A stretch of DNA of 57,908 bases, the filler included, from Catajapyx aquilonaris (taxonomy: Eukaryota), in NCBI GenBank assembly GCA_000934665.2. It is 2 parts of 2 records of this genome, joined end to end, with 100 filler letters (N's around TTAATTAATTAA, not from the genome) between each part and the next. Parts side by side here need not be neighbours in the genome. Positions count along the whole stretch, not along the records: positions 29,009 to 57,908 come from JYFJ02004850.1; 1 more part is not named here. The stretch is one strand, 5' to 3'. The notes beneath the pieces are model-generated. The model was given only the letters and a program-made list of their open reading frames with translations. It had not been told where the DNA came from and made no database searches. The translations under genes and the position numbers were made by a program. Shown here one piece after another: positions 1 through 57,908 of the stretch (the stretch's first letter is position 1; each line of letters starts with the position of its first letter).

Positions 1-216
1 TCAGGAGAAATTCCATTAAAATTTCCTGTTTATTAAACTTAAGGTCGACCTGGAAAAACAAAGTTAGTGGTTTAGGTTGAAGAAATTGAGAATGCCAGTA
101 ATGAGTACGACGTTGAACTTGGCCGTATTTCAGATCTCACCACTTTTGACGGCCTAGCAGTCAGGAGAACTTGGCCTTTTTTTACAGAAAGGTTTTTGGT
201 GGGATACAGACACTGA

Positions 217-508
217 CCGAAGCAGTAGTGGTGTAGTGGTATGGTGTCCGACTGCTAATCGGGAGGTCCTGGGTTCGAATCCCGGAGGCCGGCGACCCTG
301 ACCATGGTTTTCTGTGGTTTCCCATGGTCCTTGCAGGATAATTCCGGGGTCGTTACCGTAATATAAGCCACAGCCGCCTCCTTCCTTCCCTTTCCCTGCT
401 TCATTCCGGTGATGAGAAAAATAGTAAAAATGGAAGAGTTCGTCCAGACAAAAAATTGGGAGAAATCCCCCCCTAGGAAAGCCCGTAGGCTGATAATGGG
501 GTATCAAA

Positions 509-564
<56 letters not shown>
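217..564 (+). mobile_element. tRNA-derived SINE, family A (GCT-anticodon-like head), (ATT)n tail
   Basis: A box TGGTGTAGTGG, B box GGTTCGAATCC, stem-loop TCCGA-CTGCTAA-TCGGG and (ATT)n tail. Flanked by 12-bp direct repeat TACAGACACTGA (205-216, 565-576). Homologous copies at 38921, 41141 and 42643. Confidence 0.9.
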
Positions 565-567
<3 letters not shown>

Positions 568-1027
568 AGACACTGATGTGAGTTCATTTTAATTACAGTA
601 CAAGTGAGAATTAGGGGACATCCTGTGGATTATTCCACCCTGAACCACCCGTGACACGGTTGCCTAATGAGCATAATATTGCCTGTCGTAGCCTTGGATA
701 CCTATACCGGTAGTATAAGAATTATTCATTTCCATGAAGCTGAATAGCCAAAATCAATTGATGGAATTATTACATCTTGGAATGTCGCAGTATAAATGTA
801 TGAAATATTTCAAAAATGTTTTCATTGCTTGGTTTTACTTCAAGCCCGATAATTTAGTCTCATGTAATTCCACTATTGTTTCGTATAGAACTAGACGAAA
901 CAATAATGGAATTACATGAGACTAAAATATTATCAGGATTGAAGTAAAACCAAGTAATGAAAACATTTTTTTTCATATTTACCTGTTTGTAAACATTTTG
1001 TAGGTTGCATTTTTATTTTTTTAAAAC

Positions 1028-1290
1028 AGGGCGACACGGTGGCCGAGTGGTTAGCGCCACAGCCTTCCGCCTCTAAGGTCCTGAGTTCGATCCCCGGATC
1101 GGACAGAGGATGTTTATGCGGATAGAGTTTCGATGGGTTCTCTCCGTGTTCGCGTGGGTTTTCTCGGGGTTCTCCCGTTTCCTCCCACTATCAAAAATCC
1201 ATCACAGCAAATGCAATGATTAAACATTAAAGTCGGTCACTTAAAAAGATGATCCCCTAAAAAGCCCAAGGAGGCTTATCACGGGGTATC

Positions 1291-1360
<70 letters not shown>
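1028..1360 (+). mobile_element. tRNA-derived SINE, family B, with V-SINE-like core domain and (ATT)n tail
   Basis: A box TGGCCGAGTGG and B box AGTTCGATCCC. Central TCCGTGTTCGCGTGGGTTTTCTCGGGGTTCTCCCGTTTCCTCCCAC resembles the V-SINE core. Near-TSD ATTTYTTTAAAACA. Second copy at 13427. Confidence 0.88.
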
Positions 1361-1363
<3 letters not shown>

Positions 1364-2394
1364 TCTTTAAAACAAAACACATTTCTGTCCGCTCTTCAAC
1401 CCCTCACTCCTAGCTTCTTGCATTTACTTCCCAACCACTCTTGATTTGTTCTTTACAATCTTACCACTCCCCACCAGTGTTGATGTCAGTTCCTTTCAAT
1501 CCTAACTAGTCTCCACGTCCTTATAAATCATGCCAGTGACCAATCGAATTTCTTGCAATCCCCATAAGTGCAGCTCATCCTATTCAATAAGCAGTGTCCT
1601 TTGGCCTCCCAGGATGAAAACAATCCCTGAGGGCGCATTTAGCGCAAAAAAATTCGTCGATATCGCTAAGTACTTCACGGTTAAGCTCTAGACAATGGAA
1701 GTGAAGGCTGGACTGTTAATCAATGTTCTTGATATGTGTATACTTTCAGTTAATTAACGGGAATTTAATGACACGGCAAAGGTTGCCTGTATATCCCCCG
1801 GAGTTACTTTCAAGTACACTTAATCATGCTGCGCGTGTTGAAAATAAGTTATTAATGCAAGGAACGTCAATCAACTTCCTAGTTAATCTATTCCTCTTCA
1901 CAGGAAGTTGCTGCGGAATTAAAAGTTTTCAGCCATGAATAAATGCATTAAAGAAAGCTAGCGCCACATTTTGATGTTGCTCATCAAGAAAAGTGCCGCC
2001 TCTCAGAAAAGAAATCCTTTACCGATATTTTTCTGTAGGTTATTTCTGCATTTCCCCCTTTTCCAACATCTGATCGAACTCCCTTTTCTCAGCCAAAATT
2101 TTTGGATGTCGGTGATTACATGTCAGGTTTTTCAGCACATGCCATTTACCCATGTTGCAATTAAGGGATGTTTCCGATCATCGATCTCGCATGGGAAGAT
2201 CCATAGAAGAAGGGTGAGGCCTCCAACCTCCAGCCATATACGCTATTGGTGACTGAAGCAATATTACACGTCTGTTTCGCATAAAAATATGGCCAGTCCC
2301 CGACTTACGTAAGTGGATCGCTTCATACGTAAGCTTAAGTCGAATTTTACGTAACTCGGATCATGTTTCTTTAGAAATTATACAGTATACTGTA

Positions 2395-2562
2395 GTGACG
2401 TCCCAAGGAGCAACACCCTATATCCAAAATTAGTAAGGGTGAAGGTCGCGTGCATGCCCTGCACTAACCCTCCCTGGGCCATCAGGGGGATAAGTGCAGG
2501 GCATGCACGCGACTTTCACCCTTACTAGTTTGGAGATATGGTGTTTCTCCTTGGGACGGTAG
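2395..2562. mobile_element. Palindromic MITE
   Basis: ~65-bp inverted arms CGTCCCAAGGAG...TGCATGCCCTGCACT / AGTGCAGGGCATGCA...CTCCTTGGGACG around a short spacer. Confidence 0.7.
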
Positions 2563-5500
2563 TAGTATTGGACCTTATTCATCTACAGTATACTGAAGTC
2601 ATTTGATTTTTCAAAATAACTATTGGTTGAAACAACCTAATTTCTCACAATCAAATTGTTTTTCTTTATGTTTTTTCTAATGTTCACCTCCATTTCTGAT
2701 AAAATATACACCTTGGCTGAAGTCAAAATCTGCTTGTAAATAACTGGCTAATAAGGGAAGCCGCCTCCCTTTAGCCTTTATCTGATGGGTAAATGGACAC
2801 GGCAGAAGGGGTGCTGTCCCTGCAACCCGACTCGGCATTAGCTGAAGGAGCCGTTAGCTCTGGTGTTTATCCTGCTGCAGGAGAAGGGGGTGGAGGGAGG
2901 GAGAACCCGCCTTTTGTGCTCATCTCGTCTGGTCTTCTATTAAGAGTCTTCTCCGGACCTGTTTGCTTTGGACCGAAGGGACATTTGCCAGGACGGACTG
3001 CCAACCTGCCCGAGGGAATCCTGATTCAATAATCCTGAACAGAGTTTGTTTCTCGAAACTTCCTCAGATTATCTTAGTTGTCCAGAATGTCAAATTCACG
3101 CCCAGGAAACCCGCCGGAGTGTTTGAAATATACGTAGGCTGCGTACCGAACATGGCCAAAGTTGGATGATGGGATGGAAGGAGGCTGTTATTTCGTGGCC
3201 AGAGAAGATAACAAAATCGTCGAAGCACTGCCAGAATGGAATTGCTTGTTCCCAACTCGAATACGCAGCCTACACTGGATTTATACCACTTCTGTTTTAT
3301 AAATAAGCTCACTTTTGTTGGCAGTTAATCAAGCCCGGCAGGGTGGGACACTTTCTCATGCATCAATTAATAATATTCTGATTAGTTGTGTCTGAAGATT
3401 ATATTATCACCATAAATTACAACTTTCCAGCTCAAATTATTCATAAACTATAGCCTACCAATATACGCATTCAAACACTCCGCAGTAATATGGCTCACAA
3501 CAACAACAACAACAACAACAACAACACAAAATAATAGCAGCCTATAAAGTAACATTAATATCAGTGATTCAGTGGGTGTAAGAAATCCCTGATTACGTAG
3601 CAGAGGTCATTTTATTACTGTTCATGAATGACCCCTGACACATTCTTCATTCCATAATACTATACAACGTAGTGCAAAAAATGGTGTTCATTATTATCAA
3701 GGTAACATGTAACGCTTGAGCATCAGATAATGGCACAAGCTTAACGTGCCTATCATTGACTTCAGACTAAACCCAATGGTTCTGACTTGAATGAAGGCAC
3801 CACCATACCCGTATGAAGTCACGGTACAATAGAATAGTAACAATGAGGAATTTTGTTCTATGATGACAAAAGGACAGGTGAAGCGGACAATATCTTTGAA
3901 AAGTTCCTCAATGCTGCAAACGTGCCGTGATCATTCAGCGAGAGAATGTCCGAACTGTTTTATATTTGTCCTGTTCCTGCAAATAAGTAGCTGCATGTGT
4001 TGCATTATCAGGATGTTTTAATCTGAAGGCGTGGTTTCAGAAAATCATGTGCGCTACTGCACAAATGTCAAATTAGAACAGTTGTTCGATTGTAATATTT
4101 TTCAGGAAATTCTGTGCACGTGCCTCATATTTCTCAATTCCATAAATTGCATGACTTACACGATCTAATCAAATATGGATTGTGTCGTGTTGCTTTTACA
4201 CTTTTACCTTTGACTTAGGCATATACTGAATGCTCCAGCCATACGTACACATCATAATCACATTCCCACATTGAAGCAATAGTCAGAATCTCAATTTCAT
4301 ATTTTTACTCTCATTTTGCGCATTATTCCCTCGGAGAATAGCTATGAAAAAGCCACTGTCTCGCGATATTGCAATTCTGCAGAACGTAATACACTCTGCA
4401 TACGCGAGGTACGTGCTGAATATATTTCAGCAACATTATCCTATGGTTCTTCAGTGATGATCTCCACCAAACCTGAAACAATGCATTGGCAGTCATGAGT
4501 GAAAGCTACGAGGAATCGCACAGCTAATCAACGCTATTGAGGGGCCTTACCAGAACTGAATTCAAATGTTTGGCGCCCGGAAACTATGAGTAGGAAGGAA
4601 ACGAATCCCTGGTAATAAACAGGGAATGGGATAGGTCCGGAAACTCATCGCTTCTGCAGCGTATCCTGCGGCAGGAAAGTCATCAATGCAGGGCCATCTC
4701 CGTCCATTTCCAAAATTGACGGAATCACAAAGTGAATTTGTCCTCGTTTTGGCCAATGACCTTTCAAATTGCTCCAGCGTACAGCGTACCTGCCCTTTAC
4801 TACTAGTTGAGGAAATATTAGAGTTACCTAATAAGCACGTTATAATTTTCACTTAGCTGTGACGTAGCTCTCTAATGACATATTTCAAGACTATATACCA
4901 AGCGAATCTAGAGTTCACTAGAATACCGGGGACACTCTTGTATATACAATACCTCAAAATGTCGTCGCTAGACTTTTTTGATAAATACAGCACCTCCAAT
5001 GATCCAATCACAGGGACTGCTTGCTTCATTTTTCAATGCCAAGACATGCCCTTCAGATCATAACTTACATGAGACACCTGAAATGCCACCTTAAAGCGGA
5101 TGATTAACGCACCAAGCTTTTGTGAGATACGAAAAAGCTCAAAGTTTGGCAAGCCTGCAATGTGGGCGGAAGTGCCATCTGGAGTCGGTGTCCAAAGTGA
5201 GGAGAAGCAAACAAGAGAGGAGAGGGGCGGGAAAAAAAAGGTCCTCTCAGGCCTCTCTCTCGTCTCGCAAGGCGCGACAGAGGATTAAGCCTTCTTCTTG
5301 CCGCTTCATTAAATTTTCGCCGTGTCAACACAAGCAGCAAGAGGCAGGAAGGGACAGGCGCCAATGAGCCCTTTGTTACTTCCCACCCACTTTCCCCAAC
5401 TTGTCCTGCCGGACTGAGGTTGCAGCCAACTTTGCGACTGCCAACAATGTGCCTGTGACAATGATATTCAGCGTGAATGCATAAAGAGAGTTGGCTTGTG

Positions 5501-6585
5501 CGGAGGTTTTTGCGGCTATGTTGACCAGTGTCCTGGATGTTCGTGTGCAGTCCGAGGCAACTATATCATACAAAATCTGTGATTGTGCCAGGGAAGTCGG
5601 TTCTTGAGTTACACTGTAGGGCGCTAGGATTAGTATAAATTTGACTGTACAAAAAAACCAAACACCGTTGATATTTTGACTGAATTGTGCCCGTCCCATG
5701 TGGAACTACTTTTGTCGCAGTACACCTTCCCCCCTAGGCGGAAGAATATTTACGAAGGTTCGAAGTTAAAGTGATTGGAGTATAGAAGGTCTGTCAGGGA
5801 TAAGTTATGTCCCATGTGAAATTCAAGATTCAGGTGAATGATCAGCGGCTGTCGGCGACGGTAAACGAGGCGTTTCTCGGGAATTGCCGCGGTTGAATCA
5901 GAGGCGCTCATATTTGCTACTGGGAAAGGGACTTGATATAGGGACGGTGTTCATGTAAGGAAAAGCAGACTGTATGGCTTCAAAGTGATGATGCGAGTAA
6001 TCCGTCGCTGGGGATGAAATCCTGCCTATAACTTTCCCACAGATTCATTCCCTTTGAATGTATCAAGATCCATCCTATTGAAAGAAACCGTTCAAAGGTG
6101 AGGATGACATCAAAGCTTGTATTTGGAGTATTTTTGTGTCCCGAGGGACCAGGTGCGCAGAAAAACGTCACCACCTGTCACCATATGTACCTACAATATG
6201 GTCGTCAATGTTATTCTATTTGGATGCCTGGAGCAGTTGTGTTCGGAGCGTTGTTAAATTAGGGTGTACAAGGTCCTGCGCGTGATAGTTCAGAAAAGTG
6301 TGACAACCAACACAGCTTTCGGTGTGTGTGTGTGTGTGAATGGGATATACAGAAACGGTTGAACAGAGACAATTTGCACAACCCATTTAGCCTCTAGCCG
6401 TAAGCTATTTTAAGCTTTCACAACCACCTGTACAGTTGTTGCTATAGTCATGCGTGGATGCAAATGTCAGGTGTACAAATGGTGCAGTTTTTGTCATGTG
6501 CAATAGGTAGGCCTATAGCAAAAAACGTTACAACCCGCTATTGTTCTCTGCAATACCTAATGTGAGATATCTTTTGTACTTTCAG

Positions 6586-6742
6586 ACATAATGACCTTCC
6601 GTGGAATATCCGCAAATTTGTGCACAACCAAATTCACGACTTCAACTTCACCGCTGACTTACGCCAGGTGGAGCCATGGTCTCGAAGTCCCTGGTCTCAC
6701 ACAGACCTTCCGCGGCTACAGCAAGGAATGATAGGAGCACAG
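6586..6742 (+). CDS. Membrane dipeptidase (peptidase family M19, dipeptidase 1-like), internal exon
   Basis: ttcag acceptor and gtaagt donor. Translates (G)HNDLPWNIRKFVHNQIHDFNFTADLRQVEPWSRSPWSHTDLPRLQQGMIGAQ, with the HNDLP metal-binding and HTDLPRL motifs of renal-type dipeptidases. The upstream exon was not found in the window. Confidence 0.93.
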
Positions 6743-6813
6743 GTAAGTAATTAATTTTTTAAAACAACCTAACCCCCCGCATCTTAACTCATCACGCTAC
6801 ATCTAAATTTCAG

Positions 6814-6946
6814 TTGTGGTCAGCCTACGTTCCTTGCGGGGCCCAGCATCTAGATGCCGTTCAATTAACGTTAGAACAAATTGACGTAATAAGAAGACTA
6901 ACAGATCGCTACTCTTCTCAGTTGGTGTGGGTCACTTCCTCAGAAG
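6814..6946 (+). CDS. Membrane dipeptidase (M19), internal exon
   Basis: Follows a 71-nt GT-AG intron. Translates [44 protein letters not shown](G), with the typical WSAYVPC and TLEQID motifs. Donor gtaagt, phase-compatible with the next exon. Confidence 0.93.
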
Positions 6947-8349
6947 GTAAGTCACAGAATTTTTAAATTTCAATACTGAAACCGGAATTGAGTTGAAATA
7001 TTAATATTTCCTCGTGTATATGCAATTTGATCAGGTTTTCAATAAGTGAGATTTACTACAAAGGCAAACAAATGTTGCTTGTTTCTATCTCGACCAAATA
7101 ATCCTAATATCGCAACAGAGACACAATTCATCCGTGAACTCCCTCGATATTGTCTCCAAGCTTGGAAATTCAACGTCATTATCAAGATTAGGACCGCATT
7201 GGGACTGCACCGAGACAATTTCTTTTCTCTGCGCAACAACCGATAGAATAATCCGGAGCGAACTCATCTCCAGCCTCCAAAAAAATTGGGCCTCGGGTCC
7301 TATCCTAGTCGGGTGTATTGGCAGAAACCGGGTCCTGTAGGTCATTAAATGCACAAGCTACGGCATCTGCACTCCATTCCCGTCATCGAGAGCGGAATTT
7401 CGCCCGGAAATTCATTATATACCCGGTGAAGGTCCGCTGAAAAGGGCACCGGAGTTCACCATTTTGGCCAGAGGAAATTGTCCAGCTTCTCAAACCTTTC
7501 CTGGCTAAAAAAAAGACTTTTTGTCCATTTCCTGGTGACATTTTCAGTCCCCATTCAGAAAGGGACCGATAATGAATGGCGAAGATGAAGCAATGAGCAG
7601 AAAGAGTGGATTGCAAGCATATATGTCCAAAGTTCTGGTTTTGGCCGCTTGAAGGCTCCCAACGGCTCTCAAGGGCCGTTACCCATGCAAGAAATGGCGG
7701 TTAGCCGCATAGGCCTAACCCTTCAAAGAGAGTTGGAGGTCACGTGTAAAACAGGCTTGACGGCTTCTGAGCACCATAGGAAACACGGCATACTCCAAAG
7801 CTGCATTCTGGAAAAATACACAGAGATTAATAAATGAGAGGTCAGTACTGTGGATGTGGCGTTACCTACGATGTAGCCGAAATTTTGTTTTGAACCAAAC
7901 GGCACCCGCGATTACGGAGTTAGAGGCTTATCTCGCGGTCATAAAGAGAGGAATAATAGCTTTTATGGGTTAACGGTTGCCCAACATTCATCTGAAATCG
8001 ATCAAAAAACGCCGGCGGGAAATTCGACTCCCGCTCAACATTCCAACTAAACAGTGAATCGCTATCTGAAATGAAAGACAAAAATACTGGCTGCGCATAT
8101 CTCCGCTGTAATTAGCACGTAAATAAAAACCAGCTGTTTTTTAAGCGATTCGGGCTGACTCTGTATTTCTGCCATTTGCCAAACTTGCGAGCTTGAGGGC
8201 AAGTTAATCGTGGTTGGTATACAGTCGAGTATTAAACATCCAGGCACAATAATTTTATGTTGTTAATTAAAATTCATGGGATAATTATTTTGTATCATTT
8301 GTGGATTTTAATTCATGCATGACCATAGGGCATGGGAGGTGTTTTTCCC

Positions 8350-8519
8350 CCGCCATAAACAGCTTTTCTGTCTTGGAAGTTTGCAGTTTTTAAAATTAAA
8401 TAATTATTATTATTTAATTTAAAAACTGCAAACTTCCAAGACAGAAAAGCTGTTTATGGCGGTTACGTCTGCTGAATTAAAATTTCAATTATTGAAATTT
8501 TAATTCAGCAGGTCGTAAC
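8350..8519. repeat. Two abutting near-perfect foldback hairpins
   Basis: CCGCCATAAACAGCTTTTCTGTCTTGGAAGTTTGCAGTTTTTAAA...reverse complement (8350-8462), followed by CTGCTGAATTAAAATTTCAAT-T-ATTGAAATTTTAATTCAGCAG (8469-8511). Confidence 0.85.
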
Positions 8520-8699
8520 TGATAACGTGGTGCTCTGGTATATACTGTACAATATTGTTAGGCTATATTTTAATTGAGTTGTCAAGTGACGATTCTGTAA
8601 CCTTCCACCTCTCAGGTTCCGCGTTTATTTACTACTCATGCCACCAGGAATATGCTCAAATAATGTTTAAAATTTCTTTTAAATTTATAATATTCATTT

Positions 8700-8802
8700 A
8701 TTACTATTAGCTTGAAATCATTTCATGTAATGACTTCAAGCTAATAGTAATCATGCAAAATCATGGGCGAAACGTGCATATTTCGCCCATGATTTTGCAT
8801 GA
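8700..8802. repeat. Two abutting foldback hairpins
   Basis: ATTACTATTAGCTTGAA...TTCAAGCTAATAGTAAT (8700-8751) and TCATGCAAAATCATGGGCGAAA...TTTCGCCCATGATTTTGCATGA (8751-8802). Confidence 0.85.
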
Positions 8803-11028
8803 CTTGTTTCATATAAGCAGTCTGAACGCTTTGAAACGATCACACACCTCCTGAACGCAACGTGTGAACCCTATAGAGGACGAAAATACAACCACTTTCC
8901 AAACTAGTCCATATCGATAAGATATCCAGTCAAGTGAAAAAAATTTACGAGTCTAGACTCGGTATTAACATGCCCTCCGCATTTCTACGTATGGGAATTT
9001 GTTTATCTGACGTAAGCAGGCGCCGGTATCTTGAGAGGCATTAAATTGCGTCAAGTTCGTCACTTCCCCTCCCACTCCACCCCCTTATATGTTATATAGA
9101 TCGTCATCAACAATTTATGGGAGATCATTTGTCTTTATCAGCCCGAAGGCGTTTACGAGCCGTCTCAAAACATTTGCGCAATTTGTTACGAGGACCTTTC
9201 CCACCAACCTCCTATTCCTCCACCCCTATTTCCCCAAAACACAAAAAAAACTTATCACAGTCCCCACTGGGAGGACGTTTCCTTTTGGCGTTTTACTCCG
9301 CCACTGACCCCCACTAAATACGGACTCTGAAAAAGTATAAGGCGCGGTTTTAAAACGTTTTGTGTGCATTTTTACAGAGTGCAATATACTCCAAGGCACA
9401 TTTTCTTGCAGATATAATGCGAAATCGGAGGCTGGCTCGCCTAAAGTACTTCACAGAAAAAAAAAAGTGTAGAAGAGTGCGCAAATACCACCAGCGGGTG
9501 AAACAGGGAAAATCAATTTCATGAGCGAAAAAAACGAAGAAAAAAAATGCTAAAAAAGAAAAGTTTTTAAAATGTCAATACCCACCTCACGGCTTGTTAC
9601 CGCCGAATACATAGGCGTCGCCCAACTTATGCACAAGTTGCAACGAAAGGCTCTTAGACTGATCTCATTATCCGATGAATTAGCATGGAAAAAATGTTAA
9701 TTTTTCCTTCGCTTCTCTCTCTCAAGGCAACTTTTCAAAAGTGCTTTTGAGCAGACATGGAAATTCGGGAGAAGATCGGGGAAGTGCGAGGAAAGTGTAA
9801 TTGGTGACATCAACAGGAGAAGGGCTGGAAACGGCACCAAAAAATGGAGAAAGGCGTTTCTTTCAAGGGAATAGGCAATTCACACTTTCATTTATAAATT
9901 ATCGAAAGAAATATCCTAAAAATTGTGCGGGACAGTCATCAATCCAATATCGTTTGAGGTCGCTGTACAGCAGGATTAGGAATTTTCCTTGTGTCTTTTA
10001 TCGGACTGTACAGATTCGATAAACGTCTTATATAAACTCCCTAGTATGGCCACTCATGAGCTATACGAGTACATACCACCTGCATAAAACGACAAACCTG
10101 CATATGATGAGAGCATGAAGTGAGAAACATCTGGCAAAGTTACGTTGCAGTTGACAAATGAGTGTGATGAAAAGTGCTCCTTTGTAACAAGCGACAACAT
10201 CTGAGACACCCTTGTATTATACACCCTCTAATTCCCTTGCTGAAGCCACGGTGCTGTAACGTGAGTCCACAGAGTTGGATATAAGTGGGTTATATATATC
10301 AGTTTCTCGTGCAGTGCAAGGGCTAGGCCAAGGATGTGGTTTTGAACTTGGATGACCCACTCAGCGGACAGATATTTAAAACCTAGAAAGTGTTGCTTTC
10401 TTTTCCCTCCGAAATTTTTATACATACAAAACGCATTAAAAATATAATCCCGAAGGCATTCCTGAAAGAGCAGCCTAGGAACAAAAGTCTTTACTTTTCT
10501 TTTCATATGCACGATCATTGATCATAGGTGTGCACTACAAAAATCATCAGAATGAATCACCCAATACCATGATAAATGCACGGTGATGATAAAAATAATA
10601 AAAAATCTAGTAGAATCCCTTGTGTCGTTATTGGGTGTGGTGCAATTGAAACGATACGTCTTTAAACTCGCAGAGTCCATTTGCTTCAAAAATGATTTAT
10701 GGGCAAATGCATTGTGTAGTCATATGAATCTGCCCATAAAACTAACGTGATCCAAGTCGATCGGAGGAGTTTGGGGATGCATCGCTTCAATTTTATAGGA
10801 AATAGTCATAAATGGTTTGGAGTTCTCGGTTCTTGCATGCGGCGAGTGAAAGGGTTACGATATTACGGAAGGATTGTCCTAAACCCTATTGTCTCCTCCT
10901 GAAAACCTTACTCTAAGACAGCCACATATTTGTATAGCCCATTAAAACGTATAAGGGCTGATCCTCCATTTTAATGACATCCACCATCACAACCATGATC
11001 TTAGAATACTCAGGTCAGGTCACTCCCA

Positions 11029-11380
11029 CTTATCACCGGCATGAGGTGCTCACTTGAGAGCGCCATGAGACAGCTTTTCACTGCTGGATTATTTGGCCCG
11101 GACTACGCTGAACTTAGGTAGAAGAGAAGCCTCTACGAGCATCTACTCTCTACTCTCTCTCTTCTCTCTCTCTTCTCTACTTCTCTTCTCTACTCTTCTC
11201 TCGTACATGCGGACCCAACCTGCCCGCCGGCGACCATGTTGGGTCCCCAGATGTAGCGCTTCCCTTTTGTACCTATAAAGTTAAGCGTAGTCCGGTAGGG
11301 TCGCCACATAATCCATCAGTGAAAGGTCTCATGGCGCTTTCAGGTGAGCATCCCATGCAAAACGCCCCGGCAGGCGATAA
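11029..11380. mobile_element. Degenerate long-TIR MITE / foldback element
   Basis: Inverted arms TGCTCACTTGAGAGCGCCATGAGAC...CCGGACTACGCTGAACTT / AAGTTAAGCGTAGTCCGG...GTCTCATGGCGCTTTCAGGTGAGCA around a CT-rich centre. Confidence 0.65.
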
Positions 11381-13426
11381 GATAAGACTGTAGGGGTAGT
11401 GTCCGTGGGCTGATCACAGCCCAAACGTGATAACTTAATGCTCAAGAGGCGGAGTTGTCATATCTTGCACATGATAATTTCGATAATCTAGTAAACGCAT
11501 TCTGATATTATGTCAGTGACGCATTTTTCTGTCCTTCTTTTTTCAGAATATACTCGCATTTATCACACACACTGTTCAGGTAAAATGTGACATGATCTAG
11601 GGAAATGTGTATCTCACTGGACATTAATCGACCTATCTCTGCCTTTTGGACTTTCCTCCATTTTCTGACTTGCCCACTTCACCTTACTAAAATGTTGGAA
11701 CTGTCCCACATCAAAAGGAAACGCCCAATAAAGCCCTGAAAACTTTATAGGTATAATTAAGAAAGGGCAAGTTTTGAACACTGCAGCTATGACAAAACTA
11801 ACAATGCCTGCAGGACACGGACTCCTGAAAAAAAACTGGAAGAAAGACGACCCCTCAAAAGTGAGCCAGCCCTTGTTCGCTCCCTTGGGCCATTGACCCT
11901 GTGGATTGTGACTTCCTGATGATCGCGTGGCGGAGGAGGCAGGGGGTACGGACTGGGGGGCAGGTTCCGTCTTAATAGTGTCCTAGAGGCAGCAGCAAAA
12001 ATGCCTATCCTCTCCCGGAGCGGAAGGAACTTGACTAGAATCGCCTTGCCGGCAACCCCTCTCTTTCCACCTTCGCCTTCCATACCTCTCTCTTTCCTTT
12101 TTTTTATCGCCCATTCCACTTTCTTTAGGTGGAAGCGCAGGAGAGAAGCTCGGGCACTTTGGGAAGGAATGGGGAAAACTCGGGAAGGATTTAAAAAGAC
12201 ATCCAACGGCCCCTTAACTTGTATTCCAGGGCTGGCCGGAAAACGGCTATACCACGGGGCGGATGGATACAGTGTGAGTCGCCAAAGTGCGTCATGCCGA
12301 CCGCACTCGCCCAAACCTGCCTTTACGGCTACTTTGCTATGGCCCATCCTACTCCGCATGCTGTGATTTGCCAATATTGTGGAATGCTGTGCACTGTGTA
12401 GGCTATCCGCAAGTTGGACCGGCTGGACCATACCTGAAATGGACGATTGTACACGTTGACAAAAGAAATAATGCTGAAAATCAGTTAGACAACTGGGGAA
12501 CACTTCTGACTGTCCTGATTATATAAAAACTCGACAAAGAACGGCCAGTAATACAAAATGGTAGCCCCCACGTGCATTTGCTTGTTCATAAGAGTCAATG
12601 TTGTCGGCATCATCAGCAAATGGATACTGTTGGTTTGAAACCAGCAGGCTATTGGAATAATCATTTGGCATGGAAATTACGAAATCGACTCGAAAGTTTT
12701 GAAAATGACAGAGAAACTCGTCCAAGTCATGTTTTAACCTGTCCCCTGAGCGATATCCCGGATTATCGGAGCAGTAATAATTTCCTTCCTGATTTCACCA
12801 CCGAATCTTCTCGCCAAAATTCTCTCAGCTTGCAAAGTTGCTCGTTTCAAGGTGCCCCTCCGCATATTAAATGTACCTCCCCTGATTAATTCCCAAATTA
12901 GCTCTAATTGATCAGGAATGAGATCGATGCTCCCCCTAATATTTGTATTCCCGGGCCAGTACCGTTCGTTAGAACCACTGTCGAATGGATTTCACGCTTT
13001 TATTAAGGAACTCGCGGATAAAATGTCGGGAATTTTAACCCCATACTCTCGTCAGACTTGACGGAAATGTGTCTGAGACTATAATTATACTATTCCAACA
13101 GCTTTTCTGTCGAAATTCAGCTTCAGCTATTATTATTAGCCGATATAAACTCTTCCACCTAGGTAGTTCATGACCGTGCATGCTATATCGTATAATGAAT
13201 GCTGTACACAGTAATAGGCTGAACTAATTTGGTTGTAAAATGTGATATCGATATAGTAATTAGGGGCAGTCTAATGCAGCAAATTAATTAGAGCTGCCAT
13301 GCAGTTCATCCACAGTTGAACTTTGTAAGTCTTCGTAATTATGGGGCAGTAACCTGAAGGTAACAAATGGAAACTTCGATGTGTTCAGGAGGTTGAGACA
13401 ATAATGTGTCTATATTCAACATAATT

Positions 13427-13711
13427 GGGCGCCACGGTGGCGTAGTGGTTAGCACCACAGCCTTCCACCTCTAAGGTCTCGAGTTCAATCCCCGGATCGG
13501 ACTGAGGATGCTTATGTGGATAGAGTTTCGATGAATTTTCTCCGTTTTCGCGTGGGTTTTCTCGGGGATCCCCGTTTCCTCCCACATTAAAAAACCCATC
13601 ACAGGACGGGCAAATGAATAAAGTCTGTGAATGAAAAGAAAATCCCCTGAAAGACCCCAGGAGGCCTATCACGGGGTATCCATTATTAAATTATTATTAT
13701 ATTATATATTA
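13427..13711 (+). mobile_element. SINE family B (V-domain-like) copy
   Basis: Homologous to 1028-1360. Perfect 16-bp TSD TATATTCAACATAATT (13411-13426, 13712-13727). Confidence 0.9.
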
Positions 13712-16665
13712 TATATTCAACATAATTATGGGCGGCTAGGACTCAATATATACATTTTAAATAATAATGTCAACCCTTCAGCATTGTCCTCAAAGGCTCG
13801 TTTGAATGAACACTAATTAATGAGAAGTTTCGATTACTAATTGTGAATGCTGTACCTGTAATTATTGACAATTTTCCAGTGGCACTAATTTACAGTCAAA
13901 TATGCCCTTCATAAAATGTTCGAAAATATAGGATCAAAACCCAATAAATTTATTATGGAATAAACCTACTCCTATGTCCCAAAAATTTTTCAGGAAATCC
14001 ACCATTTTTTCAGGTAATATCACTTGGTCTATTCTCTGCATTGTAATATTAAGCAGAATAATGAGCGTGATTTATCTCATAGAGGCAAAGTTTAGGGCTT
14101 CTTTCCAGACCATTTATGCAATTCTACACTCCAATCACTATACTTGTCAAGATTCACTACTGAGCCAGTGTGTACACGTAAGCCTGACATTTGAAACCCT
14201 GCCTTTCTTTCTAACCCCCCCNCCCCCCCCCCCCAATACGACATTTGCTCAGGACAGGACTAATCCCCGCACTTCCATTATTTCCAAGACAATCATGTCA
14301 AATTTCATAGCCTTGTGTCGATAAGAATGAAGGGGTTTGGTCTAGAGCGAAGGCGCACAAAAGTCTCCAATTAATTTCCTTCCAGTACAGGAGCCGAGGG
14401 AAGAACAAGTCGATTCCGATTGAGTATCGAATTTCCGTAAATCTTGGCTAAGAGGGAGGTGTACCCACAGTCCTGCGGCTTTTGTATCATCGCTCCGGAT
14501 CATATAGATGGGGGGTCGACCTGCACGGGAATTTCTACTCTAATGGCTGCTTCCGCACTTAACAAATGATTTTCTGTCACCTTAAGGAAGCGGTTACCCG
14601 GGAAACGCAGCCAGCTAGAACAACCCCCACTTCGCTATATCACCCTGCCCATGCGCCACCCACCCACTTCTACTTCACTTTTGCCATTGCTACTGCAAAA
14701 TGGGTGTTTGACGGCAACTATGATGGACATGTTTTCTTGCTTGACGTTTCCTAAGTGTTTAATACTACTTTTGTGTTTGGTTGCGCTACCTGGAAGCTTA
14801 ATGAGCCAGCGGATCTATTGAATTCACACTACAGTGATACGTACGAACTTTGGTCTTAGGTTCCCTCTATCAAAAGCAAAATTACTTTGCAGAGGTACTA
14901 TTTTAACGCTCAAAATATTTTGTCTCATTTTCGTCGCTATTTTTGTGATCTTCATCAGTACGGTAATTTGCTACATAAGTTCACTAGAATTTGATGTGAA
15001 TGATATGCACCACAGATTCTGAGCGAACAAAATTCGTGTCGCATAAGCTTTGTGCTCATTAGTAACATATTAGCACAGTTAGAAGCTGGCTATTCACACT
15101 GGTCTATATGGTTTACATTTAATTAATTTTGCAGAATTTCAAGAACAATTTCAATATCAGCAAGCTAATTACTTGCTAGAGATTACTTTTTCAGCGCTTG
15201 AAAAGTTGGATGTTGAATTTTTCCGCACTGTAATAGCTAGATTGAAGAGAGAGAAAAAATGTGTTCCAAAATTTATAATTCATTGCTGCGACGGAAGGAC
15301 GCAGTGTCGCAGAGATAACTCTGTCACCCACAGATTGACCTGATTCAATCCCAAGTCACCGCCCAAGTATTGAAGAAAAACTTAGTTCGATCCCTACCCA
15401 CCTTTGCATTTTATGCCAAGTTGCGGTTTTCCCAGCTGTGCTTCTGGTGGATCTTCTAACGAGGTCAGTGGAAGGTGAAAAGCACAAAAAGATCAGGGCT
15501 ATGAAACTGCACCTGAACTTCCTTGTTCCCCTTCATTGGCCCTCATCCTCCCTTAAGACCTGCTATGTTCCAGCTCTAAATTAATGTTCAGTTAAGTAGT
15601 TGCGAAATTGAACCTATAAATTGTTGAACTATGTCTGGCCATTATTAAATATATGTCCGTGTGTCATATAATCCCTTTGAAGAACATATTTCTTTCCTCA
15701 TTATAATTATAATATCTCTGCAAGGGAAGATGGAGGATAAAATGATTAGGAATTATTCTCCTTTCTAGCCCATAATGAACAGGCTATCGGCTTCAAGGGA
15801 AATGTTAAGTTATTTCTCTAATTCATTTTTTTCCTAGGAAGGGAATTGGAATGTCCATTCTTCGGACGCCCTACAACAAAACTTTTGGTGTTTTTAAAAT
15901 TCCTGCAAAGGACTGTTATTGTTCTATTAGAACACCGGACTGACCTTTAGAAACGACGAGTTAATGGCCATATTACATTGGCTCTAATAATTGGTATAAC
16001 TCGAAAGAATGTACGCATAAACACCGGATACTAATCGCATTATGTACCCTCCCACTTTCTGAACGTGGGCCACATTTAAAACCTCGTTGCAACCACTCAT
16101 AAAGTCCAGTTAGAACCTGCGGTTTAAGCCCAGGTCCTTCGTGTCTTTGTAGCCTCACATTTACACAAGCTCTTCAGCACCGAAATCACTCTCCACTTCA
16201 TCCACAAAGTACTGCAGCTTGACGGCACAGAAGACATTTTCCGGCAAGTTGAGAACCTACCTGAAAGAAGAGTAAAAAAAAAAAGAAATCTAACTAGGTT
16301 TTGTGCGGAGGAGTGCACTTTCATAAGGGTGGTTTGTTCTTCAACTGTCATGTTTCGCATAAAATATGCAGGGAGGCAACGCGCCCTACTTTGAACTGAC
16401 GTGCACGTCTCAGAAGCACAAAGGATAACAGATGCATTCTGCCTATACGAGTCCCCCTTCTTTCTGATCCGTTTGCCTTTGTTTTCAAACACGCCATACG
16501 CACAAAGCCCGCGAGGAATCGGGAGAAGATGAAAAGAAAATTCCATGTAGGATAAAGACATCTTGAGAAAGAAAGTCCTGCTCCTATGACAGAAATGTGC
16601 TTGTTGTTCAATGATCGAGATACAGTATGGGTATTTCTGATGTTTTTCTTTAATTTTGTCCGCAG

Positions 16666-16816
16666 GAATTGAACAGGCACACCGAGAAGGAAAGATAGCC
16701 AGCTTGATCGGAGTGGAAGGAGGCCATTCCCTTGGAAACAGTATGGCGGTGCTGCGCATGCTGTACAGCCTGGGAGCGCGATACCTCACACTCACGCACA
16801 GCTGCAACACACCCTG
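16666..16816 (+). CDS. Membrane dipeptidase (M19), internal exon
   Basis: Polypyrimidine tract + cgcag acceptor and gtgagt donor. Translates [51 protein letters not shown], with the M19 signature VEGGHS...[13 protein letters not shown]. Downstream exons were not found before the spacer. Confidence 0.95.
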
Positions 16817-19800
16817 GTGAGTACGTCACCTCAAATGTGTGCGAAAATTTTTCACCAATTTGTGCAACTCTCATGACACGTGATATCAAACCAACACCTG
16901 CAATATATTGCCATAGCAACACATACCGCCATGATGGCCACATCCTGCTCTGTTCCAATCAAACACCAACTTCACTCTTCCCCAAGGCAAAGCAAAGCCA
17001 CATGATGCAGGCTCCTAGGCAAGAAAATGGCGCAGCCATCTGTCTGCGAGGTTCTTGCGCTCAATTTTACTGCCATATCTTGTTTCCAGCACTGTCGCGC
17101 GCTCTATTTAATAAAGTTTGGGTGAGGAGGCGAATGGCGGTGGCGCAGGGTAATATTGGTCGGGATCCAAGGAGATGTGAGCTCCATTTGGCAAACTGCA
17201 CAAGAAAGCCACGTTGCCAGAGTGCTGATTCCATTTCTTCATATCTTTCAGGTTCAAAATCTTAATTAGCTCTAGTCATGTAACCATTGACGCATTATGT
17301 TACAAAATAATTGAGCGTATGTACATGTTTGCTGGGCTAAATCAAAATCATTTTATATTGGCGGATAGAGGAATTGATTCTCAATAATTTCCTAGCACAC
17401 GTCATTTCTCTACTCCTTCAGCCCTCTACCATTCCCAGCCGCTCTCTCACACTTTTTTTCTTCTTCTTCTTCTTTTCAAGTTACCAAGAAGGGGGTTTTC
17501 TTCGCACAAGCCCAGTTCGCCTCACAAGACGAATTTAATTTGCGGATTTTGGGAAATGGGGATCGAGAAGTAAAGGGGTGGAAGTTTTGACAGTCAAGTT
17601 GAATCCCGAAGGAAACGAGAAATCTGTGCAGAGATGAGCCTTGGGAATCATTCGAAATGAAGCCACGTGTAGAACGCCCTTTTAAAAATAATATTATGCC
17701 ACGTCCTACTGTAAAATGGTGAATCGATAATTTCATATTTGTCGTCTAAAGAATGAAGTTGGAGCAGGTGGCCGGTTTTGATAATTTTATGTACGGATCG
17801 TTTGGTTACGATTAATTTTTCGAATAGAAAATGCATGATTACGTGATTGCAATATTGTTGTATGCATCGAACTATCGAAGGTTTGAATGAAATCATTCAG
17901 GTGCCCCTACTGGACATCATTTGTGGCACCAGAGATATTACATAAAATCCCATAACATTTTGACGTTAAAATGATTCACTAAAGTAGAGGCGACGATCTG
18001 ACGAGTCTGCAATATGACTATAGAATATTAATATTTGCAACATGCTGCACACTGCTAATCAGCATTTGCAAATGATTGCCAAGAATCCCACAGGACATAT
18101 CTGTAATTCGCAAAACGCGGATAATTCGAATGCTATACATCCCATTAGGTACTAAAAGAGCATTTTGTTACATATGTCCATAGAGGAGTAATTAACCTTC
18201 CTGCTATGTTGATTTCGTATGACGCAACAGTCAATATGATTACCTTCCGTGACTAATTGAGCTTCAACCAGTCATAAAAATTTTGGTCGGGAAATTACGC
18301 TGCAGGAGAGTGACTCAATTTTGCAAGGGATGGGGGCAGCTTATGGCCGTCATGAGCTATTGAGTTTTTAATCATATCTGCCGGAAATGTTGATTAGGGA
18401 AAATCATTTCATACACACGAAGCATAATGATGTTAACCGGCATGGGCACAGATTCCCACGCAATGCGTTTGTTTTTGGAGAGGGTGGGAACCAATATATT
18501 TTCATATATCGTAAAATATTACATGTGGTGGGAATTATTAAGTGACACTGTGGGTTTAAAATATTAGTTCATGTTATTTTCCAGCATAAAATGGATTAGT
18601 TTTCTGGCGTTATTGTTTGCACTTAATTTATAATATAATTTAATGGTTTGAACGTTTTGGTAGTGTAGTGTACAAAACCCAACATTTGTTAACACAAGTT
18701 GTATAGTAAATAGCGTACTAATGTAATTAATGTGTAATTTGTGCCTGACTTTATTATACAATTATTATTTATAATTATTTGTATGATCAAAAATTATTGG
18801 TTATGTATTCAGTTGGAAGGTTTAATATAATTTGTTAACATATTGCACAATGACATCAAACGAAAGCCGCAGCAATAGCTCAGACAGGAATAAAACTAGA
18901 AATCCTGGCCCGGTTACACCTCCACACGACATTGCGTTCTCAGTAGTCTTCTCTAACTGGACTAATGTCAATTGCTACGACTCCATGTAATCCCACTGGC
19001 TCACGCAATGTCATAGGACTATTGAATGCAGTGGTCTATTTTCGTGGGTACGGTACTAAAGAGTAGTTGTTCAACTACAGGGTCTACACCTACATTTTAA
19101 AAATTGGTTTGCTGGTTCGTTCTGATTGTCATTCCTGGCCCAGGTGTACCGGTATTTCTTTAAATCGTCAGAATAAAATGTCAAGATCTACAGTAGGCCT
19201 ATATATACGAGAGAGGGGGGCGGGGTCATAAGAACATCTTTACGCTAGGTCATACCGTATAATGCAACATGTGCCTCTAAAGAAATAACTGTGCATAACA
19301 AAACAGGACTGTCAATCTTGGGGCTGATGGATAGTGTACGGTGTCAAAAATGTGTGGATATTCATTAGTCAATATTCTGTGCCACTGACGAGCAATTACT
19401 GCCTATTTCGTAGAAAAAAAAACACTGATTTCCCAACAGTCTCAGCATTTCGATCATTATGATGTGTAGTTTCTCTGATATAATGAAGTGTCTCTCATGA
19501 CCACCAGCCTACACCGCTTCGCAGCCTGATAGTTTATTCCATTTTATAACATCAATTTTTCGGACATTTTCAACAACCATCAACTATATGGGATATTGGC
19601 GGGAAATTCATTTACCTACCTCGAAAAGTAACGTTGGTTTCGTCGACACTGTCCTTTGAACGATTCTGAGCCCCGCAAGAAATGTTGGCGATCTATACGA
19701 CATACAGCCATACACCATTGTGGTTCAACCCTGCCGACCTACTAAAATTAAGCAATTATATAGACCTGCTCTATTTACTTCAAGTAGTTTATGCTCAGAT

Positions 19801-20332
19801 AATTATGTTACGTGCAATTATAATTTTATTCATAAGCTCAATATGCAATGCAACCTTCTGCTGGAAGCATTTTATAAGCGCTGGAAATATTAATGTCGCA
19901 TAAATAGTTTCATTCTGCATCTGTAATATAAAATCCATATTTTCAGTCTCGAAAAGTTAACTCAATTTTTCCGAAATTTTGAACCTTTTTATTATATAAT
20001 ATATATATATATATATTACTCCGCAGCATCTTTGCTCCGGAAACGATGAACTACCAACATGTTATAGCGCTAAATGTTGAACACTTATCGGACAGTCATT
20101 TTTAAGAGTCATGAATTAGGGTACACTGCATTAGCAAACAATGAAAATTCTATTATGTCCGCAACATTCTTGGAATAACATCACCACGGTGAGGTGCAAC
20201 CATTAACAAGATGCGGGGAAAAGGCTGGTCATCATGCAAGGGATGCTGACCTCTCCCGCTTCAACAGTAGTCTTACTGCAGCTTCACGGGACCGTCTCAT
20301 ACCAAACGTCGCTCATTGTTGCCTTGAAATGA

Positions 20333-20346
20333 TATTATTATTATTA

Positions 20347-20435
<89 letters not shown>
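20333..20435. repeat. (ATT)n microsatellite
   Basis: ~100 bp of TTA/ATT repeat. It produces the poly-Leu run in ORF 20194..21027. Confidence 0.95.
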
Positions 20436-20436
<1 letters not shown>

Positions 20437-20482
20437 CGGGAGGAGGGTCCCAAAGAGAAATACAGTACATGTTCCTATTATA

Positions 20483-20882
20483 CAGGGTGGAGCAACTTCA
20501 AGTGTCGTTTTATAACGGCGATTAATAGCAGTGATTTTGCGATGACGCAGCAGCGACGTATAAAATGGCCCACTTTGGCGCCATCGAAAATATTAGCTGC
20601 CAATAGCAGCACACAATATGTAATGAACCCTGCTGCTGGGTTGACCTGGAAAAAAGTAGGTGCACCGAGGTGCACACATGACCTGAGATGCGCCTGGGTG
20701 AAATGGGTGACGCCCAAGGCACCAGATGAACCTGTAATGCAAGGGGGGAAGCCTGCAAAGGAAACACAGCTAATATTTCCGATGGCGCCGAAGTGGGCAT
20801 TTTACACATCGCTGCTACGTCAATCGTTAAGCGCTTCTATTAATAGCCGTTATAAAACGACACTAGAAGTTGGACCACCCTG
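20483..20882. mobile_element. Tc1/mariner-type MITE
   Basis: TA-CAGGGTGGAGCAACTTCAAGTGTCGTTTTATAACGGC ... GCCGTTATAAAACGACACTAGAAGTTGGACCACCCTG-TA. Long imperfect TIRs, TA duplication, no transposase. Confidence 0.85.
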
Positions 20883-21630
20883 TATACCCATAATTTACTC
20901 GATAAAATATTTAAAAAATGAAGTGGGCTTCACAATGATATCATGGTCATACCATTATTTCTGCACGGGCTTTATAATAGCTGTAAGAGTTCTTTTTTCC
21001 TATCTAATAGTACCGTATATATGGTAGCGTCTACTGTACTTGTACTTGTTTTATAATATAATTATCCTTGATTTGTCAAGTCGTTATATCCAACCTATAC
21101 ATTGCATAACAAATATTTTGCAATGAATTTTGTAACCGTAAGTTGGTCAAACGTCGAGAGCCATGAATATAAACAATAATTGATAGTCAGAAATACACAA
21201 CGTAATATAAGCACTTTAGATCTATTGGATACGGGCTATCATAAACCTACTGTACAGGTTAAACCAAAAGTCTGGACAGATAGTTAGGCTAATAAATTGT
21301 ATTGTATTGTTGGTTGCCAGTTGTCTACCAACAATATAATACAATTACCTGCAGTATGTGTCTAGACCTTTGGGTCACCCTGCATAGTCTTGGCGAGAAT
21401 TACTCATGGTTTCAAACCTGAACTGCTATAAATACCATAATGTTTATACTAGAACTCATAATCACCACCATTATACTAGCTGTGACGCATTTTACACCAG
21501 ATTTTTAAATATCCTCGAAGTAATGTTTAAAAAGTAGGTTCTTAAAAATATATTATAAATTACCAGCATATAAACTCAACACCATGCAGTGTTATCTATT
21601 CAGCAATATTACGCTATAGTCTGTGCATAC

Positions 21631-21897
21631 CTGGAACATTGCATATTTTCTGTCCTCATCTTCCAAGGGGACATGTGAGTTGCAGCACAGGACGCCACAG
21701 CCCTTCTCTCCTCCTTCCTCGCAGGAGCTCGAGTTCAATGTCTGGGCACAGGTCTCATCCCTCTCGCTTTCTTCTCTTAAAATCGTGGCGAAGTCTGCTG
21801 CACACTTCCGCCTCCGCTCAGCGATTGCCATCGACGCGAAATCGAGACAGTCCACAACGGTGGTCCACAATGACCCCAGAAAGTTGAAGAGACCCAT
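21631..21897 (-). CDS. Candidate first coding exon of an unknown antisense gene nested in the dipeptidase locus
   Basis: ATG-initiated 89-codon frame (MGLFNFLGSLWTTVVDCLDFASMAIAERRRKC...EDEDRKYAMFQ), GC-richer than its flanks, ending at a good phase-0 donor CAG|GTATGC. No recognisable homology. Confidence 0.35.
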
Positions 21898-24800
21898 ATT
21901 ACTTCTTGGTGTTTTAACTGGGCTGTGTGATCAGTGCCACTTCTGATTTGGCGTATGTTATTGATTTTCAATTGCCTAGTGATTATTGTTATTCATTTGT
22001 TGTTACAACTTCATTTCATTGGGTACCCTGTCAACCATGGAAACGGTTGTGCCAACCATTTCTCAGTGCAAAATGTGGTCCAGCCATACCTGTATAGGCT
22101 GGTATTCCCTGGAGGACAGAAAGTACAACAAAAACCTCTTCCAAATCTACCTCCGGATAATTAATTATTAGCTGCAAGAGTACATTATGGCCGGAGATAA
22201 TTCCTAGTATTTGCAAGATCAATGCCCCTGGACCGATTCTGTCAACACAAGGTGGTCTAAGAGAGAGATCCCAGAAGCTCACATCCACATAATGTGGATA
22301 TGAGAAGAGATGCAAAGCCGAAGGGAGGTATAGAGAAGAGAGGAGGGGGGGAAGAATTAGGAAACTCAATTCATCATTCCGTACAAGCAGACTGTGCATT
22401 GTGTGGCCCCAGCATTCGAATGAGAGGCATCTCCGTCGTTCAATCATGTCTGGCAGGTGAAACTCCTCCAGTTGAAAGAGCTCGTTCATTACCCCCTCCC
22501 TACACCCCGAACCCAACCTCTCCAAAAACACCACTCCTCAACACCCCTCTTCTGAAGCTATCTGCAAACATAATGTTAACATTTAATCTTCGCTTTGAAA
22601 CGGCTTCGAATCCGGACAATGCTAGCAATTCGGGAAGGGAACCTTACGCCCGAAAGGAGATTCCAGGTACCCCCGTTTTCCAAAATGCAAACACCAGTGT
22701 AAAGCTTCCTCTCAGCTGGCAACTTTGTTTTTGGGAACCTGTGAATAATGAGAACCTAGGGGTGAGGAAACTCGCCTGTCACGCCCATTTTCTATTCTTT
22801 CCTTTCTCCCATAGCGTTGCCTCTCAAGACTATCGGAGAAAAGATATCGGGTTGCTCTTTTTTTTCAGTTTCAAAATGTCACTTGTCCTTTTTCAGGGGA
22901 TCAAATTTCAATTTATGCGTTGGATCCTACTACCTCTTCGCTGACACGTAATGAATTGATCAAAGAGAGCTTGTCGAATCAACAATGCGCGATAACTGAG
23001 TTTTTGGCGATAATGTACAGAGCGGTGTTGGCTGGGGGGAGGGGGGGTGGACCAGGATTTAATTTTACCACTAGCAAATTTGCGGGTTTCGGAATTTCGA
23101 ATCAAAATGGACCAAATTGGCAAATAACTAGGCGAGGCATAATTGGGCACAAACAGTTCCGAATCTTTTTTAGCCGATGAAAATTTGCAGTTTTTTTTCA
23201 AAAATAGTGTAAACTGTGTGCAAATTTTTTTTAAAGCGCCGCATTTTACAAGCTCAATATCGACACCGACTGAAAATTTTTGTCACTATACAGCCCGTTT
23301 TTTTTTGCACTATTTTTTGTATGAGGACAGAAGCCATCGTTCGCATCAATAATGTCGCCAGGCCATATTTTATGCCAACGATTATAGGCGGGTTATGCCT
23401 CCCCGATGTTTGTCTCGTTATTTTCGAGGGGGTAACCCCCCCTACTCGTAAATCGAACCCGAATTTTCGGGTCAGAATGATTTACGACCGATTTTAATCT
23501 GAGCAGCCACACGCACTAATTGCCTATCGCCCTACCACCTGCTAGGTAAATACAGACCTACCCTGGAGTGAAGATTTACTCAACACATCCAAGCATTTAT
23601 CTTAGAAAAAAGGAGTAAAAAAAATCGTGGATTCGACATTTCCACAATTAATGATGGCAGATAGAAATGGGTCTCACACTTTTCTTTTCTGAATTTTTTT
23701 TTTCGTCGCCATTTTGAAGATTCTGGCTTCTAAATTACATGTCATTTGCGACAAGCTGAGAGGCAAATTTTGCAGCTGTCGAGAGGTTGTAAATCTGTTT
23801 CAGGCAATGACAAAAAGCTGATCATATCCCCATTTTTTGGCTGTTTTTAAATATTAAATGTAACTTAAACAAGTATAGTGCATTACATCAGAATTGCCTT
23901 ATAATCATCATCAGCATTGAGCGAAAATTCCAACCACACAACTGTCATCTTTACAAAACGCGACAAGCTTCATCATCTGTCAAAAAAAGTTCCAACCAGA
24001 CCTATCCTGGTTCTATATACAACCATTAGCACTCTGGTTTTTTATCCTCACATTGATCGAGACCTGATGACCAGGACACGTCTGGCAAAAACTTTTTCTG
24101 ACAGATATTTGGAAACAGAAGTTGGTCGCTCACACCTATTGATTACTTAAACGACCACAGGGTGAAGTGGAAAAAAAATTGCGGTATTCAACGGAATGTG
24201 CTGGTCTCTGTACCTAAAACTAGTACAGGGATTTAAAACCTTCCCAGAAAAATGCGGAGCCACACTGTTAAAATAGGCCACTAAAGCTGACAGAGGTTGC
24301 TCTGAACAGCTCCACGCCTTCACCCCAAAGTCCTGTGGTGTCGCTAAATCCGCGGAAAGGTGACCAGACGCAGTGAAATTATCCGGCCAGTTTCAAGGCA
24401 TGGGAACTGTGATAAATGACGTCACACGCTACAGTTACCGCGCCCGTTTAAAATCCTCCATGCATCTGAAAAACGCTATGAGCCAACCAACTTTAATTCT
24501 TGCGCACGTTTCAACAATGTCCCTTCCTGTTTCAATAGTAATAAATCTTACCCTCCGTGTTTTATTCTGCACAAAAAAAATTAATCCGCAACCCGGCCTC
24601 GCTTATAAAACTAGAACTTCCGCTTCACTGACTACTGTGGCCATTCCAGAAGAACCGTACCAGTAATTAATAAATAAATCACAGTTAAACTCTAGCGACA
24701 GCTTTGACTGAAGCCTTGATCGTAGAGGGAAGCTGGTGCGCTGCCGAATTAATCTGCCGGCTTTCCGCCCAATCGGAATCTGTAAATACTACAATGCCTA

Positions 24801-27393
24801 ATGATTGGACGCTGATAAATCGCTTCATTTATCGCTACGCAACTGTTGCACATGTTGAATGCATCGACAAGCTTAACCTATTGTGCTCGCTGTTAATGCA
24901 CTTGTTACAATTTTTCCGCTAGTATCAATCATTTGGGAGGTGTGCATTTGGTGGGGGATGCAAAGCGGGCTCAAGGCATCGGGCTGGAAAAATATGTGGA
25001 TATGGTGGTCGTAACTTAGGGCTCGTTTTTGAGCAAGTAGTTGCACCTGTTTATGTGTAGTGTACTGAAGAGTATATAACAACCGACTTTTTTATGCCAC
25101 AATTCTGCACGAGGGTCATATTTTTATGAAAAGTACAGTTTGTTTACATATGGCAAAAATATTAAAGGTTTTATTTAGCATAGTTTTGTGAAACTGCATA
25201 TGTCGGGAATTATTACGTATAGGCCTAGTGTGGTGTTTGTAAAATCCATGCGTTTGCTGAGGTTTGACGTTGTTTGAATAGGCATGTCACGTTTTTTATT
25301 GTCGTTTCGACTATGTTATAGATGCCATGACTTGTTTCGCGTTATAACTGAATTTGGCTTGTTTTTGTGTCATGAACAGAAAATAACGAGTGATTTTCAA
25401 ATTTAATTGCAAAGTTAATGTCGCGCACAAATTAAAGCGAGTAAAATAAATGGCAGACAATTGAGGCGAGCTGGTTCACAAAACTGTCCACCCAGTGCAC
25501 ATTTTTGTTACCACTATTCACATCTTTATAATATAATGAGGGTATGTCCAAGTGCAATATTTGATCTTGATGTGGCTCGGGAACTGGCCAGTCAAGTCAA
25601 AGTGCAACATGTCCATTCCAATCCATGTTGCCAATGATAATACCAGCCTATTCCGGCATGAAAAGAAAATGATAAACTGCCTGAATAGTTCAAAAATTCC
25701 ATCGGTATAAAGTCAACAATATGTGTGTGGATTCCATTATAATCCAGTTTTTTTTCAAAATAAGAAAGAGTGAATCTCTAAGGTAGGCCTACTCAGCTAT
25801 AATCAATAGACTAAGCCAGAAAATTTAATTTGTCTAATTTGTCAAATCCTTATCCATGTGATTGATGCAAAATGCATATTGTCGATAATGGCCGGTTTCT
25901 TAAATAACAACCAGAATATTCGGAAACTGGTAATTTTTCTCTTGAGAGAATGTTCCTGTATAGTATAATTATATCAAAATTCAGTGGCATTTAAAAAAAA
26001 ATTCTCTAAAGAAAGTGAAGCGAAGTTTATCTCCTCTAAAGTAAACACATTATGGACAAACAGCTTTTGGAACTGACACCCTCAAACATGGAAGGTGACC
26101 TGTCCTTGCCGATATAAAAAATTGATACTAAATCTTCCTCCCATTATGTCAGCAGTGGATTACTTGAATAGGTACAGTATATTTAACAGTATAAAGCAAA
26201 ATTCATTGACTTTCTGGTATACAAAACAAGATTATTATGTCTGTTCCAGCAGAAATAGCCCACCGTAAACACCCTGCAATCTGATAATCACTACAATGTC
26301 CAGAAGCCATAATTTGCATGAATTACCACCTTCGCTAATGACTGTTGTCAGGCTTGTTTACTGGACCATATTCAAACCTTCTTATTCCGAAAGCTGCCCA
26401 ACCCAAATAAGACTCTTTCATGCAAACTCTATAGCATCCCCTAAGGTGCTCCCATCAACTGAATATAACCAGATTTCTATTTAAAAAAAAGCCACTCAAT
26501 TTGGACGTGACTTTCAACTGCATCAACTCATCCATTTCTCATCGAACACACAAAATCCGTAATGAGGTCCGTGAAACAAGCGCATATAGGCTGCGGGGGT
26601 GGAATTCACGCTCAAACAAGCACCAAAGTGCAGAGTCGTTACTTGTTACATGCGCATTCAAAGTGCGCCAGCTCTATGATCCACGCCGGCTTTAATTGGA
26701 TGTATACAGCATCGTAAAGGCTACCCCTCGCAGCGTTTATTACGGCGACTAATGTTCCAAGCACCACATCGGCAGACGGACATGAGCCTCGGTCCCCCCT
26801 CCCCCCTCCTCCCCAGTACTTCCTACTCCCCGCCTCTCCCTCCCAAAAACCGCAAGACCTCGGATGCTGCCACCAGAAATAAAATCTTCCTGCTAGATAA
26901 ACTTGTTGGATATATCACTCTAGTGCTTTAGAGCCGAGGGTTTTTTTTAGAGGGTGAGGGTAATTACTTTTCATTTTCTATTTCTGCTGGCGGGGTTGTG
27001 GATGAGATTTTTTTTTGGCTGAAAAAATTATGTTGGTGGTGACTTGCTGTGCGTAAACTGAAATAGAAAAATTACGCACAATTTTTGTTGTTTTGAGTTA
27101 GTGGTGGACAAATAACATGTGCGTCATCTATAGGAATAACTGCGTAGGTTGATGATCGCAACAATGCGTGCACATTAGTAGAGTACAAGTGTAGCTTGTG
27201 GATTGTTCAAACCTTCATAGGCTTCATAGTGTTAATCCTATTTCATTATTAGCAAGCCAAATAAATTTTAAACACTATGCAGGGCTTAAAGTCATGCAAT
27301 AATCAGGCATCTTAGCAGGGCTTTAGAGCCAACATAAAAAATAGACTATACGAGTACGGCAGACCACAACTTTTGTTCGTTCAGTAAGGAATA

Positions 27394-27648
27394 AATGAGG
27401 GGTGTGGGGGAAAAACATGATAACTGACAAAAGTGTCATATTTCAGGAGAGCGAATTGAAGTTTGCATTTCCTTAACAAATCATAGGGAATGCTGGTTTT
27501 AATCTAGTTTGTGTGGCCGTCTCGTGCATGATACATGAACTTGGAGTATATCAAACTGTTTGGCATGTCTTATACATAGTTGCTAGGTGTTCAGGTCAAA
27601 AATGACAAAAATGTCAGTTATCATGTTTTCCCCCCCACACCCTTCATT
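27394..27648. mobile_element. MITE with ~45-bp TIRs
   Basis: AATGAGGGGTGTGGGGGAAAAACATGATAACTGACA ... TGTCAGTTATCATGTTTTCCCCCCCACACCCTTCATT. Confidence 0.75.
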
Positions 27649-28806
27649 GATCCCTTTAATGTAAATTTGTGCTTTAAAAAAACCACATGAAAATAACTGC
27701 AGGCGAATAGGTAGAGTTTGGCAACTTGGTTCAAACCAAGGTGGTTCAAACTAAGTCAAAAAGTCAGTAAAATGTGTGAAGCATCAAACAGTCAAGTGGA
27801 CTTTACAGGATTCCGCTTTTCGGTCTGACAGTTAGGAAAGTCAATATTCAAATCCTGCATGAAGGAAAAGGATAAAAGGTGTGGAGTCGAAAAATCATTT
27901 CTTTGTGAGACTGCACAAAAAATTTCAACTTCGCATATCTCCCTCCGCGCGATTTTAATATATATTTCCGAGGCAGGTGGGGATATATGAAATAAAATAT
28001 ATATTATAGAAGGGGGATACAAGAAGGGTGGGAAGTTTCATTTTGATTCATAGCCTTTCACTTCTACGCTCCAAAAATGGGCGAAAAAAAGGCGAATGTC
28101 ACTTCTGGGCCGATTCCCATCCTACCCCCTTTTGCCCTCCCTCTCCCTCCTTCCCCCTTTTCTCTGTCTGCTCCCGCAGGCTTTTTTTATGAATTTAGGC
28201 AGCGTCACTTTGGAAGTGAGTTGTAACAGGCAGGAAAGGATTGGTGGAGGGAATCGGGGAGCGCTAACTTTTTAACATTTCCCCCGGAACTAGTCGGCCA
28301 AGTTGGAGGAAATGCCTTTTGACTTGAGCCCCGCAGCCAATACCGACTTATATTAGTTAGTGAAAAGGTCGTTTAAGTCTCCTACCAGCCTCACTCCAGC
28401 ATCCCTTAGAGTATAACATTACCGAGTTGCCACGTAACCCTACTTTTGACTGAATGCATTTCATTTTGGGAATCGAGCTGTTAAACGGATTTCCATTTTA
28501 TGTCGCTGTATGGCTCTGGGCTCTGTATAGTGTATATTGCAGTGTTGGTTTGCCATATAGGAAGTTGTGAGAAAGTTACGTGGAGTCATGACGGATACAA
28601 TATATGTGTGTGTCATGAGTTCTGCACAGATTAGGGTCATGCGAGCTATAAACTATGCTGATATGCATGTTCTGTGTTTGTGAGGCGTGATAGGTTTCTT
28701 GTGATTATAATGGCATATATTTGCCTGTATATTTTATGTAGATAAGATTACTGTATATTAAGAATTTTTTGGCAAATGCCATCTGTATCATCAGTTCAAA
28801 AAGAAT

Positions 28807-28908
28807 TGTCCCTCGCGTCGAGCGGGCAGCCACGCGTCAGGATGAAAGCAACCAGTTAACTGGTTCCCTTCATCCTGACGCGTGGCTGCCCGCTCGACGC
28901 GAGGAACA
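28807..28908. repeat. GC-rich near-perfect palindrome at a contig end
   Basis: TGTCCCTCGCGTCGAGCGGGCAGCCACGCGTCAGGATGAA...AACCAGTTAACTGGTT...TTCATCCTGACGCGTGGCTGCCCGCTCGACGCGAGGAACA, running directly into the N spacer. Confidence 0.85.
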
Positions 28909-29008
28909 NNNNNNNNNNNNNNNNNNNNNNNNNNNNNNNNNNNNNNNNNNNNTTAATTAATTAANNNNNNNNNNNNNNNNNNNNNNNNNNNNNNNNNNNN
29001 NNNNNNNN
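28909..29008. other. Artificial 100-bp assembly spacer with six-frame stop linker
   Basis: 44 N + TTAATTAATTAA + 44 N. TTAATTAATTAA puts stop codons in all six frames and is used when contigs are concatenated. Confidence 0.95.
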
Positions 29009-29389
29009 ACTTCTACCCCCACCCCCCTGTACGGACAAAAGCGGACAAAGTACAACCCCCCTCCCCCCCGTCACTTGTCCGCGCGGATTATGGACGGCCC
29101 CTTATGTGTATCATTCATCCTATTGCTCTGAGGGCTATGTACGGCTATGTATGACATTATTGCTAAATCTCCAAAAGTTCATAAATAACAGTGTAAATAT
29201 GAAATTGCAACTGGAAATGTTTAAGCAGATATAAATCCCCAATAAATAAGGGAATAACTCCCAATCGCAATTTGTTAGGATAAATCCTCAAATGTTTGTA
29301 AGTAATAATTGCTTTCCACGTTAAATGTATGTGGAAATAAAACATCCAAAAATTAATAAATTGACTGTCATTGACCTGAAAACATCATT

Positions 29390-29655
29390 TTTTTAAAAAA
29401 ATTACCCCTATGCTAACCTTGTTTGGTCTTAAGGGGGGAAAGGAGGTTCCCAAGAGGGGGGCTCTGTATGATATGAACTGTAACCACCAGACCTTTTCTC
29501 CGGGGCCCGGGCAGAGTAGGGAGTGCAATTCTGCCCAGGCATGTCGGGTGAAAAGCGGAAAAGACCCGGCCAAGCAGAGGTGACGGGGACGGGATTTGAA
29601 CCCCGGGCTCCCGCTTGGCTGGCCATCGGCGTAGCCGCTAGTACCATGCCTCCCC
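29390..29655 (-). mobile_element. tRNA-derived SINE, family D
   Basis: Minus strand begins GGGGAGGCATGGTACTAGCGG...GGGTTCAAATCCC (A and B boxes). TSD AAAACATCATT at 29379-29389 and 29659-29669. Confidence 0.8.
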
Positions 29656-30091
29656 AATAAAACATCATTATTATGTGGAGTGACCAATAAAAGTACAGTA
29701 GTCGAAATTATAAGAAATCCAGTTGAAGGTGGCATGACCTTCTTGAAGCTGAGGTGCACCAATGACTCAACCAGTGAAGGTAAGATAGATAGCATATTTT
29801 TCCTAGAGAATCTGGAATCTGGAATGTTAGTGTCGAATGTCCCATGTTCTTTCAAACTGCAACACAAGATACTAATAATCCTGTTGTAGATCATGTCTGG
29901 GTATAAAGCTTCTTATGCTCTAGAAGTCTTGAATCTAGATAGTGAGTTTATACTATTAAGTCTCTGCCATAGTTGCATCCGCTGCAATGTGTGCCTATTG
30001 GCAGCAATGAACGCCCTACACAGGTTCGAAACCAGAATCCCACCAAAAACGAGCTTAAAAATGATAGCAAGAGTTATTAGCACTTGAGGAT

Positions 30092-30220
30092 AGGTGGAAT
30101 TTTCTCCCCACTGCTTACTAGTAACTTAGCAGTACCAAGAGCTCTTGGCAGTACCAATTGTGGCAGTGGTTGGTACTGATAAGTTAGCAGTAACTAGCAG
30201 TGGGACGAAAATTCCACCCA
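30092..30220. mobile_element. Palindromic MITE (GGGTGGAATTTT termini)
   Basis: GGTGGAATTTTCTCCCCACTGCT ... AGCAGTGGGACGAAAATTCCACCC. Second copy at 33174-33282. Confidence 0.8.
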
Positions 30221-30227
30221 TATAATT

Positions 30228-30421
30228 ATAGTCTATAGTCTTTTGGTTTTGGAATAGGTCAAGAATCACCTGTGCTGGTGATTCTTGACCTATTCCAAAA
30301 CCAAAAGACTATAGACTATGGGTCACGGGTCAAGAGCGTGTCCAAGCAAGAAACCCAGGTGCAAGGCCTTGCACACCTGGCACCTGGATTTCTTGCTTGG
30401 ACATGCTCTTGACCCGTGGCC
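30228..30421. repeat. Two abutting foldback hairpins at the truncation point of a gag-like remnant
   Basis: Perfect ATAGTCTATAGTCTTTTGGTTTTGGAATAGGTCAAGAATCACC / reverse complement (30228-30319), then GGTCACGGGTCAAGAGC...GCTCTTGACCCGTGGCC (30321-30421). Confidence 0.85.
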
Positions 30422-30800
30422 TGTTCCTTGCCCTTGGCACGTAAAGCATACCATGTCCCGCAGGCTCGACTTGGACACTGCACTAGTGCACTTACATCCA
30501 TCGTTTCATCTGCATTCGACGAAACGCCGGATCGTCCCTGTATCCTCGTGGGTGGTTGTCGTCTGCCGCATCTCATAACTTCTGCCTCGCTCTGCGGTGT
30601 AGTGATGCCCACAACCCCTGACGTTCAGTTCACCACCGCACCGGGTTGAAAGCACCAAGGTTAAATGGTGCTGGAGTCTGAGTCTGCCTGGCCCTGTTGA
30701 CGTAGCCGTTGCTGTTGTTGCTGCTGCTGTTGGGCTTCTTCCATCGTCTGCACCAATGGTAACAGACCCGTTAGCGTCGGGGTCCGTTACCAACCTGATC
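30365..30800 (-). mobile_element. Degenerate retroelement gag-like remnant (zinc knuckle)
   Basis: Minus strand reads ...DETMDVSAL... and MVCFTCQGQGTGHGSRACPSKKSRCQVCKAL, a CCHC-knuckle-like motif followed by a second CxxC as in Gypsy-type Gag. Frame is broken. Confidence 0.5.
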
Positions 30801-31046
30801 AATTTCACACACAAATTGTCCACAACGCACTGCACACAGTCTGAATCGAACAAACCACTCTCTACTTGCTCTACTACTACTTTTTAAGCTTTGCTGTCAA
30901 TTTGCTCAGCCACACGTTCTGGTTCTACACAGTGCCGCCAGAGGCCAGCACGCACCCACTCGATACATCATTGCATGTTATTGCTTGCCCCTTGCTGACT
31001 GCCGTTCTTGGAGAACACACCGTGGCCAGCCGTGTCAAGCAAAGGG

Positions 31047-33921
31047 ATGGCGACCGGCCCAGAACTGCTGGCCCTCATTCGGGAAAAAGAGGAGGAACTC
31101 CTAGTCCTTAGGAGGAAATACGTACGTGAGCTGATGGAATGTGTACTTCTTGGGCAAGGATTCATTACTACTGTTGCAGGCTGACTTGAAGAAAAGAGAG
31201 CAGGATGGGGAGAGCAGTGGTGGGGATAAGCTGAGCAAGGAGGAGGTATGCCGATACAGTAGGCAGCTGATCATGCCCGAGCTGGGAGTCAAAGGGCAGC
31301 TGGCACTCAAGAAGGCCTCCGTCCTCATCATTGGGGTTGGAGGACTGGGGTGCCCCGCTGCAGCATACCTTGCAGCTGCAGGGGTTGGTATGTAGCTTGT
31401 TGCAATTAAGGTGCTGTATGTGTGGGAGCTGTACACTAATAGGAAAAATTTGGGGGTTCTTTACGCTGGTAGTGAGACCTACTAGCTCAAAATCTTACTA
31501 TCTCCAACCCCTGACTTCTCCCTGTCAATACTAGAATAAAGCGCTTCTCTTGACTGTTAGTTAGGTTTGGCAGCATTTCTGACATTCTCTGGCTGCTTAT
31601 GCATTTCTGTCAGCACCAGCCCCTCGCAACTCCCAACCTAACCATATGGTGACGGTAGTGTAAAATTAGAGAGTTTCCACCAGCATGGGATTTGGCGTAG
31701 CCCCACAAGCATCTAACTATTCAGGTAGTTGACTGGTGATCTGCTAATGCCCTCCAGACCCAGCTGCAGTGGAAAGGATGGTTTGGATTGGTTCAGGCAT
31801 CCACCTGAATCATAAGATGCCTGTGGGGCTGCGCCAGGCCAAGACGGAGACTCTGTAATTACACTACTGTATCATGGGAGTTGCGAGGTCAATGGTCATT
31901 GAAAGTAACTGCAATTTCCAATTATTTGTAATTGAATTCTATAAATACATTCTCCGAAATAATTTCCTTAATTTATGTTGATACAGCAACCAGCCCGAAG
32001 TTATAATCAATAATTTCGTTTGATAAACAGGCAAGCTGGGGCTACTAGACCATGATGTGGTGGAAGTAAGCAACCTGCAACGACAGATATTACATGCCCA
32101 GTCACGTGTGGGTCTACATAAAGCATTGTCGGGCATGACTGCAGTGTGCAGGTATTTTTTTAAATCTGATAAACCCTATTGCACATATGATGTAGTCTCA
32201 ATCCTCAGGTGGATGCAGAACCTATTGTTGTACGTCTTGATGCCAGTAATGCGAAAGAGATAATCAGCCAGTACGATGTCATTCTGGATGCTACTGACAA
32301 CGTCGGCACCCGGTACCTGATCAATGATGCTTGTGTGATGGTGAATAAACCACTGGTGTCAGGCAGTGCATTGCGTACAGAAGGGCAGTTGACTGTCTAC
32401 AACTATGAAGGTGGACCATGTTACCGGTGCTTATTTCCTCACCCACCTCCTGCAGGGGCAGTGACAAACTGTGAGGAAGGCGGAGTCATTGGTGCAGGTG
32501 GGTGTGATGTAGTACATGATAGGTATCAGTCATAAAAGAACTTTGTATTGGGGGCATTACTAATGTGGCACATTCACATAAAATCTTTGCCGGTTTATTT
32601 CAACAAATCTTGCCAATCAGAACAAATATTATCATAATGTCTTTTGCAGTATAAGTAGCATGGAATGCAGGGAAAGTGGGCAAGAATTGTCAGGTCATAA
32701 ACAGGAAAAGGCTTGTCCAGTTATTTTCAAGACTAAGCCACATTCCATATCATCATACCAGCCCCCCGCAACTTCCTATCTAGCCATATGGGGAAGGCCG
32801 TGCACTTAGCTGGTCCGCTATCCCCAGATGTAGAGTCCAAATACCCGGATGTGGAGCCCTGTATCAAAACGCATTTGGGGGGTCTCTGAACTGTTCCGAA
32901 CCTACCTATATTGTTGACAATTGTTGACAATATAGGTATAGCCTCAGAACGGTTCAGAGACGTCCCCCCGAATGTGTTTTGGAACATTGCTCCACCGGGG
33001 TTAGCGGAGCACGGGAAAAGAGAGTGAGTTGCTGGGGGCTGCATCATACTATAATTCACTCCAATCTCCATCTACTATGACAAGCTGACTCCATCTATTG
33101 AGTGAAATTCAACCCGAGAAAATGGCAATCATGGAAAGCATTTTAGAGTCACTGAAAAAATCTGTGGTTCAGTGGGTGGAATTTTCGTCCCACTGCTAGT
33201 TACTGCTAACTTAGCAGTACCAGTGTTGGGGATTGTTACTGCTAAGTTATCAGTAATTAGCAGTGGGACAAAATTTCCACCCAATGTCTCGACCCTTACT
33301 GAGTGATATTTCAGCATTGCAACAACTTGAGGAAGTACCTTAACTCCTGTTTTAGTTCCAGGTGTCATTGGCACTCTTCAGGCAATGGATGCAATTAAAA
33401 TAATTTGCGGACTGCCAGGAACTTACTCAAAGAGGATGCTTCTCTATGATGCATTAGATGGAAATTTCCGTACTATAAAACTACGTCCCCGGCGTACTGA
33501 CTGCGATGTGTGTGGTGATACACCTTCTAAGCAAGAACTGGTTGACTATGTACCTGAATGTGCCTTGACGAAACCACTAGAAGCATCAAGTCGCATCAGT
33601 GCACTGGAGTACAAGCGCATAGTTGATGAACATGAGTCTCACCTGCTACTGGATGTCCGAACTGCCGAGGAGTTTGCTATGTGTTCATTTCCTCAGGCAG
33701 TGAACATACCAATGGCTGTATTGGCTAACAACACTGAAGCTGAAAAGCAACTGACGTATCTAACAGGTAGAAATGTTTATGTTGTGTGTCGGCGTGGAAA
33801 TGATTCCCAGCAGGCAGTGCGCATGATACGCGACATAGTTCCCAATGCAATTGTTAAGGATATTGCAGGTGGGTTGTATGCATGGGGAGAATCTGTAGAC
33901 CCAAACTTTCCATTGTATTAA
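31047..33921 (+). CDS. MOCS3: Adenylyltransferase and sulfurtransferase MOCS3/UBA4 (ThiF/MoeB E1-like + rhodanese), complete, 5 exons
   Basis: Exons 31047-31121, 31180-31387, 32031-32151, 32196-32497 and 33356-33921, all GT-AG and phase-compatible. Motifs [49 protein letters not shown], rhodanese CRRGNDSQ and C-terminal FPLY*. Confidence 0.97.
31653..31869. mobile_element. Degenerate MITE in MOCS3 intron 2
   Basis: GTAGTGTAAAATT...TGGCGTAGCCCCACAAGCATCT / AGATGCCTGTGGGGCTGCGCCA...AATTACACTAC inverted arms, with an outer CCTCGCAACTCCCA / TGGGAGTTGCGAGG pair. Confidence 0.6.
32759..33041. mobile_element. hAT-type MITE in MOCS3 intron 4
   Basis: TIRs CAGCCCCCGCAACT / AGTTGCTGGGGGCTG and 8-bp TSD CATCATAC (32751-32758, 33042-33049). 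Absent from the paralogous site near 50390. Confidence 0.85.
33174..33282. mobile_element. Palindromic MITE (same family as 30092) in MOCS3 intron 4
   Basis: GGGTGGAATTTTCGTCCCACTGCTA ... TAGCAGTGGGACAAAATTTCCACCC. The paralogous site GGTTCAATGTCTC near 50520 is empty. Confidence 0.85.
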
Positions 33922-34024
33922 CATCCATAAGATCATTTCCAATGACACTTTAAAAATGTACAAATTTCAAATGATATGTCCAATCTAATCAGTGCTTCCC
34001 CAGGAACACTCAACTTAAGTCAAG

Positions 34025-34162
<138 letters not shown>

Positions 34163-34499
34163 CTAGGGTATGGCAAGTATGGCATGTGCCCTGCCTGATT
34201 ATTCCACCAAAACGGAACAATAACAACGTGATAGTACACCTTAACCTCTTACAGTGCCGGAGCGGGTACTTGACTTTGGCTGCAATTTTTTATCAATGTG
34301 ACGGAAAAAGAGAAGATCGTGCTACTTTTGGCAGAGTGGGCAAAGGTCTTCGTGAACGTTTACATGATATTCAATAGTTCCTGCCACCTTGTGCCATATA
34401 TTAGAAGCAATGCCAAACTTGCCCCTTTTACGCACTTGCCCCGCTTTACCATACCTTTCTATGGTGTAACAGTTCAGTGGGTGAACTTTTAAACTAAAG

Positions 34500-34751
34500 C
34501 AGTGCTTCCCAAATTGTGGGTCGCGATCCCATTGGGGTTGCGAAAATAATATTTGGGGTCGCAAGGGAGGGTAGCAAATTATTTTCACAAAATGATGCTA
34601 TCTTTCTTGAAAATTATGACCACAAGGTAAGGTCATTTCACTGTTTACCTGTCTTTTCATATTGGCAGATCGAAATTTGCACATATAGGGGGTCACAAAT
34701 TTTACAAGACAATTTTTTGGGGTTGCCAACGAAAGAAATTGGGAAGCACTG
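34500..34751. mobile_element. hAT (Charlie/Buster-like) MITE
   Basis: TIRs CAGTGCTTCCCAA / TTGGGAAGCACTG and 8-bp TSD AACTAAAG (34492-34499, 34752-34759). Confidence 0.9.
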
Positions 34752-35794
34752 AACTAAAGTGTGTTTTTTACTGCCAAACATTTATTTTTACCCTATTAAA
34801 ATGATAATGTTACTTGGAAATTGATCAAACTGTTTATTAATGATTAAAGGAAACAAAAAATATCTGACTTAAGAATTTAAAAACCACTTACTTCACTTAC
34901 CTATAAAACTAAACCTCTGCTTTATTATTGGGAGTCATCAAAGGTGGGCATTAGCATCACTAATCCACTAACCGCTCATAGCGGAACTCACTTTTCGATA
35001 GCTGATGAGCAGTTTCCGCTACCTTTTTAGGCCGCTAGCGGCCCAATTAGGTTCTCCCAAGTTTAGTGCTGCCAAATTTACATCCGCTAACAAAATTCAT
35101 TCGTGTTCCTGTATCGCTGTTTGTTATTTTTTTAGTTGCATTGCTTGGCCCACTTCCCACTCCAGGCAGGCATTAAATTAGGCTAGTTTATGGGGGACAA
35201 ATCAGCTTGCTTAGGGAGTGGTGGGTACAGAGGGAGCATATTGTAGAACATATTGTATCAATCCAGTGGGGTGCTACTAAAGCGCTGCATCTCCCTGGAT
35301 ATGTCGATAATGCATATCCGAAGTTTACGGCTATTACATCCGTTATTGACATACATTGGGATGTTCCTAACATATCGGAGGACTTGTCCTTCACAAACGC
35401 AATGTACATTGGCATATGGGGGTTTTGGGGGATTTTGGCGGTTTTCCAGGCTAAGATAATTGTCATATTTTGCCATTATGTGAAGAGTTTTACAAGACCA
35501 AGCAGGGTCTCCACAGTTCAAACATTGCATTACCAGACCCCTCGGGACCTACAGTCATTCCTGGCTGGCGGCTCGGGTCAGCAGCGTGTTGTGTTGCCGG
35601 TGGTTCGACCCCCTGTCAGAAACGACAAAAGTGGTTATGTGGAGGTATCACAGGTTATATTTTTGAAAATTTATTTATTTTTTACAATATTCATGATCAA
35701 TAAAGTATGAACGGTGAAAGAATCGATGCTGGTGCAGATGGTTTGGGGAATGCCAGGATTATTAATATTATGTGAAGGATAAGCCATGCCACAC

Positions 35795-38697
35795 CTGTCC
35801 CTTGTGCGCCAGATTCCTCTGAGCATGGGGGTTTGGTGAAACTGTTGAGTGCTTTGACTTACTTGACTCGTCTGGATTCTAGTTGGAGGTGGTCTCCAAG
35901 CACACTACTGACTCTGATTTCGGTGACTGCCAGGCACTTGCTGACCTGTTGGCTGGGGGCCTGCCTGCTGGTGGACAGGGTGACCTTGAGCCTGGCTAAT
36001 AACTGGTACTAGCCTCTGCTTGTGGATGCTTTCAGATTGTATTTGCACCTCCTGATCACTGCTCCTATTAGACGGAATGTCTTCTCTTGGTGCTGATGCC
36101 ATTTCCTGGGGAACTGGAGGAGGCAAAGCTGAAGACACCAGATTCTCGGCAGCTGCAACATAGCATACACATAGGATTAACAAGTGGGAGGTGAGCCACA
36201 AGGTACTTTGCCATCCACCTCACCCTAGGGCCTAGACCCAGATCTCTTCAGGCCCTGCTTTAATTATGGGTGGCTGACATGGTTGGGCCCTATCTAGTGT
36301 GTGGTCCATTTTGGAAAATATTCAGGATTTCGTCCCATTTTGATAACATAGTCCCAAAGGATCTCTTCCTGGATCATTTTTTATCTACAATAATTGACAA
36401 AGTTTTGGTGGAAGTTGTTTACAGTGCCAGATGAAAAAGCAAAATTAACTTCTGCTCTACAGATTCAGGTATTGCAAAAATATACATTTCAAATTCTCAA
36501 TTTTCCCACTATCAACTTATGACAGGAAGTCCAAGGAAGGATAAATATTTTTATTTTAATTTTTCAAGATATGATAAAGTGTGACATTTGTTGAGATGAC
36601 AATTGTTCATTAAAACTGCAGCTAATGTGATTATTGTGTCCAAAATAATATCATCCCATTGTATTACCACATTTGAACCTGTGCTGTGTAACCAGTGTTG
36701 CGAAATAATTTACTTCATTAAATACCGGCAATTGGGATGTAGAAATATCCGTGACAATTTACCATTGCTTGAAAAATGAAATTAAAAATTCTTTAACATT
36801 CCTTGCATCTCCTGCTGAGATATGAAATTGGAAAAATAGCAAACTTAAAAATTATGTGAAATGTGGATTTTTGCAAACCCTGAATCTGTAGAACAAAACT
36901 GAGTTGCAATTCTTTCATGTCATTATTATGAACTTCCACTAAAAAAATTTGTGGAGAAAGGAAAAAATCACCCTGGAAGAAATTCTTTGGTCCTTGTTTA
37001 GACAGGTAGCAATAAAAATTTAGCATTTTCTTCCTCAACTTATCCGTAACCACGCCAACAGTATAAAATCGGGTCAACCAGGGACCGGTATATCCCAGGG
37101 AAGCTGGCTGGTCAGAATAAAGTGGGGTAGTTCTTATGACACCCTCATTCCCTACAAAATTATCCTACATGTATTAGAAAGTGATGCACTGCCCCCTCAC
37201 AGGGAATATTATTTTGCAATTTTCCATAGCACTTGCATGAGATAGAGATGATAATTTTTTACTTTGTGTAGTGCAGGCAGCCTTTGGAAATCACACAAAT
37301 AACGATTTTGACCAATTTTGATCTGACCACCAGGGGCCGGTTTCACCAAGCCCGGTTTTCATGAAAACCCCGGTTCTTTCGGAAAATCTCTATTCTATTT
37401 GCAGGGATTTTCCGAAAGAACCAGGGTTTTTATGAAAACCGGGCTTGGTGAAACCAGCCCCAGAAGTGTCTTTCTAATATCAGGTCATCCCCCACTTTAC
37501 CAGCATGCCGCAATATAAATGACACTCTGAATCCATACCTGGATTTGTCTTGGATGTGGAACCTGAGGTGGCACCCTGATGGTCCTGCTCATTTTTCCTC
37601 CATATGGATGTTAGCAAGTTATCCGTCTGATATACGGCCTTAAACTTTGCTTTTCTCTTTACCATAATATTCTTGATTTCCTCCCGTCATTCCACTAGCT
37701 TTGTTCCTGCCTCTTTTTCCTCTTCTTCAATTTCAGCCACAGAGCAGAACCAGTATCTCTCTTCTTCTGCAGCTCATCCACTGCCTGATCATATTCATTT
37801 TGCACTTCCATTAACTTGTCATTTTCCTGTGCCTCCAACTCTGCCATTCTCACAGGCTCCTTCTTAACTATCTCTGCCATTCGCTGACACGTCTTTTTGT
37901 CCTGGTCAACAGATTGTTCACAGTGACTGTTTGATTGCCCAGCTGCAGGTTTCTGTGATAAAGAATCTGAAGAAGGATTCATGCTCTGATGCTTTCTTGG
38001 TCTTCCTTTAAGTCTAACAACTTTGGGGGATTTCAGTTGCATGCCATCTGGAATTTTTGGCTCATCTGAATATGAGTATGGGATTGTAACACACTGGCGT
38101 TTCTTCATCTTAACAGTTTCCTGTATATTCGGAACATATATTTCTGGTTCCTGTTGTTGCAGCCCATCTTCTATGCTAGTGGCCTGTACGGCAGTGTGAT
38201 TATCAGGTTTCTCCTGTGGAGTTGGAACCTTGCTGGGCAAGATTCTTGCATGTGCTTCACTTATTGTTGATGCCTGTGTTTTCTGGATCCAATCTTGTAC
38301 TCTCTGGTGACTACTAGTTCTGTCATTTTGCTGCTTGCGCTCCGACTGAAGACGACTCTTCTTTTTCAGGGGTGGCTCTTTATCTGGGAGCTCGTGTGAT
38401 GTCCGCTTCTTACCTGAACACTTTTTTGGCTCCTCACTGCCTCCTTTCCCACTCGGTTTTACTTCTCGTAGGTTGCACCTGTTAGAGTGAGAAGTGCAGC
38501 CATCACATGTGCTTGGTATTACATAGACATGTGCCACACTGGAAGAACCCTCCTTCCCCTTTCCAGTTTTCTTCTTCGCATCTGCCGAATGTTGCCTTTT
38601 CTGTTTCACCACACACGCCTTTGCAATTTCTCCGTAACTTTTCTCCTGAGGTTGTGCTGAAGTAAGTTACCTTCCTTTTGAGATTTCTCCAACACAC
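35795..38697 (-). pseudogene. Decayed multi-exon gene of unknown identity (K/S/Q-rich, AT-hook-like KGRPRK, coiled coil)
   Basis: 305-codon ORF 37695-38612. Its frame extends upstream through an in-frame TAA to a gcag acceptor at ~38698. The coiled coil continues in a shifted frame (AEIEEEEKEAGTKLVE*REEIKNIMVKRKAKF). A further Q/P-rich segment at 35800-36155 contains TAG TAG in frame. Confidence 0.55.
37334..37460. mobile_element. Palindromic MITE, probably PIF/Harbinger type
   Basis: GGGCCGGTTTCACCAAGCCCGGTTTTCAT ... ATGAAAACCGGGCTTGGTGAAACCAGCCC with a 3-bp CAG duplication. Confidence 0.8.
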
Positions 38698-38919
38698 CTG
38701 CATCAAGAAAATAAATCATTAGCACTAACTCTAATAAACAGCACTAGGATGAGTGAAATTATAGATATAATGTGTAAAAGGCTGAGACAATAAGTGAATG
38801 GCAGCGTGAATAAAAATTTATTCCAAATACCGATGAATTTTTGCAATCTTGTGATGGATGATTTCCAAAAGTGACTGTGGACTTCGTCTGGTAGGTTGCA
38901 TAAAGACTGTGAGAATCAC

Positions 38920-38920
<1 letters not shown>

Positions 38921-38987
<67 letters not shown>

Positions 38988-39245
38988 CTATCGGCTCTTT
39001 AGGGGGGAAGTTTTTTTGTTTTGCCTGGAACTCTTTGCTTTCATTTTACTGCGCTTTTTGGGATAGGATAGGGACAGAAGGAAGCGGCTGTGGCCTATTA
39101 ATTACGGAAACAACTCCGGAATTTTCCTGGAAGAACCGTGGGAAACCACAGAAAACCATGGTCAGAGTTGCCGGCGCCGAGATTTGATCCCAGGGCCTCC
39201 CGATTAGCAGTCGGACCCCATATCCCCTACTCCAAACTGCTTCGG
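38921..39245 (-). mobile_element. SINE family A copy
   Basis: Reverse-complement homolog of 217-564 with (TAA)n tail. TSD AGAATCACA (38912-38920, 39247-39255). Confidence 0.9.
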
Positions 39246-40993
39246 TAGAATCACAAAATACATGTCCACAACTTTCAGGTGCAAGAAGAATAACAAAACT
39301 AACTTTTCACATTTTCGTGCCACATTGAACAAGATTTCCAATGCTAGTTGATTAAACATCTTCAAGCTGCTACATCGGCAATCGAAATTTCTACTCTCTC
39401 TTTTCTTGTATTACTTATGTAACGTCACAGTTAATTTTCACTCTCCCAATGATATAAATTAGACAGAACTAGAGGCAGAATATCCCAGAACTGATCAAAC
39501 ACTTTTAAAATAGGCTACTGGTACCATAGGAGAACTGTAACTAGTGCAACTGAAGGGCAGTTTTTCTTGATGCTGAGCTGTACGTACGCTACTGGAAAAA
39601 AAAAAAAATGCCGTGGGGTACAGCAGCTACACCTGTCCCCAATAATAAGTCTTTGTTGGTCTAAAAGTGATAAAAACATTTCTAAAAAATGTGGAGGGAG
39701 ACAGTTTAATTTTTTTGATCTCCAGTCAGGTGCGGGATGAGCATGCACAGATACGAGTTTAGAGGAGGTAAATACTTTTGTGTGTCTGGGTGGGTGGTGA
39801 GAACTTAGCCGGTCAGTTGCTGTGCCATATACAGGGTGTTTCAGAGTCACAGGTCAAGCGCGGGCGAGGGGGTGGGGAAAAATCGTAGGTGGCGACAACC
39901 CCGGTCGGTTTTATAAAACAATTAGAAATACGGCAGTAATCAAATTATTTATTACTGCCGTACGGTGTGACGTCACATCCTTTCTGTATTCGAATTGACC
40001 GGCGCAGACTGGCAGATTCAGTGGGTTGAACGTGGTTGAGCCGCTTTTTAGCATTGCGGGTTGCACTGAAAAAGGCGCTCTCATGCCATACCGGGAGGGT
40101 ACTGCACACACTAGTACACTACTTTGTGCAGTACCCTCCCGACCAGTGATGAAAAAGGGACAGAGGCCAGACAAGATGTCCAAGCGACGCTGCAGATATA
40201 AGCCACTAAACTGAAACTGCACAAAAGAGGCTATACATAACCAATTCCATTCAGACCCAGCATAAGTAGATCTCACCTTCACAATATCAAAGAAAAATGC
40301 AGGCAGGAGCTGAGCAAACAATTGACGTATGTCATTGCCAATTTTTGAGGCATGGAACACCAGCAATGTTCACAAGGTCTAACCATTCCAAAAGCCGGTA
40401 GTGTATGGTATGGGAAGTTTTTTCCCCTTCTTATATAACTGCTCGAAACATCTTTGGCTTCTTTGACAGGGCATATTCGATCCTCATACTGATGGTGGTA
40501 CGAAAGGTTCTGTTAATTATCTATTTTTTCTGCTTACGAGACCGGCCAGCTTTTCCTCGAACGTTTTCCGCATTGCACTCGCGTCCATGGCGATGAAACG
40601 CAAAAAAAATATAGCACAACTTCAAATTCGAATACGGAAAAAATACGCAAGTGAAATAAAACAACTGAGAGGACAGACACGTCTATCTGAATAGAAGAAT
40701 GTGTAGGAGAGGCAGAGTACAAGCGATAACAGATGACGATAACAGAATCAACACACTGCCCAACGAACCATGGGCATTACATAAAATGGCCGGCCCAGTT
40801 GTGAAATGCCTTCCCATTATACACACTGCCATAAAAAATTTGGCATTCTATACAGTGCCCCGGTCATTTTACAAAATGCCTGGGATATTAAACACATTGA
40901 CCCTAACATAATTATCCAAGTTGTAATATTTGGGACAGTGCAGTGGCCCTGCATGATTGGCATTGCCCTTAGATTCACGCTGTTAAATCTTAC

Positions 40994-41804
40994 CGATGGC
41001 AATGGATGGCCGCACAATGGCCACTGGCAGCCCATACGAAATGCATGCTTGCTGCAGATAATTCTCGGCCACAGATTTGGTGAGAACATAATATGTGTTG
41101 CACTTGTGACCTCTGAGTTTGGGAAGCAGCATCTCCATTTATTTTATTTATTCTATTTATTTTATTTACTTTACCCCATTGGGAGAATCGGCACTCCATT
41201 ACGGGGGTAGAATACCACCATTGGATGGGGCCAAGGATAGGGAAGGAAGAGGCGGTTGTGGCCTATTATAAGGAAACAACCCCGGAATTGTCCTGGGGAG
41301 ACCGTGGAAAACCACAGAAAACCACGGTCAGGATCGCCGGCCCTGGGATTCAAACCCAGGACCTCCCGATTAGCAGTCGGACTCCTTAACCACCACACCA
41401 ACCTGCTTCGGTTGCAGCATCTCCATTTGTTCCCCTGGGTGCAGCTCTCCAGCAAGTCCAGCATGAGTCTTGGGGAGCAAGGGGGAGGGTAGACTGTCTC
41501 TTTGACAATTGGTTTGTCTGGGCAGTCATGGTTGCAGTAGACTGTGGAGACATACGCGAAGGCTCATAGCAAGGCTGACCAGGTGGTGCACCGGACCCAG
41601 GTTGACATATATGGGCTGCTTTCAGCAGAGGATCCGCCATTTTCACAGAGGCCCCAACGCGACGTGGAAGATGACAGAAACGCACTTCTCCAGTAGGTTC
41701 CACCATTCTTCAGATAGGCCAAGTTTGTCGCATGCCAGGTCTCCCTCCACAGCCACCACCTTTGACATGCAGTCAGGTTGCTCTCTCATGGCATGACTCA
41801 ACCC
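40994..41804 (-). pseudogene. Fatty acyl-CoA reductase (FAR) exon, frameshifted and SINE-disrupted
   Basis: Minus strand, cag acceptor to gtaag donor: MSKVVAVEGDLACDKLGLSEEWWNLLEKCVSVIFHVA../..AFAYVSTVYCNHD...ETVYPPP../..LTKSVAENYLQ...LPVAIVRPSI. These are FAR NAD_binding_4 motifs. Several frameshifts and a SINE insertion; no other FAR exons were recognised. Confidence 0.85.
41141..41411 (-). mobile_element. SINE family A copy inserted in the FAR exon
   Basis: Homolog of 217-564. 15-bp TSD GCAGCATCTCCATTT (41126-41140, 41414-41428). Confidence 0.92.
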
Positions 41805-42642
41805 CTGTGTGCAAATAGGTGAAAAAAGTAGTTTTTAAATTTGTAGATACTAAAAGTGCTGAATATAGCTTGATTTGGCATAGTGTAATATTTAAATTTA
41901 ATATCCAGTGTCTGTCATCTGAGATGGGTAGGGGTGGGGGGTGGGACGGGTTGTTTATAGTTTCATTTTCACAAGTTTTAATTTAGTTCATATGTTATTG
42001 GGTTAGCTTGTGTCTCCCTTCATCGCTGACTAGCCCTGATAGGGAAATGTCGTGATGTTGATGATGATGAACATCAATAACAATTTCAACAATAATTACT
42101 ATTTTTCAAATTTCCAAATTCCATAGAGATGTCATTGCATAGCAATACCTAGCAAATTAGATCAGGGGTTTGGCAGCATTGCATCTCCTTATTGCACGTC
42201 CCATCGCCGTACATTCAACGCATCTGCCACTTACGCCAATTGGCCACCTCATGTGAGTTCGTTTCGTATGGTCATTCCGGAATTTTGTGGGATTTGAAAG
42301 TAGACTTCAAGAGACAAATTAATACAAAAAATGCAATATTTACCAAAATTACTCACAGTGCTGAAAACAAAATTCACTACGCTATAATTGAAGCAGGTAA
42401 TCTATCACAGATAGTGACAGATTTCGGTTATAGCATAGTATATGATTGTACAGTACCCCTACCTTTACCAGCACCCCAACATACCCGGGCAACACCGGTA
42501 ACCTGCTAGTCCTACATTACCTTTAGACCTCATCACAAGTCACCTCGTGCTTCCTTTATGAAAGTGATAAGAGTCTATTTAATTTCCGGATTTGATCTAT
42601 TTTCTCAACATTATTTCTTTTTATGGGATTCGATGGGAATAA

Positions 42643-42920
42643 TAATAATTCATACCCGTTATCAGCCATCGGGTCTTTAGGGGGGAAGTTTGTTTTGCCT
42701 GGAACTCTTTGCTTTTCATTTTACTGTGCTCTTTGGGATAGGATAGGGATGGAAGGAAGCGGCTGTGGCCTATTAATTACGGAAGCAACTCCGGAATTTT
42801 CCTCGAAGGACCGTGGGAGACCACAGAAAACCACGGTCAGAGTTGCCGGCCCCGGGATTCGAACCCAGGACCTCCCGATTAGCAGTCGGACACCTTATCC
42901 ACTATGCCAACCTGCTTCGG
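42643..42920 (-). mobile_element. SINE family A copy
   Basis: Homolog of 38921-39245. 15-bp TSD ATTCGATGGGAATAA (42628-42642, 42922-42936). Confidence 0.92.
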
Positions 42921-43076
42921 TATTCGATGGGAATAAGGGCATAGGGTAATCATATTATTCGATTATGTCCATTCAGACCAGTATCTTCAACCATTATCTT
43001 CATTTTGGGCGTGGGCCCGTTTCATTATTATTATCGATTCCAATGCATAAATTACATAGTAAATTATTAGGAGCAA

Positions 43077-43680
43077 GGGAGGTGGAGTGGCGCTGCGGTA
43101 ACGTATGAGCCCACGGATGTTAAGGTCCCGGGTTCGATCCCAGCCTGGGGTTCCCCCCTTCATCTCGTGCAGAGTTGGGCCATCTCTGGCTTTGCCTCGG
43201 GTGGAATTTCCATAGACCAGTGGTTCCCAAACTGTGGGCCGCGAGGCTCCTCCAAGTGGGCCGCGAGCTTTAATTTTTTTTTAAACTATGAAATAACGAT
43301 CTTGCAAAATGAGGAGCAAGAGCACAGTACGTAAAAAAAATACATATATTCTGTAGCATGATTTTTGCAGCTCTCAATAAGGGAGGTGACGAGGTGTAAA
43401 TGGCTCATTAGGTGGGCCGCGAGATATTTTCCCTATCTGATGTGGGCCATGACCAAAAAACGTTTGGGAACCACTGCCATAGACTAATCCACCCGGGGAG
43501 TTCACAAAATGACCACACCAACGACATTGCACTGCACTTTGCACATCCCCTCCTGTCATCCTGCCCATGGGCCCGGGTGTTACGTAAAAAGGTTCCAATA
43601 AATGTACAGGTCATAATAAAGGTCTGTGCTATATACCTCTGATGAGGTCAAGCACTACCCGGATTATTATATTATTATTA
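43077..43680 (+). mobile_element. tRNA-derived SINE (head related to family C) interrupted by a hAT MITE
   Basis: GGGAGGTGGAGTGGCGCTGCGGTAACG...GGGTTCGATCCC head, (ATT)n tail and flanking repeat ATTATTAGGAG. Confidence 0.75.
43218..43476. mobile_element. hAT (Charlie/Buster-like) MITE nested in a SINE
   Basis: TIRs CAGTGGTTCCCAAAC / GTTTGGGAACCACTG and 8-bp TSD CCATAGAC (43210-43217, 43477-43484). Confidence 0.92.
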
Positions 43681-45287
43681 TTAGGAGTAGTTTAAATTAT
43701 GGAGAACTTCTTGATCTAGACATTCTACTCAGAGTTGAACAGAAAATATTCAAAAATACCCCCGTCCTATAGCTTCATTCCGAATTACACAAAAATGGTT
43801 CCTGGTTAGATTGGTCACAAGGAGGGTCGCAAAGTCTCTTTTTGCAATTACGTGAATGTCCAGGACATCAGAAGGAGTGGTCCTCCTAATAACCTGACCA
43901 AAACCTTGGAGTCCGTACTACACAATCACAATTCAGCTTTTATGTGTACAACTTCGCATTGATTTTGTTCCAGGATAATTCCACTGTAACTGACACAATA
44001 TTGGAAAAATTATTGAGGCCATATTTAAATTTATTGAAATAGTGCCTGTTAATATTTATTTATTATTTATTATGAAGCCCCTTTCGAGAGCATAACCCTT
44101 TTGGGGGGAGTGCAAGTTAATATAAAATACATTCCTGAATTCCTGCCTCCTCTCCTGGTAACATCTTTCCACATTTTAAATATTTATAAGTAATTAGTCA
44201 TTACTTTGAGACAATTTTTGATGCAAAAAAGAGACATGCTCTTTTACATGTAGTTGAAGTGAAGTGAAAGCTTGTGAGAACTCCACGTACCTGTACTTTA
44301 AAGTCATACACTAGGTTGGTGCATTATTGGAGGCTTATTTAGGGCCAGGAAGAACAGCTGCAGCAACATAGTAATATTATTTACACATACACAGTTCACG
44401 TTTTAATGAATTGTTTATATTATAGTGGTTATGCAGCAGGACACTTAGGTGGTTCTGTATAGTGTTTATACAGCAGTTTATAAACCATTCATTAAAAAGT
44501 GAACTAGCTGTGTATGTGTAAATAAATTGGGTGACAGTTAAATAATGTGAAATTTGGTACAATAAAACTGATTACATACTTCAATGTGATTATATATGCG
44601 GGCGCTAATGTAATCCCATTGTGCATAAAAATGTATTATTTTTGGCAGTTAACACGTCATAACTTTTGAAAACATGGGCCTCAGCCCGAAATGACTTCAA
44701 TTTTGATTATCATAACTGTTACCTTTCAAAAACACACACACACACACACACACATACCGTCCCTTGGATGAATAAGGTGTGGGGACGCGAAAAAGGCAAC
44801 TTTTCAAAGCTAGTGTAAACTGATCTGACCCACCCTAACCTAACCTACCTTACCCTACGTAACCTAGGCTGAGAAAAATGGACTTTTCTAAAACCCTGCA
44901 ACTGGAAATAACTGCAAAAGCACACCCACAATTTTCTTGCGGAGACAGTAAATGTCCCCGCAAGTGGGGAAAATGTCCCCACAGTTACAGTAAAAACAAC
45001 TACATCCTGTCCCACAGCTTATTGAAGACAGGTACACACTCATACAAGTTGTCCGGAGACGATAATCTTTTTATACTTCCCCGTGCTTATGGGCCTGACT
45101 GGAGGGGTTTTGAAACCAGCAAGACCAGCAAACACCAGCATACCAGCATTGCGATGGAGGCCCCACTTCCTTCGACCTCCCGCCCCGGGGGCAGGGCAGA
45201 GAAGGGGCGAGAGAGGCGACCAGCAGGGCTCACCACGTGGCTCTCCACAATACCTCATGAGCCGCCATACTTGCAAACAGAACGAAA

Positions 45288-45403
45288 CCGATTGGCCCCG
45301 ATCACCCGATTGGCCCAACCACAGGCCCAACCCTCTTCCTCACCCCCCCTGGTGACGTCCCATGACGTCAGTGGTCACGTGATGGAGGGGTATTGGGTAT
45401 AAA
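45288..45403 (+). promoter_or_regulatory. Upstream motif cluster: two inverted CCAAT boxes, CRE x2, E-box, TATA
   Basis: CCGATTGGCCC at 45288 and 45306, TGACGTC 45353, TGACGTCA 45363, CACGTG 45376, and TATAAA 45398-45403, about 30 nt before the tRNA-like gene. Confidence 0.6.
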
Positions 45404-45435
45404 GCACCTCAAAAGGAGAGGCCCCACAGGACGGT

Positions 45436-45572
45436 AGTGCGATAGCTCAGTTGGTTAGAGCGTGAGGCCTTAATTCTTCCAGCTTGTCATTGCATAGCGC
45501 TAGCTGAGCGCCCGAAGCAAGTCAGGTGGGGGGGGCCATCTCAAGTCGGCGGTTCAAATCCGTCTCGCACTA
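45436..45572 (+). tRNA. Intron-containing tRNA-like gene; best register gives anticodon TTA (ochre suppressor-like or atypical)
   Basis: Acceptor stem AGTGCGA/TCGCACT, D arm GCTC-AGTTGGTTA-GAGC, anticodon stem TGAGG/TCTCA and T arm GGCGG-TTCAAAT-CCGTC. Loop CC-TTA-A, then a 64-nt insert (45474-45537), then A. T6 terminator at 45575. C33 and the 4-nt variable loop are atypical. Confidence 0.75.
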
Positions 45573-46071
45573 CCTTTTTTATTTTTTATTTTTTTATTTA
45601 TTTTATCATTGATTTATTTTACCTATTAGTTTTTTTTTCTGTTTAGTTTTGTCCCGCTCCCGCGCCATGCCATGCCATCCCATCCGTTGTGGTGAATCCG
45701 GGTTCGAATCCCATGTGGGTCCTTTTTTCTCTCTCTCTTTCTCATTTGCGTCAAGCAGGTGCGACATGTAGGCATACTAATACTTAAGCTCCAGGTCAAC
45801 TGAAATGGGTATTCATTTATTTTCTTACTAATTTTGTTTTATAGTTTACGAACTCTTTCGGGTTTTTGTGGAGGTACAGTACAATACGCTGTACTCCACA
45901 TTATCCGTGCGTCGCCAAAAAATAAGATTAAAAAGTAAAGTCCGAAAAAATGTCAATATGACGTCTCGTAAACGAAGAAACTTTTAGCAGACTGTTTATA
46001 GGAGAGAAACTGAAAATCTATTGGTAATATTTTTCATTATTTTGATTAAACTATACTGTATAGTGTATACA

Positions 46072-46119
46072 GAAGAAGAAGAAGAAGAAGAAGAAGATGA
46101 TGATGAAGATGATGATGAA

Positions 46120-46169
<50 letters not shown>
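46072..46169. repeat. (GAA)n(GAT)n microsatellite
   Basis: Seen directly in the sequence. Confidence 0.95.
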
Positions 46170-46170
<1 letters not shown>

Positions 46171-48459
46171 AAAATTCATTGTTGAAATCTATGCTACGGT
46201 CTTACTTAAGGGCTACCCCATTGTCACCTCACCTCGGGTCGTAGACTAATCACATTTCCGAAATAGGGGGGGGGGGGGGGGGGNGGGGGGGGGAAACTCC
46301 GGCCGTGGACATTGCAATTGAAAAGAAAACCCAGTAGCCTATTCAACAGGTTAAGACGTCATAATAACTTTTGCAAAATTAATATGGGCCTCCGCCAGAA
46401 ATATTAATTTCATTTTTGGTTGTCATATATTATTGTCCTTTATATTAGCATGTTCAGTTTCATCAAGATCCGGCACACCCGGGAAATGGCCCTTTGAGAA
46501 ACAACTGGGGCTACCCACGGTCGAGGAGTGTTTTTGTACCCTTGAATTGGCAATGTATCTCCTGGGATACAGACTGTATGTTAATTGCCAACTATTACGC
46601 TCGTAATATTAGTTTCATGAGACAACTGAGAGGCTGGTCTGATCACATGATTCATGCACTCACTGGAGCTAATTTCACGTCTCTCAAAACCATGTTACGG
46701 CAATAAAAATAAAGAAGTTTCTTAGCGGCAGCGCGGCAACCTCTTCCTTAGAGTAGATTTCTATGCCGTTGAATAATGACTTGACCAATACAATCATACT
46801 AGAACGTTTTAACAGCAGGTAGTAAAGATGCACAAACGTTTTCTGTGACTGTGGCTGCTGGTTTACGTAGACAAGTTGCAGCATGATGTCGATACTTTAA
46901 AACAGGCAAATAAGCAGTGTAAGCGCTTATGTTGCAACATCATGGGTTAAAATAAATTATTGAATAACATAGCTTAATATTGCTGGGAAATTATGGCCAA
47001 TAATAACATGCGCTGCAGTCCACCATATGTTTATAAAGAAACTGGTGTCAAAGGTTGCACAATGCAACGGATGTTCGCATCAGTGCTGCCAGCTCCCCAA
47101 TTCCGCCTTGACATTTTACCACTGTCACTGGCAATTTGCAACACCAACACGTTACACCATGGTGGTTCGGAATTAGGATCATGGTCGAAATATGGACCCC
47201 TTCCCCTATTACGTCAAATGGGTCCATCCTTTGGACCTGATGTGGTCGGGTAAATGAATCCAACCATTGACCTCAAGTGTCAGAAAGGTAGAAAGGCAAT
47301 ACCTTACACTTAAAAATTCACACCATTTCAGGTCCAGGTGCTTATTTTAAACCAAACATAAGCAACTTAACATTTTCGTTAACTATACTAGTAGAACTAT
47401 TTATGAATGATGATTAATAAGCAGCTGAGGGCAACCATTATAGACATTACAGTCAGTACACACGACTGTATACACCCAAGTGGCACATGCCAACTCAATT
47501 TGCTTGGGTTATCATCAACAAGCGACGTGGGGTTAAAATCGTGCTTATCATGAGGCAACAATAAACAAAAGACACAACAATTTGTTACTACTAGAGAATT
47601 TTATGAGTATACGCTGCTAAACTCAGTGCTGTCAGCACTGCTGAGCTCTCCCATTGGTTAATTGCTTATTGTTATTTTATTATTTTATTGCTACTTGTTT
47701 ATTTCACTTATGCAGCTGCTGAGTTTAGCAACATACTCTATGTGTGGCATGATGGCACAGTGATTTAGGCCACAACCAGTCACAACTATCCCAACGTAAA
47801 AGACAACAAAAGGAGTGAACGGAGTCCTTTTGTTGACAGTGTTTACTCCCATTATTGTGGGACTGATTTTCCATGGAAACTTGTACAGGAGGGTGTCTCT
47901 CGTAGGCTTTTCCATGAGTTACCATTGTTGATAGTTGTTGACACCAGTCCTTTGTCTTTGTGGGATGAATAAAACCAATCGGTCCCAAACATCAATGACA
48001 CGCGTTCTCCACACACATTTGGACAGTCAGCTAACCGACCTCCCCAGGGAAATATTCCAGAACTGGTGTCCATATCGAAGATAACAACAAAATGCTCTAC
48101 CTGTGACTCGCAGCTAATCCATTAACCCCTTCGCTACCAGATAGGTCTGAACCACACAGATTTCGGCTTACGCGTACTCTGAAGATACGCACAACATACT
48201 ATTTTACAAATAATAACAGTAATGTTCTACTTACCAGTTCTGGGAAAAGGTTATGAATGTGTCTGGAACAATTTTACTTGTCTAGAAGTCCCGGAATTAA
48301 TTTCCATAAAAGGGCTATAAAAACTGGAAATTGGAGTACTGCCGAGTGCCGACCAACTGTTAGGCTGATTTAATTATGAAATGCGTGAAAATATGCCGAA
48401 TAACAACCTTGAGAACCACGCCAGAGGAATTTGCTGACATCGTCGTTCTTTGCGAGAAA

Positions 48460-48650
48460 TAAATAAATACTTATTTGCAGCTTTCTGGCACTTCGGAAAA
48501 CTTCAATTTGGGAGTTTTCCGAAGTGCCAACAAGCCGCAAATAAGTATTAATTTATTATAATAATATTAATATTAAATACATTAATACTCATTTGCGGCT
48601 TTTGACACTTCGGAAAACTCCCAAATTGGAGTTTTCCGAAGTGTCAAAAG
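48460..48650. repeat. Compound palindrome (hairpin duplicated in inverted orientation)
   Basis: CACTTCGGAAAACT...AGTTTTCCGAAGTG occurs at ~48490-48527 and again at ~48606-48643, with flanking AATACTYATTTGC / GCAAATAAGTATT arms. Confidence 0.8.
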
Positions 48651-49399
48651 TTACAAAGGTTCAAGGGAAATTTCTTCTGTCCTTTGTTTTGCTCAATAGT
48701 TCAATGGTCTCAGATCTCGTTGGCAATCAGAGGATCACTTTGTGTAGTGGTATCAATTTGTCTGAGAATCCTTGTTACTCAGATAATAAAATCCAAACCC
48801 AACATATGAAATATCCTGGTACGTATTCTTCCCTTCTTGCACCTTTGCACTTTTATATGAAAATGTTGCCATGAAAAAACTTAACGAACGCTCTTATGGG
48901 ATGTGTCAGGCAATAGAAGTGTCCTGGCCTGTATCCGTAATGTAGAACATGGTATTATGCATTCATTTGAGTAATAATAATTTTCTCAGAGACCGTGATA
49001 ATGCTGTGTTTAAGAAAACCTCGCCTTATACCGGCATATGTCGCTTAGACCGGCATGCTGGTATAGCCACCAGATAGTGCATTTTTTTTTAACTGGTCGA
49101 CCTTGACTACACCGCCATGCCGCCTTAAGTGATGTAGCCTAATATGGCAAATAGGTGTATTTTTTGTTAATCTCAAGTACCATAATATTTTATCAAATGA
49201 AGTTGGACCTGGTCCTGAACTTGCCAATAATTTAGTGCCCACAGATGAGGATTGTATAATACAATTGGGGCTACTTTCGTATGAAATATGTACGCATTGC
49301 GACTTTTATTCTACTTATGTCCAATTCTGTTAAGACCACTTGGGACTCCGCTGAAACAGGGTCCTTCACTCTCGTCAGCATTGGTGCTTGTTGAACTTG

Positions 49400-50335
49400 G
49401 TCGATGCCGCAAACAGCACCCTAGGAATTTACAATCCTCTACCAAGCTTATTATTTCTTCTTGGATGAACAAATGATCTGACCGGATATGACCTTGCTAC
49501 GTGTCCCCCATGACAGCACACCATCATTTTGGTTTTGCTTGAGTGTATAGTTAAACCTTCTGATTAAAATAGGTCGTTACTAAACTAATACTTATTTTTG
49601 CAAATGAACGATATGGTCAGCCATTAATGCTGTCGGCCGTGAATTGAAGAAATTAATATCCTTTGTGTTTGGGCCTAAATTTACTCCCAGTGCACCTGAG
49701 TTTGACAATCTTGTCCCAAGCTCACTTAAATATTTAGGTACTGTATATTGAATAAAAGTGGTGAAAGCGGGTCGCCTTGTAGGATCCCCTTTCTTATCGG
49801 TTTTTCTGGGAGGTCCACCTCTTCAATACATATTTGTGCTTTATTGTAAATTTTCTCTATTAATTTTATCAGTTTAGGAGCTGGAATGGTCACTTTTAGT
49901 TTTTCGAATAACTGGAGGTGGGGTACCGAATCAAATGCCTTGGCGATATCTATAAATACTATGTACACCCGCGAGCATAAAGATGGAGACGGCAGGCCCT
50001 CACCTTCGGCAGGCTGCTCGGCCAATCTCAGCAATTACGGTATCAAATATACTGTCATAAATACACGAACACACGCCTGATGCAGCTAACTCAGTCCAAA
50101 AATAGTTCATTAATTTGAGTTGGATAAAGAAATGTCAAAAAAGGGCCTGCCGTCTCCATCTTTATGCTCGCGGGGGTACAGCTTACTTTTTGGTTTACTT
50201 ATATACGTGCTCATAATATTATTGTTTGCAGTGTGAATATATGATCTGTACATGATCAGCTCGGTCTAAAACCAGCCTGATCCTCTGATAGGAGGGAAGG
50301 GTTCTCTGTCCACTGTCTAATCCAATTGGTCATCA
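49400..50335 (-). mobile_element. Degenerate non-LTR retrotransposon (LINE) reverse transcriptase fragment
   Basis: Minus strand LLSEDQAGFRPS*SCTDHIFTLQ../..KLY[MITE]IVFIDIAKAFDSVPH...KGILQGDPLSPLLFNI../..SKTKMMV...CKFLG, with stops and frameshifts. Confidence 0.9.
49966..50176. mobile_element. TA-inserting MITE nested in the LINE RT remnant
   Basis: TA-CACCCGCGAGCATAAAGATGGAGACGGCAGGCCCT ... AGGGCCTGCCGTCTCCATCTTTATGCTCGCGGGGG-TA. Removing it restores KLY-IVFID. Confidence 0.88.
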
Positions 50336-50376
50336 TTATATTATTGTGTGAACAATAATAATGATGAGATGCATCC

Positions 50377-53807
<3,431 letters not shown>

Positions 53808-54544
53808 CTGCAACATTGTTATTCTTGTGTTATAAGGTACTGTACAGTATACAGTATAACACCATTTTATTTATTAATATTTACAGTATGTGTGTTCCTA
53901 TTATTGTGGTATCTGTTCTGGTTAACAGTATTTTGGAACTAAACTGCTTAATATTAAGCACCCACTTTTGAACAGCTATTTTATGATTTATGCATATCAA
54001 AAATATCATTAGCGTCTATACTGGGTTGAGAGTGAGCACTCATGCAGGCTCTGAATTTCAAGATTTTTTTAGACAATGTGAGTGACCCATTGTCAGTTGA
54101 AGTCAGTTGTTCAACCCATCATTTTTTTTGCACACTGTACTAACTTGCAGTTCTTTAACGTTGTACATTTATCAGATACGGTACGTAATATTAGCAGGTA
54201 ATATTTATAATATCTTTAAAAAATCATGAGTAACTGTTGAAATACGAAGAAATGGTATCTCGTATAAGAACAGTCTGAAAACATTGCTACTGAAATAGTC
54301 ACATCTATTGGGATGCACACTAGGCCGACTAGGGCTTGTTGAATCAACTCATTTTAAGGGGGAAATCTCTGTTTAGGTGGGATCAGGTGGGCATATTTTG
54401 AATACCTACAAGCAGAGATTTTCCTTCATTTTTTTCCATACAATCGGTACTGGCATGACAAGTAATGAACCTGCATTAAGCATTGTTATGAGTATGATTG
54501 TACTACCATTACCATCATGTTCACCCTGCATATGAATAAACTAC

Positions 54545-54890
54545 GGGGAGGTGTGGTGGCCGTGATGGTAACGTCACGGCTTGCTGAGTGAAAGGCCCCA
54601 GGTTCGATCCCCGCCTGGGGAACTTTCCTTTCACCTGCGTCAGGAGGGTCTCTGACCTGCACCAAGGAGGTGTCTGGCAACCTAACCTCCTGGGGAACAG
54701 CACATGACCCCTTTACCGACATTGCACTTGCACCAATGTTCCCTCCCCAAAAATCCCTATCCCTACCCTACATCCTTGACTCCTTGCACCGGTGAATGAA
54801 GAAAAGAATAACATACAGAGAAAACTGATGCTGGTGTGCCACCCCCCTAAAAAGGTTCTGCCTTATCACGGGGTAACATAAAAAATATAA

Positions 54891-54947
<57 letters not shown>
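54545..54947 (+). mobile_element. tRNA-derived SINE, family C, (AAT)n tail
   Basis: GGGGAGGTGTGGTGGCCGTGATGG...AGGTTCGATCCCC head. TSD AATAAACTAC (54535-54544, 54948-54957). Confidence 0.88.
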
Positions 54948-54953
<6 letters not shown>

Positions 54954-55280
54954 CTACAATCATATGAAGTATGCTGCTAGCATTGTCATTTACCACAATT
55001 GTATTGCGGTATATATTGTATTAAATGTATTATTGTATTATGTATTGTTATGTATTATTGTGTCCTTGTTGGTGGACGTCACCTGGGACACTGCCGAAGT
55101 CAACATCCCAGCATAGCCTGTCCTGTCGGCGATCTGTTGTAGCCCCCCCCCNATTATCTGCGAGTACCTGACCAGGCTTCAGATGCTTTTTTTTTTTGTA
55201 TATATGTATTTGGTCATGCGAGGATATTTCGGACCTCCTCCTTAATATTCGCTGGCAACCCATATCTGTTGGGAAACGCC

Positions 55281-55307
55281 ATGAAGATGATGATGATGAT
55301 GATGATA

Positions 55308-55361
<54 letters not shown>

Positions 55362-55495
55362 TATTATTGTATTATTGTATTATGTATTATTGTATTCTGT
55401 GTTATTGTATTATGTATTGTTATGTATTATTGTATTATGTATTGTTATGTATTATTGTGTACTGTTATGTATTATTGTATTATTATCATTATCAT
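55281..55495. repeat. (GAT)n microsatellite followed by a degenerate TGTATTA(T)-type simple repeat
   Basis: Seen directly. It explains the poly-D, poly-M and YYC-rich ORFs. Confidence 0.95.
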
Positions 55496-56222
55496 ATGTA
55501 ACAGTATCAAATTTTCTTTGTGCATTATTGACACAAGACCAAGTAGTAATGACAACATTACTGTGTAAGGACTTGTATTACTTTTTGTTGACAAAATCCG
55601 AGTACAGATTCATCTAAAAAGTCCATGTCAAGGATTGATTTCAGCATAGCTGCATTACACAATAATTATTAGCGGAGGTTGTTACAACTAGAATATATTT
55701 TGGAAAAGTTAAACCCAGTATTTTAGCCATTGAGTTCCCAAGTTGTAAAAATTAATATTTGAAGTCATTAATTTTTCCTCTCTGATCACACACCTGACAG
55801 GACACTGGCATTTCCATATCTAGCTCTAAATATACACCTTTTTGTTATGTGTATTATACTTTGCTGGCAGGTTAATATTGCACTGTATACATATTAATTT
55901 TAAATATCACAGTTAGTAAACAAACATTCTGTGTTGGTTGCATGTACAGTGCTATAATGGCAGAATCTTTAAAAATCATGAAGTCAGCACTAATGCATGA
56001 AAACATCACACATTATTTTGTTAAATTTTAAAATGATTGGAAATCACTGTAGGTTATAACTTCCTGGCATCCAGTAAGTTATAACATCTTAGACTTCTTT
56101 TAAACTATTTTGCAACATTGTCACAATGACCGGGAAAAGATTGCAAATGTGCAATCTTCAACCAGAGATTTTTTTTCAACTCAGCCACTCTCACTAGGAT
56201 AAAAAAGAAGTCGCTTTTTCTA

Positions 56223-56969
56223 CAGGGTGTTCCAGAGTTGACGACTCACTCTTTGAAACGCAATTACTTTGGAACGGAACAACATATTTATTTAAAGTAC
56301 TACCAAACCATCAAGGGAGGTTGCGAAAATCTTCCATGTAGGTGACAGTACTAAGCAATGCCCAGGTCTTGCAACAAAAAAGGCCGAAGCAAGACTGTCG
56401 TTAGAGAAACGTGTCCAGTGTGTTCGACTGTATTCAGTGACAAAAAATGTTACAGAAGTGTGCCGTCAAATGGCAAACCTTTTCGGTGGACTGGCTCCTA
56501 CCTGAAAAACTGTTGCGAGGATAAACCAACGGTTTGATGAAACTGGAAGTGTCTTGGATCAAAAGAAACCCAGCAAAGGGAGAACAGTTGTGAATGCAGA
56601 AAACAAACAGCGCATCCGAGATGCACTGAAAGTTCTCCAGCAAAAGCAAAATCAGTCCGACGCCTGTGGGGTTATCTGAAGGAAAAGGTTTACCACCATC
56701 GAATGGGCTCCCTGGAGCATCTGCGTGACATAATCACACAGGAATTCAACGCGATCCCTGTTGACTTCTGTCGAAAGGTGTGAGACAACGTCGCCTTGCG
56801 ATTGCAGGCCTGCATCGACGTGGAAGGGGGGGTGGTTGACCATACCATGGAGAACAGGTCTTAAGTTAGTATTTCCTTGATGTTTTGGTACGTACATTAA
56901 ATAAATATGTTATTCCGTTCGAAAGTAATTGCGTTTCAAAGAGTGAGTCGTCAACTCTGGAACACCCTG
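56223..56969 (+). mobile_element. Internally deleted Tc1/mariner-superfamily transposon
   Basis: ~75-bp TIRs CAGGGTGTTCCAGAGTTGACGACTCACTCTTTGAAACGCAATTACTTT... with TA duplication. Remnant peptides RVQCVRLY, RFDETGSVLD, LWGYLKEKVY and RLQACIDVEGG. Confidence 0.9.
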
Positions 56970-56986
56970 TAAATAGGTCTTTGTAA

Positions 56987-57040
56987 GGGCGGCATGATGC
57001 CGGAGTGGTTAGCGACACAGCCTTCCACCTCTAAGGTCCC
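56987..57040 (+). mobile_element. 5' head of a family B SINE, truncated by the next element
   Basis: GGGCGGCATGATGCCGGAGTGGTTAGCGACACAGCCTTCCACCTCTAAGGTCCC matches the starts at 1028 and 13427. Confidence 0.75.
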
Positions 57041-57571
57041 GACCCAGGTAACACAAGACATCCCAGGGACGTCCCACTTTTGTCCCATTCATCCCAGAAA
57101 CATCCCGGACATTTGGGTCCAAAATAGGATGTCCCAGGGATGTGAACTGTTGGACTTATCACGGCCCTCACTGTCAGGAGCTCCCAAGGATATGGGCAGG
57201 ACGTTACTGTTTTTTTAGTTCGCTAGAGGGGATTCCCCACTGATGGAATTATGCGTGAGGATTGGCCCCATCTAGAGCATGGAGAGTTCTCCATGCTCTG
57301 ATGGGGAAGGCGGGGAGCGAAGAGGTATTGCGCAAGCGGCGGTTTAAAAGTGCAGTCGTCATTTCGAAGCCTGCAAGATATGGCGTAGTGGCTGGAAGCA
57401 TCTCGTGCTCGTCAGAGTCGTCCTGCCTCTTATTCTTATAAGCAAATCCATTGACTGGAATAATCAGCCGCCACTGCCTTAAAAAAAAAGGTAAGATACA
57501 TACAACCGGCGGACAAGCATATAAACTGACCAATGTGGTTTTGTAGCAACATGTTCGTATGCCATTTTCAG

Positions 57572-57705
57572 ATGCAGTCATCAAGATGCATGCAACTAGA
57601 ATTGGGATAAACGTGACAGACAAAGACATTGAAGTAGCAATGGCAGGATGGCTACGCCATGCAAAGGAGAGACGAACGAAAGACTCATCATCACCTGCAA
57701 TCTAA
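57572..57705 (+). CDS. Terminal exon fragment of a DUF4806/BEN-like protein, probably transposon-borne
   Basis: tttcag acceptor, then (D)AVIKMHATRIGINVTDKDIEVAMAGWLRHAKERRTKD...*. The TxKxIExxxxxWLRHAxER pattern resembles the DUF4806 C-terminus (from recall, not searched). Confidence 0.5.
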
Positions 57706-57908
57706 TTGCAACAGACTTTATATTAGTGGATGACAAAGTGATGTTCCTTCCAGCACTTATTATGCCGATGTATGAATAACTTATAATCATATCAATGTAA
57801 TGAGAAAAGTAATAAACAGAATCTAAATTAACCAGCAGAGATATAATTATATTACATCTTGATTTTTGACGGGGGGTGGAATGGAAAGGGGGAGACGTGA
57901 AGTGGGGG

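Follow-up and report, generated by a model that had tools for sequence, protein, structure and literature searches.

An intron-bearing tRNA-type gene with a UUA anticodon and its sister versions in the arthropod Catajapyx aquilonaris

Genes for tRNAs that would read stop codons have been predicted in a number of animal genomes and are usually dismissed as single-base accidents. Among known kinds, the gene described here comes closest to anticodon-shifted tRNA genes, which gene finders report as Sup-TTA. In the accessible portions of the papers concerned, the Sup-TTA genes of zebrafish and planarian combine a UUA anticodon with a Lys-UUU relative one base away (PMC11417395, PMC7962491), and those of zebrafish cluster with Lys-TTT (PMC11417395). 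Anticodon shifts as described by Rogers and Griffiths-Jones (2014, PMC3923123) connect paralogues that lie one anticodon base apart and share an unchanged tRNA body; in the available part of that paper, shifts to stop-reading anticodons form only a theoretical class of 14 among the 414 possible single-base changes, with no real example given there. Structured, tricRNA-forming introns at the same site as the one reported below occur in the Tyr, Leu-CAA and Ile-TAT tRNA genes of Drosophila, and an excerpt of their description gives three regularities for all 16 intron-bearing tRNA genes of that fly: the proximal pair is formed by C and G, the bulge next to the 3' cut invariably measures 3 nt, and exon 1 always ends 6 nt from the C of that pair (PMC6614914). 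Finally, tRNA-like sequences called suppressors can belong to mobile elements, as with the Helenus TRIMs, whose LTRs account for all tRNA-Sup-CTA predictions in two rust-fungus genomes according to the accessible section of Kojima (2024, PMC10886601).

The gene under study lies on the plus strand of a 57,908-nt stretch of the Catajapyx aquilonaris genome (GenBank assembly GCA_000934665.2), which we call the window and along which all positions are counted. It shares the UUA anticodon and the Lys-UUU relative of the animal Sup-TTA genes and differs from them, as they are described there, in its 64-nt intron, its A1:U72 pair, its C33 and its conserved upstream region with TATA and CRE-like motifs; a signature of selection across paralogues also sets it apart from that kind. 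Compared with the anticodon shifts set out in the part of PMC3923123 cited above, the shift here is to or from a stop-reading anticodon. The Drosophila genes, as excerpted, are alike in intron site, C-G pair, 3-nt bulge, 6-nt spacing and structured intron, whereas the anticodon here is neither that of Tyr, Leu nor Ile and splicing is predicted from sequence. As with the Helenus elements in the portion of PMC10886601 available, the copies have flanks of their own; unlike those elements, the gene has no LTR pair, primer-binding site or target duplication that we could see, its copy number is apparently low and its divergence is confined to the intron.

Our best explanation, which we hold tentatively and at a little under even confidence, is that Pol III tRNA-type genes with introns, few in number, under selection and of Lys-type lineage, make up a family to which this gene belongs as a UUA member with a shifted anticodon. 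With comparable reserve, we propose that the family has at least three sequence versions in this arthropod and that the exons and about 90 nt upstream are held by selection. Exons and promoter that are identical while the intron has diverged by about a fifth are the signature of a used gene. Should the UUA copies prove to be spliced and charged, an animal with the standard code would have a natural, selected ochre suppressor, and the long-standing question of widespread stop-codon read-through in arthropods would be open to direct test. Should they have no use in decoding, the family would be a tRNA-shaped small RNA. Either way, annotators should not count the gene as an ordinary tRNA.

A complete cloverleaf with an anticodon intron

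The Rfam tRNA model (RF00005) matched 45436-45572 on the plus strand with 51.1 bits (gathering score 29; E = 4.4e-08 over the window as a whole). The match spans model positions 1-71 (of 71), and 69 letters were set aside in the anticodon loop. Paired stems were found in all four places, namely the acceptor stem (AGTGCGA/TCGCACT), the D stem (GCTC/GAGC), the anticodon stem (TGAGG/TCTCA, one G-U) and the T stem (GGCGG/CCGTC, one G-U). By inspection, the bases for tertiary contacts are all there (U8, A14, G15/C48, G18 G19, U54 U55 C56, A58, G26/A44 and G53-C61). The A and B boxes (Table 1) were judged against their consensus forms, and a run of six T's closes the gene, oligo-T being the established terminator of Pol III. 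An earlier note, made from the sequence, had described this cloverleaf, both boxes and the T6 run, and we recovered each of them. It had also described an acceptor helix extended to 10 bp, and the pairing of the GGT leader with ACC bears this out: the minimum-free-energy fold of 45433-45575 (-58.8 kcal/mol, z = -3.47, with 0 of 200 shuffles as good) retains the 10-bp terminal helix together with the D arm, the T arm and a single long arm.

Table 1. Coordinates of the gene, its upstream region, the contigs of run X1 that cover it, and neighbouring features of the window
Feature	Position	Strand	Basis or remark
Upstream region common to sister copies	45344..45432	+	Contig depth, sequence; putative promoter
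Upstream motif TGACGTC	45353-45359	+	Sequence
Upstream motif TGACGTCA	45363-45370	+	Sequence
Upstream motif TCACGTGA	45375-45382	+	Sequence
TATA box TATAAAG	45398-45404	+	29-35 nt before 45433
5' leader GGT	45433..45435	+	Pairs with ACC at 45572-45574, giving the 10-bp terminal helix
Exon 1 (tRNA positions 1-37)	45436..45473	+	Rfam alignment, ARAGORN on spliced form
A box TAGCTCAGTTGG	45443-45454	+	Sequence
Intron, 64 nt, folding as a long hairpin	45474..45537	+	Folding; nearly all differences between versions lie here
Exon 2 (tRNA positions 38-73)	45538..45572	+	Rfam, ARAGORN on spliced form; discriminator A at 45572
B box GGTTCAAATCC	45551-45561	+	Sequence
Trailer CC, then T6 (45575-45580), further T runs after	45573..45580	+	Sequence; probable Pol III-type terminator
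X1 unique upstream contig	45262-45390		Depth 36.7; exact
X1 shared contig	45395-45471		Depth 166; exact
X1 intron version, exact	45475-45573		Depth 55.7; exact
X1 second version	45442-45567		Depth 61.5; 14 other letters, 5 gap letters
X1 third version	45475-45567		Depth 39.5; 6 other letters, 4 gap letters
MOCS3-like gene (ThiF and rhodanese domains)	Ends 33921		TAA stop
Reverse-transcriptase fragment	49729-50034		
Copy of MOCS3-like last exon, 862 nt	50522-51376		91% identical; frame split in two, ends TAA
GALT gene	52918-53829	-	

The sole departure from the rules for elongator tRNAs that we saw is at position 33 (45469), which is C rather than U and lies within the contig common to all versions. 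An A1:U72 pair is also there. Both traits are otherwise known from eukaryotic initiator tRNAs and may mean that the RNA has no part in elongation. The variable loop measures 4 nt and the T loop is of the elongator type, so that this mixture of traits is as the earlier note had listed it. U33 apart, every structural feature of an intron-bearing tRNA gene for which we tested was found, and 45433-45580 is genuinely a tRNA-type gene, well formed and interrupted by an intron. A tRNA-Sec was rejected on its 7/5 fold, short variable loop and UUA anticodon, since tRNA-Sec is characterized, partly on the account in PMC5330540, by features that include a 9/4 acceptor/T fold, a long variable arm and the anticodon UCA.

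The intron sits one base 3' of the anticodon, at the canonical 37/38 position. Pairing of C32 (45468) with G45535 is possible and puts C45536, C45537 and A45538 into a bulge at the 3' cut; C33, U34 and U35 can extend the helix with a run of G's, with A36, A37 and U45474 as the opposite bulge. An insert placed after position 37, the C32-G45535 pair, the 3-nt bulge and a geometry of the TSEN type had been claimed beforehand, and all are present in that form. The gene displays all three of the Drosophila regularities given in the excerpt of PMC6614914, and its intron is slightly above the usual range of 14-60 nt quoted in the available part of PMC5330540. By reading of the sequences, the C32-G pair, the 3-nt 3' bulge and the 6-nt spacing are kept in all three versions of the gene that we describe below, including the third, in which the geometry persists although the last letters of the intron have changed; constrained folds of the three versions gave 3'-side loops of 4, 3 and 2 nt instead. 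A long intron hairpin is likewise found in every version (this copy and two rebuilt by script from difference tables). Changes at its paired positions are mostly one-sided, from G-U to G-C, and several pairs are broken; covariation of the hairpin, for which three sequences are too few to give more than weak support, was set aside.

The anticodon loop reads C32 C33 U34 U35 A36 A37 (45468-45473), with the anticodon TTA at 45470-45472. UUA at positions 34-36 is complementary to UAA, and from its sequence the tRNA could pair with that codon. To obtain gene-finder calls on the spliced form we removed 45474-45537 in silico and also prepared the two neighbouring registers; ARAGORN reported a 73-nt tRNA-Stop(tta) in all three. 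Counting of positions and this call agree with the register and the UUA anticodon that had been proposed from the unspliced sequence. Run on the genomic sequence, ARAGORN missed the gene when introns were disallowed and, with introns allowed, proposed a Val(tac) of odd shape, having an extra arm and an intron of 45 nt. We rejected the Val(tac) call because it is at odds with the covariance-model alignment from Rfam, and it requires the aberrant extra arm.

Sister versions and a probable anticodon shift

Five public runs of the same species, none of them recorded as RNA, contained 0.48-0.71 of the sampled words. Four runs were compared with the window over 45200-45800. The most informative contigs came from X1, a DNA run that is possibly the assembly's own sample. 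In it, a unique upstream contig gives way to a shared contig of much greater depth and then to three intron versions (Table 1), whose depths sum to 156.7, near the 166 of the shared contig. The shared depth is about four to five times that of the unique flank and suggests four to five copies rather than hundreds, a rough figure given that contig depth is not copy number. Three versions in a single run exceed the two alleles of one locus and, barring a pooled sample, imply a minimum of two loci; alleles or pooled individuals could be among the three.

The differences between versions are distributed very unevenly. For the second version, the difference table lists 13 substitutions and every gap, which fall within 45474-45537 with the sole exception of 45472; in the third, every listed difference is in the intron. 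Exon 2 has no listed difference among versions. These sisters are known from difference tables alone, in which one substitution per variant goes unlisted, lying less than 30 nt from a contig end; from the logic of contig ends, it is probably at the last intron base in each case. The 5' exon of the third version was deduced from the shared contigs. Scored in this way, the second version differs at 1 of 62 exon positions compared with 16 of 64 intron positions (Fisher p = 1e-4), and overall the versions have about 90 nt of upstream sequence and both exons in common, against an intron difference of roughly 20-25%. Conservation of the exons and promoter that is far better than that of the intron argues against a decaying repeat, and the sequences point away from a high-copy repeat and to a family that is small, selected and marked by a shift of anticodon.

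The sole listed exon difference falls on the anticodon. At 45472 (position 36), the second version has T in place of A (depth 61.5 of 148.9), which makes its anticodon UUU (Lys). The A at this position has a depth of 87.4 compared with 55.7 for the exact copy alone, so that, by depth, the third version has UUA too. Two of the three versions therefore carry UUA and one carries UUU, and three versions do not fix which anticodon is ancestral. The A at 45472 is covered by exact contigs of both X1 and X4, which derive from different samples and studies, and is therefore not the base-call error in the loop that the earlier note had allowed for. Run X4, which is of unrecorded kind and has 32 million letters, holds an exact unspliced copy only from 45387 to beyond 45799, at a depth of 2.5-5.

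Two observations had been named beforehand as telling against a UUA tRNA, and each is borne out in part. Many dispersed copies with variable anticodons were one; the anticodon does vary, as the UUU sister shows, but the copies are few, in a small family at about four- to fivefold depth. A family consensus with a sense anticodon was the other; it holds for one version of three and not for the two with UUA. A further suggestion, that the gene derives from a tRNA-Lys(CTT) by loss of one loop base, is less economical, given the UUU sister, than a change from UUU to UUA at position 36.

Lysine identity is mainly anticodon-dependent, with an acceptor stem that holds no major determinant, in the portion of PMC3923123 available; because of this, of the UUU sister and of the clustering of zebrafish Sup-TTA with Lys-TTT (PMC11417395), the family is most simply of Lys type. 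This copy would then represent a U36-to-A shift within a Lys-type lineage, with a presumed lysine identity. The gene itself is not filed under Lys because this copy has UUA and not the UUU anticodon of tRNA-Lys(UUU), which the sister of depth 61.5 does have; the classification is by anticodon. The acceptor and T stems here are presumably unlike those of a canonical animal Lys-UUU tRNA. A possible likeness of the tRNA body to arthropod Tyr and Lys tRNAs was set aside.

The region upstream of the gene is shared as well. X1 has no differences listed in 45347-45394 although depth climbs there, and it has a loose end at 45344, with a sister contig diverging only before that position; among the 11 loose letters of this contig upstream of 45344, 8 match the window (counted by hand). 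Within the shared region, CRE-like and E-box-like motifs lie 5' of the TATA box and of the internal A and B boxes.

Proposed expression and processing, and competing explanations

In the mechanism that we propose for the tentatively favoured family of intron-bearing tRNA-type genes, the A and B boxes, aided by the TATA box at -29 to -35, would start transcription near 45430-45433, and T6 would end it. The precursor would hold its leader/trailer helix until trimming by RNase P and RNase Z. With the mature-domain ruler, the 3-nt bulge and the C32-G45535 proximal pair as its guides, the tRNA splicing endonuclease would cut after 45473 and again after 45537. An RtcB-type ligase would then join the exons, giving a 73-nt tRNA whose loop is CCUUAAA. 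Suppression by such a molecule is expected to be weak at best because C33 and A1:U72 are unusual in elongators and one anticodon contact of lysyl-tRNA synthetase is lost.

Part of the same evidence could be accommodated by a non-decoding RNA. We think it unlikely, but worth weighing, that the locus yields an unspliced Pol III transcript of ~143 nt that combines a terminal helix of 10 bp and a long variable arm with a core like that of a tRNA; similarly doubtful is the corollary that this RNA works like vault, Y, VA or EBER RNAs, with position 36 unpaired and free to vary. Such an RNA would have 5' and 3' ends that pair over 10 bp and would end in U's; its ends are conserved and its middle variable across the three versions, variation of the third anticodon base is easily tolerated where there is no decoding, and C33 with A1:U72 is odd for an elongator tRNA. 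The combination of a TATA box, CRE-like and E-box-like motifs with internal A and B boxes also resembles the hybrid layout of upstream and internal promoter elements used by vault, 7SL and EBER genes, and vault-type RNAs share with this locus the terminal helix and the variable middle. TATA-like elements 5' of ordinary tRNA genes are, however, common in non-vertebrates, which weakens the argument from the promoter. Vault RNAs also lack a complete cloverleaf, whereas here the cloverleaf and its tertiary-contact bases are intact beyond what a promoter needs, and the splice-site geometry survives in all three versions despite the changed 3' end of the intron. A search of 45250-45800 against non-tRNA Rfam families, including Vault (RF00006), gave nothing credible at E up to 10.

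A mobile-element tRNA mimic or a segmental duplicate with no cellular function, such as a Helenus-type solo LTR or a decaying tRNA duplicate, seems to us improbable to about the same degree, and so does its premise that the conserved parts reflect the element's promoter needs or recent copying. The sister copies do share flank from about 45344 on, the flanks at 45221-45283 and 45641-45790 are repeated in X1 (depth 200-500), the region is full of repeats (SINE-like copies and the reverse-transcriptase fragment of Table 1), and Helenus LTRs carry tRNA-like sequences, as the accessible section of PMC10886601 reports. Yet a depth of just four to five times the unique flank, rough as it is, speaks against a high-copy family; differences concentrated in the intron are not the even spread of neutral copies; a Pol III retrocopy would lack the upstream 90 nt; and T6 directly after the tRNA part is unlike a SINE head. 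The window contains no second gene copy, LTR partner or flank copy. An LTR bounded by TG at 45350 and CA at 45765-45766 is weakened as a reading because one sister contig stays similar beyond 45344, with no sharp boundary at the TG.

Stronger claims for decoding appear less probable still. That the UUA copies are a dedicated, selected ochre suppressor, kept for programmed or regulated read-through of UAA at a conditional level set by the CRE, E-box and TATA promoter, strikes us as very unlikely. The fuller version, in which purifying selection keeps the small family and its UUA members are genuine conditional ochre suppressors whose cAMP- or stress-responsive promoter tunes read-through and the UUU sister marks the family's origin from a Lys tRNA, would be just as hard to credit. 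In favour are the UUA anticodon of two versions, with exons and promoter identical despite diverged introns, the intact splice geometry, and the precedent of planaria, which have 17 Sup-TTA genes and a northern-blot band in the excerpt consulted (PMC7962491). Set against this are the existence of the UUU sister and the use of UAA as an ordinary stop in both MOCS3-like last exons of the window; the earlier note had already observed that MOCS3 ends at TAA. C33 should weaken decoding, and the searches described below returned no orthologue to show UUA conserved across species.

Least probable of all, and in our judgement extremely so, is that the tRNA is only a vehicle whose product is the excised intron, probably as a circular tricRNA. 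The intron is long for an animal tRNA and strongly structured, and in the available parts of two studies animal tRNA introns are released as stable circles (PMC4536317; PMC6614914). Against this, conservation within the gene is lowest in the intron, which has 16 of the 17 scored differences in the second version and all those listed in the third, and only its hairpin shape is kept.

Searches beyond the species and genomic surroundings

No orthologue from another species was found in the runs and contigs searched. Two runs of a second organism (X6 and X7) touched only the T-rich stretch at 45613-45650 or nothing, and a 21-base pattern from exon 1 matched nothing in either metagenome or viral contigs (0 in each). 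With a 23-base pattern taken from exon 2, matches were obtained at four metagenome loci, two of which ARAGORN calls tRNA-Asn(gtt); by eye, no exon 1 or intron was present in the 220 letters upstream of any of the four, and we regard them as chance identities of the T arm. The literature search, which was not aimed at proving absence, yielded no account of an arthropod tRNA family that combines an intron with a UUA anticodon.

The gene sits in a repeat-rich intergenic stretch, with other features of the window given in Table 1. A direct repeat of ~70 nt (44648-44715 and 46350-46427, 73% identity) brackets the locus and was discounted as too short and too diverged to delimit an element. Copies resembling tRNA-derived SINEs occur in the surrounding region.

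Repeats and upstream motifs at the tRNA-type gene

Some 70-130 nt 3' of the intron-bearing tRNA-type gene (anticodon UUA), a T-arm-like GGGTTCGAATCCC is followed by a T run, and from its sequence this stretch resembles the 3' half of a defunct tRNA or SINE. Using X1, a public DNA run from the same species, we found depths of 200-500 across it, with several variants; because this depth, which is not a copy number, exceeds that of the tRNA-type gene, the stretch is a repeat separate from the gene. On the 5' side, an inverted CCAAT-like motif, GATTGGCCC, occurs twice, 110-130 nt upstream, in a region that is unique to this gene copy by X1 depth.

Direct repeats of ~70 nt (73% identity) flank a 1.7-kb segment holding the tRNA-type gene, and were rejected as an element boundary because neither their length nor their identity is sufficient. 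A reverse-transcriptase (RVT_1) fragment, which is a retroelement remnant, lies between the tRNA-type gene and the MOCS3-like exon copy.

Features in the window
Feature	Position	Strand	E value
Repeat family, tRNA-like head	216-398		
	38990-39247		
	41232-41412		
	42741-42921		
MOCS3-like gene	32191-33921		
MOCS3-like last exon	33282-34136		
Second exon copy	50522-51376		
Direct repeats	44648-44715		
	46350-46427		
GATTGGCCC motifs	45300-45320		
tRNA-type gene	45436-45572	+	
T-arm-like repeat	45641-45790		
RVT_1 fragment	49729-50034	-	7e-11

Other tRNA-like sequences

The four copies of a second repeat family, 84-90% identical, carry a head that ARAGORN called as tRNA-Ser(gct); this head is only 72 nt and lacks a long variable arm; one copy scored 37 bits against the Rfam tRNA model. 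The family is probably a tRNA-derived SINE.

A 23-nt variable-loop and T-arm stretch of the arthropod tRNA-type gene was identical to that of bacterial-type tRNA-Asn(GTT) genes at metagenome loci L001-L004, and we read this identity as a common type of T arm having converged by chance.

MOCS3-like gene and its exon copy

MOCS3, the homologue of Uba4, acts as the activating enzyme in the U34 thiolation pathway of the Lys-UUU, Glu-UUC and Gln-UUG tRNAs. The MOCS3-like gene lies 11.5 kb from the tRNA-type gene, which bears U34 and has a Lys-like family member; this proximity is probably a coincidence.

The MOCS3-like last exon (ThiF C-terminus and rhodanese domain) is present twice, the second copy 17 kb downstream, with 91% identity over 862 nt. 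The downstream copy has its reading frame broken across two frames, and therefore resembles a pseudogene fragment. Both copies terminate in TAA, with a further in-frame TAA two codons on.
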